The notes beneath the pieces are model-generated. The model did no database searches, was not told where the DNA came from, and was given only the letters and a program-made list of their open reading frames with translations. Shown in pieces: positions 1 through 64,000 of a stretch of DNA of 64,000 nt; the first letter of the stretch is position 1, and each line of letters begins with the position of its first letter. Source of the DNA: Acidimicrobiales bacterium (GTDB lineage: Bacteria; Actinomycetota; Acidimicrobiia; Acidimicrobiales; SHLQ01); contig JAHDCX010000002.1 of NCBI GenBank assembly GCA_020629635.1, forward strand, positions 25,591 through 89,590, read 5' to 3'. Both the position numbers and the translations under genes were made by a program.

Positions 1-145
1 CGCGTTCGACACGATCCGCAAGGATGTCGACGTCGAGTGCGTCGTCTTCGAGCTGCGCGAGGATCGAGTCGAGCTCGTCGATCGCTGATGCGTAGGCGAG
101 TTGCTCGTCGTCGGGTTGCTCGGTCGGGGTCGAGGTCGAAGTCAT
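1..145 (-). CDS. xseB: Exodeoxyribonuclease VII small subunit (gene runs off the left edge; N-terminal part in window)
   Basis: Reverse-strand translation from ATG at 145-143 gives MTSTSTPTEQPDDEQLAYASAIDELDSILAQLEDDALDVDILADRVER, the XseB helical pattern. ATGA start/stop overlap with xseA. Confidence 0.7.
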   Translation of the reverse strand, partial: MTSTSTPTEQPDDEQLAYASAIDELDSILAQLEDDALDVDILADRVER

Positions 146-1530
146 CGGATCTGCTCTTCTGGCGCTGTTGGCGCCGGCGTTGGGTCGGGGTCGGTCATCG
201 TGACCGACGAGATGATCGTTCCGTCGGCGACGCGCGTGACGAGTGTGTCGTCTGGTGCGCAAACCGTCGTGGATCGAACGAGAACTCCGTCGCTGGTCCG
301 GGTGATCGACCAGCCACGGGCGAGCAGCACGGACGGGTCCGATGCACGACGCCGGATCTCGCACCGCTCCAGGGCGGCCTCTGCGTCGCGGAGGCATCGT
401 CTGGCGAGATCCGGGAGTCGCTCGCTTCGGGCGTCGAGTCGGAGGTCGGCGACGACGAGGCCGTCTCGCCCAGCTCGCGCGGCGCGGCGAGCGTCCCGGG
501 TGATGCGATCGTCCGCGGTGGCCAGGGCCGACTCGGCGACGTAGCGGACCCCCGACCAGCGTTGTTCGATGGCCTCGAGATAGCGGCCGACCATCCCCGT
601 CAGCGCTGCGGCGACGGCCGTGGGCGTCTTGAGATTGGTGTGGGCGACTTCGTCGCAGACGGATCGGTCCATCTCGTGTCCGATGCCGGTGATGACCGGG
701 ACGGGCGCGTCGGCGATCGTGCGTGCGAGGCGCTCGTTGTCGAACACGGACAGGTCGCCGCGTGAACCACCCCCACGTATCAGCGCGATGACATCGACGG
801 GCTCGCGATACATCGCCCGCAGTCCGGCGATCAGCGCGAACGGGGCGAGCTCGCCCTGCACCCGGGCGTCGACGGCCGTGACCCGAAAGGCGAATCCCGA
901 CCCGTCGAGCTCGGTGAGAAAGTCGCCGGCGGCCGCGCTGATTGCACTCGTCACGAGTCCGACCCGGAGTGGAACCATCGGGACCGGTCGTTCCTTGTTG
1001 GTCTTCGTGACCCCTTCGGCGTGCAGTCGGGCGATGAGCGCGTCACGTTCGGCGGCCATCGCCGCCAGGAGGTATCGCGGATCGATGCCGGTCATGCGGA
1101 GCTGGAGGCGTCCTTGGGGGGCGTAGAAGTCGACCGCGGCCCGAATGCGCACGGCCATGCCATCGGTGAGCCGACCCACGTTCTGCCGCTTGAGTTGGGC
1201 ATTTACGATCTGGCGCGTCTGGGCGAAGAGCACGACCGAAATCTTGGCCGTGGACGGTGTGCCGGGATCAGACGGTTCGATCAGGTCGAAGTACACGTGG
1301 CCCGCCCTCGAACGATTGAGGTTGGAGATCTCCCCTTCGACCCAGAGGTCGTTCGGGAAGAGCTGTTCGACCGCCCCGGCGATCAGTGCGCCGACTTGCG
1401 CGACCGAGTAGCTCGTTTCGCCGCGGGGTGGTGGCGGGGGATCGTCGGAGAAGAGTTCGTCCACTGCTCGATGACGGTAGCAACCACGTCGGACACGACC
1501 CCGCGACCGTCCTCGGCCGGGTGAGCGCAT
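142..1530 (-). CDS. xseA: Exodeoxyribonuclease VII large subunit
   Basis: ORF 142..1566. OB-fold N-terminus (LWVEGEISNLNRSRAGHVYFDLIE) and catalytic core (LIRGGGSRGDLSVFDNE) are typical of XseA. Start is uncertain; candidates are 1530 ATG, 1464 GTG and 1566. Confidence 0.85.
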   Translation of the reverse strand: MRSPGRGRSRGRVRRGCYRHRAVDELFSDDPPPPPRGETSYSVAQVGALIAGAVEQLFPNDLWVEGEISNLNRSRAGHVYFDLIEPSDPGTPSTAKISVVLFAQTRQIVNAQLKRQNVGRLTDGMAVRIRAAVDFYAPQGRLQLRMTGIDPRYLLAAMAAERDALIARLHAEGVTKTNKERPVPMVPLRVGLVTSAISAAAGDFLTELDGSGFAFRVTAVDARVQGELAPFALIAGLRAMYREPVDVIALIRGGGSRGDLSVFDNERLARTIADAPVPVITGIGHEMDRSVCDEVAHTNLKTPTAVAAALTGMVGRYLEAIEQRWSGVRYVAESALATADDRITRDARRAARAGRDGLVVADLRLDARSERLPDLARRCLRDAEAALERCEIRRRASDPSVLLARGWSITRTSDGVLVRSTTVCAPDDTLVTRVADGTIISSVTMTDPDPTPAPTAPEEQIR

Positions 1531-1603
1531 CACCTCGCCCCGGTGTATCGACGTTGCGTGGATCAATGTTGATCAATGTTGCCGGCACCGTACCGTCGAG
1601 GCC

Positions 1604-2782
1604 ATGGACGAACGCCGCATGTTGACCACCGCCGAGACCGCCGCACGGCTCGGCGTGAAGCGAGAGACGCTCTACGCCTACGTGAGTCGTGGCATTCTCG
1701 AACGCACCGTCTCCGCCGACGGCCGAACCAGCCTGTACGACCCCGCCGACGTCGATTCCCTCCGAGCTGGGCGACGGACCGACACCCGGGGCGAGCTGCA
1801 CACGCTGATCGCCACTCGCATCACCCGGGTCGACGACGGCGGACTCGCCTACCGAGGTACGCCGCTCGGTGACCTACTCCGGCAGGGCGGTGACTTCGTC
1901 TCGATCGCCGAGCGCCTGTGGGACGCCGAGCCCGAGCCGTGGCCCGCGCCGCGGAGTCACACGATTCCGCCCGACCTCGACCCGATCGACGCCATCCGGA
2001 TGTCGGTCATTGCGGGATCGGCCGCCGACAAGATGCGCCACGATCGATCGCCGCGTGCGGTTGCGGCGATGGGTCGTTCGATCATCACCGACATGGTCCA
2101 CGCCGTTTGCTCGCTCAGTGATTCTCGGGATGCATCGGGGTCTGACCCCACGGCAGTGCCGGCGATCGCTGGCCTGGTGTGGCACGGGCTCGCCCGACGC
2201 GAGCCGACCGCAGCCGAGCTCCGGCTCGTCGACACGCTGCTCGCCTCGCTCGCCGACCACGGCCTTGCGTCGAGCACGTTTGCGGTTCGGGTCGCAGCTT
2301 CGGCTCGCGCGGATCCGTACTCGGCGGTGCTCGCCGGGCTCGGGGTCCTCGGCGGAACGCTCCACGGCGCCGCGAGTGCCGACGTGCACGAGCTCTTCGT
2401 CGATGCCGCCTCGGGTGATCCCGAGATCGCCATCAGCAGGGCGCAGCAGAGACTCGGTCGGACGCCGGGCTGGGGCCACACCGTCTACACCCAGACCGAC
2501 CCGAGGTTCGAGCCAGTCATGGCCCGAATCCTCGACGCATGGGGGGACGACCGCCGCATGCGCACCATCCAGCGCGTTCGAGACGTCGTGAACGCCCGGA
2601 CCGGCGGCGTCGAGAACATCGACCTCGCTGTCGGGGCGCTGACCTGGCTCGCCGACATGCCGTCGAGCGCCGGCGAGGTCTTCTTTGCCATCAGCCGAAC
2701 TGCCGGCTGGATCGCGCACGCCATGGAGGAATACGGCGAAGCGCCGCTGCGCTTTCGCCCCCACGCCCGCTACGTCGCCTGA
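1604..2782 (+). CDS. Citrate synthase-like protein with N-terminal excisionase/MerR-type HTH
   Basis: N-terminus LTTAETAARLGVKRETLYAYVSRGIL is an HTH_17-like motif. The rest carries citrate-synthase motifs GTLHGAA, PGWGHTVYTQTDPR and ENIDLAVG. Confidence 0.8.
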   Translation: MDERRMLTTAETAARLGVKRETLYAYVSRGILERTVSADGRTSLYDPADVDSLRAGRRTDTRGELHTLIATRITRVDDGGLAYRGTPLGDLLRQGGDFVSIAERLWDAEPEPWPAPRSHTIPPDLDPIDAIRMSVIAGSAADKMRHDRSPRAVAAMGRSIITDMVHAVCSLSDSRDASGSDPTAVPAIAGLVWHGLARREPTAAELRLVDTLLASLADHGLASSTFAVRVAASARADPYSAVLAGLGVLGGTLHGAASADVHELFVDAASGDPEIAISRAQQRLGRTPGWGHTVYTQTDPRFEPVMARILDAWGDDRRMRTIQRVRDVVNARTGGVENIDLAVGALTWLADMPSSAGEVFFAISRTAGWIAHAMEEYGEAPLRFRPHARYVA

Positions 2783-2855
2783 GGCGGCCCCTCGGATCGG
2801 CTCGGGTCAGACCCCGGCGCACGGACGTCGGCGCATTGTCTCAGTCGGCATTGCC

Positions 2856-3740
2856 TTAGTCGGCGAGCGCGACCTCGATCCGGTCCTGATGCCATTCGGT
2901 GGCCGCCTCGAGGGCTTCGCTGGCCTTGCCGACCAGATCCCGGACCTCGAACGCGTGCGCCGGATAACACGCAACGCCGGCCCACACGATGAGGTTGGCG
3001 TGTTCTTCGGACAACCGGCGTCGGATCCGCTCGACTGACCACACCGCACCGTTCTCTGGCGTGTCCTCGAGCACCAGCGCATACAAGCCTTTGCTGGTGC
3101 GGCACGTCGTGTCGGATTCTCGCAGCGTCGCCACGAGATGATCGGCGATCAACTGTGGTTCGGCCTGTCGCTGTTCGCCGGATGGCATGACCTCGACGAT
3201 CTCCATCAACACGACGGCGACCGGGCGAAGGTGGCGGCGAGCCGCGGCCACCCGCGCCTCGACCGCGGCGCGGAAGTAGTTCTCCGTGTACAGCCCGGTG
3301 TCGGGGTCGGTGATCATGTTGCGCGGTTGAGCACCCGACTGCTGTACCGACAGCTCGGCGCGGATCTGATCCTCGACCCGCTTGGTTCGTTCTTCTTCGG
3401 CCGCCTGTGTTGCGGACAACTCTTCCGACAGCGAGCGGACGGCGTCCTCGGCGGTGATCCGTGCCTGGACCTGGGAGGTGACCGTCTCTTCGAGGCCGAT
3501 CATCTGCTTCTGCTCCATCGCCAGGCGTCGTTCGGTGTCCGACGCTTGGCGGGTGACGACCCAGCCGATCAGCCCGGCGCCGAGCGAGGCGACGCCAGCG
3601 AACACGCCGAGGTAGGCGCCCTGGGCCGTGGCGAGCAGGCCGAGCACGAAGCCGGTGATGCCGACGGAAAGCGACACGAATGCACGGGGGTCCAACGCGA
3701 CGATTCCTTCCTGCTCGTTGGTTGAGGTGGTCGATGCCAT
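2856..3740 (-). CDS. Membrane protein with coiled coil and degenerate GGDEF-like domain
   Basis: ORF 2856..3857. I prefer the internal ATG at 3740 (MASTTSTNEQ) because it avoids overlap with aat. C-terminus DPDTGLYTENYF...SKGLYALVLED aligns to a GGDEF fold with the GGDEF signature replaced. Confidence 0.6.
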   Translation of the reverse strand: MASTTSTNEQEGIVALDPRAFVSLSVGITGFVLGLLATAQGAYLGVFAGVASLGAGLIGWVVTRQASDTERRLAMEQKQMIGLEETVTSQVQARITAEDAVRSLSEELSATQAAEEERTKRVEDQIRAELSVQQSGAQPRNMITDPDTGLYTENYFRAAVEARVAAARRHLRPVAVVLMEIVEVMPSGEQRQAEPQLIADHLVATLRESDTTCRTSKGLYALVLEDTPENGAVWSVERIRRRLSEEHANLIVWAGVACYPAHAFEVRDLVGKASEALEAATEWHQDRIEVALAD

Positions 3741-3772
3741 CGTGACACCTACGGCTCGAAAGCCGGCGATCT

Positions 3773-4447
3773 TCAGACCGCGTTCTCCAGTCGACGAAGG
3801 TAGTCGGCTCGTGATAGGTCGATGGCGCCAAGACTCTGAAGATGTGGAGTCATCCACTGGACGTCGAAAAGCACGACGCCCGTGTCTCGGAGCACCTCGC
3901 AGAGATGCACGAGCGCGGCCTTCGACGCGTCCGTCTCGGTGTGAAACATCGATTCGCCGGCAAAGAATCGGCCGATCCCGATCCCGTAGACCCCGCCCAC
4001 CAGGTTTCCGTTGGCGTCACGGGTCTCGACCGAGTGCGCCCAGCCGAGCTCATGAAGACGGATGTAGGCCTGCATCATCTGCGAGTCGATCCAACCGTGG
4101 GGCCGATCGGGGTTGGCGCAGCTGCGCATGACCTCCTCGAACGCCGTGTTCGAGGTGAAGGTGAAGCGGCGCATGGAGCGTTGAAGCGAACGCGAGACAT
4201 GGAGTCCGTCAACCGGGATGACGGCGCGGGGGTCGGGCGACCACCAGGCAACCGGGCCGTCGGGCTCGAGCGGCATCGGAAACAGGCCGTGCGCGTAGGC
4301 GGTGAGAATCGTGCCCGGCTCCAGGTCGGCCCCGATGCCGACGACGCCGTGCTCATCGGCCGAGTCCGCCGGGGGAAACACCCACGAGGTGTCGTACGAC
4401 GCCGAAGTCACGTCACGATTCTGCCCGCTGCACGACGAGTTCCGCAT
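3773..4447 (-). CDS. aat: Leucyl/phenylalanyl-tRNA--protein transferase
   Basis: Motifs AYAHGLFPMP, WWSPDPRAVIP, GGVYGIGIGRFFAGESMFH. Start is uncertain (4447 or 4546). Confidence 0.85.
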   Translation of the reverse strand: MRNSSCSGQNRDVTSASYDTSWVFPPADSADEHGVVGIGADLEPGTILTAYAHGLFPMPLEPDGPVAWWSPDPRAVIPVDGLHVSRSLQRSMRRFTFTSNTAFEEVMRSCANPDRPHGWIDSQMMQAYIRLHELGWAHSVETRDANGNLVGGVYGIGIGRFFAGESMFHTETDASKAALVHLCEVLRDTGVVLFDVQWMTPHLQSLGAIDLSRADYLRRLENAV

Positions 4448-4487
4448 GGATTCAAGCGGCTCACCCGCAGCGCCGATCGTGAAGTTG

Positions 4488-5021
4488 ATGGCGATAGTGC
4501 TCGTGCTCAGCCCCGTCTTGCTTGCGTGGGTATCGATCCTGAGCAACTCGTTCGCGGTCCGACTGGCGCTTTCGGAGCGGGGTCGAACGTGGATCGCCGA
4601 ACGGCTTTTGGCTTCTGTGCCGTCGCTGTCTGGGGCTTCTCCGCTGGTCGTCTATGTCTCAGACAGCCCGCTTCCCGTCGCATTCGGGGATGGAATCGGT
4701 GCGTTCGTGATTTCGCCATCGGATGGCGCGGTCAGCGGCGTGATCTCGCGTGACGGGTACCAGGAGTTCGCCAGCGTGCAGATCCGCGTGATTCATACCC
4801 GTCGTCAGTGGACCTTCTACCGAAGGTCAGTGCGGATCAGCTACACCACCGTGTCTGGCAGACGGGCTGACCGGTCCGTGTTCATCAGCCGAAGCGACGC
4901 TGAGCAGCTCGTGCGTGGTTGTGCCCAGTTCGAGGCGTTGCATGACGTGGCTGGATCAGTGCCAGGTCGGAGCGGAATCTGCCAGTGTCAAGGAACCTCG
5001 CTGGATGTCCGATTCTATTGA
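4488..5021 (+). CDS. Hypothetical membrane-anchored protein (lower GC3 than neighbours)
   Basis: Part of ORF 4302..5021 downstream of aat. N-terminal hydrophobic helix MAIVLVLSPVLLAWVSIL. By hand count third-position GC is roughly 70 percent, still coding-like. No recognisable domain. Confidence 0.35.
   Translation: MAIVLVLSPVLLAWVSILSNSFAVRLALSERGRTWIAERLLASVPSLSGASPLVVYVSDSPLPVAFGDGIGAFVISPSDGAVSGVISRDGYQEFASVQIRVIHTRRQWTFYRRSVRISYTTVSGRRADRSVFISRSDAEQLVRGCAQFEALHDVAGSVPGRSGICQCQGTSLDVRFY
4936..4962. repeat. Direct repeat copy 1 (27 nt, 1 mismatch; 20 nt exact core tgacgtggctggatcagtgc)
   Basis: Core at 4943-4962 is identical to 5521-5540. The flanking cgttgc also matches. Confidence 0.8.
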
Positions 5022-5045
5022 GGCGGCCGCGGCGGAGGAACAAAG

Positions 5046-5504
5046 ATGCATCGAGCGGAACTCGAGAGAATCGTTCACGAGCTTGAGCGAGAGGACGTTC
5101 GGCACGCCTGTGCTCTCTCGACCGGCTTCGCGCCGGGCACGGAGGTGCTATTCGCCATCCTTGTTGCGACTCCGGTTGCCATCGCCGGATCAATCGTCAG
5201 CAACGTGTTTCTAGCTGTTGCGGGTTCGGTCGTGGTTGCACTCCTTGTTCGCGGTGTGCGCCGAAATCTGATTGCCGTAGTTACCGACACCGAACTGCTG
5301 ATGTTCGCGAAGGCCCGACTTTGGCCTCGGTCGAAACGGCACCCGGTCGCTTCCGCACAACAGCTCACCGGTCTGGACCTGCGAATCCACCGTGAGTCCC
5401 GCGGCAGCATCGAGCTGTTGCTGAATGGGCATCGAAGATTCTGGGCGGGTCCCGAGGCTGCTCAGGACGCTCGTCGTCTCGTCGAACTTGTCGCTGCAAT
5501 CTGA
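5046..5504 (+). CDS. Hypothetical two-TM protein, possible bacterial PH-like C-terminus
   Basis: ORF 5046..5504. Two hydrophobic segments (VLFAILVATPVAIAGSIV, FLAVAGSVVVALLV) followed by a soluble tail. GC3 is lower than in flanking genes. Confidence 0.4.
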   Translation: MHRAELERIVHELEREDVRHACALSTGFAPGTEVLFAILVATPVAIAGSIVSNVFLAVAGSVVVALLVRGVRRNLIAVVTDTELLMFAKARLWPRSKRHPVASAQQLTGLDLRIHRESRGSIELLLNGHRRFWAGPEAAQDARRLVELVAAI

Positions 5505-5513
5505 CGCGTGTGT

Positions 5514-5540
5514 CGTTGCTTGACGTGGCTGGATCAGTGC
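5514..5540. repeat. Direct repeat copy 2
   Basis: Same 27-mer as 4936-4962. It contains the stop codon (5534-5536) of the minus-strand methyltransferase gene. Confidence 0.8.
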
Positions 5541-6070
5541 GCTCCACCACCTCGGGCTGACGAGCTCGGGATCCAGCAGCGGACGGAGTCGCAGTAGTCG
5601 ACGTAGGGCTGCCCGAAACGCGCCGTCAGATCCTGTTCTTCCGCAGGTCGAACCCAGACGTGCCACAGCGCAGCGCTGAGGATCGTCGCCGCGAACACTG
5701 CCGGCGAGCCGAGGATCACCCCCACCGCGAAAGATTGGATCGTGCCTGCCACCGCCATGGGATTTCGAATCCATCGGTACGGCCCAGCAATCACCAGGTT
5801 GCGTGCCGTGTCGAGCGGGAGGGGCGTGCCCTCGCCGACCCGCGCCATCACGTAGCCCGATCGCAGCCCCAGACTGCCGCCCGCGATGAACAGCGCGACG
5901 CCGACCGGCGTCGACCCCGCAAAGGACCAGATGCCCATCGCCTCGGCCACGCGATGCACCAGCCAGGGTCCGACGACCAGGAAGATCGTCCACATGACGG
6001 CGGTCTGGAGCATCGTCTTGGTGTAGTTCCACCCGAAGCTCGCTTCGCTCGCGACACGAAAGAGCTTCAT
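5534..6070 (-). CDS. ICMT/phospholipid methyltransferase-family membrane methyltransferase
   Basis: ORF 5534..6271, start taken at MKLFRVASE (6070). Motif GPYRWIRNPMAVAG is typical of the ICMT/PEMT family. ATGA overlap with the upstream gene. Confidence 0.7.
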   Translation of the reverse strand: MKLFRVASEASFGWNYTKTMLQTAVMWTIFLVVGPWLVHRVAEAMGIWSFAGSTPVGVALFIAGGSLGLRSGYVMARVGEGTPLPLDTARNLVIAGPYRWIRNPMAVAGTIQSFAVGVILGSPAVFAATILSAALWHVWVRPAEEQDLTARFGQPYVDYCDSVRCWIPSSSARGGGAH

Positions 6071-6453
6071 GTGGCCGTGCCGGCCCGCGGCCAAACCGTC
6101 GCGACTGCGGCGGAGGTCAGCACGAGCGAGCCCAACATTGCAATGGCACCGGACCATTCGCCAACGGAGCCGAACGACCACGAGATCGCAAGGACCGTTG
6201 CGTAGGCGGTGGCGCCGACGGTGACCAAACCAACCACGCCAGCGAGCGAGTGCTGCCGCCGGATCATCCATCCGGTGAGGATCGATCCACCTGCGAAGAA
6301 CACGAGGTCGGCGGCGAGGATCGTTCGAGCGGTGTCCCAGCCTCCGTTCGAGAAGAAGACGCGCCTGAACGGATCACTCGCGAACAGTGCAGCCCACCAC
6401 GCAAGGCCGGCGATCCCCTGGGCGATCAGGTAGACAGCCGACAGACGTGCCAC
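6067..6453 (-). CDS. Hypothetical integral membrane protein (about 4 TM)
   Basis: ORF 6067..6453. Hydrophobic throughout and translationally coupled to the methyltransferase. Confidence 0.5.
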   Translation of the reverse strand: MARLSAVYLIAQGIAGLAWWAALFASDPFRRVFFSNGGWDTARTILAADLVFFAGGSILTGWMIRRQHSLAGVVGLVTVGATAYATVLAISWSFGSVGEWSGAIAMLGSLVLTSAAVATVWPRAGTAT

Positions 6454-6456
6454 GAC

Positions 6457-7224
6457 TCAGTGCTCGTGGAGTTGGCGAAGGAACTGTTTGGCGCGGTCGG
6501 TTTGGGGGTTGTCGAGCACGTCGCTCGGCGGGCCTTCTTCTACCACGACGCCGCCGTCCATGAACACCACCCGGTCCGCCACCTCGTGAGCGAACGAGAT
6601 CTCGTGGGTGACGATCATCATCGTCATGCCCTCGTCGGCGAGCGTTCGCATGACGTCGAGCACCTCGCCGATGAGCTCGGGGTCGAGCGCCGAGGTCGGC
6701 TCGTCGAAGAGCATCATGTCGGGCTGCATGCACAGCGCCCGGGCGATGGCGACCCGCTGTTGCTGGCCGCCGGAGAGGTGCGACGGGTACGCCTCGACCT
6801 TGTCGGCGAGGCCGACGCGGCCGAGCATCTCCTTGGCGTAGGCGTTGGCGGCCGCCTTGTCCTGCTTGAGCACCCCCACGGGGCCGATCGTGAGGTTGCG
6901 CAACACGGTCAGGTGCGGGAACAGATTGAACTGCTGGAAGACCATGCCGATGCGGGTGCGCAGCTTGTCGACGTCGGCATCCGGGTGGGTGATGTCCTCG
7001 CCCTCGATGAGGATCTGGCCTGCCTGGGATTCTTCGAGCCGGTTGATGCATCGCAGCAACGTCGACTTGCCCGAACCCGACGGGCCGATCACGCAGACGA
7101 CTTCGCCCGGGTCGACGTGGAAGTCGATGCCCTTCAACACCTCGAGCTCATCGAAGCGCTTGTGCAGCTCGCGCACCGCGATCGCGGGCCCTTCGTAGGC
7201 AAGGGGATGGGTCGAGTCCGTCAT
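6457..7224 (-). CDS. Polar amino-acid ABC transporter ATP-binding protein
   Basis: Start MTDSTHPL at 7224. Walker [10 protein letters not shown], signature [15 protein letters not shown], Walker [13 protein letters not shown]. Confidence 0.9.
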
Positions 7225-8012
7225 CGTGCCTTCGCCGCCGACTTCTCGAGACGCCGCACCAGGAACGTGAGCGGCAGGGTGATGAGGAGGTAGAGGATGG
7301 CGGCGACGGTGAGCGGGGTGGCGTTCTTGGTGAGGTTCATGAAGTCGCGGCTGAACTTCGTGAGCTCTTTCGAGTCCACGGTCGAGCCGAGCACGAAGAA
7401 CAGCGACGTGTCCTTGATCAGCAGGACCAGCTCGTTGGTGAGCGGCGGGATGATGATCCGGAACGCCTGCGGAAGAATGATGGTGAACATCGTGCGGGTC
7501 TTGGACATGCCGAGACTGCGAGCGGCTTCGCTCTGGCCCTTCGGCACCGCTTCGATGCCGGCACGGATCGTCTCGGCCATGTAGGCACCGGCGACGATCG
7601 CCAGACCCATCGACCCTGCGCCGAGCGTGCCGCCCGGGATCGACCAACTGAACGCGAGCGGGATGCCGAATCCGATGAAGATCAGCGTGATGAGCGCCGG
7701 CAGTCCCCGAAACAGTTCGATGTAGCCGATGGCGAACGCCCGGAACGGCACGACTGTCGACAGGCGCATGAGTGCCAGGACGAGCGCGAAGATCAGGCCG
7801 ATCCCGAAGCTCAGGGCCGTGTAGATGATCGTGTTCCGAACGCCGATCAGGATCACGTCCGGGAACATGTCGGCCATGATCTCGGTGTTGAAGAAGTTCC
7901 GTCCGATGCGTTCCCAGTCCGCCGCGAAGGCGACGACCAGCGCGATCACGGCGGCGAGCGCGTACATCGACGTGACGTAGATGCGGGTCTTTTGTCGCGG
8001 GGTCAGGTCCAT
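7221..8012 (-). CDS. Amino-acid ABC transporter permease
   Basis: Start MDLTPRQK at 8012. His/Glu/Gln/Arg-type permease features ([22 protein letters not shown]). ATGA overlap with the ATPase gene. Confidence 0.85.
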
Positions 8013-8127
8013 GGTTCGGCGATCATGATCGGACGGTCGGAAGCGATGGGAAAAGTGGACCGGGCGGACCCGAAGGCCCGCCCGGTGCAAATCTCACACG
8101 AGAGACTCGTCGAGCGAGTCGGCCCGA

Positions 8128-8895
8128 TCAGGCCGAGAAGTACTCGTCGAAGATCTCGTCGTAGGTGCCGTCGTTGATGAGCTTGATGAGGCTCTCGTTG
8201 ACCGCTTCGAGAAGCGCCTCCGAGCCCTCTTCCTTCACGGCCATGCCGTACTCCTCATCGGTGGCGTAGGTGTCGATGACCATGCCGATGCCCGGGTTGT
8301 CGTCGGCGTAGCCCTGGTTGCCGACGAGGTCGGTGATCACACCGTCGACGTCGCCAGCCTGAAGGGCGAGGTACGGACCAGCGGCGTCCTCGAACGAGAC
8401 GAGCTCGTTGCTGAGGTTCTCCTGGGCGTAGAGCTCACCGGTAGTGCCGCTCTGCACGGCGATCTTGCCGATGTCGTCGGCGCTGGAGCCGCCGGTTGCT
8501 TCGAGCACGTACAGCGACTGCTCGGCCTCGAAGTAGGCGTCGGTGAAGTCGATGTTCTCTTCACGCTCGGCGGTGATCGTGATCGACGCGGCCGAGATGT
8601 CGCACTGGCCGGTCTCCATGGCGAGACCCGAGGTGATCGCGTCCCAACCCGGCGTGACGACCTGGATGTCGAGACCGAGGTCCTCAGCGATGGCGGCCGA
8701 GAGATCCATGTCGAATCCAGCGAAGCCGAACGGGCTGTCCGGGTCCTCGTACTCCATCGGTGGGTACGGGGCGTCGGTGCAGACGGTGAGCGTGCCCTCG
8801 TTGACGAGACCGAATTCGCTTTCCGAGTCGTCGCCGCATGCGGCGGCGATCAGGCTCAGCGCGAGTACGGCGAACATGAGCTTGATGAGTTTCAT
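8128..8895 (-). CDS. Amino-acid ABC transporter substrate-binding lipoprotein
   Basis: Start MKLIKLMFAVLALSLIAAACGDD (lipobox Cys). Strong SD caggaggaa upstream. Family-3 SBP fold features. Confidence 0.85.
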   Translation of the reverse strand: MKLIKLMFAVLALSLIAAACGDDSESEFGLVNEGTLTVCTDAPYPPMEYEDPDSPFGFAGFDMDLSAAIAEDLGLDIQVVTPGWDAITSGLAMETGQCDISAASITITAEREENIDFTDAYFEAEQSLYVLEATGGSSADDIGKIAVQSGTTGELYAQENLSNELVSFEDAAGPYLALQAGDVDGVITDLVGNQGYADDNPGIGMVIDTYATDEEYGMAVKEEGSEALLEAVNESLIKLINDGTYDEIFDEYFSA

Positions 8896-8993
8896 GGCGG
8901 GTTCCTCCTGTAGGCGCGCCAACGCTAGCCCCACCCATCACGTGGTCCCATATCGCGCGGAACAAGTGCTCATCCACCGTTAACGTTCGGTTC

Positions 8994-10103
8994 GTGACCG
9001 ACCAACCCCGAATCATGCGTGCAGAGGCGGCCGGCGCGCGGCTACGCGTGTGGGTCGACGGCCAAGACGCGGCCATCGAGTTCCCGTGGTTCTGGGTGCG
9101 AGACCACAGCGAAGACCCCGCATCGCTCGACCCGGACAATCTCCAACGAAGTGTCGACACGTTCGCCATCGATCCCGCCATCCAGCCGAGCTCGGTCGAA
9201 CTGATCGACGGCACCATCCACGTCGCGTGGCCCGACGGCCAGCCGATCTCGCTCCTCGGACCGTCCACGCTCGCCTGGTGTCTCCCACCGGCGCCGGCAA
9301 CCCGGACGCTGTGGCGCGACGCCGACTCGCTCGACGTTCGCCCGCACGAGTGGTCGGCGGTGATGGCTGATCATGAGGCCCTCGGCGCGTGGCTGATCGA
9401 CATCGACACCCACGGATTTGGGCGCCTCGCCGGTGCGCCGACTGATGCCGCTGCCGCCACGGCGCTCGCCGACCGGCTCGGGTATGTCCGGCACACGATC
9501 TTCGGCGGCACGTGGACGCTGTCCTCAGAGGTCACCGCGCACGCCGACTCCGCGTACGGCGCGGACACGTTGCTTCCGCACACCGACGGCAGCTACAGCC
9601 ACGACGGCCCCGGCCTGCAGTTCTTCGTCTGTAGCGAACGGACCGGCACCGGTGGTGAGTCGGTGCTCGTCGACGGCTTTGCGGCAGCGGCCGCGCTCGC
9701 GGCGAGCGATCCGGATGCCTTCGCGGTCCTGAGCGAGGTCGAGGTGCCTGGACGCTACGTCGAAGACGGCGTCTACCTCGTCGCCCGCCGGCCCACGATC
9801 AGACTCGACGGCAACGGCGACGTCCAGCAGATCACCCTCAACAACTACGACCGGGCCCCGTTCGTGCTGCCCGAGCCGACGCTGTCGAAGTGGTACCGCG
9901 CCTACGCCGCCCTCCACGAGCTCGTCCGCGAGGAGTCGTCGTGGTGGACGACCCGACTCGAACCGGGTGACGTGTTGTTGTTCGACAACTGGCGATGTCT
10001 CCACGGGCGCCTCGCCTACACGGGCTGCCGGGTCTTCCACGGCGCCTACCTCAACCACGAGGACTTCGAGAGCCGACTTCGCACCGCGGTGGGCGCCTCA
10101 TGA
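8994..10103 (+). CDS. TauD/TfdA-family Fe(II)/2OG dioxygenase, gamma-butyrobetaine hydroxylase-like
   Basis: N-terminal DUF971-like region (IEFPWFWVRDHSEDP). Facial triad HTDGSY ... CLHGR. Confidence 0.8.
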   Translation: MTDQPRIMRAEAAGARLRVWVDGQDAAIEFPWFWVRDHSEDPASLDPDNLQRSVDTFAIDPAIQPSSVELIDGTIHVAWPDGQPISLLGPSTLAWCLPPAPATRTLWRDADSLDVRPHEWSAVMADHEALGAWLIDIDTHGFGRLAGAPTDAAAATALADRLGYVRHTIFGGTWTLSSEVTAHADSAYGADTLLPHTDGSYSHDGPGLQFFVCSERTGTGGESVLVDGFAAAAALAASDPDAFAVLSEVEVPGRYVEDGVYLVARRPTIRLDGNGDVQQITLNNYDRAPFVLPEPTLSKWYRAYAALHELVREESSWWTTRLEPGDVLLFDNWRCLHGRLAYTGCRVFHGAYLNHEDFESRLRTAVGAS

Positions 10104-10573
10104 CGAGGGATCCAGCGACCGCGGTCGGCGTCCGGGTGCAACGCCGTCGGACGGGCCTGGATGATCGTTCCGCCGAGTGGGACGGCCGGTCCGAGATCTC
10201 GGCCGACCTCGATCAGTTGCTCGTGGTCGACGCACTCCCGCGTGCATCACGAGACGCAACGGCCACCCTGCGCCGCTGGCGCCAGACCCTCGCTCCCGGT
10301 GCGGAGGTCTACCTGATCGAACCAACGCGTGCGATCCGGAGCGAATCCGCCGTGTCGCGGGGCGTGAGTCGGCTCCGCAGCAGGGTGGGCGAACGTCAGC
10401 GCGGCGCCCCCACCCTCGATCGAGACACCGTCCTCGCCATCCGCGACGCCGGCTGGACGATCACGTCGATCGAACGTTTCGTCGACGAAAACGGCAACTG
10501 GTGGATCGACAGTCGGCTCGTCGACGTCGCCGCGATCGTCGCGGCCGAAGCCGGCGAGACGGGCAACGACTGA
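10100..10573 (+). CDS. Hypothetical protein, methyltransferase-like remnant
   Basis: ATGA overlap with the dioxygenase stop. LRRWRQTLAPGAEVYLIEP resembles the distal part of class I SAM-MTases, but I see no GxGxG motif. Confidence 0.45.
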   Translation: MTRDPATAVGVRVQRRRTGLDDRSAEWDGRSEISADLDQLLVVDALPRASRDATATLRRWRQTLAPGAEVYLIEPTRAIRSESAVSRGVSRLRSRVGERQRGAPTLDRDTVLAIRDAGWTITSIERFVDENGNWWIDSRLVDVAAIVAAEAGETGND

Positions 10574-10585
10574 ATCAGGAATCGG

Positions 10586-10684
10586 TCAAGAGGCGAACAC
10601 GATCCCCAACAGGGGAGCGAGCATGCCGACCACGAGCAGAATGCCGATGATCAAGACCCAGCGACGGCGAGTTTCGGGAGACAC
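10586..10684 (-). CDS. Candidate 32-aa small membrane protein
   Basis: GTG-initiated ORF below the track cutoff: VSPETRRRWVLIIGILLVVGMLAPLLGIVFAS. One TM helix after a basic N-terminus. High GC3, but no clear SD. Confidence 0.25.
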   Translation of the reverse strand: MSPETRRRWVLIIGILLVVGMLAPLLGIVFAS

Positions 10685-10708
10685 GCTGCAACGTTACCGT
10701 GGCCAGCC

Positions 10709-11917
10709 GTGGCGCTCGTCGTTCAGAAGTTCGGAGGCACATCCGTCGCGGATGCAGACCGCATTCGTGAGGTCGCCGACCACGTGGCCAGGTGCCGCCG
10801 TCGCGGCGACGATGTCGTGCTCGTCGTGTCCGCAATGGGCAAAGAAACCGACGAGCTGCTTCGTCTCGCCGACCGCGTCTCCAAGACTCACCCCGGCCGC
10901 GAGATGGATCTGCTCATCACCGCCGGCGAACGCAAGGCCTGCGCCCTCGTCGCCATGGCGCTCCACGACGTCGACGTGCCGTCGGCCTCCTTCACCGGGA
11001 GCCAGGCGGGCTTCATCACCGACACCAACCATCGCAACGCGAAGATCCTCGAGATCAACCCGCACCGGGTGAAGGAAGCCATCGCCGAGGGCATGGTCCC
11101 GATCGTCGCCGGCTCGCAGGGCGTGTCCGCCGACAAGGACGTCACGTTCCTCGGACGGGGTGGCTCCGACACGACCGCCGTCGCACTCGCGAGTGTGCTC
11201 GAGGCCGACGCCTGCGAGCTCTACACCGACGTCTCGGGCGTGTTCACCACCGACCCGCGGGTCGTCCCGACCGCACGCAAGATGCCGACGATCAGCTTCG
11301 ACGAACTGCTCGAAATGACTGCCGTCGGCTGCCCCAAACCCGCCATGCGATCCGTCGAGGTCGCCCGCACCTACCGCGTGCCTCTGCACGTGCGCTCTGC
11401 CTTCACCTGGGAGCCCGGCACCTGGGTGGTCGAGGAGGATCCCGAAATGGAACAAGCCGTCGTCTCTGCCGTTGTCCCCGACACGTCCGAAGCCAAGGTG
11501 ACCGTCTGTGGGGTGCCCGATGAGCCGGGCATTGCCGCCGGCATGTTCCGAGCCCTCGCCGATGCCGGTGTCAACGTCGACATGATCGTGCAGAACGTCT
11601 CCGAAGACGGCGTCACCGACATCAGCTTCACGTGCCCCAAGGACGAGGCGGGCTCCGCCGCGTCGATCACCGAGGGTCGCTTCGCCGGATCGGATTGCAC
11701 GGTGATGACGGACGACTCGATCGGGCGGGTGTCGCTCGTCGGCGCAGGAATGAAGTCGAACCCCGGCGTCGCGGCCACCATGTTCGAGACGCTCGCCACG
11801 GCCGACATCAACATCGAGATGATCTCGACCTCGGCGATCCGGATCAGCTGCGTTGTCCGCGCCGACGACGTCGACCGGGCCACCCAAGTCCTCCACGACG
11901 CCTTCGCTCTCGGCTGA
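10709..11917 (+). CDS. lysC: Aspartate kinase (alpha subunit reading frame)
   Basis: ALVVQKFGGTSVADADRI, LGRGGSDTTAVALA, and two C-terminal ACT domains. Confidence 0.95.
   Translation: MALVVQKFGGTSVADADRIREVADHVARCRRRGDDVVLVVSAMGKETDELLRLADRVSKTHPGREMDLLITAGERKACALVAMALHDVDVPSASFTGSQAGFITDTNHRNAKILEINPHRVKEAIAEGMVPIVAGSQGVSADKDVTFLGRGGSDTTAVALASVLEADACELYTDVSGVFTTDPRVVPTARKMPTISFDELLEMTAVGCPKPAMRSVEVARTYRVPLHVRSAFTWEPGTWVVEEDPEMEQAVVSAVVPDTSEAKVTVCGVPDEPGIAAGMFRALADAGVNVDMIVQNVSEDGVTDISFTCPKDEAGSAASITEGRFAGSDCTVMTDDSIGRVSLVGAGMKSNPGVAATMFETLATADINIEMISTSAIRISCVVRADDVDRATQVLHDAFALG
11447..11917 (+). CDS. lysC: Putative aspartate kinase beta subunit from an in-frame internal start
   Basis: gaggaggatcccgaaATG: a strong SD 7 nt before the in-frame ATG. 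The product starts MEQAVVSAVVPDTSEAKVTV, the same position as the Corynebacterium LysC-beta start. Confidence 0.5.
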   Translation: MEQAVVSAVVPDTSEAKVTVCGVPDEPGIAAGMFRALADAGVNVDMIVQNVSEDGVTDISFTCPKDEAGSAASITEGRFAGSDCTVMTDDSIGRVSLVGAGMKSNPGVAATMFETLATADINIEMISTSAIRISCVVRADDVDRATQVLHDAFALG

Positions 11918-11921
11918 GGCT

Positions 11922-11952
11922 CCGCAGGCCTCGGTGCGGCTTCGTATTTCGT
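11922..11952 (+). terminator. Possible intrinsic terminator after lysC
   Basis: ccgca-ggcctcgg-tgcgg hairpin followed by cttcgtatttcg. Short stem and weak U-tract. Confidence 0.25.
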
Positions 11953-12006
11953 GCGTTATGCCGATGGGCATGGCATGCTCGAGGTGGCGGTCACGTGAGG
12001 GAGCGA

Positions 12007-12912
12007 ATGGGCGAAGGCGACGACGAATCGGTCGACATCGGCTTCGTCGAGCTGTCGCCCGGACGTGCTGATGATCGGGCGACCACTTCGGGTATCAGCG
12101 CCATGGCGGTTGCCGGCGTCCTGCTCGCCGTTTGGCTTCTGGCCGCCGGGGTGACGACGGATCTGTACGCCTCGCGCTCCAACGACCGGGCCGCCCCGCT
12201 CCGAGTCGAGGGAACGACCACAACATCACCCTCAACGACGATCGTCGTGTCCTCGGAGGCGGTCACGACCACGACGACTCGGGCGCCCGACGTTGATCCC
12301 GAAGACGCCGACTCCGACGAGCCGAGATCCCTCCTCGTCGGGCTCATCCTCGTTCTGGTTGCGCTCGGACTCGTCGCCCTCTCGGTCGTGGTAATCGTCG
12401 CAGTGCTTCGCGCACTCCGCGCCCGCCGCGATCCCGATCCCGATCAGTCTGGCGGGGTGGTGCACGATGTCGAGTACGGATCTGCCCCCGAGCCTGAACC
12501 CGGCCCGGAGCCAGAGCTGGTCGAGGCCGAGATCCGGGCACTCGCAGCCGCGCAGGTTCACACCCTCGACGAACTTCTCGCCGACCTCCGCCACGACACC
12601 GAACCGGCCAGAGCCATCCAACGCGCGTACGCCACGCTCGAGACCGGCATGGGCAATCCCGGCCTCGCCCGCCGCAGGACGGAGACATGTGCGACCTACC
12701 TCGCTCGCACCATCGGTGTGGTCGACGGTGTCGACGAGCCGCTTCGAACCCTCACCACGAACTTCGAGCTCGCACGGTTCTCGACGGCCACGATCACCGA
12801 ATCGATGCGAGGCGACGCGGTCGACGCGCTCATCGCGATCCGTCGAGCCTGGCAACGGCAAGCCGACGGCGGCGTCGTGCTCGCCACGACGTTCGAAGGC
12901 CCGGACCGATGA
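12007..12912 (+). CDS. DUF4129-domain membrane protein
   Basis: SD gggag precedes ATG 12007. Two TM segments flank a Thr-rich and acidic linker. C-terminus AIQRAYATLETGM...TTNFELARFS fits the DUF4129 pattern. Confidence 0.7.
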   Translation: MGEGDDESVDIGFVELSPGRADDRATTSGISAMAVAGVLLAVWLLAAGVTTDLYASRSNDRAAPLRVEGTTTTSPSTTIVVSSEAVTTTTTRAPDVDPEDADSDEPRSLLVGLILVLVALGLVALSVVVIVAVLRALRARRDPDPDQSGGVVHDVEYGSAPEPEPGPEPELVEAEIRALAAAQVHTLDELLADLRHDTEPARAIQRAYATLETGMGNPGLARRRTETCATYLARTIGVVDGVDEPLRTLTTNFELARFSTATITESMRGDAVDALIAIRRAWQRQADGGVVLATTFEGPDR

Positions 12913-13277
12913 GTGGTCTGCTCATCATCTCCGCGGTGGCCTGCACGGTCGCCGTGCTCGTCCTGGTCGGCGCGGTCGGCGTTCGTCTTCCGTACCGGGC
13001 GTTTCATGGCGGTCCGCGGACACCGCATCCCTCCCAACCGCGAACGCTTCCAACCGCCCGCTCCTTCGACCGGCTCGCCCATCGGGTCGAGCTGGCCCGA
13101 GCCGACCCGCGGGCCTGGCAGGCCCTCCTTGCCTCGCTCAACGAGATCGAAGCCGCCATTGGACCGGTGCGAGTTGCACCGAAGGGTCCAGGAGTGCCCA
13201 GCCAGTTCGACGCCCGCTACCTCGACGCTCGACTGCGCGCCATCGAAGCCGCGATCCCCCCGAAAGGACCCACATGA
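12909..13277 (+). CDS. Small membrane protein (MoxR-module component)
   Basis: ATGA overlaps on both sides. N-terminal TM segment MSGLLIISAVACTVAVLVLVGAV. Confidence 0.5.
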   Translation: MSGLLIISAVACTVAVLVLVGAVGVRLPYRAFHGGPRTPHPSQPRTLPTARSFDRLAHRVELARADPRAWQALLASLNEIEAAIGPVRVAPKGPGVPSQFDARYLDARLRAIEAAIPPKGPT

Positions 13278-14302
13278 CCACGTCCGCGTCTCCTCCCGAC
13301 ATCCCGGGCGCGGTTGCCGTGTCTGACGTCGCCTCCGCGGCCAACGCCATCATCGACGAACTCGAGCGTGCTGTCATCGGCAAGCGAGACGTTCTCCACC
13401 AACTGCTGGTCGGCGTGCTCGCGGGCGGTCACATCCTGTTCGAAGACCTGCCCGGTCTCGCCAAGACGCTGATCGCCCGGTCCTTCGCTCAGGTCACCGA
13501 CATGGATTTCGCTCGGATTCAGTTCACCCCCGATCTCGTCCCGGCCGACATCACCGGCTCGACGATCTACAACCCGGGCACCGGCAGTGGGGTCTTCACT
13601 CCCGGACCGGTCTTCGCCAACCTCGTGCTCGGCGACGAGATCAACCGCGCCCCACCGAAGACGCAGGCGGCCGTCCTCGAAGCGATGGAGGAACGGCAGG
13701 TCACGATCGACGGCGTGTCCCATCCATTGCCAACACCCTTCACGGTCATCGCCACCCAGAATCCGATCGAGCAGGGCGGCACATATCCGCTGCCCGAAGC
13801 GCAGCTCGATCGCTTCCTGCTGAAGCTGTCTGTGGGCTATCCCGCGACGACCGACGAAACGACGATCCTGCTCCAGCGGGTCGCCCGCCAACAGGAGCAG
13901 ATCGAACTTCGCAAGGTCGTCAGCGGGCGCCAGTTGCATGCGATGCAACGTGCGGTCGAGACCGTGCACGTCGACCGGAGCGTGGCCGAATACATCGTTG
14001 GTCTCGTGGCCGACACTCGGGACAACACGAAACTGCAGGCGGGGGCGAGCCCCCGCGGTGCGCTCGGTCTTCTCAAGGCCGCCCGCGCCCATGCGGCCTT
14101 GTCCGCACGAGACTTCGTGACCCCCGACGACGTCCGCGAAATGGCCGCACCGACGCTCAGCCATCGACTCGTGCTCGACCCCGACGAGTGGCTCCGCGGG
14201 ACCGATCCGGCGGAGTTCGTTCACGGTGCGCTCTCCCGGGTCCCGGCGCCGCCGACGATCCGTCCATCGGGCAACGAGCCCACCTCGATGCACGACCGGT
14301 GA
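13274..14302 (+). CDS. MoxR-family AAA+ ATPase
   Basis: GHILFEDLPGLAKT (Walker A variant), VLGDEINRAPPKTQAAVLEAMEERQVT, and a C-terminal lid with ASPRGALGLLKAARA. Confidence 0.9.
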   Translation: MTTSASPPDIPGAVAVSDVASAANAIIDELERAVIGKRDVLHQLLVGVLAGGHILFEDLPGLAKTLIARSFAQVTDMDFARIQFTPDLVPADITGSTIYNPGTGSGVFTPGPVFANLVLGDEINRAPPKTQAAVLEAMEERQVTIDGVSHPLPTPFTVIATQNPIEQGGTYPLPEAQLDRFLLKLSVGYPATTDETTILLQRVARQQEQIELRKVVSGRQLHAMQRAVETVHVDRSVAEYIVGLVADTRDNTKLQAGASPRGALGLLKAARAHAALSARDFVTPDDVREMAAPTLSHRLVLDPDEWLRGTDPAEFVHGALSRVPAPPTIRPSGNEPTSMHDR

Positions 14303-14306
14303 TCAC

Positions 14307-15653
14307 ATGAGCCCGACCCCAAACGGTGGCCCGCCGGTGCTGGCGGCAGACATGATCACGGCCACGCTCCGGTCGACCGGCGGCGAACGCCGTGCCCGGG
14401 CTTCGTTGACACCTGCGGCGGTCAGTCTCGCCATCATGGCGATCGCGTCGGCGCTGGTCGCGATGGCGACGCGCCAGCCGGGGTTCGCCGCCATGGGGAT
14501 ACCGGCGTGGCTTGCGCTCGTGCACGCCGTGTGGACTCACCGCGAGGGTTCGTTCGATCCCGTCGTCGAAGTACCGAGCGGACCCTTCGTCGAAGGCGAT
14601 TTGGCGTACGTGAACGTGACGGTGGCGTCCGAGGTCGGGATCGGTCGCTGCGTCGTCGAGTTGCAGCCGCCGTCTGGTATCTGGCCCGGATCCGAGTCGC
14701 TCAAGGCGGCCATGTCGATCGGTGCTGGAGGAGCGACCGTCGCTCGCCTGCCGATCGAGTTTCGAGAGTGGGGGGTGTACTCGCTCGGCGAACTCGTCAT
14801 CCGGACGACCGACGCGCTGGGCCTGATCGCTCGGGACTATTCGTTCACGGTCGATTGCAGCCTGGCCGTTCGACTGCACGACGAAGACGCCCGAGAGACA
14901 CTGAGTCCGGATCGGTATCGACGGATCGTGGGAGGACACCTGAGCGCCCAGCGCGGCGAAGGGACCGAGCTCGCCGACGTTCGGGAGTACCGGCCGGGGG
15001 ATCCGATGAAGTGGATCAATTGGCGGATCAGCAACCGTCGGCGTCAACCCTGGGTCACGGTCCGTCATCCCGATCGGTCGACGACGGTGATTCTTCTCGT
15101 CGACGGGTTTGCTCGACGCGGACCGAACCTACGGGCTCAAGCGAACGTCGCGCAGGCGCTCGCCGGCGCGCATCTGGCGATCCACGATCGGGTGGGCATG
15201 CTGATTGCGGGCCCCACGCATGTGTGGATCGAGCCTCAGCTCGGTAGACGCCAGGAGTACCGACTGGCCGATGCACTCTTGCAGCTCACCACGCGGCATC
15301 GATCGTCCGACGAGGTCGACCTTCGACGGGTGATACCCCCCGACGCCCTCGTGGTGGCGATCACGTCGTTCGACGATATTCGGATCCTCCGTATCCTCGC
15401 CGAGATTCGACGACGCGGTCGGATGCTGTCGGTCGTCGAACCCGTCCTGTCCGCCGACGAGCTCCAGTCGTCGAGCGGCTCGCCGAAGTCCCTGCCGTTC
15501 GTGCGGAGGATCCACGAACTGGAGCGTGAAGTGCGACGCCGAACCCTTCGACAGCACGGACTCGTGATCGTCCCGTGGCGAAACGATGATCCAGTCAGCC
15601 TGCCGCTCGGGACGATCGCGCGGTACCGGCAACGCTCGGCAGTGAAGGCGTGA
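14307..15653 (+). CDS. DUF58-domain protein
   Basis: ELADVREYRPGDPMKWINWRISNRRRQPWV is the DUF58 signature. It starts 5 nt after the MoxR stop. Confidence 0.85.
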   Translation: MSPTPNGGPPVLAADMITATLRSTGGERRARASLTPAAVSLAIMAIASALVAMATRQPGFAAMGIPAWLALVHAVWTHREGSFDPVVEVPSGPFVEGDLAYVNVTVASEVGIGRCVVELQPPSGIWPGSESLKAAMSIGAGGATVARLPIEFREWGVYSLGELVIRTTDALGLIARDYSFTVDCSLAVRLHDEDARETLSPDRYRRIVGGHLSAQRGEGTELADVREYRPGDPMKWINWRISNRRRQPWVTVRHPDRSTTVILLVDGFARRGPNLRAQANVAQALAGAHLAIHDRVGMLIAGPTHVWIEPQLGRRQEYRLADALLQLTTRHRSSDEVDLRRVIPPDALVVAITSFDDIRILRILAEIRRRGRMLSVVEPVLSADELQSSSGSPKSLPFVRRIHELEREVRRRTLRQHGLVIVPWRNDDPVSLPLGTIARYRQRSAVKA

Positions 15654-16180
15654 TGCTGTCGCGACTCCTCACCTCATCGGGATGGTCGGCGTTCGTGGTC
15701 GTTGCCGTGAGTGTCGCGGGTGCGATCGTGGCCGGCGGCGACGCGACCGGCGTGCTCGTCGGGGCGCTCTCGCTCGGACTCGCCGTCTTCGCGGGGTCAC
15801 CGTTTGGTCTTCTGATCGGATTCGGGATCCTCGCGACCACCCTTGGTGTTGCCGACGCCCCCGTCATCGCGTTCGGTCTCCTGGGGTGCGCGTACTTCGT
15901 CTCGATCGTGTTGGTCGATCTCGACGCCAACCTTCGCCGATCGGGCCGGATCGAATCGGGCACCCGTCGACACATCCAAGCCCGCGTCCTTCAGGTGCTG
16001 GTCGGCTCGGTTGTGACGGTCGGCGCCGCCCTGATCGTCGAGGCGCTGATCGACCCCCACGGGTCGATCGTGATCGTCGCGTTGCTGCTGATGGGCGGCG
16101 CGGCCGCGATGACGGCATGGCCGGTCTCGCGCCGTGCAGCCGTCGACGGGTCAAAATGGTCTGCGGGCACGTCACACTGA
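15650..16180 (+). CDS. Hypothetical polytopic membrane protein (last gene of the MoxR module)
   Basis: ORF 15650..16180 overlaps the DUF58 stop. About five hydrophobic segments. Confidence 0.55.
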   Translation: MMLSRLLTSSGWSAFVVVAVSVAGAIVAGGDATGVLVGALSLGLAVFAGSPFGLLIGFGILATTLGVADAPVIAFGLLGCAYFVSIVLVDLDANLRRSGRIESGTRRHIQARVLQVLVGSVVTVGAALIVEALIDPHGSIVIVALLLMGGAAAMTAWPVSRRAAVDGSKWSAGTSH

Positions 16181-16211
16181 GCGCCATGTCCTCACGTGGC
16201 CGGATTCATCG

Positions 16212-17141
16212 GTGAGTGGCGTTCGCGAAGCCGTCGTGCTCGGGACGGCATCGATGGCCCCGACGCGTCATCGCGCCCACAACTCGGTCGCCGTGCGGTG
16301 GGATGACCAACTCATCCTGTTCGATCCCGGTGAAGGAACCCAACGAGGGTGCACGCTCGCCGGCGTGTCGGTCGCGAAGGCGACGGCGATCTGCATCACC
16401 CACTTCCACGGAGACCATTGCCTCGGTCTTCCGGGAGTCATCCAGCGACGATCGCACGAGTCGGCGAGCGGCCCGTCACCTCTTCCGGATCTTCCGATCG
16501 TGCACCCCGCCGACGGAGCCCAGTATCTGGATCGCCTTCGTCACGCCTCGATCTACCACGACACGAGCAATGTCGTGCCGGTCGGCGTGACGGCGCCGGG
16601 CATCGTGTGCGACCTGGGTCGTCATTCGCTTCGAGCCGAACCCCTCGAACATCGCGACACCACCTACGGCTATCGCATCGACGAACCGGACGGGCTCAGG
16701 GTTGACGCGGACGCACTTGCTCACCACGGCATCTCTGGGCGCGACGTCGGCCGGTTGCTTGACGATGGAGTCGTCGAGACCCCCAACGGGACGGTGTCAC
16801 GGGAGCAGGTAACCACACCTCGCCTCGGTCAGTCGCTCGCGTTCGTGATGGACACCGTGCCCTGCGACGGCGCCCGCGCGCTCGCGGCGGGCGTCGACCT
16901 CCTGATCATGGAATCGACGTATCTGCACGCCGAGGTCGAACTGGCACAGCGGTACAAACACACGACGGCCCGACAAGCAGCAGAACTCGCCGCCGACGTC
17001 GGTGCTCGGCGGCTTCTGCTCACCCACTTCTCCGCCCGATACCCGGACTCGGCGGTGTTCGCCGAGGAGGCCTCACGCCATCACGCCGATGTGGTCGCCG
17101 CAGACGAGCTCGCTGTGGTCGAGGTTCCGTTGCGGCGCTGA
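16212..17141 (+). CDS. rnz: Ribonuclease Z / MBL-fold hydrolase
   Basis: HFHGDHCLGLPG (HxHxDH) and C-terminal LLLTHFSARY. Start chosen at GTG 16212 and is uncertain. Confidence 0.8.
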   Translation: MSGVREAVVLGTASMAPTRHRAHNSVAVRWDDQLILFDPGEGTQRGCTLAGVSVAKATAICITHFHGDHCLGLPGVIQRRSHESASGPSPLPDLPIVHPADGAQYLDRLRHASIYHDTSNVVPVGVTAPGIVCDLGRHSLRAEPLEHRDTTYGYRIDEPDGLRVDADALAHHGISGRDVGRLLDDGVVETPNGTVSREQVTTPRLGQSLAFVMDTVPCDGARALAAGVDLLIMESTYLHAEVELAQRYKHTTARQAAELAADVGARRLLLTHFSARYPDSAVFAEEASRHHADVVAADELAVVEVPLRR

Positions 17142-17142
17142 C

Positions 17143-18639
17143 TCACGCGGCCGTCGCAAGTGTGTCGCCGTGGCCGTCGCCCGACCCAGGCAGGCAGTCG
17201 CACCCGATGCGACCCTCGCTTTCGAGCAGTCGGGGAGACTCCGGGATCTCGTCGTTCATCGCCATCGCAACAACGATCTCGACCAGGTCTTCGTCCCATT
17301 GCGTCCCGGCGTGCAGGCGGAGGATCTCGACAGCTCGATCCCGACCCATGCCCTCCCGATACTGGCGGCTGTGGACCATCGCGTCGTAGGCGTCGCAGAC
17401 CGAGACGATCCGTGCATGGAGCGGGATGTCGGAACCTGCCAAGCCGTCGGGATACCCGCCGCCGTCGACTCGCTCGTGGTGGCCGCGCACCGCCGGAGCG
17501 ATCACGGAGAGGACTGGCGAACGCGACACCAGTCGATGTCCCCAGATCACGTGTTGCTTCATCGTCTCGAACTCGACGTCCGTGAGCGAGGACGGCTTGT
17601 TGAGGATCCAGTCCGGAATCTCAAGTTTTCCGACGTCGTGGAGGAGCGCCGCGAGTCCGAGCTGTCGGAGCTCGCCTGGCGACATCTCGAGCTCGTCACC
17701 GACGCGGATCGCCAGCTCGGCCGTCCGCACGACGTGATCTCTCGTGATCGGGTCCTTCGCGTCGAGGTCGGCGACGAAGCGGCGAACCAACGGGTCCAGG
17801 CCGATTTCGAACGCTGCCCGGCTGTCGACGGCAAGAACCGGGTCGATCACCCCTTGGGTTTCGGAGCTGCTCCGGTACACGAGCAGCGCCCCGATCGTGG
17901 CCGCGAAGACGCCGAGGATGTCGAGCAGATGCGCAAGCCAGAAGCCCACGGAATATGGCGCAGCCCCGAACCAGATGAGCGCCGACGCTCCAACGAAGCC
18001 GTAGCCGGCTGCCACCACGAGCGGTCCGGAGGATCGGGCGATCCGTGCGAGACGGAGGTGGCGGTGTGCCAGAGCGGCACTCACGAGGAAACCAATCGCC
18101 GCGACCGAGGACGTCCAGAACGAGCGAGGCTCCGGTCCGGGGAGCAGCTCGGTGTCGACCAGAAGCCACACGCCGAGCGCGGCGACACCGACGATGCTCG
18201 CGAGGGTCCAGAGCTGCCATCGACCGGCGATCGGGCGCACCACACGTGCGGGCCCGTAGGCCGGAAACGAGACGGCCAGGGCGACCGGGATCGACCACAG
18301 CACGCTCGACATGGTGGCGGTGTTGTCGCCGAAGAGCACGCCAGGTGTCGTGATGCCGTGCACCAACGGAAGCACGGACACCGCCCAGAAGAAGAGTCCC
18401 AACCATGCCAGCTCCGGTTCGTCCCGCTTCCACGCTCGGATCAGCACGAGGCCGGCGGTGACGGCGCAAAGGCTGGCGGCGATGACGACGATGACGAACA
18501 GGGTGGTCGGAGCGACGAGGGTCCAGGCCGTCGGAAGGAGCGTCGACAGGAGCAGCTGGAGCGCGGCGGGACCAGCGAGCGCGATCGCCCACAGCGTGGA
18601 CAGGCGGCGGTCGGACGGCCCGACAGCGTGCGTCTCCAT
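17143..18639 (-). CDS. Membrane-bound HD-GYP domain phosphodiesterase
   Basis: About 8 N-terminal TM segments, then LLHDVGKLEIP and GHHERVDGGGYPDGL. Confidence 0.85.
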   Translation of the reverse strand: METHAVGPSDRRLSTLWAIALAGPAALQLLLSTLLPTAWTLVAPTTLFVIVVIAASLCAVTAGLVLIRAWKRDEPELAWLGLFFWAVSVLPLVHGITTPGVLFGDNTATMSSVLWSIPVALAVSFPAYGPARVVRPIAGRWQLWTLASIVGVAALGVWLLVDTELLPGPEPRSFWTSSVAAIGFLVSAALAHRHLRLARIARSSGPLVVAAGYGFVGASALIWFGAAPYSVGFWLAHLLDILGVFAATIGALLVYRSSSETQGVIDPVLAVDSRAAFEIGLDPLVRRFVADLDAKDPITRDHVVRTAELAIRVGDELEMSPGELRQLGLAALLHDVGKLEIPDWILNKPSSLTDVEFETMKQHVIWGHRLVSRSPVLSVIAPAVRGHHERVDGGGYPDGLAGSDIPLHARIVSVCDAYDAMVHSRQYREGMGRDRAVEILRLHAGTQWDEDLVEIVVAMAMNDEIPESPRLLESEGRIGCDCLPGSGDGHGDTLATAA

Positions 18640-18754
18640 GTGGAGTGAGTCGGCACACGGATTGGCACGGTGAAGCGAAAATCACCGGGTCGCGTGGAAT
18701 GGCGCCACGCTCTGTGCCACTCTCGAAGTTGGCGTGGGCAGGAAGTGAGATTCG

Positions 18755-20092
18755 ATGCGCGACGCACCGCGTCCCTTCGACATCCGACCGACCGTGGCGG
18801 TGGTGGTGTTTCTCCTTGCGCTGACGGCTGGCCTGATTGTCACCAACGGCCGTTCGTCGGCGCGATCGGTCGTGACCGAAGCTCGTCTTGTCGCCGACGA
18901 AATCACCCCGCCGTCTTCCGGCGCGCCTCGGACCGTTGGCGAGCCCGGTGTCCCCTCAGCGATCGCGTCCGCGATCGACGACGAGGATCGAGTCGCGCTG
19001 GAGCAGGAGATCGTCGAGGCATCGTCGACGACGCGGCCGTCAGAGACTGCGGACGCCACCGTCACGCCCACGGCGACGTCATCCTCGATTGCGTCGCCCG
19101 CGACGACCACGACCTCGCCCGCCGTCGCTGGCGTGGGTGGGGGAGGCGCAGGCGAAACGACGTCGCCGACAACGCGCCCTCAGCCAGCGACCGCATCACC
19201 GCCGACTAGCTCAACAACGAGCGCTGCCCCGACGAGCATGGCCCCGACGACCACCGCCCCGGCGACCACTTCTACCCCGGCGCAGTCGGCAGTCGCCGGC
19301 GCTCGGTGGACGGTTGCGGACGTCATACGCGGGACGATCTCGGCGGGAGACGGCTCCAACCCGAACGAAGAAGCACCGATGGGGCGTCACGACGCACCGC
19401 TGTTCCTGCCGCAGACCTGGAACTGGGCGCAGGGTCCGTCCCGCAACGCCGCGTGGGGTCAGCTCGGCACCGGATCGTCGCGTTTCGCCGAGTGGCGATG
19501 CGCGGTCATCCCCGAGAACGGACACACGCCCCCCGTGCCGTTCCGCATCAACGTGCGCAGTGGCGCCTACTACCAGTTCGTCGACGGCGACTGGCAGAAG
19601 GCGTTCGACGTCGACCTGACCAGCACCAACAACGGGGGATATCTCGGACAGGCCGGGCGGGTGAACCAGGACCCGTTCTCGTCCGGCGGACACGGACGCA
19701 TCGAGTGGCGACGAGAAGCCGATGGCAGCTTCTCCGCCCCGTGGAATGCGTCGGCGTTGATGATGCACTTCTGGGCCGGCAAGCGGGAGGCCCCGGCGTC
19801 TGGCCAAACCGCGGAGTTCCTCACCGCCGAGGTGCGACTCCAGCAGCCAGATGGCCAAACGGTCGATCTCTCGGGGGTGAAGGTCCTGTTCCAGTGCGGA
19901 GTTGACTACTACAACACCACGGGAGGGCAGGGGACGAAGGTCCCGGGACCGGGCATCGGGACCTACCAGCGGGCGACCACATCGTGGAAGCCGACCCTCT
20001 GGGTGACCTTGCCCCGTGACTGGCCGGCCGACACGGTCACCGACTTTCGCCGTTGGCTCGAAGCGAACCTTCCGCCCGGAGTGACGCCGTGA
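18755..20092 (+). CDS. Secreted or anchored protein with S/T/P/A-rich linker and C-terminal domain of unknown function
   Basis: N-terminal TM/signal VAVVVFLLALTAGLIV. About 150 aa of low complexity, then a roughly 250-aa Trp/Gly-rich domain with no motif I recognise. Confidence 0.6.
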   Translation: MRDAPRPFDIRPTVAVVVFLLALTAGLIVTNGRSSARSVVTEARLVADEITPPSSGAPRTVGEPGVPSAIASAIDDEDRVALEQEIVEASSTTRPSETADATVTPTATSSSIASPATTTTSPAVAGVGGGGAGETTSPTTRPQPATASPPTSSTTSAAPTSMAPTTTAPATTSTPAQSAVAGARWTVADVIRGTISAGDGSNPNEEAPMGRHDAPLFLPQTWNWAQGPSRNAAWGQLGTGSSRFAEWRCAVIPENGHTPPVPFRINVRSGAYYQFVDGDWQKAFDVDLTSTNNGGYLGQAGRVNQDPFSSGGHGRIEWRREADGSFSAPWNASALMMHFWAGKREAPASGQTAEFLTAEVRLQQPDGQTVDLSGVKVLFQCGVDYYNTTGGQGTKVPGPGIGTYQRATTSWKPTLWVTLPRDWPADTVTDFRRWLEANLPPGVTP

Positions 20093-20101
20093 AGACGGTG
20101 T

Positions 20102-22442
<2,341 letters not shown>

Positions 22443-22487
22443 GACTGGCGAGGCTAGCGGTGCGGGTGGAGCCGTAGTGTTCGTCCC

Positions 22488-22754
22488 ATGACCGACGCTG
22501 CGATGACCCTCGATCAAGTCCAGGCACTCATGGAGGACCTGTACGGAGAAGCCGACCGGGAGCGCGGTCAGGCGGCGACGGTGGCGTGGCTGTGCGAGGA
22601 GCTCGGCGAGTTGGCCCAGGCGGCGCGCAAGGGCACCAAGGAACAACAGCTCCATGAGTTGGGGGATGTGCTCGCCTGGCTGGCGTCGCTCGCCAACCAG
22701 CTCGACCTGACCCTCGACGACGCCATGGCCCGCTACCGCGAGAACCCACCCTGA
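22488..22754 (+). CDS. MazG-like nucleotide pyrophosphohydrolase domain protein
   Basis: WLCEELGELAQA ... ELGDVLAWLASLANQL, the EExxE/ExxD four-helix pattern. Confidence 0.75.
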   Translation: MTDAAMTLDQVQALMEDLYGEADRERGQAATVAWLCEELGELAQAARKGTKEQQLHELGDVLAWLASLANQLDLTLDDAMARYRENPP

Positions 22755-22760
22755 CCCCGA

Positions 22761-23645
22761 TCAGGCGCTGTGGCGGGCCCGGAGGTCGGCGACCTGGGGT
22801 GGGACGTCCATCACCCAGTTGAGGGCGCCGATCATCGCTTTGGCGGCTGGCTTCACGGTGGCGCTGCTCACCGGAGCGATTCGGGGAGGGAGCCACAGCT
22901 TGCGGCGCGCCCAGCTCGGCAGAAGATCCAGCGCCGCGCCCAGCACGATCGTGTAGGGGCCGCGCGCCTGCCATGTGTGTGGCGGGTACACCAGGAACCG
23001 CAGCGCCGTTCTGGCCTGACTACCGACGGTCAGCTCCGGGAGGTAGCTGCGAAGGGTGTCGTCGAGCTCCTCGACTGAGCGAGGCGCACGCTCGACGCCG
23101 AGCGCTTCGCCGACCCGCGCCATCTCCGCGACGTATTGGTCGGCGTCCGCATCGGAGATGCGGACCGATCCATATCGCCGGTACGCGCGGAGAAACCCAT
23201 CGACCTCGGTGCTGTGGACCCACAAGAGGTTGTGCGGGTCGTTGGCCCGATACGGCGTCCCGTCCGGCGTTGTTCCTTCGACCCGGTCGTGGATTGCCCG
23301 CACCATGTCGACCGCCTGTTGCGCTTCGTCCGCCGAGCCGAACGTCGTCGCGCCGATGAAGGCTGCCGTCCGATGAAGCCGGCCGAAGGGGTCGGCGTCG
23401 TACGCCGAGTGGTCGGCGACGCCGGCCATGGTCGGGGGGTGAAGGGTCTGGACGAACAACGATTCGACGCCGCCGATGATCGCTGACCAGTCGGTTTGTA
23501 TCAGCCAGACCATCGAGTCCGGGCCGAACCAGCCGTCCTCGCCAGCAAAGCCGCCCGCCATCTCGCGCTGACCGGTGATGTACTGGCGCACCGTTCGCTG
23601 GATCTCGCGTCGAATTCCCTGGACGGGGGTCAGTTGGTCGCTCAC
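22761..23645 (-). CDS. MpaB/DUF2236-family oxygenase
   Basis: GPDSMVWLIQTDWSAIIGGVESLFVQTLHPPTMAGV and RAIHDRVEGTTPDG are typical of DUF2236. Confidence 0.75.
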   Translation of the reverse strand: MSDQLTPVQGIRREIQRTVRQYITGQREMAGGFAGEDGWFGPDSMVWLIQTDWSAIIGGVESLFVQTLHPPTMAGVADHSAYDADPFGRLHRTAAFIGATTFGSADEAQQAVDMVRAIHDRVEGTTPDGTPYRANDPHNLLWVHSTEVDGFLRAYRRYGSVRISDADADQYVAEMARVGEALGVERAPRSVEELDDTLRSYLPELTVGSQARTALRFLVYPPHTWQARGPYTIVLGAALDLLPSWARRKLWLPPRIAPVSSATVKPAAKAMIGALNWVMDVPPQVADLRARHSA

Positions 23646-23769
23646 ACCGAAAACGGTAGGGCTCGCGCGGTCTTGGTGTCTGCCCGGTCTGCCGATCGCC
23701 GTCGAGAACTATTACAGTTCTGTGTCGAACCTGCCGACGAGGCGTGGGCGAACAAAACGAAGGGACGAC

Positions 23770-24474
23770 GTGGGGCGACAACGATCAACCGGACTTCGAG
23801 CCACGCGCGTGACCATCGGAGCGGTCAGCACCGCGAGCTTCGTCGGTGTTGTCGCGTCGCTCGGTCCGCTTGCCGCGGCCGAGGACGTCACGTCGGCCGC
23901 GCTCGAACCCGCCCGTCTCCTCGGCGCTCCGGCCGCGCTCGCCTCCACGGAGGGCCTCCCGTCGGGCAGCACCTCCTCGACCATCGTGACGGCTCCCGTC
24001 GATACCGTGGGAATCACCACGTCGTCGACGCTGCTCCCGAGCGTCTTGGAGGCGCTCGTCGATCAGTCGACGAGCACCGAGGTCACCGTCGAAGAGTCTT
24101 CGAGCACCACGGCTCCCGCAACGACCCAGGCGGCGGCCACTGCCTCGACGACCCGAGCAACGACCGCGCCGACGACCGCCGCGCCGCGCGCGTCGACCCC
24201 AACATCGGCCGCGCCGACCACAGCCGCACCCAGCACCGCCGCCCCGACAACGGCCGCGCCGGCCACCACTGCGGCGCCGACCACGGCTGCCCCGACAACG
24301 GCCGCCCCGACGACCGCCGCGCCGGCCACGACCGCAGCGCCGACGACGGCCGCACCGACCACGGCTGCACCGACGACGGCTGCCCCCACCACGGTCGCTC
24401 CCACGACGACCGTGGCGACGACCACCACCGCCCCATCCACCACGCTGCCTCCGCTCACCGGCGGAAGCATGTGA
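23770..24474 (+). CDS. Secreted Thr/Pro/Ala-rich repeat protein
   Basis: GTG at 23770 after aagggacgac. Signal-like VTIGAVSTASFVGVVASLGPLAAA. About 12 APTTA-type pentapeptide repeats. Ends LPPLTGGSM. Confidence 0.55.
   Translation: MGRQRSTGLRATRVTIGAVSTASFVGVVASLGPLAAAEDVTSAALEPARLLGAPAALASTEGLPSGSTSSTIVTAPVDTVGITTSSTLLPSVLEALVDQSTSTEVTVEESSSTTAPATTQAAATASTTRATTAPTTAAPRASTPTSAAPTTAAPSTAAPTTAAPATTAAPTTAAPTTAAPTTAAPATTAAPTTAAPTTAAPTTAAPTTVAPTTTVATTTTAPSTTLPPLTGGSM
24205..24400 (+). repeat. Tandem 15-nt (pentapeptide A-P-T-T-A) coding repeat
   Basis: AAPTTAAPSTAAPTTAAPATTAAPTTAAPTTAAPTTAAPATTAAPTTAAPTTAAPTTAAPTTVAPTT. Repeat units differ at synonymous positions. Confidence 0.85.
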
Positions 24475-24491
24475 CCACGAGCGGAGCGCCC

Positions 24492-25406
24492 ATGGAGGAA
24501 CGAGTCCTCCACGAAGCGCGATTCCGTGCGCTCGGCTCGGATTGCCGAGTGGTTTCTGATCTCAGCGCGGCTTCCGTCCAGAACGCGATACATCGACTCG
24601 AGGACCTCGAGGCCCGATGGAGCCGGTTCCGCCCGGACTCCGAAATCACGCAGGCCAATCTCGCGTCGGGACGTTGGGTCGAGGTCTCGGCGATCACTCA
24701 CGAGCTGATCGATCGCGCCCGTCTCGCTCACGAACGGACCGACGGGATCATCGACGCTCGCATCGGCAAGCGTCTCGTCGAGCTCGGCTACGACCGGTCC
24801 CACGACACGCTCGAACTCTCGAGCGAACCGATCAACCCAATCGAACACGTCGATGACGATCCCGATCGGACATGGGACGTCGGGGTCGACGGTTCGTCCA
24901 TCAAGATCCCCCTCGGCGTTGCCTTCGATCCCGGCGGCCTCGGCAAGGGGCTAGCGGCAGACACGGTAATGGACGACCTCCTCGGTGCCGGCGCCGAGTG
25001 GGCGCTCGTGGCGCTGGGAGGCGACCTCCGGTTCGGCGGCACGTTCCTCGAAGAGCACGGTTGGCAACTGCAGATCGAGAACCCACTCGAGCCTGGTCAG
25101 GTGTGGGGGACGCAGGCGATCCGATCCGGTGCCGTGTGCACGAGCTCGACCCGTCTCCGCCGCTGGCGCTCCGCTGACGGCGCAGTGCACCACCATCTGA
25201 TCGATCCGCGGACCGGTTGCCCAGCCGAGACACCGGTCGCCGCCGCGACCGTCGCTGCCGCCGACTGTTGGTGGGCCGATGTCGTGGCCAAGGTCGCCGT
25301 GCTCGATCCCGACATGGCGGCGGCTCGTGCAGTCGAATGGCAGGTCGAGATTCTCCGCTTCGACCATGACGGCACGGTCACTCCCATCGAATGGCGGTCG
25401 TCGTGA
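24492..25406 (+). CDS. apbE: FAD:protein FMN transferase (ApbE family)
   Basis: Last 305 codons of ORF 23496..25406. RFRPDSEITQAN, FDPGGLGKGLAAD, HHLIDPRTG. Confidence 0.85.
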   Translation: MEERVLHEARFRALGSDCRVVSDLSAASVQNAIHRLEDLEARWSRFRPDSEITQANLASGRWVEVSAITHELIDRARLAHERTDGIIDARIGKRLVELGYDRSHDTLELSSEPINPIEHVDDDPDRTWDVGVDGSSIKIPLGVAFDPGGLGKGLAADTVMDDLLGAGAEWALVALGGDLRFGGTFLEEHGWQLQIENPLEPGQVWGTQAIRSGAVCTSSTRLRRWRSADGAVHHHLIDPRTGCPAETPVAAATVAAADCWWADVVAKVAVLDPDMAAARAVEWQVEILRFDHDGTVTPIEWRSS

Positions 25407-26035
25407 CCATTGGCGACCTCGAGTTTGCGAGTCAGGTGTGGTGGTACACGTCGCGGGCGGCAGGGATCGTTGCGTGGGTGCTCCTGAGCGGCTCGATGAT
25501 TGCCGGTCTCGCCCTGTCATCGCGAGACGCCAAGGCACTCCCGGCCGGCTGGATGCTCGACTTGCACCGCTACCTCTCGACCCTGTCGCTCACCTTCCTC
25601 ACGATCCACCTCGTTGCGCTCGTGCCGGACAACTTCGTGCATTTCGGATGGGCGGAGCTGTTCGTGCCCATGGCATCCGAATGGCAACCCGGCGCAGTTG
25701 CGTGGGGAATCGTTGCGTTCTGGCTGGTCGTCTGTGTGGAGATCTCGTCGCTCGCCCGTGCCCGAATCCCTCACCGCCTCTGGAGGGCGATCCACTTCAC
25801 GAGCTTCGCCATATGGGTGGCGGCCACCGTGCACCTGTTCACCGCGGGGACCGACGTGTCCCATCCTGCGTTTCGTGTTGCGCAGGTGGTCGCGATCGGC
25901 GCAGTCTCGGCGATGTTCGTCCGTCGCCTCGCGACGGTCGTCCTTCGTCGTCGCCGCCGGTCACCGCTGCCTGTCGAGGAACCGGTAGACGTCGACCAGG
26001 TCGACTCCGGGAAACGGGCTGAACTCTCGACTTGA
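25391..26035 (+). CDS. Ferric-reductase-like (MsrQ/FRD-type) transmembrane protein
   Basis: Overlaps the apbE end. Six hydrophobic segments with conserved His (LDLHRYLS, LTIHLVAL, AIHFTSF, ATVHLF). Confidence 0.7.
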   Translation: MAVVVTIGDLEFASQVWWYTSRAAGIVAWVLLSGSMIAGLALSSRDAKALPAGWMLDLHRYLSTLSLTFLTIHLVALVPDNFVHFGWAELFVPMASEWQPGAVAWGIVAFWLVVCVEISSLARARIPHRLWRAIHFTSFAIWVAATVHLFTAGTDVSHPAFRVAQVVAIGAVSAMFVRRLATVVLRRRRRSPLPVEEPVDVDQVDSGKRAELST

Positions 26036-27403
26036 GGGTGGCAGCGCCGTCAGGACGTGGCTGCGCTGCGCGGCAGATGGCCAGGCGACCGACTCCCAGC
26101 GGTCGATGAGTGCCGGGTCCGCAGCGGTCGACTCCGAACGAGCGTCGACCCGCCGAATGGTGTCACCCCCGCGGAACGCTTTCGCCAGCTTCGACGTCGT
26201 GCCGATGCTGACCGCGTATGGCTTGCTGGCCGCGTCCTCGATGTAGGTGGCGCACCACCAGTCGCCACCGTCGGTCGTCGTGTGCTGGTAGTGGAGCATG
26301 AAGCTCTCACCGGCCTGCCAGGCCTGGCGGACACCCCAGTGTCTGGACACCCGCATGCCCTCGACCGTCCCGTCGGCGTCGGCCGGATAGTCGATGCCGT
26401 CGTTCTCATACGCCTTCGACACGACACCGTCCGGCGAGCAGCGCAAGAAGTGGACCGGCAGATCGAGGTGGCGTGTCGCGAGGTTCGTGAATCGGTGAGC
26501 CGCCATCTCGTAGGAGACGTAGAACGCCTCCTTCATGTCCTCGATCGAAATGTCGTCGTCCGCGTGACTGCGGCGAAGCAGGTCCACGGCGGCACGTTCG
26601 GGGATGGCCGCTGCGGCGGCGAAGTAGTTCGACTCGATCCGTTGCCGGAGGTAATCGGAGAAGTCGTGAGTCACGGAGTGGTCGAGCGCATAGTGCCCGA
26701 GCGTCTGGAGCACGACCGAGCGGGCCGCCCGGAGCTCGACTTCCTCGCGCAACGGGATGTAGATGATTCGCTTGCGTTGATCGGTGACCGACCGAGCCGA
26801 GCTCGGCATGCCGCGTGCCCGTTTGACCTCGAACCCGAAATGGGCAGCCAGATCAGTGATGTGACGTTCGGAGAGCGGCCCGACACCGGGGTAGCCGATG
26901 GCGTCGAGGGACTCGTTGACGACCTTCTCGATCTCCTCGAAGTAGTTGTCTCGGGCGCGCATCTCCATTCGGAGCTCGGCGTTGGCGAGCCGCGCCTTGT
27001 CCTCCGCTCGCAGCGCACGAGTGCCGTCGGTGTTCGGGATCTGTTCCCACAGCGTCGTGAGGTGCTCGAGGACGTCGTCGCTGATCTTGGCGTTGGGCTT
27101 GAGATGCGGGAGTTCGAGCGCCCGATAGGCCGGATGTTCCTGGGCCTTCACGAGCGCGAGCTCGAGTTCGGCCCGGCGGTTCGGTGCCGTTTGTTCGACG
27201 AGCACACCGACCGAGACCTGCAGCGCGTCGGCGAGCGAGTTGAGCAGCCCGATCTTCGGCTCGACGCGACCGTTCTCGAGTTGGCTGAGGTACGGCACAG
27301 GTCGATCGACGATCTCGCTGAGGTCGCCGAGCGTCAGGTTGAGTTCTTTGCGGAAGTGGCGGATCCGGTGTCCGAGGAGTCCGAGATCGAGTTCGTCTGC
27401 CAC
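25961..27403 (-). CDS. XRE-family regulator with ImmA/IrrE-like and DUF2083-like regions (RamB/PrpR type)
   Basis: GTG 27403 is preceded by aggagg 9 nt upstream. HTH LGHRIRHFRKELNLTLGDLSEIVDRPVPYLSQLENGR. About 480 aa, as in RamB/PrpR-type regulators. Confidence 0.7.
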   Translation of the reverse strand: MADELDLGLLGHRIRHFRKELNLTLGDLSEIVDRPVPYLSQLENGRVEPKIGLLNSLADALQVSVGVLVEQTAPNRRAELELALVKAQEHPAYRALELPHLKPNAKISDDVLEHLTTLWEQIPNTDGTRALRAEDKARLANAELRMEMRARDNYFEEIEKVVNESLDAIGYPGVGPLSERHITDLAAHFGFEVKRARGMPSSARSVTDQRKRIIYIPLREEVELRAARSVVLQTLGHYALDHSVTHDFSDYLRQRIESNYFAAAAAIPERAAVDLLRRSHADDDISIEDMKEAFYVSYEMAAHRFTNLATRHLDLPVHFLRCSPDGVVSKAYENDGIDYPADADGTVEGMRVSRHWGVRQAWQAGESFMLHYQHTTTDGGDWWCATYIEDAASKPYAVSIGTTSKLAKAFRGGDTIRRVDARSESTAADPALIDRWESVAWPSAAQRSHVLTALPPSSREFSPFPGVDLVDVYRFLDRQR

Positions 27404-27577
27404 GAGAGGGGCCTCCTGGTCGGTCGAGAAAGCGAAGTTCTTCCATTCTTTCGGCTCGAACCGCCCTTCGTCCAGATTTGGGCGGTGATGCCCATGGATA
27501 TTCGTCCAAAAAGGCCGAGATTCTGTAGGAGCGGGTTTCTGCAACATGGTTTCGCTTCCGAACGAGGTCCTTCCGCA

Positions 27578-28156
27578 ATGAGCGTCATCGCCCCACATCA
27601 GTCACTTTCCGATCCAGCAGACTTCGACGATCCGACGCCGGGCATCGACGTCGTCTCCACCCACGACGACGACGGCATCGCCGAACTTCTCGAGGATCCG
27701 CACACGCGCCGGGTACTCGGGGTGATGCACCGCCGCTTCTGGGCGAAGCGCCGGGACATGCTCGTGCGGCGAGCCGAGCTCGGCTCGGTCACCACGGCGG
27801 ACGAGCCCGTCGCTGATGCAGCACCCGGTGTGCTCGCCATCCGGGGATGGGCAACGACGGAGCGGACGGTGCTCGTCGACGGCCGGGCCGTGCCTGGTCC
27901 GGTGTTCGATCTGGCCCTCGCGATCGCACACGATCTCGACGGCCTCCGTGCCGGATCGACGCTTGCGATCGCCGCACCCGACGTTCGTGCAGCACACGAA
28001 GCACGCCTCTGGAACGACCTGTGCGCGTTGGCTGAAGATCGCTTCGGCCTCGATCGTCACACGGTTCGAGTGGTCGGAGAGCTTGCGGCGCCGGCAGTCG
28101 CCGACGCGGATGAGCAGGCCCGAATCGCTCAGGTCTTCGCCGGCCGCGGGCTCTGA
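27578..28156 (+). pseudogene. Degenerate, truncated malate synthase A-like ORF (192 aa)
   Basis: VLAIRGWATTERTVLVDGRAVPGPVFDLALAIAH and HEARLWNDLCALAEDRFGLDRHTVRV align to AceB segments (RGLHL..., AEDRFNLPRGTIKA). About 110 aa of the N-terminal barrel and the whole C-terminal half are missing. Confidence 0.6.
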
Positions 28157-28331
28157 GTCCGAGCTGCTGCACTCCCACGACCGAACCCGAGGTGGTATCC
28201 CTGGGTCTGTGGAACAGGAGACGTCGCCGCTGATCAGGACGTCGGATCGAGGTTCGACGCGTCGATCCGATGAGCTGCGCACCCTGCGCGAGGTCGGGCG
28301 AACGTGGGGTGCGCAACGATCCGCACAGGTG

Positions 28332-28922
28332 ATGGTTGTCGCGGTGTTTGCCGCGAGTGTTGCTCGGCTGCTCGTTGGCGGCTTCGGCTGGACCGACCTG
28401 TTGGTCGTCGCCCTGACGGTATTGCTCGTCGGTTTCGTTGAGTGGGTGCTGCACCTCTTCTTGTTGCATGCCCCCGAGGATTCGTTTCGGATGCGGCGGC
28501 TCGGGACCGGTGTCGGTCATCGTCAACATCATCTGGATCCGCATGACGTGGGCTGGATCATGCTGTCCGGCGTCGATGCGGCGGTGTTCGTCGTCCTCAT
28601 CGCAGGGTGGACGGCGCTGTGGTCGCTCCCGCTGCTCTGGCTGGTCGGTGGACCGCTGATGGCGCCATTTCTGACGGCGCTTCTCGCTGCCTACGTGTCG
28701 CTGGCCCACTACGAGTGGGTGCATCTGTTGGTGCACACTCGTTACCGGCCCAAGACACGCTTCTACAAGCGGCTCGCGACCAACCACCGCCTGCACCACT
28801 ATCGCAACGAGCGCTACTGGCTTGGAGTGACGTCGAATCTCGGCGACCGAGCTCTGCAGAGTTATCCGGCGACCAAGACGGACGTCCCGCTCTCGGCGAC
28901 GGCGCGTACCCTGTCGGGGTGA
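28332..28922 (+). CDS. Fatty-acid hydroxylase/sterol desaturase-superfamily membrane protein
   Basis: His boxes HRQHH, HLLVH, HRLHHY with 3-4 TM segments. Start uncertain (28110-28332). GTGA overlap with glnS. Confidence 0.65.
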   Translation: MVVAVFAASVARLLVGGFGWTDLLVVALTVLLVGFVEWVLHLFLLHAPEDSFRMRRLGTGVGHRQHHLDPHDVGWIMLSGVDAAVFVVLIAGWTALWSLPLLWLVGGPLMAPFLTALLAAYVSLAHYEWVHLLVHTRYRPKTRFYKRLATNHRLHHYRNERYWLGVTSNLGDRALQSYPATKTDVPLSATARTLSG

Positions 28923-30607
28923 GTTCGGAGCACACCGACGAAGCCGCCGGTTCGGTCGACTTCATCCGCGAGAAGATCAACGCCGACAATGCGACCGGCA
29001 AGTTCGGGGGCCGCGTCCAGACGCGGTTTCCGCCCGAGCCCAACGGCTACCTCCACATCGGGCACGCGAAGTCGATCTGTCTGAACTTCGGGATCGCCGC
29101 CGACTACGACGGGGTCTGCAAGCTCCGGTTCGACGACACCAACCCCGAGGCCGAAGACCAGGACTTCGTCGACGGCATCATCGAGGACGTCGCCTGGCTC
29201 GGGTTCGCTCCCGACGAAGTCGTCTATGCCTCGGACTACTTCGACCAGCTCTATGCGTGGGCCGAGTCGTTGATCGAACGCGGTCTCGCCTACGTCGACG
29301 ATCAGGACGCAGAAACGATCTCTGCCAACCGAGGCGGCTTCACCACACCCGGCGTCGACTCACCCTGGCGAGACCGGACGCCCGAAGAGAACCTTGCGTT
29401 GTTCCGTGGAATGCGTGACGGCGAATTCGCTGACGGCGAAAAGGTGTTGCGCGCCAAGATCGACATGAACCACGAGAACATGCAGATGCGTGATCCCGTG
29501 CTCTACCGGATCCGGCGAGCGCACCACCACCGCACCGGCGATCAGTGGATCATCTACCCGACCTACGACTGGGCGCACGGTCAGTCGGACGCAATCGAAG
29601 CGGTCACCCATTCGATCTGCACGCTCGAATTCGACACCCACCGCCCGCTGTATGACTGGTGTCTCGAACATCTCGATCTCCCCCACGAGACCCCCGAGCA
29701 GACCGAGTTCGCCCGGCTCAACCTCACCCATACGGTCACGTCAAAGCGCAAGCTCAAGCAGTTGGTCGACGACGGGGTGATGTCGGGGTGGGACGACGCA
29801 CTCATGCCGACCCTTCGGGGCGTTCGCCGACGCGGCTATCCGGCCGCAGCGATCCGGGCATTCATGGACCACATCGGGGTCGCCAAGACCAACTCGACGC
29901 ACGACATCGAGCTGCTGGAGTCGTTCATCCGGACCGAGCTCAACGCGACGGCGCTTCGCCGGATGGCGGTGCTTCGGCCGCTCAAGCTGATCATCACGAA
30001 CTGGCCCGATGGCGAGGTCGACCTCCGCGAGGCGATCAACAACCCCGAGGACGACTCGGCGGGCGTGCGCCAGGTGCCCTTCGGTGGTGCGCTCTGGATC
30101 GAAGAGGACGACTTCCGGCTCGACCCGCCGCCCAAGTACTACCGGCTGACGCCGGGCCGTGAGGTCCGACTGCGCGCTGGGTACTTCGTCACGGCAACCG
30201 ACGCGGCGACCGACGCCGACGGCAACGTCACCGAGGTGTACTGCACCTACGATCCGGCGACGGCCGGCGGGCAGGCGCCGGACGGCCGCAAGGTGAAGTC
30301 GACGATCCATTGGGTGTCGGCCGCGCATGCGATCGACGCGACGGTCAACCTGTACAACCGGCTCTTCACCGACCCGCACCCGGGTTCTGGGGGGTCAGAC
30401 CCCTTCGACAGCCTGAATCCCGAGGCCCGTGAGGCGGTTGCGGCCAAGCTCGAGCCGGCACTCGGCGACGTGGCTCCCGGCCAGGTCGTCCAGTTCGAAC
30501 GCCTCGGCTATTTCGCCGCGGACCTCGACGACGCACGGGTGTTCCATCGCACGGTCGGCCTGCGCGACGAATGGGCCAACATCCAGAAACGCCGCCAAAA
30601 CTCCTAA
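28919..30607 (+). CDS. glnS: Glutaminyl-tRNA synthetase
   Basis: TRFPPEPNGYLHIGHAKSICLNFGIA...CKLRFDDTNPEAED is near-identical in pattern to E. coli GlnRS. VTSKRKL (KMSKS-like) and C-terminal anticodon-binding barrels. Confidence 0.95.
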   Translation: MSSEHTDEAAGSVDFIREKINADNATGKFGGRVQTRFPPEPNGYLHIGHAKSICLNFGIAADYDGVCKLRFDDTNPEAEDQDFVDGIIEDVAWLGFAPDEVVYASDYFDQLYAWAESLIERGLAYVDDQDAETISANRGGFTTPGVDSPWRDRTPEENLALFRGMRDGEFADGEKVLRAKIDMNHENMQMRDPVLYRIRRAHHHRTGDQWIIYPTYDWAHGQSDAIEAVTHSICTLEFDTHRPLYDWCLEHLDLPHETPEQTEFARLNLTHTVTSKRKLKQLVDDGVMSGWDDALMPTLRGVRRRGYPAAAIRAFMDHIGVAKTNSTHDIELLESFIRTELNATALRRMAVLRPLKLIITNWPDGEVDLREAINNPEDDSAGVRQVPFGGALWIEEDDFRLDPPPKYYRLTPGREVRLRAGYFVTATDAATDADGNVTEVYCTYDPATAGGQAPDGRKVKSTIHWVSAAHAIDATVNLYNRLFTDPHPGSGGSDPFDSLNPEAREAVAAKLEPALGDVAPGQVVQFERLGYFAADLDDARVFHRTVGLRDEWANIQKRRQNS

Positions 30608-30640
30608 CGGTCACTTCGGGGTCAGACACCAACGTGACCG
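30608..30640. repeat. 33-nt nested palindromic element, copy A
   Basis: cggtcac-ttc-ggggtc-a-gacacc-aac-gtgaccg, immediately after the glnS stop and between convergent genes. It extends into gtgaccgggggcagtggcttag (30634-30655). Confidence 0.85.
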
Positions 30641-30651
30641 GGGGCAGTGGC

Positions 30652-31455
30652 TTAGCGCCTCTGCGGGTGACGAATGGAGATCGCAGAGGCAGCGAATGCC
30701 GCGAGCGCGACCGCAATGGCGGCGTATGCGGCAGTACTCATGCTTTCGTCGGAATCGATGCCAGCCATCAGTGCACCGGGCAGGAGCTCCAGCGCGAACC
30801 ATGCACCTGCACCGATGAGTGGTCGAGGATCGAGACGAACGAGGGTCAGGCCGAGAGCGAGCAACCCGCATTGCAGCACGAATCCACCCAGAAACCCATC
30901 GCCGAGATCGGCGAGCGGCCCGAAGGACAGCGCCAGGATGACGATGGCGACCATGGTTGGTGATCCGGCGGGGCGTCCGTCACCCCATCGGCGGCTCAAC
31001 CCGCCAAGGCCGGCGAGCAACGAAACCGGGGCGGCCAAGAACGGAATGGCGAAGAAGCCAACCGAGAGCGCTGCCCCGAGCTGGAGTAGAGCGACCCCAG
31101 CGATCGACCTCGAAGACGTTGATCGAATCAGGAGAATGACTGAAAGGGCTGAAAGGAGAGGCTCGAGGGCGTACCGTCCGCCCCAATCCCAAGACCCGTA
31201 GCTCCACACATAGGTCGTGTGGGTCGTGAGCATCAGTAGCAGTCCGAGCATGGCGCCCTGAATCCACGTGCGCTGAACCGTGTCACCTGATTCGATTCGG
31301 GTGCGGGTGCGAAGTCCAACGTTGAACAGGCTGAGAGATTGCCTTGCGGACCAGCGATTGTCGGTGAGGGCGTTGGCCGTGTCGACGAGTTCGGCGCCGT
31401 GCTCTTGGCGATACTCGGCAGGGAACGCACGCATGACGAGGCGGTAGCTGCTCAT
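30652..31455 (-). CDS. PadR-associated polytopic membrane protein, paralog 1
   Basis: N-terminus MSSYRLVMRAFPAEYRQEHGAELVD (permease-prefix type) followed by about 6 TM. ATGA overlap with paralog 2. Confidence 0.7.
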   Translation of the reverse strand: MSSYRLVMRAFPAEYRQEHGAELVDTANALTDNRWSARQSLSLFNVGLRTRTRIESGDTVQRTWIQGAMLGLLLMLTTHTTYVWSYGSWDWGGRYALEPLLSALSVILLIRSTSSRSIAGVALLQLGAALSVGFFAIPFLAAPVSLLAGLGGLSRRWGDGRPAGSPTMVAIVILALSFGPLADLGDGFLGGFVLQCGLLALGLTLVRLDPRPLIGAGAWFALELLPGALMAGIDSDESMSTAAYAAIAVALAAFAASAISIRHPQRR

Positions 31456-31456
31456 G
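31349..31456. repeat. 5'-end repeat of paralog 1 (108 nt, 104/108 identical to 32203-32310)
   Basis: The last 67 nt (31390-31456) are identical to 32244-32310. Confidence 0.85.
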
Positions 31457-32309
31457 TTGTCGAAAGGTCGCGGCCGAGCCGGGTGATGCGTTTCAGCGAG
31501 CGATGTGCGAAGACGAGTAGGAGAATGCCGAAGGTTACGAGTCCGGTCGAGATCGCAATTCCAGCAAAGTTGGTGTTCGTGATGGCGGTCGCCAGCGATG
31601 GCCCTCCGACCGATACGACGAACCAGTAACCACTAGCGACGAGCGGGCGAGGATCCCACGGGCTGACCAGAATGCCGATCGAGGTGGTCGCCACCAGACC
31701 GATGCCCGTGATGGCGAACGGAATCTGGATCACTACAGCAAGCATGAGAATGAGACTGACACCAACCACGAGTACGCCCGTCGAAACGACCCGTGCACCG
31801 GTCCCATGTCGATTGAGGAAGAAGAGCAAGATCGAATAGCCCGCAAGGATGAAGAGCAGCGACGCCAGGGTCGTCGAACCAACGCTTGCCACGTGAGGCC
31901 CGAGTTCGAGGGCGGCTATGAGCGCGACGGCATGCCGGCTTGTGGTCCTGGAGAGAACAACGCAGGCGACTACCGCAGCAGCGAGATGCCAAGACAAAAT
32001 GCTGGACGTCTCGATCATCTCGATATCGCCCCGAGCAGCGTGCCCCGACAGCCACATCGTCAGGTCAACTGCCCGTGTGCTGGACATCAGCAAGATGGCG
32101 ATGAGTAGGCCCTCGCTCCACACGCGACGAGGGTCCGAACCGATCGCTGATCGACTTCTCGTCTGGATGCCGAGTGTCAACAGGCCGAGTGATTGACGAA
32201 CCGACCAGCGATTGTCGGTGAGAGAGTTCGCCGTGTCGACGATTTCGGCGCCGTGCTCTTGGCGATACTCGGCAGGGAACGCACGCATGACGAGGCGGTA
32301 GCTGCTCAT
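31452..32309 (-). CDS. PadR-associated polytopic membrane protein, paralog 2
   Basis: Same N-terminal 50 aa as paralog 1 with a divergent TM body. ATGA overlap with the PadR stop. Confidence 0.7.
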   Translation of the reverse strand: MSSYRLVMRAFPAEYRQEHGAEIVDTANSLTDNRWSVRQSLGLLTLGIQTRSRSAIGSDPRRVWSEGLLIAILLMSSTRAVDLTMWLSGHAARGDIEMIETSSILSWHLAAAVVACVVLSRTTSRHAVALIAALELGPHVASVGSTTLASLLFILAGYSILLFFLNRHGTGARVVSTGVLVVGVSLILMLAVVIQIPFAITGIGLVATTSIGILVSPWDPRPLVASGYWFVVSVGGPSLATAITNTNFAGIAISTGLVTFGILLLVFAHRSLKRITRLGRDLSTT

Positions 32310-32310
32310 G
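32203..32310. repeat. 5'-end repeat of paralog 2
   Basis: See 31349-31456. Spacing of 854 bp equals one gene length, as expected for a tandem duplication. Confidence 0.85.
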
Positions 32311-32641
32311 ACGTTGCTCCTGTGCTTCCAAGATTGGGCAGTCGACCGATGACTCGTTCGCTCGCCTCGACTACAGATCGCATGCGCTGGGCTTCGAGGC
32401 CGGTCTCGTGTCGCCCATATTCGGTGATGCGGTAGTACCGGCGGCGCCGGCCATTCACGGTCTCCTCCCGGTCGACCTCGAGCAGTCCGTCGTCGACAAG
32501 GCGGTCCAATGCGCCATAGAGCGTTCCGGCTGTGAGTCGTACGCGTCCCGAGGAGAGCAGATCGGCCTTCTTGATGATTCCGTATCCGTGCAGCGGCTCC
32601 GCGTGCAGGGCGAGCAGGATGAAGTACGTCGGCTCTCGCAT
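32306..32641 (-). CDS. PadR-family transcriptional regulator
   Basis: MREPTYFILLALHAEPLHGYGIIK...TAGTLYGALDRLVDDGLL...RRRYYRITEYG. An alternative GTG start lies at 32665. Confidence 0.85.
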   Translation of the reverse strand: MREPTYFILLALHAEPLHGYGIIKKADLLSSGRVRLTAGTLYGALDRLVDDGLLEVDREETVNGRRRRYYRITEYGRHETGLEAQRMRSVVEASERVIGRLPNLGSTGATS

Positions 32642-32645
32642 ACCA

Positions 32646-32674
32646 CCGATGATACATCGGGTCACGATATATCG
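32646..32674. promoter_or_regulatory. AT-richer palindromes upstream of the PadR gene (candidate operator/promoter)
   Basis: ccgatg-ata-catcgg (32646-32660) and cgatatatcg (32665-32674), in the PadR/photolyase-like divergent region. Confidence 0.3.
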
Positions 32675-32700
32675 GTAGTCGCGCCGTCCATGTCGAACGC

Positions 32701-32722
32701 GTGACCGGAGGCTGTGGCTTAG
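32701..32722. repeat. Partial third copy of the extension of element A
   Basis: gtgaccggaggctgtggcttag versus gtgaccgggggcagtggcttag at 30634-30655 (20 of 22 identical). Confidence 0.7.
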
Positions 32723-34023
32723 GTCTCAACCAGCCGCTGTCAGGTCCGCTGTGGAACGGGACGTCGTCGTACGGTTCTGATGTGTCAGCTCTGCCGCTTC
32801 CCGAACCGGGCGTCGACGCCGCCGTCGAATGGGTCGGACGCCACCTCGACGACCTCTGTTCGGACGCGCCGCGGGCCTCGACGAGATTCCGGGGCGGTCA
32901 GACGGCCGCTGATGCGGCGCTCGCGTCATTCGATGTTGGGGGCTACGCCGGTCGCCGAAACGAGGTGCTTCCCGTTGCGCGCCGCGGAGCGTCCGGCTTG
33001 TCACCGTGGATCCGTCACGGTCTCCTCACACTGCCCGACGTGTGGGCGCATGTGGCGGGAGGACCGTCTCGAGATGTCGCCAAGTTTCGCGACGAGCTGC
33101 TCTGGCAGGAGTACGCCCGTCACGTGTACGCCCGAGTCGGGCGCCGATCGTCCGTCGGGCTCCGCCACGAACACGCCGGAAACCCACGACCGGCGACCCG
33201 CGCCCACGACCTTTCCGCAGAACCCGCGATGCGCTGCGTCGCCGCCGTTGCAGACGAGCTGGAGGCCGACGGATGGCTCGTCAATCAGACGCGAATGTGG
33301 ATGGCCAGCCACTGGACGGTCCGCAACGGCTGGCGCTGGCAGGACGGCGAGGACCTGTTCTTCCGGCATCTGCTCGACGGCAGCCGCGCGGCCAACCGAC
33401 TGGGCTGGCAGTGGACGACGGGAGTCGGATCGTCCAAGCCCTACGGGTTCAGTCGATGGCAGGTCGAGAAGCGGGCCCCGCAACTCTGCCGCGACTGCGA
33501 GCTGGCCGCCCGTTGCCCGATCGAAGGGTGGCCCGACGACCCAACCACGACTCCGGCCGAGGTTCCCGTCGACCTGGGCCGGGCGACGGCAGCACCCGCA
33601 ATGGCGGGTCCGGCGGCGGTCGAACGAACGGGTGGCGACCCTGACGCCGTCTGGCTGACCGCCGAATCGCTCGGCGATGCCGACCCAGCCCTCGCCGCCC
33701 ATCCCGAGGCGGACGTGCACTTCGTGTTCGACGAACCGCTGCTCGCCAGGTTGCAGCTTTCGTCAAAGCGGTTGATCTTCCTCACCGAAACCCTGGCCGA
33801 ACTCGGGACCCACCGAACGGTGAATCTGCACCGCGGTCGGCCGGCCGATCTGCTGTCGGGGGTCGCTCTGGCGGTGACCCACGCTCCCGTACCCGGGTTC
33901 GCCACACGTGCACGCCGTCTGAACGTCGTCGAGGCCCATCCGTGGCCATGGCTCGCTCGACCGTCGGGTGGGAGCGTCAGGAGCTTCTCGGCGTGGCGAA
34001 AGGGCCTACGATTGGCGCCATGA
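32701..34023 (+). CDS. Cryptochrome/photolyase-family protein with apparent permuted domain order
   Basis: FAD-binding-domain motifs lie near the N-terminus (GLSPWIRHGLL, FRDELLWQEYARH, NQTRMWMASHW, LLDGSRAANRLGWQWTTG). Cys set MRC...CRDC...RCP. The C-terminal 130 aa resemble the alpha/beta photolyase domain. Start uncertain. Confidence 0.75.
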   Translation: MTGGCGLGLNQPLSGPLWNGTSSYGSDVSALPLPEPGVDAAVEWVGRHLDDLCSDAPRASTRFRGGQTAADAALASFDVGGYAGRRNEVLPVARRGASGLSPWIRHGLLTLPDVWAHVAGGPSRDVAKFRDELLWQEYARHVYARVGRRSSVGLRHEHAGNPRPATRAHDLSAEPAMRCVAAVADELEADGWLVNQTRMWMASHWTVRNGWRWQDGEDLFFRHLLDGSRAANRLGWQWTTGVGSSKPYGFSRWQVEKRAPQLCRDCELAARCPIEGWPDDPTTTPAEVPVDLGRATAAPAMAGPAAVERTGGDPDAVWLTAESLGDADPALAAHPEADVHFVFDEPLLARLQLSSKRLIFLTETLAELGTHRTVNLHRGRPADLLSGVALAVTHAPVPGFATRARRLNVVEAHPWPWLARPSGGSVRSFSAWRKGLRLAP

Positions 34024-34511
34024 GCGCCGCCATCGATCCGAAGTTCTTCCGCCAGGTCATGGGGCAGGTCCCCACCTGCGTCACCGTCGTGACCGCGATG
34101 GTCGACGAGCAGCCCCAAGCGATGGTCATTGGGAGTTTCGTGTCCGTGTCGCTCGACCCGCCGCTCGCCGGGTTTTTCTGCACGACGACGTCGTCGACAT
34201 GGCAGGAGCTGCGCAAGGCCGACGTGCTCGGTGTCAACGTGCTCGGTGCGGATCAGATCGACGTCTCGAACGCCTGCATGCGTGCCCCTGACGAACGGCT
34301 CGACGGACTCGATTGGGAGATGGACGGTGGAGCCCCGCGGCTCGCTGGCACGACGGCATGGATTCGATTGACGCCCAATCAGGTGATCGACGCCGGAGAC
34401 CACGAGTTCGCCCTGTGCAACGTGGTGGAGATGTCGGTGCCCGACGAGCCGAACGAGCCCGTCATCTTCTACGGCGGCGCCTACCGGTCGCTCGCCGCGA
34501 TCGAAGACTGA
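34020..34511 (+). CDS. Flavin reductase (FMN-binding split-barrel)
   Basis: FRQVMGQVPTCVTVVTA...MVIGSFVSVSLDPPL...VIFYGGAY. ATGA overlap with the upstream gene. Confidence 0.85.
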   Translation: MSAAIDPKFFRQVMGQVPTCVTVVTAMVDEQPQAMVIGSFVSVSLDPPLAGFFCTTTSSTWQELRKADVLGVNVLGADQIDVSNACMRAPDERLDGLDWEMDGGAPRLAGTTAWIRLTPNQVIDAGDHEFALCNVVEMSVPDEPNEPVIFYGGAYRSLAAIED

Positions 34512-34524
34512 ACGGGCCGGGTCG

Positions 34525-35553
34525 ATGCGGGTCTTCGCCAGCGACGCGCACCGTGCCCACTTCCCGGCGGGCGAGATCTACAACGGCGAACTGGTCCGAC
34601 CATTCGAATGCCCGGAGCGTTGGGATCACATCGATGACGCCCTGACGGCGGCCGGAATGACCGAGCGCCACGACGCTGCCGCGGTCGGCGTTGATCGGCT
34701 GGCCGCCGTGCACGACCCGGCCTTCGTCGACTTCCTCACCCACGCATGGGACGAGTGGACTGCACAGGGCCACGACGGCGACATGATCCCGACGTGCTTC
34801 CCGGCTCGCCGCATGAATCAGCGCATCCCCGCCGACATCGACGGGCGCCTCGGCTACTTTGCCTTTGCCGCAGAGACGTCGATCATGTCGGGCACCTGGT
34901 CTGCCGCACTCGCGGCCGCGTCGCTTGCGAACGAGGCGGCGGTCCGCACGATCGCCGACGGCGAACCGTCGTTTGCCTTGTGCCGGCCGCCGGGACATCA
35001 CGCCTCGATCGACTTCTTCGGCGGCTATTGCTACCTGAACAATGCGGCGATCGCGGCGGAGACCATGCTGGCCGAAGGTGCCGAACGGGTCGCGGTGATC
35101 GACGTCGACTTCCATCACGGCAACGGGACCCAGGACATCTTCTGGACGCGTCAGGACGTGTTCTTCGGGTCGGTCCACGGGGATCCGGCGCACGAGTTCC
35201 CGCACTTCAGCGGGTACGCCGACGAAGCCGGCGGCGGCGACGGCGAAGGGGCGACGGTCAACCGGCCTCTTGCTCCGGGCACCGACGCCTCGACGTGGTT
35301 CGCGGCGCTCGACGACCTCATCGATCACGCCGTCGGCCATGGAGTCGACGCACTCGTCGTGTCGTTGGGCGTCGACACCTACGAAAACGACCCCATCTCG
35401 AGCTTCCGTCTCGCCAGCGCCGACTTTGCCGGGATTGGGGAGCGGCTGGCCGGTCTTGACGTACCGACGGTCTATTGCATGGAAGGCGGCTACGCGGTCG
35501 CCGAGATCGGCACCAACGTCGTGAACGTGCTCCGCGGTCACGTTGGGGTCTGA
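34525..35553 (+). CDS. Histone-deacetylase-family amidohydrolase (acetylpolyamine/acetoin-utilisation type)
   Basis: CRPPGHHA, GGYCYLNNAAIAA, VIDVDFHHGNGTQDIF, MEGGY. Confidence 0.9.
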   Translation: MRVFASDAHRAHFPAGEIYNGELVRPFECPERWDHIDDALTAAGMTERHDAAAVGVDRLAAVHDPAFVDFLTHAWDEWTAQGHDGDMIPTCFPARRMNQRIPADIDGRLGYFAFAAETSIMSGTWSAALAAASLANEAAVRTIADGEPSFALCRPPGHHASIDFFGGYCYLNNAAIAAETMLAEGAERVAVIDVDFHHGNGTQDIFWTRQDVFFGSVHGDPAHEFPHFSGYADEAGGGDGEGATVNRPLAPGTDASTWFAALDDLIDHAVGHGVDALVVSLGVDTYENDPISSFRLASADFAGIGERLAGLDVPTVYCMEGGYAVAEIGTNVVNVLRGHVGV

Positions 35554-35567
35554 CCCCGAAGTGACCG
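35535..35567. repeat. 33-nt nested palindromic element, copy B
   Basis: cggtcac-gtt-ggggtc-t-gacccc-gaa-gtgaccg. Its reverse complement matches copy A at 32 of 33 nt. It covers the last five codons and stop of the deacetylase gene and ends 2 nt before the convergent stop. Confidence 0.85.
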
Positions 35568-35568
35568 G

Positions 35569-36879
35569 TCAGCGGCGGAGATGGATGGCGTTGGCGTGGG
35601 CGGGGAAGCCTTCGTGGTTTGCCAGGGCGATCGTGGAGTCGGCGACGGCGGCGAGCGCGTCGGCGGTGAGGTGACCGATCGCCGCGGCCTTGAGGAACTG
35701 CTCCACGGTGATGCCCCCGGAGCGGTTGGCGTGCCCGCCGGTCGGGAGGGCCGCCGGGCCGCCGAGGGTGAAATTGCCGGCGGAGAACGGGGTGTGCTGG
35801 CCGAGCAGAAGTTCCCCGGCATGCTCGATCCCGTCGGCGGCGGCCCAGGGGTCAGCGACCGCAAGTTGGCAGTGCTCCGACGCAAACCAGTTGGCAACCT
35901 CGATCGCGGCGTCGAGATCGTCGGTCAGGACCACGCCACCGTTCGTGCCGAGCGCAGCGGTCGCCGCGTCTCGCCGCTCGATGGGGAGTTCTGCCGCCTG
36001 ACGGTCGAGCTCGGCATCGACAGCCTCGACGACGTCGGCCGCTGCGGTCACGAGCACGACCGTCGAGTCCGTCCCGTGTTCGGCTTCGTTGAGAAGGTCC
36101 GCGGCGAGCAGCGTGATGTTGGCGGAGTCATCGGCGACCACCAGTGATTCGGTCGGGCCCAGGACGACCGAGTCCACTCCATGGGTTCGGACCTCGAGCT
36201 GGGCGAGCGAGACCGCCGGGCTTCCGGGGCCGACGACCATGCCGTGCGCCGGGATCGACTCGGTACCGAATGCGGCGGCCGCCACCCCCGCCGGTCCGTT
36301 CACCCGAAAGACGTCGGTGAGCCCGAGCTCGTGGGCAACCGTCAGCACCGCCCCGTCGATCTCGCCCGCCCCTCCGGGGGCAGGAGGCACGATCACGCTC
36401 AGCTGGGGTACTCCCGCCACGGACGCCGGCGTCGCGATCTGGGCGAGCACCGACGGGTAACTGGCCTTGCCGCTCGGGCAGAACAGCGCAGCCGACGCGA
36501 CCGGCCCGACCTTCTCGCCGATGGTGTGGCCGGGTGCGATCTCGGCGGTCCACGATGCGCGGCGTTCGAGCAGCGCCTCGTTGAAGGCGCGGATGTTGGC
36601 GATCATGTGGCGAATGGCGGCGTGTACGTCCGAGTCGATCGTGGCCAACGCCTCGGCGAACTCTTCGTCGGAGACTCGGAGACCGCCGGGCTCGACCGTC
36701 ACCCCGTCGAATCGCGCCAGCGCCTCGCACACGGCAACGTCGCCTCGCGCTCGGACGTCGTCCACGAGTGAACGAATGTCGTCACGCAGTGAGGCTGTCA
36801 CCTCAGTCGCCGCCCCGCGACCGTGCAACCAGGCCCGGTCAGCGTCGGTCATTTCGTTCCACACCATCCTGCGAAGCAT
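35569..36879 (-). CDS. Histidinol-dehydrogenase-family oxidoreductase
   Basis: ALFCPSGKASYPS, VNGPAGVAAAAFGT, LLNEAEHGTDS, GHANRSGGITVEQF. Start at 36879, 36867 or 36852. Confidence 0.85.
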   Translation of the reverse strand: MLRRMVWNEMTDADRAWLHGRGAATEVTASLRDDIRSLVDDVRARGDVAVCEALARFDGVTVEPGGLRVSDEEFAEALATIDSDVHAAIRHMIANIRAFNEALLERRASWTAEIAPGHTIGEKVGPVASAALFCPSGKASYPSVLAQIATPASVAGVPQLSVIVPPAPGGAGEIDGAVLTVAHELGLTDVFRVNGPAGVAAAAFGTESIPAHGMVVGPGSPAVSLAQLEVRTHGVDSVVLGPTESLVVADDSANITLLAADLLNEAEHGTDSTVVLVTAAADVVEAVDAELDRQAAELPIERRDAATAALGTNGGVVLTDDLDAAIEVANWFASEHCQLAVADPWAAADGIEHAGELLLGQHTPFSAGNFTLGGPAALPTGGHANRSGGITVEQFLKAAAIGHLTADALAAVADSTIALANHEGFPAHANAIHLRR

Positions 36880-36883
36880 GGGT

Positions 36884-37675
36884 TCAGTATGGGAGGTTCG
36901 CCCCCGCGTTCGGTCGCCCGCGACCCGCAAACGAATCCATCCAGTCGTCGATGTCGCGCCACACCGGCGTCCGCGGGTCGATGATCGTGAAGTGATCGGC
37001 GTCGGCCGGATTGAGGTGAACGGCCTCGTCGTGCGCGGCGATGGCGGCAGCCACGTATTTGGCCGACATGTCCACGGGGACGTCGTCGTCGCCGCTGGCG
37101 TGGACGATGAGTTGCGGAACGGCGAGTGGGAGGAGTCGGATGGGTGAGGCGTCTGCGTAGATGTCCGGGATTTCGTCGGCCCGTCCGCCGAGGAGTACCG
37201 CCGCCGCCGACGACGACAAGGCCTCACGGTCTGCGGATTCGAGGTCGGAGACTGGCGCGAGCGCAACGACACCGTCGATCGGGCTGTGCTGTTGGCCCGC
37301 CGCCCACAACGCGAGGTGTCCGCCTGCCGAATGACCCACGGCGATCACCGTCCGGTTCCGGTCAGTCGAGAGTCCAGCCGCCCAGGCCACCGCCGCGGAG
37401 ACGTCGGCGCGCATCTGCGGCCAGACCGACGCCGTGTCGTCCGACTCGATTCGCCGGTACTCCACGTTCACCACCTCCCACCCTCGGTTGACGAGGTGAT
37501 GGCAGATGGCGGTGTTGATGTCGAGTCCATATCGTGCTCGCCAATACCCGCCGTGAAACGAGATCGCCGTGCCGATCGGTTGGGCGACGTCGGGTCGGTA
37601 GTGATCGACAAACTGCTCGGGGTCCGGGCCGTAGGGGGTGCGTTCCGGGAGGATGGGAGCGTCGCGCCGGCTCAT
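36884..37675 (-). CDS. Alpha/beta hydrolase, kynurenine/aryl-formamidase-like
   Basis: FHGGYW oxyanion motif and nucleophile elbow VGHSAGGHLALWAA. Confidence 0.75.
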   Translation of the reverse strand: MSRRDAPILPERTPYGPDPEQFVDHYRPDVAQPIGTAISFHGGYWRARYGLDINTAICHHLVNRGWEVVNVEYRRIESDDTASVWPQMRADVSAAVAWAAGLSTDRNRTVIAVGHSAGGHLALWAAGQQHSPIDGVVALAPVSDLESADREALSSSAAAVLLGGRADEIPDIYADASPIRLLPLAVPQLIVHASGDDDVPVDMSAKYVAAAIAAHDEAVHLNPADADHFTIIDPRTPVWRDIDDWMDSFAGRGRPNAGANLPY

Positions 37676-37679
37676 TCGC

Positions 37680-38462
37680 TCACCGTCCGTAGAACGTGGT
37701 GCGGGCGGAGGCGGACAGGGCGATGTCGGGTTCGACGTTGAACGCGAAGACCACGAGGATGCGTGTCCGTGGCCCCGCCGATGGTGTCACCCGATGCAAC
37801 GAGTCGCGCCCCCGGAAGATGACGAGATCTCCCGGGGCCATGTCGAGGGTCTGGACGTGATGACCGTCATCGAGCACCGACGCGAGCCGTTCGTGCTCCG
37901 CCGGGTCGCCGTGACCACGTCCGGCCGAACGGATGGACGGTGCGTACTCGAACGCGCCCCCTCGTTCTGGAGCCTGGATGAGCGCGGTCACGGCGAAGGA
38001 TGAGTTGTCGAAGTGCCACCCCAGCTCTTCACCGTCGCGATGGAAGTGCACGTTGATCGACGACACGTCGTCGGCGTACGGGTGCAAACCCTCAACGCCG
38101 AGCACACCGATCAGGTGGTCTCGAAGGGTCCGATCGGTGTAGACGGCGCGGAGCGCCGAGTCCGTCGTGATCTGGTCATCGGCGAGCAGGCCCTTCGTGC
38201 TCACGATCTGGCGATTGACGAGGTGATCGGGCCCGAGGCTGGGATCGCCGTCGGTCAGGTAGACGTTGTGGGTCGACGACGCATAGAAGGCGTCGCTCTC
38301 GCGACCGTCGACTTCGGCCAAGACGGCGTCGAGACATGACGCCGTCAGCAGTCGGTCGAGTACGAGAACCCCGTGCTCGGCGAGCGTTCGGCGATCACGA
38401 GCGATGGCGTCGGGGTCGGCCAATCGGTGCCGTGCGGCGTCAATGAGCGCCGTCACGGCCAC
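37680..38462 (-). CDS. Fe(II)/2-oxoglutarate-dependent oxygenase
   Basis: WHFDNS (HxD) ... SLHRVTP, with jelly-roll spacing. Confidence 0.7.
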   Translation of the reverse strand: MAVTALIDAARHRLADPDAIARDRRTLAEHGVLVLDRLLTASCLDAVLAEVDGRESDAFYASSTHNVYLTDGDPSLGPDHLVNRQIVSTKGLLADDQITTDSALRAVYTDRTLRDHLIGVLGVEGLHPYADDVSSINVHFHRDGEELGWHFDNSSFAVTALIQAPERGGAFEYAPSIRSAGRGHGDPAEHERLASVLDDGHHVQTLDMAPGDLVIFRGRDSLHRVTPSAGPRTRILVVFAFNVEPDIALSASARTTFYGR

Positions 38463-39340
38463 AGCACCGGGAACCAGTCGGTTCGCATCGGATCACCCGG
38501 CTGGAGGTCGAGGCCCTCGAGTGGGGGAGAGGTCGCACCCGGCCGCTCGACGTACACCGCGTCGTCACCGAGCCATCGAGTGCTGAAGGCGCGGCGCCGT
38601 CCGGTCACGGGCGCGGCCGTCGTCCCGTGCAGCGTGCGAAAGTCGAAGATGAGCGCGTCGCCAGCTTGGAGAGCTGCGGAGAAGACGCGCGGGTCGTCGT
38701 CGTCGACTGCGTCGGTTGAGCGCATCGTGGCGTCCTCGGACGCGTACTCAGAACCATCGACGAATGTCCGCGGTCGGTAGAGCACGCCGTCGCGGTGCGA
38801 ACCCGTGAGGAACCTGACGGCGGTTTCGGCGGGCGTGTCGTCGAGCGCGACGTACACGCTTGCCGTCTGCGATCCGTCGACGCAGTAGTACGGAAGGTCG
38901 TGATGCCACGGCGTGGCCTTGGCGACGCCACCCTCCTTGGCGAACACGTGCTCGTGGAACAACTGGGCTCGTTCGGACCGCATGCACTGCGCCGCCAGAT
39001 GGGCGGCGGGCGAGGTGAGCACGTGCGCCAAGAACTCCGGTATGCGCTGCCAGTTGCAGTAGGCGTCGAAGAAGCGGCCGGACTCGCCCCCTCGTGTGCT
39101 CTCGCACGGGAAGGCGAAACGATGCGGCGCTTCGAGCAGTCGATCGAGTCCCCGTCGAAGACGCTCGACGTCGTCCGCAAACACGCCGGGCACCTTCACG
39201 ACTCCGTCGGTTGCGAACTGTTGGACCGTCTCGGCACTGAGCTGGAGAGATGACCGCTGCGTGGATTCGACGACCGGCCCCACGTCGTCGAACACGCGCC
39301 AATCGACGGTCGACCGATTGCCGGTTTCGACCCCGCTCAC
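38453..39340 (-). CDS. Phytanoyl-CoA dioxygenase (PhyH) family protein
   Basis: TPWHHDLPYY (HxD), FLTGSHRDG, FDFRTLHGT. Confidence 0.8.
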   Translation of the reverse strand: MSGVETGNRSTVDWRVFDDVGPVVESTQRSSLQLSAETVQQFATDGVVKVPGVFADDVERLRRGLDRLLEAPHRFAFPCESTRGGESGRFFDAYCNWQRIPEFLAHVLTSPAAHLAAQCMRSERAQLFHEHVFAKEGGVAKATPWHHDLPYYCVDGSQTASVYVALDDTPAETAVRFLTGSHRDGVLYRPRTFVDGSEYASEDATMRSTDAVDDDDPRVFSAALQAGDALIFDFRTLHGTTAAPVTGRRRAFSTRWLGDDAVYVERPGATSPPLEGLDLQPGDPMRTDWFPVLWP

Positions 39341-40116
39341 GTCGCCGACCGCCTGCCGAGGAAGTCCTCGATCAGCGGCAGCAGCCGATCCGGTGCCTCG
39401 ACGACGATCGAGTGGCGAAGGCCGTCGAGCACGTGCAGCTCGCTGTCTGCGAGCAGACGGTCAATCTCGACATTGAGACGTGGACTGCATCCAGGGTCAT
39501 GCTCGCCAGTGACGATGAGACAGGGTGCGGCCACCTCGTCCAACCACGGAGCCATCTCCGTTTCGGCGTACACGTCGAACACCGAGAGAAAGACCTCGGG
39601 AGGTGTGGTCAGGACCTGCTCGATGCGGCGTTCGATGATCGCCGGGTTCGCGGCTGCGAATGGCTCGGTGTACCACCGATCGACGAGCGTCGTGAGCACG
39701 TTCTCGATGCCTTCGCGTCGCATGCGGGCGACGACTCCTTGGACTCGGGAGGCGTCGTCGGCGGTGCGGGCCGCTGCGGTGCTGAGCAGCGTGACGGTCG
39801 AGGTCGTCGTCGGAAAGCGCTGCGCATAGCGAGGTCCGATCATCCCGCCGAGCGAGTGCCCGATCAGATGGATCGCCCCCAGACCGAGACGGTTCCGCAA
39901 CGCCTCGACGTCGTCGACGAGCTGGTCCAGGGTGTACGGCACCGCTGGTGTCGGACTGTCGCCGTGTCCACGCAGGTCCATCGATACACACGTGTAGCGA
40001 TCGGCCAATGCGTCGATGAGCGCAGCCCACGTCTCCTTCCGGGATCCGATGCCGTGAACGAAGATGATCGGAGGGCCGTCGCCTGTGACGTCGTACGCGA
40101 CGTCCACCGCGGTCAT
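39337..40116 (-). CDS. Alpha/beta hydrolase
   Basis: Start MTAVDVAYDV. PIIFVHGIGS, nucleophile elbow IGHSLGG, C-terminal LRHSIVVE. Confidence 0.85.
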   Translation of the reverse strand: MTAVDVAYDVTGDGPPIIFVHGIGSRKETWAALIDALADRYTCVSMDLRGHGDSPTPAVPYTLDQLVDDVEALRNRLGLGAIHLIGHSLGGMIGPRYAQRFPTTTSTVTLLSTAAARTADDASRVQGVVARMRREGIENVLTTLVDRWYTEPFAAANPAIIERRIEQVLTTPPEVFLSVFDVYAETEMAPWLDEVAAPCLIVTGEHDPGCSPRLNVEIDRLLADSELHVLDGLRHSIVVEAPDRLLPLIEDFLGRRSAT

Positions 40117-41168
40117 CGCGCGAAGGCCGGCATGACGTCGGCGGCGAAGCGCTCGAGCATGTCGGTGGTCTCTTCGGGCGACTGTCCGAGATTCGACGAG
40201 AGGATCATCTCGTCGATGCCCCGTTCGTCGTATTCGGCCAGGCGTTCGATCATCTCGTCGGGAGTTGCGATGAGGATGTTCGCGTCGAGCTCGTCGATTG
40301 TCTGGGTGCGCGGGAGCGGCAGGATGCAGCCGTTCTCGATCATTCCGGGCCCGGTGTAAACGTTGTCGAATCGGGAGTAGTAGTCGTGGGCCATCTCGAG
40401 CTTGGCCCGACGGTCGGCCTCGTTCTCGGCGCAGTACACGAGGCGGCTCAACATGATCCGCAGATGATCGCCGTCCGAGCCGAGCTCGGCCTTGGCTTCC
40501 TTGTGGGCGTTCACCTGCATGCGGAACAGGTCGGGGTCGCCGGCGAGTGGTGTCGTCTGGATGTCGAATCCCCGCAATGTCGAGCGGCGAATGCCCTCGT
40601 GGTTCATCGTGGCGATCATCATTCGAGGCCGTGGCTGGGTGAGCGGCCTCGGCATGATCGTCATCGGACCGAAGTCGTACCAGTCGCCGTGGTGTTCGAC
40701 CTCGGTCTCGGTCAGCAGACGAAGCAGCACCTCGAGCGACTCGTCGAAGCGTTCTCGGCTCTGTTCGATGGGTGAGCCGAGGCGCTCCATCTCGTGCGCG
40801 AACGCACCGCGACCGACGCCGAGCACGAGGCGACCCTTCGTGAGGATGTCGGCCATCGCGACTTCGCCGGCAAAGACCCGCATGTCGTGGAGCGGGAGCA
40901 CGGCCACGGAGGTGATCACGTCGAGGTGTTCGGTCTCGCATGCGACGGCCACCGCCATCTGGAGCGGTGCGGGGTTCATCAGGATGTTCATGATGTGGTG
41001 TTCGGGGATCGTCACCGATCGAAACCCGAGACGCTCGGCCGTCTTGGCGTGGTCGAGCATGTCATCGACCACCCGGTGGCTGCCATAGGAGGCGTCGGGG
41101 AGATACGCCGACAAGAAGAAGTCGAAGTCCACGCCCCCATGTTCGGTGTCTTGCCCGACCGAGGGCAA
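40113..41168 (-). CDS. Luciferase-like (LLM class) flavin-dependent monooxygenase
   Basis: AERLGFRSVTIPEHH, LVLGVGRGAFAHE. TIM-barrel length of 351 aa. Confidence 0.85.
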   Translation of the reverse strand: MPSVGQDTEHGGVDFDFFLSAYLPDASYGSHRVVDDMLDHAKTAERLGFRSVTIPEHHIMNILMNPAPLQMAVAVACETEHLDVITSVAVLPLHDMRVFAGEVAMADILTKGRLVLGVGRGAFAHEMERLGSPIEQSRERFDESLEVLLRLLTETEVEHHGDWYDFGPMTIMPRPLTQPRPRMMIATMNHEGIRRSTLRGFDIQTTPLAGDPDLFRMQVNAHKEAKAELGSDGDHLRIMLSRLVYCAENEADRRAKLEMAHDYYSRFDNVYTGPGMIENGCILPLPRTQTIDELDANILIATPDEMIERLAEYDERGIDEMILSSNLGQSPEETTDMLERFAADVMPAFAR

Positions 41169-41174
41169 GTGGGG

Positions 41175-41441
41175 TCAGTCGAAGCGGTCGATCTCCCGCT
41201 CGGCGATCCGGAACAGCTCGGCCTCGAAGTCTTCGGGTTCCACCGTCGTCATGAGCGCCTCGAGGGCACGGAGCCAGGTCATACGAGCCGCATAGACGGA
41301 TCGTCGTTCGTCGAGGTCGAACGCGGCGATGTGCTCCCAGACGGCGCGATTGTGCCGGTCGACGATTGCCGCCCACGCCTTCTCATGACCCGATCGAGCC
41401 GCGTCGGCGAGGTCGGCGGTGGTGGGTTCGTTCTCGTTCAC
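41175..41441 (-). CDS. Small protein resembling a stand-alone sigma-70 region 2
   Basis: ADAARSGHEKAWAAIVDRHNRAVWEHI resembles the ECF-sigma N-terminus. 88 aa, with no region 4. First gene of the operon. Confidence 0.5.
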   Translation of the reverse strand: MNENEPTTADLADAARSGHEKAWAAIVDRHNRAVWEHIAAFDLDERRSVYAARMTWLRALEALMTTVEPEDFEAELFRIAEREIDRFD

Positions 41442-41511
41442 TGGACGGGTACCTCCGCCGTTGATCGAGTACTGGACTGTCGCCGACGTCAGTAATTCTA
41501 CTCACGGTCCG

Positions 41512-41531
41512 TGTCGGTGAATTCACCGACA
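41512..41531. promoter_or_regulatory. Perfect 20-bp palindrome (candidate operator)
   Basis: tgtcggtgaattcaccgaca, in the divergent intergenic region between 41441 and 41569. Confidence 0.45.
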
Positions 41532-41568
41532 GTCGTCTGGTCAAGAACCCTGCCACGCACGGCTACAT

Positions 41569-42195
41569 GTGGCCGGATCGAATGCCGATGACTCGGCCAT
41601 GTTGTTGGCGCTGCTCGCCGTGCCCTTCCTGGTCGCACAAGCGTTGAGTCCTCGCCGCGCCATCCTGCGGATCGAGCCCGCCGCGGTCGTGCTGCTCGTT
41701 TGCGCCGTTGGTCTTCAGCTGATCGCCGCCGTCCAACCGGACATTGCCTACGCTGCGGTGCCCACGTCATTCCTCCTCGGCACGCTTGCGTTGACCCATG
41801 TCGCCTGGGAGTCGTCGAAGCGGCGCCTCCCGGCCGCACTGGCGGCGCTCGGCGGGACGATGAATCTGATCCCGATCACGATCTACGGTGCGATGCCGGT
41901 CGTGCGTTCGAGCCGTGAGCATGTCTCGGCGACGCCGATTGAGGAGCCCGAACTCCTCTCCGCGAAACACGTCGAACTCGATCTCCAGCTCTGGCCGAAC
42001 CCGGTCAGCCTGCTCGCCGACTGGATGCCCCTTCCGTGGATCAACGCGGTGATCAGTCCGGGCGACATTCTCCTGTTCGGCGCATTTCTCGTGCTTGGCG
42101 TGCACGCGGCCCGAACGACGAGTCCCGAACTTCAGATGGCTCCGAATGCGGCGAACAGCGCGACCGATGGGTCTTCGCTGATCACCGCAGCCTGA
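41569..42195 (+). CDS. DUF5317-like membrane protein
   Basis: LGGTMNLIPITIYGAMPVV and ISPGDILLFGAFLVLG fit the DUF5317 pattern. The 3' end overlaps the convergent CHAT gene by 64 nt. Confidence 0.6.
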   Translation: MAGSNADDSAMLLALLAVPFLVAQALSPRRAILRIEPAAVVLLVCAVGLQLIAAVQPDIAYAAVPTSFLLGTLALTHVAWESSKRRLPAALAALGGTMNLIPITIYGAMPVVRSSREHVSATPIEEPELLSAKHVELDLQLWPNPVSLLADWMPLPWINAVISPGDILLFGAFLVLGVHAARTTSPELQMAPNAANSATDGSSLITAA

Positions 42196-44558
42196 GCATT
42201 CGCCAGGGCGTGCGCCATCGTGGCGCCGGCGAGCATCTCGGTGTGCATCGACGTCATGAGGGCGACCGAGCGCTCGTCGTTTGCTGCTCCCGAGTTCGTC
42301 ACCAATCCGCGGCATCCTCGAGCGATGAGCACCGAGGCGAGGCCGAGTGACGAGCGGCCTGCGTTTCGACCGATTTCGCACGACGAGAAAACCAGCCGCG
42401 ACGGCACTGGGCCGTCCGCCAACAGGTCGTAGAACGTGAGTGGACCGTCGGCGAGTTCGAGGTTGCTCATCAGCGGATTGTCCGCTCGGAAGTGCCCGTG
42501 TGCGGCGAAGTGGACGAGGTCTGCGGATCGAAAGGCTTCGCGCACCGCGTCTGGTGAGGAGTCGCCCGGATCGATCCGGACGGCGTCGGGGTGGAGTGCC
42601 TGAAGTGCATCCAGTTCGCGGTCGGCGAAGTCCAGCCTCGGTCCGCCCACCAACACGACGTTCTCGATCGGAGGTGGATCGTGAGTCATGGCCACTCGGT
42701 GTTCGTACAGCGACGAGGCGTTGTGGACGTCGGCGGTGGTGAGCAGAGCCCACGGAATCGGTTCGAGATCAGGCTCTGTGATGGAGATGAAACGTTCTAT
42801 TCCATCGAACTGCGCGACGACCGGGCCGAGGATGTCTCGCAGGCCACCGATCAGCTTCTCGAGCCGCGTCGTGACGCCACCTGCGTTCATGCTGAGCGCT
42901 GTCTGGGCGCTCACCAATGCCCGCCGAAGCGTCGACCGGTCGATCGGACCGACGATCCGTTCATCGGTTGGGCTGAGGAACACCGCGCCCCAGAGCTCCT
43001 CACCACCGATCCCGAGCAGATGCACACTCGGACGATCGCTGATCGTCTCGGGTTCGACGTGCGTACCGACGCCCGAGTGGCGTTGACGCAGCGAGCGCAG
43101 CTCGTTCTCGAGACCGTGCAGGTCGGTCTCGATCAACGTCCTGGTCGCGCCCGAGGGGAGCGACTCGAGCTCCCGGACTCGAGCGCGGATCTGGTCCACG
43201 ATCGCCCGCTCGTTGTCATCGAGTGAGGGTTCTGGGGTGAAGAGCAGCTGTCGCTCTCGCTCGATGACTTCGGCGAGTCGATGCGCATCTCCGTTCTCGA
43301 TGGCGACTCGAGCGGCAACTTGGGTGAGTTGGCGCACCCGACCGTCGAGCACCGCCCGAACGTCAGACACGCCGAGGACGGAGGCCTGTGCGTCGGCCCG
43401 GTCATAGAAATCGTCAATGTGTCCGTTCACGGCACCCTGGTTGCTCTCCAGCCAAGCGAGCGCAGCAGCAGCCGCGGCGGCGTGAACCTGTCGGAGCGAG
43501 GACGTCCAGCCTTCGGTGGCCTCAGCCGACAGCAGCTCTCGGGCCAGCTCGGGTCGTCGATCCAGCAGATGGAATCCAGCGTCGACCGCGAGATCAGGGT
43601 GTGCCGTCAGTCCCTCGTCCGGGTCGAGGGTTGCGTTCTCGTCGACGAGGAGGTCGAGGACCTGTAGGGCTGCGCGGGCATCGATGACCTCCGCGGTCTC
43701 CTCGATACCTGCGGTTGTCGCAAGCGCGTCCTCGACCACTGCGCGGGCGGTTGCCCAGTCGCGTTGCATGGTGTGAACGCGGGCCCGCGCCATCGCGGTC
43801 TGCAGGACGCGGTGTGGGATGTGGTGAGCTCGGAATGCTTCGTCCGCACGTGCGAGTGCATCCATTGCTTCGGTTACAAGCCCGGCGTCGAGGAGAGCTC
43901 GACCCTTCTCGAGATGGGACTCTCCTGCGTCGATTCGATAGCCGTCGAAGGTCTGACTCTGCTCGAACAGATCGAGTGCTTCGGAGAGTCGTCCGCTGCG
44001 TGCGGCGATCGTCGCGAGATTGAATGTTCCACGCCGGTATGCGTACGAACCAGGGTCAACTCGCTCAAGGCACCGCTCGAGGGCCTCTTTGGCCTGGCCG
44101 AGTCGACCTGAGTAGATCGCGAGCACTCCAAGGTTGATCAGTCCGATCGGGACGCGCAATGCGGGGGCGGGGTCTGCGTCGACGCTCTCGAGAAAAGCCT
44201 GTTCGGCGTCGTCGAATCGTCGAAGTTCCGCATAGATCGTCCCGAGGAAGCTCCAGAGTCGGTGGACGAGCCCCGTGTCTCGCAGCCGAACGATGTCGGC
44301 GTTCAGACGCGTCGCCGCCTCGAGTGGCGATCCACCGAACGAGATGTCCATTGCCCTGGCACAGCACAGGATGCACTCGACATCACCATCGGCCGTCGAG
44401 TCGATCCAGTCGTCGAGTTCGGGGGGAGCGGGCTCTCCGAGTCGAACGCGACCGAGCACTGCGAATGCGCGCTGGTCCTCGGACGCGTCATCAGGCGGTT
44501 CGTTGTATCGCGTGGGATGTTCGATCAGGTCCGCCCAAATGGCGTCCAGATCGGTCAT
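42132..44558 (-). CDS. TPR-repeat protein with C-terminal CHAT (caspase-like) protease domain
   Basis: C-terminus carries LVHFAAHGHF (His) and LVFSSCEIG (Cys), the CHAT dyad context. The N-terminal 500 aa are helical, TPR-like repeats. No Walker A motif seen. Confidence 0.85.
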   Translation of the reverse strand: MTDLDAIWADLIEHPTRYNEPPDDASEDQRAFAVLGRVRLGEPAPPELDDWIDSTADGDVECILCCARAMDISFGGSPLEAATRLNADIVRLRDTGLVHRLWSFLGTIYAELRRFDDAEQAFLESVDADPAPALRVPIGLINLGVLAIYSGRLGQAKEALERCLERVDPGSYAYRRGTFNLATIAARSGRLSEALDLFEQSQTFDGYRIDAGESHLEKGRALLDAGLVTEAMDALARADEAFRAHHIPHRVLQTAMARARVHTMQRDWATARAVVEDALATTAGIEETAEVIDARAALQVLDLLVDENATLDPDEGLTAHPDLAVDAGFHLLDRRPELARELLSAEATEGWTSSLRQVHAAAAAAALAWLESNQGAVNGHIDDFYDRADAQASVLGVSDVRAVLDGRVRQLTQVAARVAIENGDAHRLAEVIERERQLLFTPEPSLDDNERAIVDQIRARVRELESLPSGATRTLIETDLHGLENELRSLRQRHSGVGTHVEPETISDRPSVHLLGIGGEELWGAVFLSPTDERIVGPIDRSTLRRALVSAQTALSMNAGGVTTRLEKLIGGLRDILGPVVAQFDGIERFISITEPDLEPIPWALLTTADVHNASSLYEHRVAMTHDPPPIENVVLVGGPRLDFADRELDALQALHPDAVRIDPGDSSPDAVREAFRSADLVHFAAHGHFRADNPLMSNLELADGPLTFYDLLADGPVPSRLVFSSCEIGRNAGRSSLGLASVLIARGCRGLVTNSGAANDERSVALMTSMHTEMLAGATMAHALANAQAAVISEDPSVALFAAFGAI

Positions 44559-44579
44559 CTCCTCATCGGCAACCGTGGA

Positions 44580-44939
44580 TCAGTTGAGCCAGTTCGTGGC
44601 CCAGACGTCGGCGTCGGCGTCGATGACGAAGCGGAAGCTCTGCGTGGGAGGGGTCAACTCGAAGGTGCCGATGAAGTCCACGTCGATCGTCTCGACGTTC
44701 GCCTTGGTCTGCAGGTGCACGGCCACCACGTCGTCTGCGTCGAGCACGCCCGTCAGGAGCCCATCTTCGACCGACCAGAGAAGGCTCGTGTCGTTGCGCT
44801 CGACACGGTGAGCATCGAGGGTCGCTGACGAGCGGATGCCCACGAGGTCAGCGGCGCCGCTCGCTTCGACGACAGGAACGTCGCGAAAGGCGAAGGCAGC
44901 CTTGGCTTCGTCGCCGATGTGGTCAATCGATTCGCTCAT
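44580..44939 (-). CDS. Hypothetical 119-aa protein upstream of the CHAT gene
   Basis: ORF 44580..44939, 21 nt from the CHAT start. Acidic and probably all-beta. No recognisable motif. Confidence 0.55.
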   Translation of the reverse strand: MSESIDHIGDEAKAAFAFRDVPVVEASGAADLVGIRSSATLDAHRVERNDTSLLWSVEDGLLTGVLDADDVVAVHLQTKANVETIDVDFIGTFELTPPTQSFRFVIDADADVWATNWLN

Positions 44940-45021
44940 GCAGTCCCGTCTCCGATTGCGTTTCGCTCACTGTATCGAGCGCGGCAACGGAGGACCAGAG
45001 TCGAATCGATTACAACCTCTC

Positions 45022-45123
45022 TCAGCTCGTGAACATTGGCGCTGCGGTGGTGAACCACAGGGCTGCGCCGAAGGCGACGAGACCGAGACTGCGGGCGATG
45101 GTGCGAAACTGCGACTTGCTCAT
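45022..45123 (-). CDS. Candidate 33-aa membrane peptide
   Basis: MSKSQFRTIARSLGLVAFGAALWFTTAAPMFTS. SD aggagag lies 7 nt upstream of the ATG. High GC3. Below the ORF-track cutoff. Confidence 0.4.
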   Translation of the reverse strand: MSKSQFRTIARSLGLVAFGAALWFTTAAPMFTS

Positions 45124-45205
45124 TGCGTTCTCTCCTGTGATTGCGGGATGCACAAGAGATCGGCATGTCACGTCGGGGGTCTTGATGGCTCTCCCATGGG
45201 TCGTT

Positions 45206-45223
45206 GCTCCCGCCGAGGGGAGC
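45206..45223. terminator. Stem-loop downstream of the oxidoreductase gene
   Basis: gctccc-gccgag-gggagc, 34 nt past the stop at 45257. No clear U-tract on the minus strand. Confidence 0.3.
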
Positions 45224-45256
45224 CGTTTGGCCCAGTTCTGAGCCAGGAGCGTGGGA

Positions 45257-48200
45257 TCAGCGCTGCAAGACCTGCGCAACCGTGTTCCGGAAGCGTTCGA
45301 CATTTGCCAGCTTGATGTCCTCGTAGCCCCGCACCAGGTCGGCGGCATCGGCGATCTCGATCGCTCGATCCAGCGCGTCGGATTGATTGCCGGCGAGCGC
45401 CTCGTCGAGCGCGGCGAGGTACTCGCTGGGCAGGGCACGTTCGACCCTGCGAACCTCGGCACGCCCGAACACGTCTGCACTCGTTCCGCGCAGCTTCTTG
45501 CCTCGAGCGAGGGCGGCAACCGCTGGTGTTGCCCACGAGCCGATCGTGATCTTGCTCTCCATGCCGAGGGCTCGAAGCATCGGCGGGTGCAGCTTCCAGG
45601 CAACGGCGCCGCCTTCGCCGGCGTGGGTGTGTGCCGCCGCGGTGGCCTCGACATCGAGCATGAGGCGTGCGACCTCGTACTCGTCCTTGTATGCCGTGAG
45701 TTTGAAGAGTCCCTCGGCGACGGACTCGAGTAGCCCAGTCGACGCCGGATCGTGCGAGCGTTCCTTTGTTGCGACGTCGGCGAGGTGGGCGAGGAAGACC
45801 TTGGCCGTGTCGTCGTCGCCCCAGGCGACCAGTTCGACGGCGAGACGATCGATCCGTGCCCGGAGTGTGCCCGAGACATTCATCGCGTCGAGTTCGGCGC
45901 CGTATCGTTCGGGCGCTCCCGTCTGCGCGTCGTCATCGGTGGTCGACGTGGCGCGTTCGACGGCGGTCGGATCGTCCACCCACGCGCGACCCCAACGAAA
46001 GGCCGCGACGTTGGCGTCGACGGCCACCCCGTTGAGGCCGATGGCCGCTTCGATCTGGGCGGGGTCGATCGGGAGGGCACCAGCCTGGACCGCCATGCCG
46101 ACGACGAAGATGTTGGCGGTCGTCGCGTTGCCGAAGAGGTCGGTCGTGATCCGCTGCGCGTCGGCCCAGAACTGGTTGGGTGCGGCACGCTCGGCGATGC
46201 GTGCTTCGAGCTCGTCGGCCGACGGCATCGGGATCTCCGGGCTCGTGATCATCGATCCTGTCGGCGTCGTCGAGCTCGAGCCGACGACGATCGTGTGATC
46301 TTCGGCCGTCGAGGCCCGTCCCTTCGCCGACGCGGCGACGAGCTGATCGAACGCGAGCAGAAGATCCGCCTGTGCTTCACCGAGGCGGTTGGTGAACGAC
46401 GGTCCAGACTTCGACAACCGGATGTCGGAGACCACCGGACCGGCCTTCTGAGAGAGCCCGATCTGATCGAGGCCCCGCACGTCGAACCCGTCGAGCATCG
46501 CTGCGGTCCCAAGCACCTGGGCGACGGTGACGACGCCTGTGCCTCCGATTCCGGTGATCCGAAGTGCGAAGTCGTCGGTGTCCACGACGATCGTCGGAGA
46601 CGGCACGGGGGGTGGGGTGGAGACGGGGTCTGTCCCCGGGTCGGACGAAGAGGATGACGGCGTTGGTGCACTCTGTGCGGGGTCTGAACCCGTCGCTCCG
46701 CGGGTGCGCCGGGTGCGGGACAGGGCCCGCATGGCGAGCTTGGCCACCCTCCCCGGCTCTTCGGTCGTCACGGTCATGAATGAGGGGCAGTCGCCCTCGA
46801 GGCAGCTGTAGTCGAGATTGCAGGTGGTCTGATCGATCGTGGTCTTGCGTCCAAATTCGGTGTCGAGCGGCTGCACCGAGAGACAGTTCGAGACCTGACC
46901 GCAGTCGCCGCACCCCTCACAGATCCTGTGGTTGATGAACACGGTCTGATTGGGGGTCTCCACCAGTCCGCGCTTGCGAGCTCGACGGGCTTCGGCGGCG
47001 CACGCCTGGTCGTGGATGAGCACGGTCACTCCAGAGACCTCGGCGAGCGTCTCCTGCGCTTCGAGCAGCCGGGTTCGGTCCCACACCTCGACCTCGCGGG
47101 GCAGATCGAGAGCCTTGGTCCGGCCCGGGTCGTCCGAGGTGATGAGGACCTTGGCGGCGCCGTCGATGAGCAGCGTTCGGGCGATCTGCGCGATCCCGAG
47201 CTGGCCCTCGGGGTCCTGACCACCCGTCATGGCGACGGTCCCGTTGTAGAGCAGCTTGTAGGTGATGTTGACGTCAGCGGCGATCGCGGCGCGGATGGCG
47301 AGTTGGCCGGAGTGGAAGTAGGTGCCGTCGCCGAGGTTCTGGATGAGGTGCGGGGTTTCGACGAAGTCGCTCATCCCGATCCATTGCGTGCCCTCGTTGC
47401 CCATGCACGTGAGGCCGGCGATCTCGCCGACGCGGTCTGGGTCCATCAACAGCGTCATCGTGTGGCACCCGATGCCAGCGCCCACGAGCGACCCATCCGG
47501 CACCTCGGTGCTGCGGTTGTGCGGGCAGCCCGAGCAGAAGAACGGGGTGCGTTCGACACCGAGCGCGATGGGGATGCGCGTGCGTTCCTTGCGCTCCGGG
47601 ACCAGACGATCGCCGAGTCGTTCGGCGAGTCGGCGTCGCAGGATCGGCACGATGCCGTCTGCGTCGAGTGCACCCCAGCTCGGGAACAAGATGCCGCCGA
47701 CCTCGTCCTGCTTGCCGACGACGATCGGGCGGTCCGGCATCGAATAGAGCGCGTCCTTGAGCAGCGATTCGATGTTGGGTTGCTTCTCCTCGACGACCAG
47801 GATCTCGTCGAGACCTTTGGCGAAGCTGCGCATCGTGGCTGGGTTGAACGGCATCGGCATGCCCATCTTGAGCAGCCGAATCCCTGCGGACTCGAGCTCG
47901 GCATCGGTCCGGAGGCCGAGTCGGGACAGTGCTTCGCGAACTTCGCGGTACGTGATGCCCGATGCGATGAGTCCGATCCATCCGTCGGATGGGTCGACCG
48001 TGACGTGGTTGAGCTTGTTCTCCGCTGCGTAGGTGCGGGCCAGTTCGTAGCGCACTTCCACGATCTCCCGCTCGATGTCGACCGTGTGTGGTGTGAGCAG
48101 ATTGCCGTCTGGGACGTGGTGATACGGAATGCCGTCGAGGAGCGGAATCACGGGCCGCACCCGGTCGGGCGAAAGGTCGACGTTGGCGGTCGCATCGGCG

Positions 48201-48817
48201 ACGTCGGCGACGATCTTCAGCGCCGACCAGAGCCCCGTCGCTCGACTGAGGGCGATGGCGTGCCGTCCGAGGTCGAGAGCCTCGCCAGGGTCACCGGGGT
48301 ACAGGAGCGGCATGTGCATGTCGGCCAGGAGACCTGCGGAGCTCGAGGGGACCGTCGAACTCTTGGCGTTCGGGTCGTCGCCCACGATCGCGACGGCGCC
48401 ACCGAGCATCGAGGTCCCGGCGAACACGGCGTGACGGAGTGCATCTGCGGCTCGATCGACACCCGGAGCCTTTCCGTACCAGATCCCGACCACACCATCC
48501 CACAGTGCGTCGGGCCGTCCGCCGGCGAGCTGCGAACCCATCACCGCCGTTGCGCCGTACTCCTCGTTCATGCCGTACTTGAAAACCACGGGAAGCTGCG
48601 GGTCGGTCTTGGCGGCGCGGACGACCGCCTCGCCGTAGCCACCGAGCGGCGAGCCCTGATATCCGCTGACGAAGGCGGCCGTGCGGTGTCCGTTTCTGCG
48701 GTCGGCTCGGAGCTGTTCGAGGGGAAGGCGGGCGAGCGCCTGAATGCCGGTCAAGAAGACCGTCCCGTCGTCGGCGGCGAATCGGTCTTCGAGGCGGTAG
48801 TTCTCGAGCGTGGTCAT
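45257..48817 (-). CDS. Indolepyruvate:ferredoxin oxidoreductase-family protein (fused alpha/beta)
   Basis: Start MTTLENYRLEDRF. TPP-binding GIGCHTM, ferredoxin-like CEGCGDCGQVSNC and CLEGDCPSF, and a C-terminal IorB-like region. 1186 aa. Confidence 0.9.
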   Translation of the reverse strand: MTTLENYRLEDRFAADDGTVFLTGIQALARLPLEQLRADRRNGHRTAAFVSGYQGSPLGGYGEAVVRAAKTDPQLPVVFKYGMNEEYGATAVMGSQLAGGRPDALWDGVVGIWYGKAPGVDRAADALRHAVFAGTSMLGGAVAIVGDDPNAKSSTVPSSSAGLLADMHMPLLYPGDPGEALDLGRHAIALSRATGLWSALKIVADVADATANVDLSPDRVRPVIPLLDGIPYHHVPDGNLLTPHTVDIEREIVEVRYELARTYAAENKLNHVTVDPSDGWIGLIASGITYREVREALSRLGLRTDAELESAGIRLLKMGMPMPFNPATMRSFAKGLDEILVVEEKQPNIESLLKDALYSMPDRPIVVGKQDEVGGILFPSWGALDADGIVPILRRRLAERLGDRLVPERKERTRIPIALGVERTPFFCSGCPHNRSTEVPDGSLVGAGIGCHTMTLLMDPDRVGEIAGLTCMGNEGTQWIGMSDFVETPHLIQNLGDGTYFHSGQLAIRAAIAADVNITYKLLYNGTVAMTGGQDPEGQLGIAQIARTLLIDGAAKVLITSDDPGRTKALDLPREVEVWDRTRLLEAQETLAEVSGVTVLIHDQACAAEARRARKRGLVETPNQTVFINHRICEGCGDCGQVSNCLSVQPLDTEFGRKTTIDQTTCNLDYSCLEGDCPSFMTVTTEEPGRVAKLAMRALSRTRRTRGATGSDPAQSAPTPSSSSSDPGTDPVSTPPPVPSPTIVVDTDDFALRITGIGGTGVVTVAQVLGTAAMLDGFDVRGLDQIGLSQKAGPVVSDIRLSKSGPSFTNRLGEAQADLLLAFDQLVAASAKGRASTAEDHTIVVGSSSTTPTGSMITSPEIPMPSADELEARIAERAAPNQFWADAQRITTDLFGNATTANIFVVGMAVQAGALPIDPAQIEAAIGLNGVAVDANVAAFRWGRAWVDDPTAVERATSTTDDDAQTGAPERYGAELDAMNVSGTLRARIDRLAVELVAWGDDDTAKVFLAHLADVATKERSHDPASTGLLESVAEGLFKLTAYKDEYEVARLMLDVEATAAAHTHAGEGGAVAWKLHPPMLRALGMESKITIGSWATPAVAALARGKKLRGTSADVFGRAEVRRVERALPSEYLAALDEALAGNQSDALDRAIEIADAADLVRGYEDIKLANVERFRNTVAQVLQR

Positions 48818-48931
48818 GGGAAACCTGTCTGTCGTGCGGATTCCGATGCTCGAGTATCGGCAACGTTCGGACCGAAGTCGATCGATTCGAACAAGATTCG
48901 GTCGTGCGGATACCTCGATACACTTCGTTCG

Positions 48932-49462
48932 ATGAGTGACACGGGTCACCCCCCGAAAACCGAACGCCATGCGGGTCCGTCGACACCCGAACCTGTCGGC
49001 GCGATCCGAAGCGACGCAGACCGGGTGCTCTTGGCTGAGCTCCAGCGTGATGCGCGCCAGACCAACCGGGCTCTCGCACGAACTGCGGAATTGGCCCCGT
49101 CCACCACGCTCGCGCGGGTCCGCGAGCTCGAACAGCGCGGGGCCATCTCGGGCTACCACGCACGCGTCGATCTGAGTGCACTCGGACGATCGCTCCAGGC
49201 GCTCGTATTCGTCCGGTTGCAGCCCAAGAGCGACGACATCATCGCGGGCTTCCTCGACCACGTCTGGGCCCTTCCCGAAACGATCGCCGTCAGTTTGATC
49301 ACCGGTATCGAAGACGTCGTCATTCACCTCGCCGTCGGGGATGCGGCTGCGCTGCAATCGGTGCTGCTCAACGAGATCAGCTCGTTCCCCGGAGTGTTTG
49401 ATGAGCGCACATCGCTGCTGTTCGAGCAACGACGAAAGACGGTGATCGACCCGCTCGGATGA
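48932..49462 (+). CDS. Lrp/AsnC-family regulator
   Basis: Last 176 codons of ORF 46928..49462. LLAELQRDARQTNRALARTAELAPSTTLARVRELEQRGAISGY plus a RAM domain. Divergent from the oxidoreductase. Confidence 0.85.
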   Translation: MSDTGHPPKTERHAGPSTPEPVGAIRSDADRVLLAELQRDARQTNRALARTAELAPSTTLARVRELEQRGAISGYHARVDLSALGRSLQALVFVRLQPKSDDIIAGFLDHVWALPETIAVSLITGIEDVVIHLAVGDAAALQSVLLNEISSFPGVFDERTSLLFEQRRKTVIDPLG

Positions 49463-49479
49463 TCATCGGCGGGTCGGGG

Positions 49480-50616
49480 TCACGGAAGGGGAATCTCGGC
49501 CCGCACGGTGGTGCCTCGACCGGGCGCCGGCTTCACCGACACCGTTCCTCCGACGGCGTCGAGGCGCTCCGCCATGAGCCCAAGCCCATGGCCACCAGAC
49601 GAGGGATCCGCGAGTGGGCGCGGCCCGTCTGGATCGAAGCCGCTGCCGTCGTCCTCGATGGACAGCACGACCGCGTCGTTGGTGATGTCGAGCTGCAACG
49701 CAATGTGCGAAGCGCCAGCGTGCTTCTCGATGTTCGCGAGCGCCTCCTGCGCGACGCGGAGCAACACCACGTCGAGGTCGCCGCCGAGCGCAGAGTCATC
49801 GCCGGACGATTCGATGGAGGTCGTCGCGCCGGTCCGTTGGGCCACACGCTCGGCCGCGGCGGCGAGCGCGTCGGTCAGCGAACGGCCATCGAGACTCGCC
49901 GGGCGCAGGGCATCGACGAGCCGCCGGGCCTCGTTCAGGTTCGATCGCGCCGTGTCCTCGATGAGACCGAGACTCCGATCGACCGAGTCGGGTGCGTCGC
50001 CCTGCATCCTCGTCGCCTGCGACAACACGACGATGCTGGTGAACCCCTGGGCGAGCGTGTCGTGGATCTCGGCGGCGAGTCGTTGCCGCTCGTCAAGCGT
50101 GCCTCGCTGGCGCTCTGCGACCGCGAGCTGGGCACGCGTTGCTTCGAGCTCGTCGATGAGGCGTGCCTGTTCGTCGGCCTGGTCCGAGACCCGGGTGACG
50201 AAGAGGTTGATGACGTTGATCAGCCCCCACACCAACCACGGGGTCAGTACCCCGCCGGTCGGCAGGCCCCAGAACAACCACGCCCACGTCCAGAGGACGG
50301 TCACGATCAGCGAGAGTCCAACGGCAACGGGGACCCGGTCGCAGAACGCGAACGTCACCGAGAACACGCCGAACAACATTGCGAAGTACACCGACGACAG
50401 CGAGAGCTGTGCCCCGAGTACGACGTACACCCCGAGCAGCATTGCGACGGTTCGCCACACCGGCATGCGGCCATCCCATCGATGGATGCGATGGATTCCG
50501 TGGAGCCAGACGGCGAGCCCCACGACGAGCGCAAGGCCCGTCGTGAGGCGAGTGCCGTCAGACTCCTCGGAAAGGTGGCTCCCGAACGAGATTGCCGTCG
50601 AGATCCACAGGATCAC
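49480..50616 (-). CDS. Sensor histidine kinase (HisKA_3/NarL-partner type)
   Basis: ERQRLAAEIHDTLAQGFTSIV (H-box), a C-terminal HATPase (GHGLGLMAERL), and about 5 N-terminal TM segments. Confidence 0.85.
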   Translation of the reverse strand: MILWISTAISFGSHLSEESDGTRLTTGLALVVGLAVWLHGIHRIHRWDGRMPVWRTVAMLLGVYVVLGAQLSLSSVYFAMLFGVFSVTFAFCDRVPVAVGLSLIVTVLWTWAWLFWGLPTGGVLTPWLVWGLINVINLFVTRVSDQADEQARLIDELEATRAQLAVAERQRGTLDERQRLAAEIHDTLAQGFTSIVVLSQATRMQGDAPDSVDRSLGLIEDTARSNLNEARRLVDALRPASLDGRSLTDALAAAAERVAQRTGATTSIESSGDDSALGGDLDVVLLRVAQEALANIEKHAGASHIALQLDITNDAVVLSIEDDGSGFDPDGPRPLADPSSGGHGLGLMAERLDAVGGTVSVKPAPGRGTTVRAEIPLP

Positions 50617-50663
50617 CCAGAAGATGCGTCGTTCCCGACGCGTCCGGGTGGTGGGTTGATCGA

Positions 50664-51770
50664 TCAGCCCTTCGCCTCGATGAAGGCGTCGGAGAAGTTC
50701 GTCTCGAAGTCGCCGGTGTCTTCGATCTCTTCGAGCTTCGAGGTGTCGGTCGGGTACACGATCGGGTCATCGAGGACTTCCTGATCGATGAAGGGCACAG
50801 CGGCCTCGTTCGGGCTGGCGTAGTAGTTCCAGTTGGTCAACTGGGCGCCGCGCTCGGCGTCGAGCAGGAAGTTGATGAACGTGTGCGCCGTGCACGGGTG
50901 CGGGGCGTCGTGTGGGATCGCCATGTTGTCGATCCAACGCGTGCCGCCCTCGTCCGGAACGAAGTACGTGTACTGGTCGGGATTGTCGGCATCGAAGAAC
51001 TGGAACAGGAAGTTGCCGCTGTAGCCGTGGGCGACTGCCGAGTCCCCGGTCACGAGCAACTCGTCGTACTGATCCGAGTCGAACGCGGCGACGCGGGCCT
51101 TGGCCTCGTTCACGAGAGCGGTCGCCTCGGAGAGCTCGCCCTCGTCGGTCGTGTTCAGTGAGTAGCCGAGGTACTTCAGCGCAGCGCCCATGGTCTCGCG
51201 AGGGTCGTCGAGGAGCGTCGCGTACGAGCCGTCGAGTCCGTACTGGGTCGCCAGGTCGGCGTCGAAGATCAGGCCCCAGGTGCGTGGCACGTCTTCGCCG
51301 GTGACGGCGAGATCAACGCCGAGGCCGGTGGTTCCCCACTGATAGGGGGCGGTATAGGTGCCCTCAGGGTCGTAGGGGAGGCCCGACGCAAACTCGCTCG
51401 AGAGGTTCTCCAGGTTCGGGATGGCGTCGCGGTTGAGCGCTTGAATGTCGCCGGCCTCGATCATGATCGACACCATGTAGTCCGACGGCACGATGAAGTC
51501 GTACCCGGACCCACCGGCGTTGATGATCGGCTGCATCACCTCGTTGGAGTCGTAGTTGTCCTCGGTGACCTCGACACCGAACTCGGCGGCGAAGGCGTCC
51601 TTCAACTCCGGGTCCATGTATTCGGTCCAGTTGTAGATCGCGAGTGGACCGTCTGTCTGCCCGACCTCACACTCGGCAGCCGAGCTGGCATCGTCGTCTC
51701 CACCGCACGCGGCGGCGACGAGCGCGAGACCGCACAGCAGTCCCAAAAGCTTCTTGGTTCGTCTGGTCAT
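50664..51770 (-). CDS. potD: Spermidine/putrescine ABC transporter substrate-binding lipoprotein
   Basis: MTRRTKKLLGLLCGLALVAAACGG, with SD aggaggg upstream. PotD/PotF-family body. Confidence 0.85.
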   Translation of the reverse strand: MTRRTKKLLGLLCGLALVAAACGGDDDASSAAECEVGQTDGPLAIYNWTEYMDPELKDAFAAEFGVEVTEDNYDSNEVMQPIINAGGSGYDFIVPSDYMVSIMIEAGDIQALNRDAIPNLENLSSEFASGLPYDPEGTYTAPYQWGTTGLGVDLAVTGEDVPRTWGLIFDADLATQYGLDGSYATLLDDPRETMGAALKYLGYSLNTTDEGELSEATALVNEAKARVAAFDSDQYDELLVTGDSAVAHGYSGNFLFQFFDADNPDQYTYFVPDEGGTRWIDNMAIPHDAPHPCTAHTFINFLLDAERGAQLTNWNYYASPNEAAVPFIDQEVLDDPIVYPTDTSKLEEIEDTGDFETNFSDAFIEAKG

Positions 51771-51846
51771 TGCATTTCCCTCCTGATGGCCGCTGACGGC
51801 CGTGGCGGTTGATTCTTTCACTGGTTGTGGGTGGTGGGCGAGCGGG

Positions 51847-52674
51847 TCACGCGACGGGATCGGATCCTCCCCGCGCTCGCTGAGCGAGCAAGGAGAGCAG
51901 CACGAGAGTGATCGACGCGCCGAGCATCACGACGGACACCGCGTTGATGAGCGGGGTCACGCCGCGGCGGATCAGTCCGAAGACGTAGACGGGCAGCGTG
52001 GTCGACCCCGGTCCGGCGACGAACTGGGTGATCACGACGTCGTCGAGCGAAAGGGTCAGCGCCAGAAGCGCGCCGCCAGCGATGCCCGGCATGATCTGCG
52101 GGAAGGTCACGTGACGGAAGGCCTGCCACCGCGTCGCGTACAGATCCTGCGCGGCTTCTTCGAGCGTCTGATTCATGCCGGCAAGACGCGCCCGGACGAC
52201 GATCGACACGAACGAGATGCTGAACGCCACGTGGCTGAGCGTGATCGTCGAGAACCCCTTCGTGACCTGCAGGCCGATGAGGTCGTCGAGGCTCGTGAAG
52301 AAGATGAGCATCATGACGGCCATGGTCACGTCGGGGATGATCACCGGCAGGTAGAGCAATGCGTCGAAGACCCGTTCTCCCCTGAACCGGAAGCGTTCGA
52401 GCGCGAGGGCGGCCATCGTGCCGAGCACGACGGAGATCAACGTCGAGATGATGGCGACCCGCACCGAGACCGACAGCGCACTCTGGACCTCGTCGTTCTC
52501 TCCGAAGTCCCGGTACCAGTCGAGTGTGAAGCCGCCCCACCGGCCGACGATGTTGTCGTCACTGAACGAGAAGAGCACCAACAACAGGATTGGCGCGTAG
52601 AAGAAGAGGTAGACGACGAACGCGTTCAGGCCGAGCGCCGTGTTGGTTGCCCCACGGGGCTTGGCGACGCTCAC
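51847..52674 (-). CDS. potC: Spermidine/putrescine ABC transporter permease
   Basis: GTG start overlaps the potB stop (GTGA). EAAQDLYATRWQAFRHVTFP is a PotC-type EAA loop. Confidence 0.85.
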   Translation of the reverse strand: MSVAKPRGATNTALGLNAFVVYLFFYAPILLLVLFSFSDDNIVGRWGGFTLDWYRDFGENDEVQSALSVSVRVAIISTLISVVLGTMAALALERFRFRGERVFDALLYLPVIIPDVTMAVMMLIFFTSLDDLIGLQVTKGFSTITLSHVAFSISFVSIVVRARLAGMNQTLEEAAQDLYATRWQAFRHVTFPQIMPGIAGGALLALTLSLDDVVITQFVAGPGSTTLPVYVFGLIRRGVTPLINAVSVVMLGASITLVLLSLLAQRARGGSDPVA

Positions 52675-53545
52675 AGGTTCCGTCCTCCGGATCGGAAGTA
52701 CACGAGCGTCGCGCCGAGCATGACCGTCATGAGCACGAAGGAGACGGCGGCGCCGGCCGGCCAGTTCCGGGCCTCGAGGAACTGCGACACGATGTAGCTC
52801 CCGAGCAGCGTCGTCTTCGCTCCGCCGAGAATCTCGGGGGTGACGTACGCGCCCAGGCTCGGCACGAACACGAGGATCGACCCCGCGATCACGCCCGAGC
52901 GTGACAGCGGCCAGAGGACGTGACGGAACGTCTGCCACCCGTTGGCGTAGAGATCGCGGCTCGCCTCGAGGACTCGACCGTCGATCCGCTCGATCGCGGC
53001 GTACAACGGCAGGATCATGAACGGCAGAAAGCCGTACACGAGTCCGATCACGACGGCTGTGGGCGTGAACAGCACCCGTGTTTCGCCGAAGCCGAGAAAC
53101 TCCGTCAGCTGGGAGAACGGGCCGTCGTTGCCGAGCAGCACCCGCCACGCGTAGTTGCGGACGAGGAAGTTCGACCAGAACGGGATCATGACGAACACGA
53201 GCATCACGTTGCGGATCGTGCTCCCCCGGGTCGCGAGGAAATAGGCGAACGGGTAGGCGAGCAGCAGACAGATGAGCGTCGTGAGGATGGCCAGGCCGAG
53301 CGAGCGGAACAGGATCGTGCGCACGATCGGCTCACCGAGCCGGGCGTAGGAGTCGAGGTTCCAGCCGGAGAGGTCGGTGCCGCCGAACCGGTTGCGGGTG
53401 GCGAACGAATAGAGGACCACGATCAGCAGCGGGAATGCGAAGAAGACAATGAGGTAGAGGTACGACGGCAACGCGAGCAGCAGTCCGCGACGCCGCTTCT
53501 GCTTTTCGTTCGCCGCCTCGAACTCCGGAGTGGCGAGCGCCGTCA

Positions 53546-53546
<1 letters not shown>
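52671..53546 (-). CDS. potB: Spermidine/putrescine ABC transporter permease
   Basis: Start MTALATPEF. EASRDLYANGWQTFRHVLWP EAA loop. Confidence 0.85.
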
Positions 53547-54610
<1,064 letters not shown>

Positions 54611-54636
54611 GACCCATGCTCCCGCGTCGTCTGCCG

Positions 54637-54655
54637 CGCGGCCAACTGGGCCGCG
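54637..54655. terminator. Stem-loop between the GH10 gene and potA
   Basis: cgcggcc-aactg-ggccgcg, immediately after the GH10 stop. No U-tract. Confidence 0.25.
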
Positions 54656-56140
54656 TCAGCGCGAACGAAGGTCGATGTGTTCGATTTCGACGCCGACGCC
54701 GCCGTCAACGATGACCCAGACGGTGAACTCGCCGTCGACCGGCGTCATTGTGCCCTCGGTGCGGAGTCGATCCCCGTCCTTCTGGTCGAGCGTGACCGAG
54801 GCGATCTCCTCGCCGTCCGGGCCGCCAGTCGTGATGGTGACGGTCACTTCTGACCCAGCGCCCGAGTGATGAATCGTGACGAACTCTTGGAGGGGCGTCA
54901 ACGTCACGTCATCGAAGCGCAACTCTGCACGATCGCTCGCGATGACGACTGCCTCGGTACCGGCTTCGGCCCCAATCGCAGAGTCTGCGGTCTCCACGTG
55001 GAGCCGCACTCGGCCTCGATCAGGAATCCGCGGCGGTGGTGGAGGCTCTGGGATCAGGCAATCTGATTGGGCGGCGACGTAACACCTCAACCAGGTGAGA
55101 GCTGGACGTTCTTCCACTGCCCGCGAAACGAGGAAGGCATCTGGGCGCCAGATCAGCCCCTCTCGGTAGCCCCATAGCGTCACGCCGTCGACACTCGGAT
55201 GTTCCCAGAACACGGTGAACAACTCCGCGAAGCGCTTGCCGTGCTCGAGGTCGTCGGCAACGTCGACGTCGAGTTCGGAAACGAAGATGGGAAGCTGTCG
55301 TTCGGCCAGCCGGTCGAGGTTGGCTTCAACTCGCTCGAGCGGGGCGGTTTCGAGGAAGTGGGCCTGAATCCCGATCCCGTCGAGAAGATCGCGCTCGACG
55401 AGCAGATCGACGAGCTCGAGGTACTGCGATGTCGCACCCGTGTCGCCCACGATGTTGAAGTCGTTGATCAGCAGAACCGCATCTGGGAACCGCTCGCGCG
55501 CCATCTCGTACGAGGTGATCACCCAGTCCCAGCCGGTCTCGCCGGCTCCTCCCAACGCCTCGGTGTACGTCGGAGGGTGGTGCAGCGGTTCGTTGACGAC
55601 GTCGATCTCGTCGAGATCGGGGTATCGCTCGGCGACGAGGTCGTACCACTCTTCGATTTCAGCGAGTTGCTCGGGCGCGGTGAGATCGTCCATCCACGGG
55701 GGTTGTTGCTGACCCCAGACCAGCGTGTGGAACTTGTACGGCAGACCGTTTTCCTTGGCGAACGCATAGGACGCGTCGAGGGTGTCCCAGTTCATCGAAT
55801 CCTTCGGGAACTCGACTTCGCCCCACTTGCCGGCGTTCTCGGCGGTGACCTGGTTCCACAAGGACAACCAGTCCGGGTCGGTGGAAACGGCGTCGGAGTA
55901 GATGTTGCCGAGGTAGGTGTCTCCGACAGGATCGAGCGAGCCGATCGATGCCACCGTCGGCCGCTCGACGTCGGTCGTGACGGCGGCGTCAACGGGCGTG
56001 ACCGGCGCCGAGTCCGGCGATTCCGCATCGACGGCTTCGGCCGGGTCCGCACCGCTGCCACACGAGCCGAGCAAGACGGCGAGGGCACCGCAAGCCAGAA
56101 CTTGCGGCCATCGACGCCAGAAGTCACCGTTCTGCGTCAT
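54656..56140 (-). CDS. GH10 endo-1,4-beta-xylanase lipoprotein with C-terminal beta-sandwich (CBM-like) domain
   Basis: Lipobox LLGSCGSG. YKFHTLVWGQQQP, DVVNEPL (acid/base Glu), FVSELDVD (nucleophile Glu). Confidence 0.85.
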   Translation of the reverse strand: MTQNGDFWRRWPQVLACGALAVLLGSCGSGADPAEAVDAESPDSAPVTPVDAAVTTDVERPTVASIGSLDPVGDTYLGNIYSDAVSTDPDWLSLWNQVTAENAGKWGEVEFPKDSMNWDTLDASYAFAKENGLPYKFHTLVWGQQQPPWMDDLTAPEQLAEIEEWYDLVAERYPDLDEIDVVNEPLHHPPTYTEALGGAGETGWDWVITSYEMARERFPDAVLLINDFNIVGDTGATSQYLELVDLLVERDLLDGIGIQAHFLETAPLERVEANLDRLAERQLPIFVSELDVDVADDLEHGKRFAELFTVFWEHPSVDGVTLWGYREGLIWRPDAFLVSRAVEERPALTWLRCYVAAQSDCLIPEPPPPPRIPDRGRVRLHVETADSAIGAEAGTEAVVIASDRAELRFDDVTLTPLQEFVTIHHSGAGSEVTVTITTGGPDGEEIASVTLDQKDGDRLRTEGTMTPVDGEFTVWVIVDGGVGVEIEHIDLRSR

Positions 56141-58476
56141 GTCGAAGCGGTGCGCTCGACGGTGACTGTCGTGCCGCAGACCGGCGGAGCCAACACCTCG
56201 GTCGTTGGCCCCGTGATCTCGAACGACTGGACCGGTTCGAGACGATCTGACGCCGATCCGACGGCGACGGTCATCGATCCTGGCTCGACGACCCTCCGCA
56301 TGTCGCGATCGAAGAAGGCGAGCTGCGTCACCGGCACTTCGAATCGGACACCGCGTGTTTCGCCCGGCTCCAGCCCGATGCGGACGAAGCCTTCGAGCTG
56401 TCGGATCGGCCGTGTCACGCTCGCGCGATCGTCGGTCACGTAGAGCTGGACGACCTCATCCCCAGAACGTTTGCCGGTGTTGGTGACGCGGCAGGTCACC
56501 ACGACCGTGTCGGTCGCCTCCACCTGTGGGGTCGCGACGTCAACGTCGTGGATCGAGAACGTCGTGTAGGAGAGTCCGTGCCCGAACGCCCAGAGCGGCG
56601 TGTTGTCGCCATCGGCATACGTGACCTTCCAGCGCGACCGGCCTCCCGACGGGTGATGTCGGTAGTAGGAGGGGACCTGGCCGACGCCGCGCGGGAAGGT
56701 CACGGGCAGCTTGCCCCCCGGAGTGACGTCGCCGAGGAGTACTGAGGAGAGCCCCTCCGCTCCGTCGGCTCCGGGGAGCCAGCCGATCATGATCGCGTCG
56801 ACGAGGTCGACGTACGGATCGAGATGCAGTGGTCGTCCGCCGATCACGAGGACGACCGTCGGGGTGCCGGTGGAGGCAACCCGTTCGATGAGCTCACCCT
56901 GTCGGCCGAGCAAGGTGATGTCGAGACGATCTCGTGCCTCGCCGCACGTGCAGTCATCGGTGAGGCCCGAACGTTCTCCGACGACCACGACGGCAACGTC
57001 AGCTGCAGCGGCGATTGCTACCGCCTCGTCGATCTCCTCGTCCGTCGCATGCTGGAGAGAACCTCCCGCAGCGTGCGTGATGGTTGCGTCCGGAGCGAGG
57101 CGACGCATCGAGCCGAGGAAGGTCTCGATCTGGTCGAGTGGTGCCTCCATTCCCTCGGGAACCATTGCGTGCAGAGGATTGTCCTCGGCTTTCGAGAACT
57201 CGACGAGCGCCTCAATGTGGGTCTCGTAGGCGTAGTCGGCGAGCAGGTTGCGCGGATCGTCAGCGGAGGGTCCGACGACCGCGATGTGCGACGAACGTGA
57301 CAAGGGGAGCACGTCGTTGCGGTGATGGGTCAGCACGACGCTTCGAGCCGCAATGCGCACGGCCGCCTCCCGGTCGAACGCATCGTGGCGTCGCGCCGGG
57401 TCCTCAGGGTCGACCTCCGCATGATCGAACAATCCGAGCTCGAGCTTCTGGCGGAGCGTGCGAGTGACGGCACGATCGATGAGTCCCTCGTCGAGTCGAC
57501 CCGACGCAACCAGTTCGGTCAATCGTGGCCCGTAGGCGGCGGTGGACGGGAGCTCGACATCGATCCCGCCTTCCAGCGCCATGATCGCGGCCTGGTCGTA
57601 ATCGTCAGCGATCGCATGGCTGAGGACCAGCTCCTCGATCCCGTTGTAGTCCGACACGACCGTGCCATCGAACCCGAGTTCGTCTCGGAGTACGTCCTGC
57701 AGGAGCCATGAGTTGGCGGCGCACGGCACCGCATCGATCTCGTGGTAGGCGTGCATGAACGACTGCACGTTTGCCTCGCGGACCGCAGCTTCGTACGGAC
57801 GGAGGTGCACCTCTCGGAGTTCTCGTGGTCCGATGTGAGGTGGCGCAGCGTTCATACCTCCTTCGGGGACTCCGTGGGCCACGAAGTGTTTCGCCGTCGC
57901 AATGACGCCGGCCCCCAAGTCCCCGTCGCCCTGAAGACCACGTATGTACGCCGACGCCATCGCCGCGACAAGGTGAGGATCTTCTCCATACGTCTCTTCG
58001 ATCCGTCCCCAGCGCGGATCCCTGCCGATGTCGAGCACAGGAGCCAGGCCCTGATGTGTGCCCGCCGCACGCATCTGGCGTGCCGTGATGGTGGCGGCTT
58101 CCTTCGGAAGTGACGGATCGAACGACGCCGCCATTCCGATCGCCTGCGGGAACGACGTCGCTTCGGCAGCCATGAAGCCATCGAGGCATTCGTCGTGGAG
58201 CAGCGCCGGAATGCCGAGCCTCGTTTCGTTGGCGAGATAGGACTGAATGGCGTTGGCCGCCTCCGCGACGCCGCGGGGGTCGAGCGTCGATGCCCCGGAG
58301 ATGCGGGTGATCTGACCGATGCCCTTCGACAGCATCGCATCGAGCTTCTCCGGCACCAGGTTGTTGTTCGTGTCGAGCAGCTCGAATATCCAGCAGGAGC
58401 CGAGCTGGGCGATCTTCTCCTCCAGGGTCATGACCCGTACGAGGTCTTCGACCGTTCGTGGCGCAGTGTTGGTCAT
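56137..58476 (-). CDS. GH3 beta-glucosidase/beta-xylosidase
   Basis: Start MTNTAPRTVEDL. LEEKIAQL, GRDPRWGRIEETYGEDP, GTVVSDYNG (nucleophile Asp context). 779 aa. Confidence 0.9.
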   Translation of the reverse strand: MTNTAPRTVEDLVRVMTLEEKIAQLGSCWIFELLDTNNNLVPEKLDAMLSKGIGQITRISGASTLDPRGVAEAANAIQSYLANETRLGIPALLHDECLDGFMAAEATSFPQAIGMAASFDPSLPKEAATITARQMRAAGTHQGLAPVLDIGRDPRWGRIEETYGEDPHLVAAMASAYIRGLQGDGDLGAGVIATAKHFVAHGVPEGGMNAAPPHIGPRELREVHLRPYEAAVREANVQSFMHAYHEIDAVPCAANSWLLQDVLRDELGFDGTVVSDYNGIEELVLSHAIADDYDQAAIMALEGGIDVELPSTAAYGPRLTELVASGRLDEGLIDRAVTRTLRQKLELGLFDHAEVDPEDPARRHDAFDREAAVRIAARSVVLTHHRNDVLPLSRSSHIAVVGPSADDPRNLLADYAYETHIEALVEFSKAEDNPLHAMVPEGMEAPLDQIETFLGSMRRLAPDATITHAAGGSLQHATDEEIDEAVAIAAAADVAVVVVGERSGLTDDCTCGEARDRLDITLLGRQGELIERVASTGTPTVVLVIGGRPLHLDPYVDLVDAIMIGWLPGADGAEGLSSVLLGDVTPGGKLPVTFPRGVGQVPSYYRHHPSGGRSRWKVTYADGDNTPLWAFGHGLSYTTFSIHDVDVATPQVEATDTVVVTCRVTNTGKRSGDEVVQLYVTDDRASVTRPIRQLEGFVRIGLEPGETRGVRFEVPVTQLAFFDRDMRRVVEPGSMTVAVGSASDRLEPVQSFEITGPTTEVLAPPVCGTTVTVERTAST

Positions 58477-59321
58477 CCCTTGAGCGCTCCTTCCATGATT
58501 CCGCCGACGATCTGTTTGCCGAAGATGAGGAACACGATGAACAACGGGACGGTCCCGACGATCGTGCCTGCCATCTGGATCGCGTAGTCGGTGACATACG
58601 CCTGCTCTTGCACCTGTCGCAACGCCACCTGGACGGTGAATGCGTCCTGCTTGTTCAGGACGATCAGCGGCCAGAAGAAGTCGTTCCACATGAACATGAA
58701 CGCGAACAGCGCGAGCACTGACGCCTGCGGCCGAATCGAGGGGACGACGATGCTTCGAAAGGTCCGGAACGTGCCGGCGCCGTCGACTCGTGCGGCTTGG
58801 ATCAATTCGTCGGGCACGGCCGCGTCGATCGCCTGACGCATCCAGAACACGCCGAATGCGCTCACGGTGCCGGGCACGATCAAGGCCCGGAGGTCGTTGA
58901 CCCATCCGAGCCGGCTGATCAACAGAAACTGGGGGACGACGCCGAGCTGGAGCGGCACCATCATCGTGGCGATGATGATCACGAACAGCACGTTGCGGCC
59001 CTTGAACTGGATCTTGCTGAAGGCGTAGCCCGCAAGTGCAGAGAAGAACGTCTGTGCGAGTGCCGCCAGACTTGCGACGATCGCCGAGTTGAGCAGGGCC
59101 CGACCGAACGGCACGTTGTTGAACACGGTCCGGACGTTCTCCATGAACCGATCGCCGGGCACGAGCCTCGGTGGGACTTCGTTGATGACCGAGGTGTCGT
59201 TCGATGCAACGACGAACATCCAGTAGTACGGGAAGAACGACAGGACGGCGACGAGGAGCAGCAGGACGTAGGTGGTGATGCCGGGGCCCTTGCCAACCCG
59301 GCTCTTTCGCTTCGGCATCAT
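58473..59321 (-). CDS. Carbohydrate ABC transporter permease
   Basis: AARVDGAGTFRTFRSIVVP EAA loop. ATGA overlaps on both sides. Confidence 0.9.
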   Translation of the reverse strand: MMPKRKSRVGKGPGITTYVLLLLVAVLSFFPYYWMFVVASNDTSVINEVPPRLVPGDRFMENVRTVFNNVPFGRALLNSAIVASLAALAQTFFSALAGYAFSKIQFKGRNVLFVIIIATMMVPLQLGVVPQFLLISRLGWVNDLRALIVPGTVSAFGVFWMRQAIDAAVPDELIQAARVDGAGTFRTFRSIVVPSIRPQASVLALFAFMFMWNDFFWPLIVLNKQDAFTVQVALRQVQEQAYVTDYAIQMAGTIVGTVPLFIVFLIFGKQIVGGIMEGALKG

Positions 59322-60274
59322 GACGCGTCCTGCGAGATGCGACGGGTCACGAGGTAGTTCAACATTGCGAACGTGACGATGAGCAGGAACAACGCCCACG
59401 CGATCGCTGATGCGTAACCGAACTTGAATCGTTCGAAGCCCTGCTCGTAGAGGAACATCGTGAGCGTCTGGAATTGGCGCCGGTTTCCGCCTTGGGCGCC
59501 ACCGATGCCGCTGAACACGAGCGGCTCGGCGAAGATCTGCATGCCGCCGATCGTCGAGACGATGACGGTGAAGATGATCGTCGACCGAAGCTGCGGGATC
59601 GTCACGTGGACGAACTGGCGGAATGGTGATGCACCGTCGATCGACGCGCATTCGTACAGCGATCGCGGGATCGCCTGCATCGCCGAGAGGTAGATGAGCG
59701 AGTTGTACCCCGTCCATCGCCACATGACCATCGTCGAAACGGCGATGTGGCTCGACCAGGTGCCGACGCCGTAGTCGATCCGATCGCCGGTGATCGGCTC
59801 GACGACGAATGTGTTGATCAACCCGTAGTCCCGGCCGTACAGCTGAGTGAAGATGATGCCGACCGCAAGCACGGACGTGACCTGTGGCGACAAGACGATC
59901 ATCCGAAAGCCCGTCTTCATCTTGAGGAGCTGCCTGTTGAGCAGCGTCGCGAGCAAGAGCGCAAGGATGAGTTGCGGAATGGTGGAGATGAACCAGATCG
60001 AGAAGGTGTTCTTCGTGGCGTTCCAGAATCTCGGGTCGGTGATCAGGTTGGAGAAGTTCTCCAGCCCGGTGAACTCCTTCTCACCGATCGGATTCCAGTC
60101 GTGCATCGCGATCCAGAACGTGTAGAGGATCGGGAAGGCTCCGAAGATCGAGAAGATCACGAAGAACGGCGAGACGTAGGCGTAGGGAGCGGTCTTTCGC
60201 ACTCGATCCCACAGCGACTTCTTCGGGATGATCAGCTCGTCGGGCGGTCGAGCCGCGAGCGTCGTGTCGGTCAT
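59318..60274 (-). CDS. Carbohydrate ABC transporter permease
   Basis: Start MTDTTLAARPP. ECASIDGASPFRQFVHVTIP EAA loop. Confidence 0.9.
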   Translation of the reverse strand: MTDTTLAARPPDELIIPKKSLWDRVRKTAPYAYVSPFFVIFSIFGAFPILYTFWIAMHDWNPIGEKEFTGLENFSNLITDPRFWNATKNTFSIWFISTIPQLILALLLATLLNRQLLKMKTGFRMIVLSPQVTSVLAVGIIFTQLYGRDYGLINTFVVEPITGDRIDYGVGTWSSHIAVSTMVMWRWTGYNSLIYLSAMQAIPRSLYECASIDGASPFRQFVHVTIPQLRSTIIFTVIVSTIGGMQIFAEPLVFSGIGGAQGGNRRQFQTLTMFLYEQGFERFKFGYASAIAWALFLLIVTFAMLNYLVTRRISQDAS

Positions 60275-60350
60275 TGTTGGTCCCCTCGTTGGTTTCGTGG
60301 GGGGCGTGGCTGATCGAGTGACCAAACCACGCCCCCTCACGAACACTGCA

Positions 60351-61736
60351 TCAGCGGTCCAGCTCGAGCTGAATCTCTTCGAGTGCTGCGTCGTACGCCT
60401 CGTCAGCGCTGAGTTCGCCGGTTTCGACCCGGTCGAGGGCCGAGCCGAACGCATCGGCAATCGTCCGCTCCTCGACGCCCTCGAAGATCGGCGTCAGGGC
60501 AAGGATGGCGTCCTTGTAGATCTGGCCGACGGGAGCGTCATTGAAGAATGGGTTCGTGAACGAAAGCAGTTCGTCCGACTCGTAGGTGTCGACCGTGCCC
60601 GGGAAGTTGCCGTTCTCGACGAACACCCGGAGCTGATTCTCTGGTCCGAGAATCGTCTGAATCAGGTCGTAGGCGAGCTCAGGGTTCTCGGCTGCCGCAG
60701 GAACGGTGAGCTGTGAGCCACCCCAGTTGCCTCCGGACTCGGGAAGGGTGGTGACGTCCCAGAGACCGGCCGTGTCGGGAGCATTCGACTGGATGTAGTT
60801 CATCATCCATGCGGGTGCGAGCTGGACGGCGTAGCCGCCCTCTGCCATGGCCGCATTCCACTCACCGGAGAATCCGGGCAGGTTGGCCGACAGATTCCGG
60901 TTCGCGGCCTCTGCAGCGAGCATGAAGTCCGCCTTGACCTTGTCGCTCGAGTCGTAGATGAGGCTTCCGTCGTTGCCGAAGTAGCGCTCGCCGCCCTGGG
61001 CACCGAGTGTGGAGTAGAGGACGCCGGCGTCGTCGATGAAGGGTTCGCCCGTGGCCTCGACGTACTGCTCGCCAACATCGAGGAAGTCTTCCCAGCTGCT
61101 CCAGAGTCCGGCGACCTCGTCGCGATCGGTCGGGAGACCAGCGGCCTCGAACTTGTCCCAACGATAGGCAAGGGCGAGTCCGCCAACGTCGGTTGGAATG
61201 CCGATCACGGTGCCATCAGCGGAGACGCCCTGTTCCCAGCGCCAGTCGACGTAGTCACCCTTGATGTCGTCTGCGCCGAAGTCGCGAAGATCGGTGAACA
61301 CGGTCGGGCTGGTCTTGAACAGCGAGCTGTAGCCAACCTCGACGACAGCGATGTCGGGAACCTCGCCTGCGACGAGCGCAGTCAGGAGTCCCTCGTGATG
61401 AGCCGCATAGTCCGAGGTCTTGATCTCGATGCTCACGCCGTTCTCGGCCGCCCACTCGTCCATCGAATCCTCGAGGCCGGTGGCACCGAATGTCCACACC
61501 TGCAAGGTCACGTCGGATTCGGCGTCGCCTCCTTGGGTGACCTGGGTGGTCGTGGTGGTATCTGCGGGCTCTTCGTCGCTCGAGTCGTCGCTCGAGTCGT
61601 TGGTTTCGGTCTCGGCCGTCTCGTCGCTGGATGCCGATGAGTCGGTGGTGTCACCGCCATCGGATCCGCAGGCTGCTGCGAGCATTGCGAGCGCCGCCAG
61701 GATGGCGAGCAGGCGATGCAGACGTTGTGTCGTCAC
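60351..61736 (-). CDS. Sugar ABC transporter substrate-binding lipoprotein with acidic Ser/Asp/Thr linker
   Basis: GTG 61736. LLAILAALAMLAAACGSDGG lipobox. Family-1 SBP body. Confidence 0.85.
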   Translation of the reverse strand: MTTQRLHRLLAILAALAMLAAACGSDGGDTTDSSASSDETAETETNDSSDDSSDEEPADTTTTTQVTQGGDAESDVTLQVWTFGATGLEDSMDEWAAENGVSIEIKTSDYAAHHEGLLTALVAGEVPDIAVVEVGYSSLFKTSPTVFTDLRDFGADDIKGDYVDWRWEQGVSADGTVIGIPTDVGGLALAYRWDKFEAAGLPTDRDEVAGLWSSWEDFLDVGEQYVEATGEPFIDDAGVLYSTLGAQGGERYFGNDGSLIYDSSDKVKADFMLAAEAANRNLSANLPGFSGEWNAAMAEGGYAVQLAPAWMMNYIQSNAPDTAGLWDVTTLPESGGNWGGSQLTVPAAAENPELAYDLIQTILGPENQLRVFVENGNFPGTVDTYESDELLSFTNPFFNDAPVGQIYKDAILALTPIFEGVEERTIADAFGSALDRVETGELSADEAYDAALEEIQLELDR

Positions 61737-61808
61737 TTCTCTTCCCCTCTCTGTGGCCTGCAACGCGCAGGCAAGGTCGGGATCGACCCTAGAGAAGGTC
61801 TCCCCTTC

Positions 61809-61824
61809 TTGCAAGCGATTGCAA
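61809..61824. promoter_or_regulatory. LacI-type operator candidate O1
   Basis: ttgcaagcgattgcaa (14 of 16 palindromic), 73 nt upstream of the SBP start. Confidence 0.5.
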
Positions 61825-61928
61825 ACAGTGTGACGAGCGTTACGGATCGAGATCTGTTGATTTATCAATCGTGAAGGAGTCGTCAGATTCCTTGAATTCT
61901 CGAACGCAAGGACGTCGCGTTCTCCTGT

Positions 61929-61944
61929 TTCCAAGCGCTTGCAC
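61929..61944. promoter_or_regulatory. LacI-type operator candidate O2
   Basis: ttccaagcgcttgcac with a perfect caagcgcttg core, 48 nt upstream of the LacI-family gene. Shares 13 of 16 nt with O1. Confidence 0.5.
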
Positions 61945-61991
61945 ATCGCCGACTTGCAGAGGGCGCGGGTCGTCTGCGCTATGGTGCCCGC

Positions 61992-63047
61992 GTGTCAGAC
62001 CGAGATCAGGTCACCATTTTCGACGTCGCAAAGACCGCTGGCGTTTCCGGCTCGACGGTGTCTCGCGTGGTCAACGGATATGAGCACATCGCCCCCCGGA
62101 CTCGAGCGAAGGTGCTCGCGGCCATGGAAGAACTCGGCTACGTCGCCGACACGCGCGCTCGCTCACTCGCCGGCGGCAAGACGAACGTGATCGGGGTGCT
62201 CGTCGATGGAATGGGGAGCGCGTTCATGACGGAGTTGCTCCGCGGAATCGACGACGCGATCTCCTCGAGCGGCATGGACATGATGCTTTGCACGACCAAC
62301 AGCCGAGTCGGCAAAGAAGTCGAGTACGCCACGAAGCTGGCGAACGGCATGGTCGACGGGCTCGTCGTTGCGATCCCCAGCGAGTTGTCCCTCTACCTGT
62401 CGACTCTGAAGGACCGATCGGTCCCACACGTGCTGATCGACATCGACAACGAGGATCGTGACACGTCGATGGTGAAGGTCGACAACCGATCCGGCGCACG
62501 GCGAATGACCGAGCATCTCCTCGGACTTGGGCACCGACGAATTTCGATGATCACGGGAAATCTCGATGTCGAGTCGGCGCGCGAGAGAATCGTCGGATTT
62601 CGGGAGGCAATGGCCGATGCCGGGCTCGTGGACACTGACGAGCTCGTCGTCCCAGGCGACTTCAACCGGCCGAGTGGATACGAGGCTGCAGTTGAGCTGC
62701 TCGCTCGCCCAGTTCCGCCGACGGCCATTTTTGCGTCAAGTGACGAAATGGCCTTTGGGGTGATGCGGGCCGCTGCCGAGCGCGGAATGCTGGTCCCCGA
62801 GCATCTGACCGTTGTCGGATTCGACGATGTTCCCGAGTCATCGTGGGTCCAGCCGGCCCTCACAACCGTACGACAGCCGATCCAGGAGATCGGCCGACGA
62901 GCCATCGGCCTCTTACTCGATGAGATTCGATCGCCGGGAGGTGGCGCCGTCTCGCTCGAGCTGAAGACCTCGCTCGTCGCTCGTGCGAGCAGCGGCCCAC
63001 CGAGCGACGTGGGGGCAATGCAACGTCACACTGCACCCCAGTCGTAG
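61992..63047 (+). CDS. LacI-family transcriptional regulator
   Basis: VTIFDVAKTAGVSGSTVSRVVNG HTH plus a periplasmic-binding-fold core. Confidence 0.9.
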   Translation: MSDRDQVTIFDVAKTAGVSGSTVSRVVNGYEHIAPRTRAKVLAAMEELGYVADTRARSLAGGKTNVIGVLVDGMGSAFMTELLRGIDDAISSSGMDMMLCTTNSRVGKEVEYATKLANGMVDGLVVAIPSELSLYLSTLKDRSVPHVLIDIDNEDRDTSMVKVDNRSGARRMTEHLLGLGHRRISMITGNLDVESARERIVGFREAMADAGLVDTDELVVPGDFNRPSGYEAAVELLARPVPPTAIFASSDEMAFGVMRAAAERGMLVPEHLTVVGFDDVPESSWVQPALTTVRQPIQEIGRRAIGLLLDEIRSPGGGAVSLELKTSLVARASSGPPSDVGAMQRHTAPQS

Positions 63048-63499
63048 TTCTGCTTGATGACCCGCAGATACGTCAGGGTCTCGACCGTGCGAACACCGCG
63101 GACGCTTCGGATCTTCGTGTCGATGACCTCGAGGAGATGCGCGGCGTCGGTGCACACGACCTCGGCCAGCACGTCGTAGCGGCCCGACGCGATGACGACG
63201 TACTCGAGTTCGTCGATCTGGCCGAGCTTCTCGGCGGTCGCCGACACCTCGTTCTCCACCCGAATCCCGAGCAGCGCCTGATAGGCGTAGCCGAGTGCCA
63301 TCGGATCGGTGACGGCGACGATGGTCATCACGCCTCGATCGATGAGTCGGTTCACCCGCTGTCGGGTAGCCGCCTCACTCAGGCCGATGATCGGGGCCAG
63401 CTGCGCGTACGGAAGACGCCCATCGACCTGGAGCTCGCGTACGATCGCCTTGTCGATCTCGTCGAGATCGTGGCGTCGCGTCGGCGCAAGCGACGTCAC
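63026..63499 (-). CDS. Lrp/AsnC-family regulator
   Basis: DKAIVRELQVDGRLPYAQLAPIIGLSEAATRQRVNRLIDRGVM plus a RAM domain. The 3' end overlaps the LacI-family gene by 22 nt. Confidence 0.85.
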   Translation of the reverse strand: MTSLAPTRRHDLDEIDKAIVRELQVDGRLPYAQLAPIIGLSEAATRQRVNRLIDRGVMTIVAVTDPMALGYAYQALLGIRVENEVSATAEKLGQIDELEYVVIASGRYDVLAEVVCTDAAHLLEVIDTKIRSVRGVRTVETLTYLRVIKQNYDWGAV

Positions 63500-64000
63500 G
63501 ATCCGCTCGCTGTCAGCGAATCCATGCGAGCCATCGCTTCGGTCAGCGCTTGGTGAATCACGCTCGCCATGCGGTCGAACTCTTCCTGCCCTGCGATGAG
63601 GGGAGGGGAAAGCTGAATGACGGGTTCGCCTCGGGCGTCAGCTCGACACAGCAGGCCGAGATCGGCCAGTCGAAGGGAGAGGAATCCCCGGATGAGCTGC
63701 TCCGCCTCCGTGTCGCTGAAGAAGATGCCCTTGTCGACGTCCTTCATCAGCTCGATGCCGTAGAAGTAGCCCATGCCGCGGACCTCGCTCACGATCGGCA
63801 GGTCGGCGAGGGGGGACAAGGCGTCCATGAAGGCGGACGCGTTGTCGCGCACATGGGCAAGCAGGTTCTCGTCTTCGATGATGTCGAGGTTGGCCAACGC
63901 CACGGCGCAGCTCACCGGGTGGCCCGCGAAGGTGAAGCCGTGCTGGAACACATGGTCGGTGTCGGCGAAGGGCTCGGCGACCTTGTCGCTCACGAGCACC
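63496..64000 (-). CDS. Class III (omega) aminotransferase, C-terminal part (gene continues beyond the window)
   Basis: FQHGFTFAGHPVSCAVALANLDII, VRGMGYFYGIEL, IQLSPPLI. ATGA-type overlap with the Lrp start. Confidence 0.85.
   Translation of the reverse strand, partial: VLVSDKVAEPFADTDHVFQHGFTFAGHPVSCAVALANLDIIEDENLLAHVRDNASAFMDALSPLADLPIVSEVRGMGYFYGIELMKDVDKGIFFSDTEAEQLIRGFLSLRLADLGLLCRADARGEPVIQLSPPLIAGQEEFDRMASVIHQALTEAMARMDSLTASGS

Follow-up and report, generated by a model that had tools for sequence, protein, structure and literature searches.

Two short palindromes that bracket a 4.9-kb gene block in an Acidimicrobiales bacterium probably belong, independently of each other, to a lineage-specific family of short REP/TRIT-like hairpins that are dispersed at the 3' ends of transcription units. 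Both lie in the 64-kb stretch of DNA analysed here (the window), where they are the only copies. The family is found in Acidimicrobiales/Ilumatobacteraceae-type bacteria. It is dispersed at unrelated loci with a highly conserved sequence, and its old copies decay.

Two inverted hairpins at convergent gene ends

Copy A (cggtcacttcggggtcagacaccaacgtgaccg) occupies positions 30608-30640 and shows the consensus orientation on the minus strand, where it reads CGGTCAC GTT GGTGTC T GACCCC GAA GTGACCG; this is used as the canonical orientation. Copy B (35535-35567, consensus orientation on the plus strand) is the reverse complement of copy A with one change. The pair of 33-nt nested palindromes had been noticed in a reading of the sequence alone, and it was confirmed; none of 100 dinucleotide shuffles yielded two matches. 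With 36 nt and 94% complementarity A/B is by far the top inverted repeat of the window, compared to 70-81% for the others listed. The outer arms comprise 7 bp (CGGTCAC/GTGACCG), and the 6-bp inner arms are perfect in copy B (GGGGTC/GACCCC) and complementary at 5/6 positions in copy A (GGGGTC/GACACC). Hairpins are predicted for both strands, with energies of about -23.6 kcal/mol on either strand of copy A and of -30.2 and -25.7 kcal/mol on the plus and minus strand, respectively, of copy B (range -23 to -30 kcal/mol, z about -2.1 to -2.6). No U-tract or T-run directly follows the hairpin on either strand of either copy, and the terminator scan called neither of them. The two copies are singlets, inverted to each other at a distance of 4.9 kb.

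The block between them consists of two divergent transcription units, and one copy is found at each of its ends because the 3' ends of both units meet convergent neighbours. The left unit, on the minus strand, comprises the gene of a PadR-family transcriptional regulator (32306-32665; Pfam PadR, E = 2.3e-19), mem2 (31452-32309) and mem1 (30652-31455), the stop codon of mem2 overlapping the start of mem1 (ATGA). The predicted membrane protein Mem1 has no Pfam match and is 39% identical to its paralogue Mem2, the first ~44 residues being nearly identical. The right unit, on the plus strand, encodes a photolyase-like protein with FAD_binding_7 as its sole domain (32782-34023), a flavin reductase-like protein (33942-34511; Pfam Flavin_Reduct, E = 8.4e-31; 172 aa by public gene call) and a histone-deacetylase-family (AcuC-like) deacetylase (34525-35553). 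The photolyase-like reading frame is open from 32701, and the GTG at 32782 is most likely its start, since the long ORF shows homology to its orthologue only from residue 28 onwards. On the left the block is flanked by the gene of a Glu/Gln-type class I aminoacyl-tRNA synthetase (aaRS; longest ORF 28607-30607, plus strand; Pfam tRNA-synt_1c, E = 3.9e-100), whose true start is probably later than 28607; the orthologue in the sister genome Acidimicrobiales MAG-156 has 564 aa. On the right follows a histidinol-dehydrogenase-family (HisD-like) gene on the minus strand (longest ORF 35569-37272; 432 aa in MAG-156).

Copy A begins 1 nt past the TAA of the aaRS gene and ends 11 nt short of the TAA of mem1 on the minus strand. 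Copy B encodes the last five codons of the deacetylase gene (G-H-V-G-V) and its stop, a TGA located in the loop, and ends 1 nt from the stop codon of the HisD-like gene. The ORF positions thus agree with the placement at convergent gene ends, and with the contribution of copy B to the deacetylase gene, that the sequence-only reading had described. That reading had also seen no recombinase or transposase, and our Pfam search of the eight genes of block and flanks found no transposase, recombinase or integrase domain.

A dispersed family with a conserved structure

A scan of 185,579 species genomes for strict copies of the 31-33-nt element detected 13 of them at unrelated loci on 9 contigs of MAG-156 and one in an Ilumatobacteraceae MAG. 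One further strict match, in Prevotella, is likely due to chance. The 31-nt core of copy A is identical to that of three MAG-156 copies (L003, L015, L017), the core of copy B to that of a fourth (L016). Scored with a covariance model, copies A and B reach 62.4 and 60.5 bits, respectively; the members in the window and at the MAG loci lie between 55 and 66 bits against a background of at most 17 bits. The family consensus is cGGTCAC-GTT-GG(T/G)GTC-T-GACCCC-GAA-GTGACCg, with GCC/GGC replacing GTT/GAA in the Ilumatobacteraceae copy.

Related elements with the same core and with linker changes that preserve base pairing occur on about 40 metagenome contigs. Of 54 distinct copies, 65-93% show Watson-Crick pairing at the unconstrained positions (linkers and other variable sites), each of which presents 3-4 pair types; in shuffles the value is about 30%. 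The stem comprises 14-17 bp and its variable positions covary. The flanks are unrelated between copies and share no conserved tetranucleotide beyond a C/G that extends the stem. No homologues of the block genes were found at the other loci with the element, and 97 sampled ORFs within 3 kb of a copy, representing 148 different Pfam families, revealed no recurrent partner. Copies are partly clustered in MAG-156, with four on one 161-kb contig and pairs 4.4 and 10.4 kb apart. Doublets of family or superfamily copies (34, 66, 122 and 193 nt start-to-start) are confined to some metagenome contigs (L033, L053, L057, L058, L067 and L069). A search of Rfam returned no matching family, and a full-text literature search found neither a paper pairing Acidimicrobiia with 'extragenic palindromic' nor one containing the core strings.

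Position relative to gene ends

Both window copies and about 10 of the 13 MAG-156 copies contain a stop codon or lie no more than about 25 nt away from one. The distance from the last coding base to the 29-nt core is clustered from -25 to about +37 nt, and copies are often located between convergent genes. The majority occupy intergenic DNA at 3' ends. Several, namely window copy B, L016, L009 and the decayed L017 copy, reach into a coding sequence and provide its stop codon, either as the loop TGA or as the TGA within the GTGACC arm. About 3 of the 13 (L006, L010, L013) lie away from 3' ends. The orientation of the slightly asymmetric element is independent of the direction of the adjacent gene. 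In the window the element is present at two of roughly nine convergent junctions and is therefore no universal terminator.

Position and structure indicate that the element likely acts as a bidirectional 3'-end hairpin, in termination or in RNA protection. Each copy would form the 3'-end hairpin of a transcription unit, serving both directions at convergent junctions, and may block read-through or keep exonucleases from attacking the 3' end of the mRNA, functions that have been proposed for REP and for the mycobacterial TRIT. The lack of a U-tract, the orientation of the copies and the position of L006, L010 and L013 speak against this reading. The suggestion of a REP/MITE-like element or a bidirectional terminator, made from the sequence alone, is broadly supported by the finding of dispersed, conserved hairpins at unrelated gene 3' ends.

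The inner palindrome is also found on its own, lacking the outer arms. One such core-only hairpin (CGGGTCAGACCCC, 2803-2815, unstranded) lies in another convergent gap of the window (2783-2855). Altogether the inner motif GGGGTC-N-GACCCC was observed seven times in the window, compared to an expectation of 0.62.

Turnover of copies and probable replacement of gene ends

At the syntenic locus of MAG-156 (L018), the copy at site A is decayed, with 5/33 positions changed and a model score of 32 bits. Window and MAG-156 share 82.5% DNA identity along the alignment that covers the aaRS gene and continues into copy A, a level similar to that of copy A itself. Judged from this comparison, the decay of an orthologous copy argues against strong site-specific selection. 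Site B of MAG-156 carries no family copy and instead a different hairpin, which has only the core GGGGTCTGACCC in common with copy B. Public Logan contigs of the deacetylase gene break off within copy B for the window organism, while those of MAG-156 run to the end of the hairpin at site B and stop there.

Between the two species, non-orthologous copies agree at all 31 nt (100% identity), compared to about 85% identity for the orthologous copy A pair. The family may be renewed through copying from conserved copies. Two C-termini bear on the way in which copies reach gene ends. Homologues of the deacetylase end with ...GHLEG*, the window protein, of the same length, with ...GHVGV*. Homologues of arabinonolactone oxidase end with ...LGPVG(G)*, the MAG-156 protein encoded at L016 with ...LGHVGV*. 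No displaced native tail is visible downstream. The family apparently spreads through templated replacement at gene ends: rather than simply inserting, an element would overwrite the last codons of the native gene together with the intergenic spacer. A likely route would be microhomology or short-patch conversion at GC-rich hairpins already present.

Alternatively, the elements might not move at all: stable GC-rich hairpins would form locally at tight convergent junctions, and short-patch gene conversion would then homogenise them into a family (concerted evolution). The enrichment of core-only hairpins, one in a convergent gap and one at site B of MAG-156, would be in line with this, as would the regional clustering of copies and the resemblance of the element-encoded tails to native C-termini, a hint that similar sequences were converted. 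However, conversion would have to act continually in both species to keep non-orthologous 31-mers identical at a DNA divergence of about 18-25%. Its tracts, with a length of 31-33 nt and started from 6-13 nt of homology, would be unusually short, and copies L010 and L013 are located where no hairpin is expected. We regard homogenisation in place as unlikely.

Comparison with known systems

By description, the element is an analogue of TRIT, the Tuberculosis Rho-independent terminator motif of Mycobacterium with 147 copies (Gardner et al. 2011, RNIE, PMC3152330), rather than a demonstrated member. The two motifs are palindromic, with conservation of both sequence and structure, occur at sites throughout the genome and are mostly bidirectional; both are narrowly positioned at the stop codon with frequent overlap of coding ends, confined to one actinobacterial lineage and without an obligatory U-tract. 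In contrast to TRIT, the element is hosted by Acidimicrobiia and reaches 13 copies in one MAG. TRIT overlaps with only 2-4% of the mapped 3' ends in M. tuberculosis, which counts against the present model as well, and its role as a terminator is doubtful.

The REP and REPIN sequences of Enterobacteria and Pseudomonas, as outlined in PMC3116915 and PMC3337134, are likewise short, imperfect, dispersed palindromes with a family consensus, mostly found at 3' ends or between convergent genes; the same two sources present REPINs as REP doublets exploiting RAYTs. Doublets are a further similarity, being present in some of the contigs that carry the superfamily. A GTAG-type tetranucleotide next to the hairpin is a feature of REP in E. 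coli and Pseudomonas. The element, however, has no GTAG-like head, its copies number in the tens and not in the hundreds, and many of them extend across stop codons and take the place of native codons. With 13 copies in one MAG and 2 in 64 kb, the family is small by the standard of REP, which counts against the hairpin-family model favoured here.

The copies could also form a true REP/REPIN family that is moved in trans by a RAYT, a Y1 transposase of the IS200/IS605 type with a single gene elsewhere in the genome. The short imperfect palindrome, its dispersal, the conserved consensus, the decay of old copies and the close doublets of the metagenome contigs (34-193 nt start-to-start) all fit this explanation, which we nevertheless consider quite unlikely. 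No Y1 transposase is present in the block and no RAYT was found in 509 kb of sequence searched with approximate query sequences, a weak and incomplete test. The missing head, the low copy number and the singlet state of both window copies also speak against it, and so does the replacement of native codons by copies overlapping coding ends, which neither cut-and-paste nor peel-and-paste insertion would cause.

With canonical intrinsic terminators the element shares a stable GC-rich hairpin directly after genes, but it lacks the U-tract, and its sequence is conserved across unrelated sites, unlike that of ordinary terminators. MITEs and integron attC sites resemble it as small non-coding palindromic repeats able to mark insertion boundaries. 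Unlike a MITE, the element is only 33 nt long and all hairpin, with neither terminal inverted repeats around an internal segment nor a target-site duplication. Unlike attC sites, it is not accompanied by an integrase in the block or its flanks, and the genes it brackets are syntenic in a relative without intact copies.

The block in related genomes

The MAG-156 locus shows the gene order of the window, i.e. aaRS, membrane gene/PadR, photolyase-like, flavin reductase, deacetylase and HisD-like gene. Since the sister keeps this order with copy A decayed and no family copy at site B, the block is older than the present copies. The sequence-only reading had taken occurrence at many unrelated convergent junctions, together with a block invariant in all relatives, as signs of a generic element. 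The first was found. Invariance holds for the photolyase-like/flavin-reductase/deacetylase half in the sister species and fails for the PadR/membrane half. In MAG-156 the mem1 body is missing, the deletion starting at the edge of copy A, and mem2 is 92.5% identical at DNA level; in more distant relatives the whole PadR/membrane half is absent. These relatives carry other genes between aaRS and the flavin-reductase/deacetylase pair, and their HisD-like gene is inverted relative to the window.

The recurrence of 22 nt at copy A in the divergent junction of the block (32701-32722) holds as well, with two mismatches, and extends by local alignment to 21/23 identical nucleotides between 30633-30655 and 32700-32722, both on the plus strand. 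The left copy of this direct repeat combines the right arm of copy A with 15 nt of flank and with the stop codon of mem1. The right copy is intergenic, located in the divergent region between the PadR gene, which starts at 32665, and the photolyase-like gene (32666-32781). The 15-nt flank is absent at all other loci with the element, and the orthologous stretch of MAG-156 is weakly similar to 32700-32722, with indels. The 23-mer is a local duplication specific to the window and no feature of the hairpin family, and the hairpin-family model leaves this repeat around the PadR/mem genes unaccounted for.

Recombination scars or cassette boundaries, also proposed from the sequence, did not hold up. 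Copies A and B would in that case be inverted terminal repeats or recombination sites of a mobile or invertible 4.9-kb cassette, or of two cassettes joined at 32.7 kb. Their inverted arrangement exactly at gene ends, the direct repeat flanking the PadR-mem2-mem1 module, the rearrangements in distant relatives, the mem1 deletion beginning at copy A and the copy pair 4.4 kb apart in MAG-156 could be read in this way. However, a mobile cassette with palindromic termini is largely refuted by the synteny with MAG-156, where site A is decayed and site B holds a different hairpin. The 13 copies lie at unrelated loci without block homologues, no integrase or transposase is encoded in or beside the block, no single-copy empty site was found and the 15-nt flank of the 23-mer is missing from every other copy, so that a cassette is very unlikely.

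That the palindrome is no hairpin but is bound as double-stranded DNA by a nucleoid protein or a dimeric regulator, as its perfect two-fold symmetry and the strongly conserved half-sites GTCAC and GGGGTC might suggest, is highly improbable, since variable linkers and flanks covary to keep pairing, which a duplex half-site model does not require, copies lie at 3' ends and inside coding ends and not at promoters, and no neighbouring gene recurs.

Implications

It is conceivable, although we assign it a low probability, that copies A and B belong to a much wider superfamily GTCAC-N3-GGGGTCTGACCCC-N3-GTGAC, with a fixed core and with lineage-specific, covarying linkers and outer stems, in soil, freshwater and marine high-GC uncultured bacteria. 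The core would be recognised by a dedicated trans-acting factor, and the elements would spread via templated 3'-end replacement that rewrites the last codons of host proteins. The putative factor might act specifically on hairpins, in termination or in 3' processing, or it might mobilise the elements as an enzyme other than a RAYT.

Much work has been devoted to the dispersed conserved hairpins that lie at gene ends in Enterobacteria and Pseudomonas (REP/REPIN), and comparable ones have been noted in Mycobacterium (TRIT). Such elements are now seen in an abundant uncultured actinobacterial lineage of aquatic and soil habitats. The element overlaps stop codons and rewrites the C-terminal tails (GHVGV) of at least two unrelated enzymes, and the comparison with the sister species shows an old copy decaying while young copies stay perfectly conserved. 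It also breaks short-read contigs and can mislead synteny and cassette calls, as happened here. If the core reflects a dedicated factor, the family would offer a way into the poorly understood termination and 3'-end formation of high-GC Actinomycetota.

The nested palindromes and their gene context

The two 33-nt palindromes, copy A (30608-30640) and copy B (35535-35567), enclose a block of about 4.9 kb and are, as the sequence-only reading had proposed, reverse complements of each other with one change. Two matches to the palindrome were obtained in none of the window shuffles, and among the inverted repeats listed for the window the pair ranked first (94% over 36 nt, compared to 70-81% for the others), which together rule out a chance origin. 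The nested architecture was also confirmed: outer arms of 7 bp (CGGTCAC/GTGACCG) surround inner arms of 6 bp, which are perfect in copy B and match at 5 of 6 positions in copy A, the 3-nt linkers pairing only partially. The predicted fold energy of both hairpins is -23.6 to -30.2 kcal/mol (z about -2.1 to -2.6).

According to the gene map both copies lie at convergent gene ends, as had been stated. Copy A occupies the gap between a Glu/Gln-type aaRS gene (28607-30607, plus strand) and mem1 (30652-31455, minus), which is followed on the same strand by its membrane paralogue mem2 (31452-32309) and by PadR (32306-32665). On the plus strand, a photolyase-like gene (32782-34023, matching FAD_binding_7 only) and a flavin reductase gene (end at 34511) precede the HDAC-family deacetylase gene (34525-35553), whose last five codons and stop are indeed supplied by copy B. 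The stop of the HisD-like gene (35569-37272, minus) follows 1 nt beyond copy B. A covariance model built from aligned family copies detected exactly two copies in the window, and the full-model scan gave no weaker additional copies above 15 bits.

The paralogues mem1 and mem2 share 39% identity overall, while their first approximately 44 codons (31325-31456 and 32179-32310) are 92% identical in DNA. The sequences suggest gene conversion or a strong constraint on the N-terminal cytoplasmic segment (MSSYRLVMRAFPAEYRQEHGAE...). Identical -35/-10-like hexamers are present inside both N-terminal segments. AT-richer palindromes, CCGATGATACATCGG and CGATATATCG, located at the PadR start and in the PadR/photolyase-like intergenic region (32640-32695) and kept in the sister genome MAG-156, are probably a PadR operator for divergent promoters. 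Elsewhere in the window, long imperfect repeats with a 15-nt period and 74% GC (24116-24465, 19223-19291) code for a Pro/Thr/Ala-rich low-complexity protein.

A dispersed family in the sister genome

Scanning 185,579 species-representative genomes with the degenerate pattern GGTCAC-N3-GGNGTC-N-GACNCC-N3-GTGACC, we found 13 sites on nine contigs of one genome, the Acidimicrobiales MAG-156 (GCA_020629375.1). The further matches were single sites, the first in an Ilumatobacteraceae MAG, the second in Prevotella and probably due to chance. The window organism and MAG-156 are sisters (82% identity for the deacetylase, 75% for the photolyase-like protein), and both co-occur in the same sequencing runs. 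Aligned copies are nearly invariant: the minus-strand sequence of copy A is identical over 31 nt to three MAG-156 copies, and a fourth one matches copy B exactly. With the covariance model, members scored 55-66 bits and everything else in the window and the copy-carrying MAG-156 loci at most 17 bits; the family is therefore sharply defined.

No homologues of the block genes were found at the MAG-156 copy sites. For 97 sampled ORFs, all no more than 3 kb from a copy, the matches span 148 unrelated Pfam families, and no recurrent neighbour gene or transposase was found among these ORFs. No Rfam family matches the element, and blastn gave no match among 72,556 plasmids or 50,697 phages. The Pfam matches of the ORF sample include RtcB. 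On MAG-156 contig 8 (L003, 969-4198), a TROVE-domain (Ro60-like) protein is encoded about 1.5 kb upstream of one copy, with a second copy 4.4 kb on; this may be a bacterial Ro/RtcB RNA-repair locus, perhaps with Y-RNA-like RNAs.

A looser pattern, applied to metagenome contigs, returned 48 stretches, about 40 of them with a T/A loop. They form recurrent subfamilies with the common frame GTCAC-N3-GGGGTCTGACCCC-N3-GTGAC and lineage-specific linkers (AAA/TTT from freshwater, ATC/GAT, TSA/TCA from soil, ACC/GGT, GCT/AGC); the core is fixed by the search pattern, so that its conservation across subfamilies is partly imposed. Outer stems are lengthened, in places to near-perfect palindromes of about 50 nt. 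Among 54 distinct copies, positions left free by the pattern were Watson-Crick paired in 65-93% of cases, the value for shuffles being about 30%, and each of these positions showed several pair types. This covariation supports a folded hairpin, of RNA or single-stranded DNA, over a protein site in duplex DNA. The AAA/TTT-linker subfamily of freshwater contigs (L033, L039, L045, L058, L067, L069) contains palindromes that are nearly perfect and reach a length of about 50 nt, e.g. ctaggcgaatGTCACAAAGGGGTCTGACCCCTTTGTGACattcgcctag, and occurs as doublets 66-193 nt apart with a common flank.

Placement at gene 3' ends

Both window copies and about 10 of the 13 in MAG-156 either include a stop codon or have one no more than about 25 nt away. 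Several copies separate convergent genes, each of which ends 1-15 nt from the element; about three of the 13 are located away from 3' ends. TGA is present in the loop of the element on the consensus strand and in the GTGACC arm on both strands, and genes that enter the element stop inside, using the loop TGA in the window deacetylase and in an oxidase of MAG-156 (L016), and the arm TGA at L009 and in a decayed copy at L017, both also of MAG-156. As the element is present at only two of the roughly nine convergent junctions of the window, this genome does not use it as a general terminator.

Logan short-read contigs of both species (L001, L002, L019, L020) end at the hairpins that follow the deacetylase gene, for the window organism at 35564 inside copy B and for MAG-156 36 nt past the stop, which is the end of its hairpin at site B, the position of copy B. 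Thus, the palindromes break assemblies. We did not take these ends as proof of repetition, because palindromes by themselves break de Bruijn graphs.

Turnover and possible origin of the copies

The genes of the two species differ by about 18-25% at the DNA level, yet non-orthologous copies are identical between them. The two orthologous versions of copy A have drifted apart at close to the neutral rate. Judged from these comparisons, the pattern is that of a family whose old copies decay and which would be replenished from conserved ones, and not that of site-by-site purifying selection.

Copies overlapping genes do not look like simple insertions. Homologues of the deacetylase end in ...NVLTGHLEG and the window protein, at equal length, in ...NVLRGHVGV, the GGT-CAC of the left arm of copy B encoding the conserved Gly-His. 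Likewise, oxidase homologues end in ...RVLGPVG(G) and the L016 protein in ...RVLGHVGV; for the latter, no orthologue from the window organism was present in the database (best non-self match 66%). No displaced native tail was found downstream of either the deacetylase or the oxidase copy. We infer that copies may arise by templated replacement, in which a GC-rich 3' hairpin already in place is overwritten through short-patch conversion or with the help of microhomology, and that only replacements leaving a tolerable C-terminal tail would survive. This would fit the enrichment of core-only hairpins: GGGGTC-N-GACCCC with at most one mismatch occurs 7 times in the window compared to 0.62 expected. 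Core-only inner palindromes lie at 2137-2149, 2803-2815 (in another convergent gap, 2783-2855), 30391-30403, 46625-46637 and 46679-46691. One core-only occurrence is inside the aaRS coding sequence, and in MAG-156 an 11-nt core lies about equally far upstream of site A, the position of copy A.

Alternatively, the copies may stem from a RAYT-type transposase. None was seen in the block, and tblastn found no Y1 transposase in 509 kb of sequence, a weak test.

Synteny of the block

The sequence-only reading had also considered the palindromes as cassette boundaries. This was not borne out by the orthologous locus of MAG-156 (L018), where the gene order is aaRS, mem, an assembly gap, PadR, photolyase-like, flavin reductase, deacetylase, HisD-like (minus strand) and the same downstream genes. 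Its site A holds a decayed copy, CGGCAAC TTC GGGGTC A GACCCC AAC GTGATGG (32 bits, 5 of 33 positions changed), the decay being similar to the divergence of the alignment that covers the aaRS gene and continues into copy A, where identity is 82.5%. The deacetylase at site B has a different C-terminus, ...GHEGLTHLR, and behind it lies another hairpin, GTGTAAC GAC GGGGTC T GACCC TCTCC TTACAC, which has only the inner core in common with the family. The block is therefore older than the present copies and not delimited by them. The alternatives named in the same reading, REP-like elements or terminators, were supported, since the palindromes belong to a dispersed hairpin family at gene 3' ends; that they are a dispersed family and not cassette ends we consider very likely. 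The MAG-156 deacetylase end (L018, 11020-11041) reads GGA CAC GAA GGC CTG ACC CAC CTG CGA TGA; one C fewer gives back the ancestral ...GHEG-TGA, so a 1-nt insertion seems to have lengthened the protein by five codons.

In distant relatives a loose scaffold of aaRS, flavin reductase-deacetylase and HisD is kept, with other genes in between and HisD in opposite orientation; in one relative the deacetylase has a wholly different context. Compared to window positions 28.6-37.3 kb, relatives' loci L070 and L072 show this conserved scaffold with two gaps of differing genes, and the HisD-like gene is inverted in the window/MAG-156 lineage, placing an inversion breakpoint at the copy B site. The region is rearrangement-prone with no tie to the palindromes, the sole exception being the loss of the mem1 body (window 30641-31385; L018 7146-7300, 7940-8070) in MAG-156, where only the first approximately 23 codons of mem1 are left. 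The breakpoint lies at the edge of the decayed copy A, with an N-run 0.8 kb away, so that the loss is possibly an assembly artefact: either the deletion is genuine or the paralogues were collapsed during assembly.

The recurrence of a 22-nt copy A flank near 32.7 kb was verified and extends to 21 of 23 nt (30633-30655 and 32700-32722). The second site is truly intergenic, at the PadR/photolyase-like junction, because homology of the photolyase-like protein begins at residue 28 of the long ORF. These direct repeats, with 2,044 bp between them, surround PadR-mem2-mem1 and are window-specific; their 15-nt flank is absent from all 71 other loci and was rejected as part of the element. The junction was likewise rejected as a third copy, the covariance model having no match there in the window. 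The orthologous junction of MAG-156 is poorly conserved, and its weak minus-strand resemblance, TCTCGTTGGGGTCCAACACCCG, is suggestive only. A recent local duplication or conversion involving the copy A arm, or an old recombination footprint, are possible origins.

Relation to known elements and possible function

In a full-text search of the literature the core strings occurred in no paper, and no paper combined Acidimicrobiia with 'extragenic palindromic'. At most a possible member of the REP/REPIN-RAYT system, the element has no GTAG head, and its window copies are singlets. Its best analogue, going by the published description, is the mycobacterial terminator motif TRIT, a palindrome of 147 copies, most of them bidirectional, which keep to a narrow zone near position -8 relative to the stop codon and are confined to the genus (PMC3152330). 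In later work, the overlap of TRIT with mapped 3' ends was only 2-4%. No U-tract follows the hairpin, which speaks against a classical terminator. Given this and the low overlap of TRIT, we see about an even chance for the function proposed here. The element would work like REP and TRIT elements. Its position, stability and symmetry suggest a hairpin that closes transcription units at their 3' ends and would act bidirectionally where these converge, either as a roadblock or terminator for transcription or by stopping exonucleases.

Follow-up and report, generated by a model that had tools for sequence, protein, structure and literature searches.

The gene at positions 32701..34023 (+ strand) of the window, the 64,000-nucleotide stretch of Acidimicrobiales DNA analysed here, very probably encodes a cysteine-bearing actinobacterial photolyase of the RfSPL type, and the genes downstream of it very probably belong to a separate cluster. 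The class, part of the cryptochrome/photolyase superfamily, has been published twice, first under the name NewPHL (Emmerich 2020, PMC7736829) and then under the name short photolyase-like, or SPL (Xu 2021, PMC8476157), the latter paper stating that the two are the same. In NewPHL an ordered Z-domain of ~150 aa follows an N-terminal catalytic domain (PMC7736829), and four cysteines are carried by SPL subgroups Ac and C (PMC8476157); orthology to RfSPL is judged here from the residue numbers quoted in PMC8476157. An earlier note on this DNA had suggested that this could be an undescribed light- or redox-responsive module, but the architecture, the cysteine set, including a four-cysteine actinobacterial subgroup, and the likely function had all been published in 2020-2021, and in itself the gene matters little.

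Three points, the third a recurrent neighbour gene discussed below, have modest value. Actinomycetota, and Acidimicrobiia in particular, harbour a very large family: more than 4,400 database matches were obtained, and the four cysteines are retained in all 80 species-level loci. No more than 7-12 actinobacterial sequences had entered the published surveys. Furthermore, the formerly unmodellable Z-domain now has a confidently predicted structure, a five-stranded alpha/beta fold that comes closest, among solved structures, to photolyase N-terminal domains; this result bears on the debate over the origin of the SPL/NewPHL family.

The photolyase gene and its catalytic domain

The longest open reading frame comprises 440 aa from GTG 32701. 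As its homologues line up only from residue 28 onward, GTG 32782 is the probable true start as judged from the sequence, giving a protein of 413 aa; the homologues are mostly ~400-415 aa long. The choice between GTG 32701 and GTG 32782 leaves the start somewhat uncertain, and the earlier note had allowed for an N-terminal region missed through a frameshift or a mis-set start. A normal alpha/beta domain hidden in this way would make the gene an ordinary photolyase. This reading has practically no probability left and is already refuted. A divergent PadR-family regulator gene (32306..32665, - strand; Pfam PadR E 2.3e-19) lies on the opposite strand with its edge 35 bp upstream of the reading frame, and tblastn with E. 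coli photolyase as query found no further photolyase-like segment, N-terminal-domain-like or other, in the whole 64-kb window; together these observations exclude a missed N-terminal part. Thousands of homologues, moreover, share the ~400 aa length and the same architecture. A promoter and terminator scan of 32200-35800, a GC-rich sequence, was uninformative, and a cluster look-up with the exact photolyase protein returned neither a name nor an accession.

The protein opens with an all-helical FAD-binding catalytic domain (32782..33606, + strand; aa 1-~275 in the 413-aa numbering), as delimited in an AF2 model of the full-length photolyase (pLDDT 94.4, pTM 0.93). The only Pfam match of the 440-aa reading frame is FAD_binding_7 (aa 130-246), and the NCBIfam photolyase and DASH profiles align its aa 54-260 to profile positions ~196-415 of 431-472, with nothing in front. 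TIGR03556 (53 bits, cut-off 884.6) and PRK10674 (40 bits, cut-off 506) are matched through the C-terminal half of the profile only, and neither PF00875 nor PF04244 was matched by the window photolyase, the latter not even at E<=1. The catalytic domain is thus N-terminal and no antenna domain precedes it; taken with the alpha/beta fold predicted for the C-terminal domain (below), this supports the swapped domain order proposed in the earlier note. In a Foldseek search with the full-length model, the catalytic domain matched photolyases, including the Fe-S enzyme PhrB (4dja, E 5.5e-5).

The equivalents of the CPD-binding residues E274, W277, N341, M345 and W384 of the E. coli enzyme are identical in the window photolyase (5/5), as are those of the FAD-binding residues R344, D372, A377, N378 and G381 (5/5), and all ten are invariant or nearly so across 120 close homologues. 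The tryptophan triad is represented by two of its three members, the invariant equivalents of W359 and W382 (W186 and W209), the distal position (W306 equivalent) being occupied by Glu; this two-tryptophan pattern is a signature of the class.

Four cysteines, predicted ligands of a [4Fe-4S]/[3Fe-4S] cluster, lie in the motifs MRC, CRDC and RCP (33235..33516, + strand; codons 33235-33237, 33487-33489, 33496-33498 and 33514-33516). They correspond to C179/C263/C266/C272 of the 440-aa reading frame, or C152/C236/C239/C245 of the 413-aa form, and are invariant in 120/120 homologues and 80/80 species-level genome loci. With intervals of 84/3/6 they are spaced exactly as RfSPL C155/C239/C242/C248, which have been linked to an Fe-S cluster (PMC8476157). 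At the level of sequence, the four cysteines at the end of the catalytic domain are therefore arranged like the Fe-S ligands of FeS-BCP and RfSPL, and the resemblance to FeS-BCP that the earlier note had seen in them is upheld.

The C-terminal Z-domain

The catalytic domain is followed by a Z-domain (33634..34020, + strand; aa ~285-413), for which a five-stranded parallel beta/alpha, photolyase-antenna-like fold is predicted. This C-terminal domain of ~130 aa is conserved, and the stretch quoted in the earlier note is its most conserved part. Invariant among close homologues are W291, V370-P371-G372, W390 and W405, with F373 nearly so. Emmerich 2020 reported a 'GFF' motif alongside a conserved tryptophan in this domain (PMC7736829); the putatively corresponding stretch of the window protein reads PGF(A).

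In the AF2 model, strands and helices alternate at aa 289-407 to form a compact five-stranded beta/alpha domain, which the pTM of 0.93 suggests packs against the catalytic domain. The Foldseek search with the full-length model aligned the catalytic domain only, and because such a search is sequential and blind to a permuted domain, the C-terminal domain was folded and searched separately. Modelled alone it reached a pLDDT of 87, and its top six structural matches were all to the class II CPD photolyase MmCPDII (E 2.6e-3 to 3.8e-2), with TM-scores of 0.53-0.58 over ~135 columns, at borderline significance; generic Rossmann methyltransferases ranked closely behind. The earlier note had likened the last 130 aa to the alpha/beta domain, and this likeness stands at the level of the fold, in the AF2 model and its class II photolyase matches, but not at that of domain families: the C-terminal domain of the window protein matched nothing in Pfam, even at E<=10, or in NCBIfam.

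Profile comparisons gave a sub-threshold sequence signal for homology between the Z-domain and the antenna domain. PF00875 alone among Pfam families gives repeated matches in the C-terminal region across the family, weak but collinear with the profile (E 0.0012 in P0215 and E 0.0031 in P0193). With hhalign, a Z-domain profile of close relatives (A4) gave no alignment to the single N-terminal domain of E. coli Phr, and a more diverse Z-domain profile aligned with canonical N-terminal domains from strand 1 onward (P 0.0011 against class I-type and P 0.0003 against FeS-BCP domains, the canonical alignments used being small). The covariation map of Emmerich 2020 also resembled the antenna domain (PMC7736829).

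A different origin could account for some of these observations, namely an unrelated Rossmann-like domain that converged on flavin capping, with no permutation of a two-domain photolyase; this alternative concerns the origin of the domain and not its function. It would be consistent with the empty Pfam search of the window domain, the empty hhalign comparison of the close relatives with the E. coli domain, the modest Foldseek E-values (just 0.003-0.04) with Rossmann methyltransferases close behind, and the ancestral single-domain enzyme favoured by both papers (PMC7736829, PMC8476157). It fits poorly with the exclusive occupation of the top six structural matches by photolyases, the recurrence of PF00875 alone, and in profile order, on C-terminal regions across the family, the alignment of the diverse profile with both types of N-terminal domain, and the antenna-like covariation map. 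We regard convergence as a possible but rather doubtful explanation, and the Z-domain is probably a remote homologue of the canonical N-terminal antenna domain in permuted order. Its predicted fold favours a domain swap from a two-domain ancestor over the single-domain ancestor of the two papers.

One family member, P0263, initially seemed to be an SPL with a canonical C-terminal PF00875 domain (E 1e-21). The segment opens with MTPSGAPPQLVWFKRDLRVHDHAPL, a start typical of photolyases, and its final part looks frameshifted; two neighbouring genes have probably been read through as one, and P0263 was rejected as evidence.

The downstream genes

The photolyase stop codon is overlapped by 4 nt (ATGA) by the ATG of a flavin reductase gene (34020..34511, + strand; 163 aa; PF01613, Pfam E 8e-31) of the HsaB/HpaC-like type, its NCBIfam HsaB-like match falling below the cut-off. 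An HDAC-family amidohydrolase gene (34525..35553, + strand; 342 aa; PF00850, Pfam E 6.5e-63) begins 13 nt past the flavin reductase stop. The arrangement described in the earlier note, an ATGA-coupled flavin reductase followed by a deacetylase-family gene, is therefore accurate, and the closest locus, L001, has the same photolyase-flavin reductase-HDAC order with an overlap of 8 nt. The overlap of stop and start, 4 nt here and 8 nt in L001, indicates that the photolyase and the flavin reductase are probably co-translated in this lineage.

The earlier note had suggested that these genes could form a light- or redox-responsive module. In a dedicated three-gene system of this kind the reductase could, for example, supply the flavin or the Fe-S cluster with reducing equivalents, with the deacetylase as output, and the close spacing of the three genes, the retention of their order in L001 and the flavin-related nature of both partners would be consistent with it. 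The wider distribution of the genes speaks against such a module. Among 69 informative loci, each extending 1.2 kb or more downstream, the flavin reductase and HDAC genes occur near the photolyase gene in two. In one of these two, L004, three genes separate the photolyase from the cluster: one for a membrane protein, a 147-aa ORF, and one for an apparent TetR regulator, so assigned by analogy with locus L084. The flavin reductase of L084 is 87% identical and stands in a TetR, flavin reductase, HDAC, HisD-like (histidinol-dehydrogenase-like) order, the last gene identified from Pfam and the called genes, with no photolyase within 4 kb. Flavin reductase homologues at 73-79% identity pair instead with acyl-CoA-dehydrogenase-type monooxygenase genes, and in all, six contexts of close homologues (73-87% identity) were found without a photolyase. 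Moreover, the conserved neighbour most often seen with photolyases of this subgroup is a DUF2256-DUF3253 gene.

The three-gene set as a conserved module is thus largely refuted, and a dedicated module appears very unlikely. The HDAC gene travels with the flavin reductase gene and not with the photolyase gene, and the flavin reductase is probably a neighbour rather than a functional partner, the TetR-flavin reductase-HDAC-histidinol-dehydrogenase-like cluster having presumably come to abut the photolyase in this lineage only. As a candidate partner, the recurrent DUF2256-DUF3253 gene is preferable to the flavin reductase. In 7-8 loci, true FeS-BCP genes (PF04244, E 1e-47) lie close to the SPL gene as genes of their own.

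A local functional link between the photolyase and the flavin reductase is nevertheless conceivable. In one highly improbable scenario, deletion of the three genes kept in L004 fused the photolyase to the flavin reductase, and the reductase was recruited to keep the FAD or the Fe-S cluster reduced in the dark. If this were true, the dark supply of reductant would make the enzyme independent of photoactivation, an accessory-reductase arrangement that is undescribed for any photolyase.

Predicted function and comparison with known systems

By analogy with characterised homologues, the window protein would bind FAD and an Fe-S cluster, a chain of two tryptophans would carry photoreduction to FADH-, and this form would split cyclobutane pyrimidine dimers using blue or near-UV light. 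The Z-domain would close off the flavin at its pyrimidine edge, a task that falls to the N-terminal antenna domain in canonical enzymes. A preference for ssDNA and a minor back-up role beside canonical photolyases are probable by the same analogy, ssDNA specificity having been shown only for two cysteine-free subgroup-A proteins (PMC7736829).

The nearest experimental reference is RfSPL, which contains FAD, Fe and acid-labile sulfide (~3.5:4:1 with FAD), gives an EPR signal and has CPD repair activity (PMC8476157). This activity was weak, cofactor occupancy was low and the knockout phenotype was not significant (PMC8476157), so that even for RfSPL an in vivo repair role has yet to be firmly established; its overexpression increased photoreactivation in vivo (PMC8476157). 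A cryptochrome-like photoreceptor or redox sensor, with the C-terminal domain as a signalling extension, might be envisaged in place of a repair enzyme, as was raised by Xu et al. on the grounds of the C-terminal extensions of SPLs, the non-significant photoreactivation defect of the RfSPL knockout and the weak activity (PMC8476157). Signalling could also be read into the gene context, with a HATPase_c_2 (anti-sigma-kinase-like) gene following the photolyase gene in 13 of 80 loci and a SoxR-like MerR gene overlapping the photolyase start in L004. The conservation of the residues that contact the CPD (the E274, W277, N341, M345 and W384 equivalents) in 120 close homologues is, however, difficult to reconcile with a pure sensor, since such residues are lacking in the NewCRY subgroup, for which Emmerich et al. 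deemed only light signalling feasible (PMC7736829). All three characterised members of the class repair CPDs in vitro (PMC7736829, PMC8476157), overexpression of RfSPL raised photoreactivation in vivo (PMC8476157), and the C-terminal domain is modelled as compact, tightly packed alpha/beta (pTM 0.93) and not as a disordered tail. A photoreceptor or redox sensor is therefore unlikely, and the window protein is better viewed as a putative repair enzyme.

Among solved structures, class I CPD photolyases (E. coli Phr, 1dnp; Synechococcus, 1tez/1owl) match best by sequence (E 3.6e-13, aa 65-245), and their substrate- and FAD-binding residues are identical to those of the window protein. The latter differs from them in its reversed domain order, the lack of a recognisable antenna site and of the distal tryptophan, the added four-cysteine site, and a score far under the NCBIfam cut-offs (53 versus 884.6 bits).

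The FeS-BCPs (PhrB of Agrobacterium, CryB of Rhodobacter) have a similar four-cysteine arrangement (C350/C438/C441/C454 in PhrB), and the window catalytic domain superposes on PhrB 4dja (Foldseek E 5.5e-5). They differ in having a canonical N-terminal DPRP domain (PF04244), which was not matched by the window protein, a DMRL antenna and (6-4) photoproduct repair, whereas the window protein has active-site residues of class I CPD type and, among solved structures, is closest in sequence to class I enzymes.

DsNewPHL (Dinoroseobacter shibae) and MmNewPHL (Methylobacterium mesophilicum), described in PMC7736829, very probably belong to the same class as the window protein, SPL and NewPHL being equated in PMC8476157, and share with it the N-terminal catalytic domain followed by a Z-domain, the conserved CPD site and the two-member tryptophan chain. 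Both are subgroup A proteins without the four cysteines, in which no Fe-S cluster was found, unlike the four-cysteine window protein; they are also the only members for which ssDNA specificity and HDX order were measured.

The closest counterpart is RfSPL of Rhodococcus fascians (subgroup Ac, PMC8476157). The window protein differs from it in coming from an Acidimicrobiales-type genome, its closest locus being L001 at 75% identity, and in the flavin reductase gene that adjoins its own. The two proteins, each from an actinobacterium, are close in length (406 aa in RfSPL and 413 aa from GTG 32782), and they are alike in the 84/3/6 cysteine spacing, the two of three triad tryptophans and the C-terminal extension. 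RfSPL residues Q172, R174, D202, A207, G211, R228, Q230 and K233 are the same in the window protein at a constant offset of 3, and every FAD-pocket and DNA-backbone residue named in PMC8476157 is matched.

Gene structure and domain order

The photolyase ORF (32701..34023, + strand, 440 aa) has a single Pfam match, to FAD_binding_7 (aa 130-246, E 2.6e-11), and is followed on the same strand by a flavin reductase ORF (ATG 34020, end 34511; Flavin_Reduct, E 8e-31) and by a 342-aa HDAC-family ORF (34525..35553; Hist_deacetyl, E 6.5e-63). The ATGA stop/start overlap of the first two genes, described in an earlier note made from the sequence alone, was confirmed at 34020-34023, and 13 nt separate the flavin reductase and HDAC genes. 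The public gene call (P0001, 440 aa) starts at GTG 32701, 35 bp from the start of a divergent PadR regulator gene identified directly upstream by Pfam (32306..32665, - strand). Because homologues have lengths of about 400-415 aa and their first residue corresponds to residue 28 of the 440-aa ORF, the true start is probably GTG 32782, giving 413 aa; the 35-bp spacing to the PadR start likewise suggests this codon over GTG 32701. Downstream of the PadR gene, two paralogous genes for membrane proteins follow in tandem (30652-31455 and 31452 to about 32300, both - strand), and their products both start with MSSYRLVMRAFPAEYRQEHGAE. A Pfam search with one of them returned no match, and the pair looks like a PadR-controlled membrane-protein duplication.

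The NCBIfam photolyase and DASH profiles aligned ORF aa 54-260 with profile positions of about 196-415 out of 431-472, with photolyase-profile scores far under the family cut-offs (e.g., 53 versus 884.6 bits). The best sequence matches among solved structures were class I CPD photolyases, over aa 65-245 only (1tez, E 3.6e-13). Since both sets of matches are confined to the front half of the protein, the catalytic domain is N-terminal, and the profile mapping bears out the reversed order, with the FAD-binding domain first, proposed in the earlier note. A missing upstream domain was considered and rejected: the PadR gene leaves no room 5' of the ORF, and a tblastn search with E. coli photolyase across the 64-kb window found no second photolyase-like segment. 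A very confident AlphaFold2 model of the full-length protein, built with 120 homologues (pLDDT 94.4, pTM 0.93), is compact and has two domains. The architecture with the catalytic domain first has already been published: Emmerich et al. 2020 (PMC7736829) described bacterial photolyases with "inverted topology" termed NewPHL, and Xu et al. 2021 (PMC8476157) treated this class under the name "short photolyase-like" (SPL).

The C-terminal alpha/beta domain

In the AlphaFold2 model, aa 289-407 of the C-terminal alpha/beta domain (Z-domain) form five beta-strands alternating with helices. When the full-length model was searched with Foldseek, only the catalytic domain aligned; the hits were photolyase and cryptochrome structures (1iqr, E 2.5e-8), among them the Fe-S photolyase PhrB (4dja, E 5.5e-5). 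Modelled by itself (pLDDT 87), the Z-domain had as its six best PDB matches the Methanosarcina mazei class II CPD photolyase (E 2.6e-3 to 3.8e-2, TM 0.53-0.58, about 135 columns), followed by generic Rossmann methyltransferases. At the level of fold, the suggestion of an alpha/beta-like C-terminus was right, and a resemblance to the photolyase N-terminal domain is supported.

A Pfam search with the window protein's own Z-domain returned no match. The sole recurring Pfam family among 35 close homologues was PF00875, the photolyase N-terminal domain (5 proteins, best E 0.052). In distant relatives PF00875 matches sit in the C-terminal region and are collinear with the profile; two such matches are aa 344-450 of family protein P0215 to positions 30-152 (E 0.0012) and aa 319-393 of P0193 to positions 29-110 (E 0.0031). 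With hhalign, the alignment of a diverse Z-domain profile began at strand 1 and covered 75 columns for a class I-type N-terminal pair (P 0.0011) and 55 columns for FeS-BCP N-terminal domains (P 0.0003); a narrower profile gave no alignment with E. coli alone. The covariation map of the Z-domain resembles the antenna domain according to Emmerich et al. (PMC7736829), who name a domain-swap origin as an alternative scenario. Homology of the Z-domain to the photolyase N-terminal domain is probable, not proven.

In one representative-library protein, P0263 (405 aa), an SPL catalytic domain is followed without a break by the N-terminal domain of a canonical photolyase (PF00875, E 1.2e-21), in a segment with MTPSGAPPQLVWFKRDLRVHDHAPL at its start and a frameshift-like end. 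It was rejected as a true SPL-PF00875 architecture; here an SPL gene has probably been read through into a canonical photolyase gene beside it.

Genomic neighbourhood of the photolyase gene

Using the window's neighbouring proteins, we searched 80 loci in species-representative genomes, mostly Acidimicrobiales/Acidimicrobiia with some Pseudonocardia, Klenkia, Amnibacterium and Actinomycetospora. Among the 69 loci whose downstream sequence reached 1.2 kb or more, only two had both the flavin reductase and the HDAC gene. The first, L001, is 75% identical and syntenic over the whole region, with an 8-nt ATGACTGA overlap; in the second, L004, three genes stand between the photolyase and flavin reductase genes: one for a small membrane protein, one a 147-aa ORF, and one, by analogy with locus L084, apparently for a TetR regulator. 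One flavin reductase homologue, 87% identical, is preceded by a TetR gene and followed by an HDAC and then a histidinol-dehydrogenase-like gene, with no photolyase within 4 kb. Downstream of homologues with 73-79% identity come genes of the acyl-CoA-dehydrogenase type (two-component monooxygenase-like), two others (78-82% identity) have unrelated neighbours, and the top NCBIfam matches of the flavin reductase are two-component monooxygenase reductase components (HsaB-like, below cut-off). Given this rare co-occurrence and the other contexts of the reductase, the adjacency of photolyase and flavin reductase is lineage-specific and probably arose by deletion from an arrangement like that of L004; the three genes, which the earlier note had taken for a possible module, are not a conserved one.

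A cluster of TetR, flavin reductase, HDAC-family amidohydrolase and histidinol-dehydrogenase-like genes recurs independently of the photolyase (window 34020-35553 (+) with 35569-39340 (-); L084:3279-6891; L004:5729-9294). In the window and L001 it is joined, on the opposite strand, by genes for an alpha/beta-hydrolase (BD-FAE), a HalD-like 2OG oxygenase and a PhyH dioxygenase, and its products may modify or break down small molecules.

The conserved gene found most often beside this subgroup of photolyases was a DUF2256-DUF3253 fusion gene (26/80 loci), on the same strand and 0-30 nt upstream of the SPL gene in most cases. It lies directly 5' of the SPL gene in L017 (5603-6004, about 133 aa; zinc-ribbon-like DUF2256, E 1.9e-15; DUF3253, E 4.4e-28) and in about 22 others (e.g., L008, L011, L023, L027, L030-L032, L034). 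The gene is absent from the window; its product is a candidate functional partner of the subgroup. A genuine FeS-BCP/(6-4)-type photolyase gene occurs no more than a few kb from the SPL gene at 7-8 of the 80 loci (e.g., L010:4378-5904; PF04244 DPRP, E 1e-47), with none in the window; published work likewise has SPL/NewPHL occurring alongside other photolyases. At L004 only, a MerR-family regulator gene (3000-3467) overlaps the SPL start, and the C-terminal SoxR-like cysteine motif of its product (CIGCGCLSIERC) hints at redox-linked regulation in that relative.

Active site, cysteines and proposed function

Active-site residues were mapped by alignment to E. coli Phr (E. coli numbering). The window protein conserves all five CPD-binding residues (E274, W277, N341, M345, W384), all five FAD-binding residues (R344, D372, A377, N378, G381) and the proximal tryptophans W359 and W382, with the distal W306 replaced. 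As judged from sequence, this combination is the SPL/NewPHL signature; NewPHL proteins have FAD as sole cofactor, a two-tryptophan electron path and CPD repair in single-stranded DNA only (PMC7736829). Four cysteines, at 179/263/266/272 of the 440-aa ORF (152/236/239/245 in 413-aa numbering), are kept without exception in 120 homologues and at all 80 species-level genome loci. SPL subgroups C and Ac, about one third of SPLs, share a conserved set of four cysteines with the arrangement known from FeS-BCPs (PMC8476157).

The alignments show a conserved active site and four-cysteine site, and by analogy with characterised homologues the protein would bind FAD and an Fe-S cluster, with FAD photoreduced via W209 and W186 and the flavin edge shielded by the Z-domain. 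Light-driven electron transfer would then split CPDs, probably in single-stranded DNA, and the protein would serve as an auxiliary enzyme beside canonical photolyases. A cryptochrome-like signalling protein is a minority possibility, consistent with the weak activity and lack of a clear knockout phenotype of RfSPL, the Rhodococcus fascians member (PMC8476157), but the CPD-binding residues are invariant or nearly so across 120 close homologues, which argues against a signalling role.

RfSPL, an actinobacterial protein of 406 aa with Cys155/239/242/248, carries FAD together with iron and acid-labile sulfide and shows the EPR signal of an Fe-S cluster; it is active on CPDs but not on (6-4) photoproducts (PMC8476157). 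Compared by the residue numbers named in that paper, the window protein has an identical cysteine spacing of 84/3/6, and the other named residues (Q172, R174, D202, A207, G211, R228, Q230, K233) all have the same identity at a constant offset of 3. The likeness of the cysteine set to FeS-BCP ligands, remarked on in the earlier note, is borne out. The reading in that note stands in part for architecture, cysteines and fold and falls for novelty and the three-gene module. Feature by feature, the sequence of the window protein fits the SPL/NewPHL class.

Follow-up and report, generated by a model that had tools for sequence, protein, structure and literature searches.

Organization of the locus

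Analysis of the locus, which lies in a 64-kb stretch of DNA analyzed as a whole (hereafter the window), placed the genes for the 33-aa membrane peptide, the 119-aa acidic protein and the 808-aa TPR-CHAT protein at the coordinates given by the first-pass annotation, all on the minus strand. That annotation had described these genes as a trio; the module has two further conserved members, a homologue of the sigma-2 domain only (88 aa) and a DUF5317 membrane protein. The features of the locus, with the evidence for each, are as follows:

45155..45238, minus strand: conserved non-coding leader, candidate promoter or regulatory region (identity to the related locus L001)
45022..45123, minus strand: ORF of a small membrane peptide of 33 aa (SD sequence, homologous ORFs at the same position)
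44580..44939, minus strand: acidic partner protein of 119 aa (profile homology to a sigma-coupled family of ~150 aa)
42132..44558, minus strand: predicted TPR-CHAT caspase-like protease of 808 aa (Pfam CHAT and TPR, aligned dyad)
42498-42500, minus strand: codon of the predicted catalytic His687 (dyad alignment)
42378-42380, minus strand: codon of the predicted catalytic Cys727 (dyad alignment)
41569..42195, plus strand: DUF5317 polytopic membrane protein of 208 aa (Pfam DUF5317)
41175..41441, minus strand: homologue of the sigma-2 domain only, 88 aa (BLASTP, NCBIfam, alignment)

The 33-aa ORF is separated from the 119-aa gene by 82 nt, and the 119-aa gene from the start of the CHAT gene by 21 nt. 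Because these three genes share a strand, have short gaps and, in a sequence scan of the locus, no terminator-like site between them, we infer that they are co-transcribed as one operon; no sigma-70-like promoter was found in the scan of the locus. All five genes are intact in both the window and its nearest relative, L001, and comparison of the two gave dN/dS values of 0.24-0.40 at a dS of 0.6-1.7, including 0.24 for the 119-aa gene, 0.31 for the CHAT gene and 0.29 for both the DUF5317 and the 88-aa gene.

The TPR-CHAT protease

The 808-aa protein combines, in one chain, an N-terminal TPR region and a C-terminal CHAT domain, and profile searches supported both families: CHAT (PF12770) was detected at residues 640-796 with 74.2 bits (cut-off 24; E 1.5e-20), and the Pfam models TPR_2, TPR_8, TPR_12, TPR_16 and TPR_1 were above their cut-offs at residues 100-282. 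The His/Cys dyad, reported as kept in the first-pass annotation, is intact and correctly aligned on the profile, with His687 in the motif HFAAHG (from residue 683) and Cys727 in FSSCE (from residue 724). Both residues are invariant in nine homologues of ~30% identity and, in a PDB profile search, align with H862/C907 of DdvA (8rot_B, E 2.3e-9) and with the HG and C positions of the TPR-CHAT chains of Craspase. The protein is predicted to be a CHAT caspase-like peptidase of clan CD. Its N-terminus is acidic and soluble, a hydrophobic segment of transmembrane grade was not detected anywhere in the chain (the maximum 19-residue hydropathy, 1.54, is reached in the TPR region), and Pfam gave no match to an anti-sigma domain; the protease is predicted to be cytoplasmic.

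The 119-aa protein and its family

The 119-aa protein is acidic, as first described (pI 4.1), and has no match in Pfam or NCBIfam. An exhaustive HMMER search detected 25 representatives of 114-177 aa, and when the alignments of this family were scanned against genome-contig and metagenome-contig collections, one locus was found in each. Pairwise BLASTP of the 119-aa protein with a 158-aa protein of Tessaracoccus was not significant, so that homology to a larger family had to be sought by profile-profile comparison; hhalign aligned the 119-aa family with a sigma-coupled family of 150-aa proteins at 98.9% probability (E 2.3e-17), and a combined profile of the two families found more than 2,189 clusters. 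The AF2 model of the 119-aa protein (pLDDT 80.9) has an N-terminal helix and an Ig/FN3-like beta-sandwich, for which Foldseek returned generic Ig/FN3 matches only (best E 0.08). The first helix found in relatives of 140-177 aa is missing and, on the profile evidence, the protein belongs, shortened at its N-terminus, to the ~150-aa family, which is characterized by a helix and an Ig-like sandwich.

Regarding the function of this family, weak matches to CarboxypepD_reg in 6 of 78 members of the sigma-coupled 150-aa family (best E 3.4e-4) may link the partner to the "carboxypeptidase" proteins mentioned in the description of the sigma factor group ECF54. Known anti-sigma domains (ASD class I/II, zf-HC2, RskA, NepR) were absent from the 78 members at E values up to 1, and NCBIfam likewise detected no anti-sigma domain in the partner, which lowers the probability that the protein is a known type of anti-sigma factor, not that it acts as one.

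The membrane peptide and the leader

The 33-aa peptide (MSKSQFRTIARSLGLVAFGAALWFTTAAPMFTS) is basic at its N-terminus, contains a single hydrophobic span (maximum hydropathy 1.59) and the conserved motif G-x-(A/S)-LWF-x-x-AAP, and has a pI of 12; the strong SD sequence ascribed to it, AGGAGAG, is present 7 nt ahead of the ATG. Homologous ORFs of 32-35 aa precede the gene for the 119-aa homologue in L001/L002, L003 (partial), L008 and L015, and gene callers independently predicted the ORF in three assemblies. Between the window and L001, the 23-codon core of the peptide differs by eight synonymous and no non-synonymous changes (P ~5e-5 under neutrality). Given its conserved position in relatives and the exclusively synonymous changes in its core, the 33-aa ORF is, by sequence criteria, more than a chance ORF. 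Both small ORFs are kept beside CHAT homologues, and the association proposed in the first-pass annotation is thus conserved; the conserved membrane peptide, of 32-35 aa, is seldom named by annotation pipelines.

The leader at 45155..45238 is unique within the window and 81% identical to its equivalent in L001 (68/84, ungapped), a conservation retained despite the dS of 0.6-1.7 in the adjacent genes and a different upstream gene in L001. Rfam gave no match for the leader, and for the locus at permissive thresholds returned two sub-threshold chance matches only; the stability of the RNA fold of the leader is not unusual (z -1.37). The leader may serve the operon as a promoter or regulatory region. 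A possible ECF-type promoter motif, "ATCA...TCTCT", was seen by eye in some upstream regions and rejected; its spacing in the window is inconsistent, and no claim is made for it.

The sigma-2 homologue and the DUF5317 protein

The 88-aa protein is 36% identical over 73 aa to the sigma factor of L009 (BLASTP, E 4e-12) and 39% identical to that of L015, and NCBIfam sigma models match it at profile positions 6-83 of 193 (E 3e-4). There is no space for a sigma-4 domain after this ORF because the next gene starts at 41168, and no other sigma factor was detected in the 64 kb. Judged by these matches, the protein is a homologue of only the sigma-2 domain of the module's ECF sigma factor. In the alignment, its motifs of regions 2.2 and 2.3/2.4 are altered, with EDVxQ replaced by xxYAAR and the tryptophan of WLxTT lost. 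The orthologue in L001 has 89 aa.

The DUF5317 protein matches its Pfam model with 35.4 bits against a cut-off of 25 and is 59% identical to the L001 copy. Its gene is convergent with the CHAT gene, the 3' ends of the two overlapping by 64 nt, and this convergent, overlapping position is also found in L001 and L015.

Related loci and reduction of the module

Inspection of about ten genomic contexts revealed that in three of them (L005, L010, and L013) the sigma factor gene overlaps the gene for a 150/151-aa protein by 8 nt, with genes for an S8 subtilase and a TPR-CHAT protein alongside. Genes for a sigma factor, a 158-aa protein and a CHAT protein follow each other in the same direction in L006 (4-nt overlap, 0-nt gap); sigma, partner and CHAT genes occur in L014 (Nonomuraea), and in L009 an 86-aa gene is accompanied by the genes for a 177-aa partner and CHAT and by a convergent sigma gene. 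An S8 subtilase was not detected in the window by tblastn with the S8 protein of L010.

The genomic context of ECF54 includes carboxypeptidase-, subtilase- and CHAT-domain proteins, and proteolytic control has been proposed for this group (PMC8999054), for which no anti-sigma factor is known (Casas-Pastor et al. 2021, PMC7826278). The first-pass annotation knew of no described system with the composition of this locus, a statement that has to be withdrawn, given that in other Actinobacteria members of the ~150-aa family are encoded in overlap with ECF sigma genes and next to TPR-CHAT and, often, S8 genes, an arrangement that corresponds to the ECF54 context (PMC8999054, PMC7826278). The locus appears to be a reduced variant of an already catalogued actinobacterial TPR-CHAT/ECF sigma module, the likeness to ECF54 being one of genomic context.

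These arrangements bear on which protein the protease might cleave. The sigma-derived protein itself could be the substrate, in which case the 119-aa protein would act as an adaptor or substrate receptor, or be a regulon target; in agreement with this, no anti-sigma factor is assigned to ECF54 in the reviews, which suggest that it is controlled by proteases encoded nearby (PMC8999054, PMC7826278), and the partner has no known anti-sigma domain. However, partner and sigma genes overlap by 4-8 nt in four loci, a hallmark of a stoichiometric binding partner, and in the window it is the partner gene that has the protease gene as its neighbour, at 21 nt, the sigma-2 gene being set apart from the protease gene and located beyond the convergent gene. 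The sigma-derived protein is, in our assessment, an unlikely substrate, though one worth keeping in view.

Regarding the reduction itself, L015 has exactly the gene order of the window, but with a full sigma factor of 183 aa and a full-length partner of 140 aa; therefore the lineage of the window has lost sigma-4 and the first helix of the partner. This joint loss is seen in one lineage, comprising the window, L001 and probably L003. L016 was considered as an independent case of correlated loss with a short partner and rejected, as its locus is decayed, with a CHAT fragment of 109 aa and no sigma factor.

Decay could also be suspected in the window, which might hold a remnant of an ECF54-type module with no coordinated function left: truncation affects the sigma factor and the partner and may extend to the peptide (33 aa in the window, 86 aa in L009), and clearly decayed loci occur elsewhere, in L016 and in L011, the latter with a sigma-4-only fragment and a CHAT remnant of 36 aa. 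Against this, the five genes are intact in two loci that have diverged to the dS values given above with dN/dS ratios of 0.24-0.40, the dyad is intact and the changes in the peptide core are synonymous only; decay to a functionless remnant is very improbable.

The module might alternatively constitute a self-contained unit of defence or programmed cell death, with the CHAT protein as effector, the 119-aa protein as a securin-like inhibitor and a sigma link that is historical only. CHAT proteases serve as Craspase effectors, a functional sigma factor has been lost from the window variant and, between the window and L001, the module stays together and intact while the flanking genes differ in arrangement, all of which would suit such a unit. 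Yet PADLOC gave no match for any of the five proteins, no CRISPR-like array is present in the window and the neighbours of the module are metabolic genes, results that offer nothing in favour of the defence role raised in the first-pass annotation; moreover, purifying selection still acts on the sigma-2 gene and relatives keep a full sigma factor. We consider a defence unit improbable.

Proposed mechanism

The reading that we prefer, with a probability of roughly 55%, is that the locus represents a reduced form of a protease-gated sigma/partner switch, by analogy with Csx29-Csx30-sigma or DdvA-DdvS. It builds on gene content, homology, conservation, the dyad alignment and purifying selection, from which the binding pairs, the cleavage target, the signal and the output would be as follows. 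The partner would bind the sigma-derived protein; in canonical members the genes of partner and sigma factor overlap, an arrangement typical of anti-sigma genes, and the protease gene, often accompanied by one for an S8 subtilase, lies beside them. The protease would sense a signal through its TPR region, and the activated His687/Cys727 site would then cleave the partner or the partner-sigma complex, thereby switching the output. Conservation of the 32-35-aa peptide and DUF5317 in the clade of the window suggests membrane tethering or a membrane-derived input, which could be provided by the membrane peptide heading the operon together with the DUF5317 protein. As the window has neither a full sigma factor nor an S8 subtilase, the canonical output cannot apply as such; with the sigma factor cut to an 88-aa sigma-2-like domain with altered motifs and the partner helix lost, the output here is more likely to be a protein-protein switch than the recognition of a promoter by the 88-aa protein.

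Among the groups of ECF sigma factors, ECF54 belongs to those that lack an identified regulator, its proteolytic control by CHAT or subtilase proteins having been proposed from gene context only. The locus and its relatives provide a testable model: sigma binding would fall to the small protein encoded in overlap with the sigma gene, and the TPR-CHAT protein would act as the protease of that small protein. Such a model would mirror the logic established by experiment for Csx29-Csx30-sigma and DdvA-DdvS, with neither CRISPR nor a membrane-spanning anti-sigma factor. Tentatively, and with considerable doubt, this may be extended to propose that the ~150-aa protein is the missing ECF54 regulator, as an anti-sigma factor or protease adaptor, and that the window lineage represents a natural minimal form, in which the sigma-2 protein, deprived of sigma-4 and of the motifs for contact with RNAP and DNA, was exapted to a role outside transcription, as a subunit of a membrane-linked switch of TPR-CHAT, 33-aa peptide and DUF5317. 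If this is true, the joint loss of sigma-4 and the first helix of the partner maps the interface between partner and sigma-4. For the model in general, the reduced variant offers natural deletion mutants with which the interfaces could be mapped.

Comparison with known systems

For ECF54, of which the primary description is reportedly that of Huang et al. 2015, the likeness is that the window encodes a TPR-CHAT protein together with a small protein of beta-sandwich type and a homologue of the ECF sigma factor of such loci, the S8 subtilase being carried by the relatives L005, L010, and L013. The window differs in that its sigma homologue is confined to the sigma-2 domain (88 aa), a subtilase is absent and the partner lacks its first helix; it adds the 33-aa membrane peptide and DUF5317.

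The separase-securin pair resembles the locus in combining a TPR-like superhelix with a CHAT/caspase-like domain, possibly restrained by a small acidic partner, but it is eukaryotic, and the sequence signal is marginal (E ~0.07-0.1) and outside the dyad region.

DdvA of Myxococcus xanthus, a TPR-CHAT anti-sigma factor of the pair DdvA-DdvS (PMC11506125; PDB 8rot/8rw5), has the closest solved CHAT domain, with H862/C907 at the positions of H687/C727 (E 2.3e-9), and likewise ties a TPR-CHAT architecture to an ECF sigma factor. In DdvA, a zinc-binding anti-sigma domain at the N-terminus and a periplasmic TPR-CHAT region are parts of one transmembrane protein, whereas the TPR-CHAT protein here is separate and predicted to be soluble, so that any sigma-binding role would fall to the separate 119-150-aa protein. 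A three-helix motif that completes the substrate pocket is present in separase and Craspase and absent in DdvA.

The type III-E Craspase (Csx29-Csx30-CASP-sigma) differs from the locus, which has no Cas7-11/gRAMP, crRNA or CRISPR array and whose activator cannot be a target RNA; the partner is also unrelated to Csx30 in sequence, as far as tested. What the two have in common is a TPR-CHAT protein encoded with an ECF sigma factor and a small protein, and a dyad region that aligns. In Craspase, Csx29 cleaves Csx30, the system's own small protein, which is at once the inhibitor of the sigma factor and the cleavage substrate (PMC10028731), and the analogy drawn in the first-pass annotation, of a TPR-CHAT protease acting on a small neighbouring protein, seems an apt one for this locus.

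Gene content and the TPR-CHAT protease

The locus lies in a window with a G+C content of about 65%, the closest relative of which in the collections is an Acidimicrobiales MAG (JAHDDK010000003; loci L001 and L002). It comprises five genes, and the three minus-strand genes reported in the first-pass annotation (peptide, 119-aa protein and protease) were confirmed in position and spacing:

41175-41441, minus strand, 88-aa ORF homologous to the sigma-2 half of the ECF sigma factors of related loci
41569-42195, plus strand, 208-aa DUF5317 membrane protein, converging on the CHAT gene
42132-44558, minus strand, 808-aa TPR-CHAT ORF
44580-44939, minus strand, 119-aa ORF (the partner), 21 nt upstream of the 808-aa ORF
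45022-45123, minus strand, 33-aa ORF, 82 nt upstream of the 119-aa ORF, its ATG preceded by AGGAGAG at a distance of 7 nt

The peptide, the partner, the TPR-CHAT protein with its intact dyad, the DUF5317 protein and the sigma-derived protein form a conserved five-gene unit, which descends from a sigma/partner/TPR-CHAT module.

Pfam searches of the 808-aa protein detected CHAT at 74.2 bits (cut-off 24) and several TPR families above cut-off, in agreement with the domains initially predicted. The candidate catalytic dyad, His687 (HFAAHG) and Cys727 (FSSCE), is invariant in all nine homologues of about 30% identity. In a profile search with the C-terminal 250 residues the top solved structure was DdvA (8rot_B, E 2.3e-9), and the dyad proposed at the outset proved correctly aligned, with His and Cys falling on the DdvA dyad H862/C907 (PMC11506125) and likewise on that of the Craspase TPR-CHAT chains.

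The partner and its family

Pfam gave no match for the 33-aa or the 119-aa protein. Both small ORFs are conserved beside CHAT genes, the 119-aa ORF in L001-L004, L009 and L015 and the 33-aa ORF in L001/L002, L003, L008 and L015, which upholds their proposed association with the protease. Orthologues of the partner, 66% identical in the MAG and 95% identical on short contigs (L003/L004), are each encoded directly upstream of a TPR-CHAT gene. An exhaustive HMMER search delimited a narrow family of 25 representatives of 114-177 aa, and gene contexts were inspected for two of these, L009 (86-aa gene, 177-aa partner, 797-aa TPR-CHAT and a convergent ECF sigma) and L015 (140-aa partner, 843-aa TPR-CHAT, convergent DUF5317 and a 183-aa ECF sigma). 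For the 119-aa protein, a confident AlphaFold model from a 78-sequence alignment (pLDDT 80.9, core >90) predicts a single helix at the N-terminus and then a beta-sandwich of seven to eight strands, for which Foldseek against the PDB returned generic Ig/FN3-like matches only (best E 0.08).

The narrow family is homologous to a far larger family of ~150-aa proteins (hhalign probability 98.9%, E 2.3e-17, 136 columns), and a joint profile retrieves >2,189 clusters, which are without Pfam domain or informative name. In the ~150-aa family, the gene and the 3' end of an ECF sigma gene share 8 nt in three loci (L005, L010, L013) and 4 nt in Tessaracoccus (L006), whose CHAT gene comes next with a gap of 0; a TPR-CHAT gene stands alongside in these loci, usually with a Peptidase_S8 gene too, and Nonomuraea gerenzanensis also has sigma, partner and CHAT genes together. 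Downstream of the sigma/158-aa/CHAT genes, the Tessaracoccus locus (L006 8505-14421) encodes two large proteins (736 and 851 aa) without Pfam domains; a further protein there combines Peptidase_C14 (caspase) with peptidoglycan-binding domains and gives this neighbourhood a second caspase-like protease.

The 33-aa peptide and its leader

Homologues of the peptide are encoded directly upstream of the partner gene in L001/L002 (32 aa), L003 (partial), L008 (33 aa) and L015 (35 aa), with the common motif LG..(A/G)(F/L)G(A/S)(A/S)LWF..AAP, and independent gene calls include the peptide in three assemblies. In its 23-codon core all eight differences between the window and L001 are synonymous (probability under neutrality about 5e-5). 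In L009 (1868-2128) an 86-aa protein replaces it, with a peptide-like N-terminus (…AAVTMLFGAPASA) that is signal-peptide-like and apparently cleavable, and behind it an acidic tail containing two cysteines. The 33-aa peptide may derive from a secreted protein of which a signal-peptide-like part remains.

Just upstream of the small ORF lies an 84-nt non-coding block (window 45155-45238, minus strand; L001 7632-7715) which is 81% identical between the two despite a dS of 0.6-1.7 in the flanking genes and a different upstream gene. Rfam returned no match for this block, its folding energy is unremarkable, and the L015 and L008 sequences can be aligned to it only loosely, through a shared TCAAG and a GAAC-TGG-like stretch. 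The block may be a promoter or operator.

DUF5317, the sigma-2 protein and selection

The convergent 3' ends of the DUF5317 and CHAT genes overlap by 58-64 nt (window 42132-42195, 64 nt; L001 10736-10793; L015 4059-4122), a conserved antisense overlap that could couple their expression.

The 88-aa protein, which has an 89-aa orthologue in L001, shares 36% identity with the L009 sigma (E 4e-12) and 39% with the L015 sigma, and weakly matches NCBIfam sigma models over profile positions 6-83 of 193. Sigma-4 is absent, because the ORF ends with sigma-2 and the next gene begins 7 nt later. In the alignment, full-length relatives have EDVxQ and WLxTTxRE, which we take to be the ECF sigma region 2.2 and region 2.3/2.4 motifs (core binding, -10 recognition), whereas the window and L001 proteins show xxYAAR and are without the tryptophan. 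The partner is shortened as well: its 140-177-aa relatives carry an extra N-terminal helix (consensus ...ARxAxxxADPxPxxV...) that is missing from the window, L001 and L003 proteins. All five genes have dN/dS of 0.24-0.40 at dS 0.6-1.7 between the window and L001, from which it follows that the truncated forms are old and subject to purifying selection. That the locus is a decaying relic is thus very improbable, its genes being intact and selectively maintained, although decayed modules do occur elsewhere: in L011 (5724-6456) and L012, a full 151-aa partner is overlapped by a 94-aa fragment that retains sigma-4 alone, and of the downstream CHAT just 36-45 aa remain, while L016 (440-1191) has a 114-aa partner adjoining a 109-aa CHAT fragment.

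Genomic surroundings

In the window the sigma-2 gene is followed downstream by a gene pair for a luciferase-like monooxygenase and an alpha/beta-hydrolase (39337-41168), which in the MAG is found upstream of the small ORF instead (L001 5834-7626); module and leader stayed whole while neighbours moved. Immediately upstream of the module, a minus-strand gene (45257-49429) encodes a large protein resembling indolepyruvate/2-oxoacid:ferredoxin oxidoreductases and containing an iron-sulfur motif (CxxCxxCxxxC); beyond it is a divergent AsnC-type regulator. A 4Fe-4S protein was also noted near genes of the ECF54 sigma group by Casas-Pastor et al. (PMC7826278), which may be coincidence. Elsewhere, a degenerate tandem repeat at window positions 24149-24422, with periods of 15/30/45/63/78 and an abundance of ACC/GCC/CCG codons, probably represents a Pro/Thr/Ala-rich linker within a coding region.

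Proposed mechanism

In the likeliest reading, the partner would bind the sigma factor or sigma-2 protein, as suggested by the gene overlap, a classic signature of a stoichiometric sigma regulator, and the TPR-CHAT protein, activated via its TPR region, would cleave the partner or the complex. It is unlikely that the sigma-derived protein is itself the direct substrate, and less likely still that the unit is a self-standing protease for defence or cell death, held by a securin-like inhibitor; PADLOC gave no match for the locus proteins. Since L015 has exactly the gene order of the window, with full sigma and full partner, the window lineage lost sigma-4 and partner helix 1 together; such a joint loss would be expected if helix 1 contacts sigma-4, but it is one evolutionary event only. 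Lacking sigma-4 and with altered core motifs, the 88-aa protein probably no longer directs promoter recognition, and the output in this lineage is therefore likely a protein-protein switch. The peptide and DUF5317 are membrane components specific to the window's clade, and it might be speculated that they hint at membrane tethering or input.

Comparison with known systems

According to a review of non-canonical ECF sigma factors, ECF54 has no anti-sigma factor and a context of carboxypeptidase-, subtilase- and CHAT-domain proteins, with proteolysis proposed (PMC8999054, citing Huang et al. 2015 and Casas-Pastor et al. 2021), and no regulator is known (PMC7826278). The sigma/partner/TPR-CHAT loci fit this published context, from which we infer ECF54 membership; weak CarboxypepD regulatory-like matches in 6 of the 78 small-protein family members probably explain the 'carboxypeptidase' label. 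The first-pass annotation knew of no described system of this composition, but the wider sigma-linked family is already catalogued on bioinformatic grounds, and the window locus represents a new, reduced variant of it. The initial interpretation is supported in part: the idea of a protease with a small partner and the analogy with Craspase are sound, while the limitation to a trio is not, as the DUF5317 and 88-aa sigma-2 genes belong too. Though no new principle follows from the locus, it provides a concrete candidate for the missing ECF54 regulator, along with natural truncation variants that serve to test it.

Two experimentally studied systems share the logic of the proposed module. In type III-E CRISPR, an ECF-like sigma is inhibited by Csx30, which the TPR-CHAT protein Csx29 cleaves (PMC10028731), whereas neither a CRISPR array nor cas genes were found in the window. 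The Myxococcus anti-sigma DdvA has a TPR-CHAT located in the periplasm, and self-cleavage is proposed for it (PMC11506125), whereas the window TPR-CHAT, in which no transmembrane segment and no anti-sigma domain were found, is a separate soluble protein.
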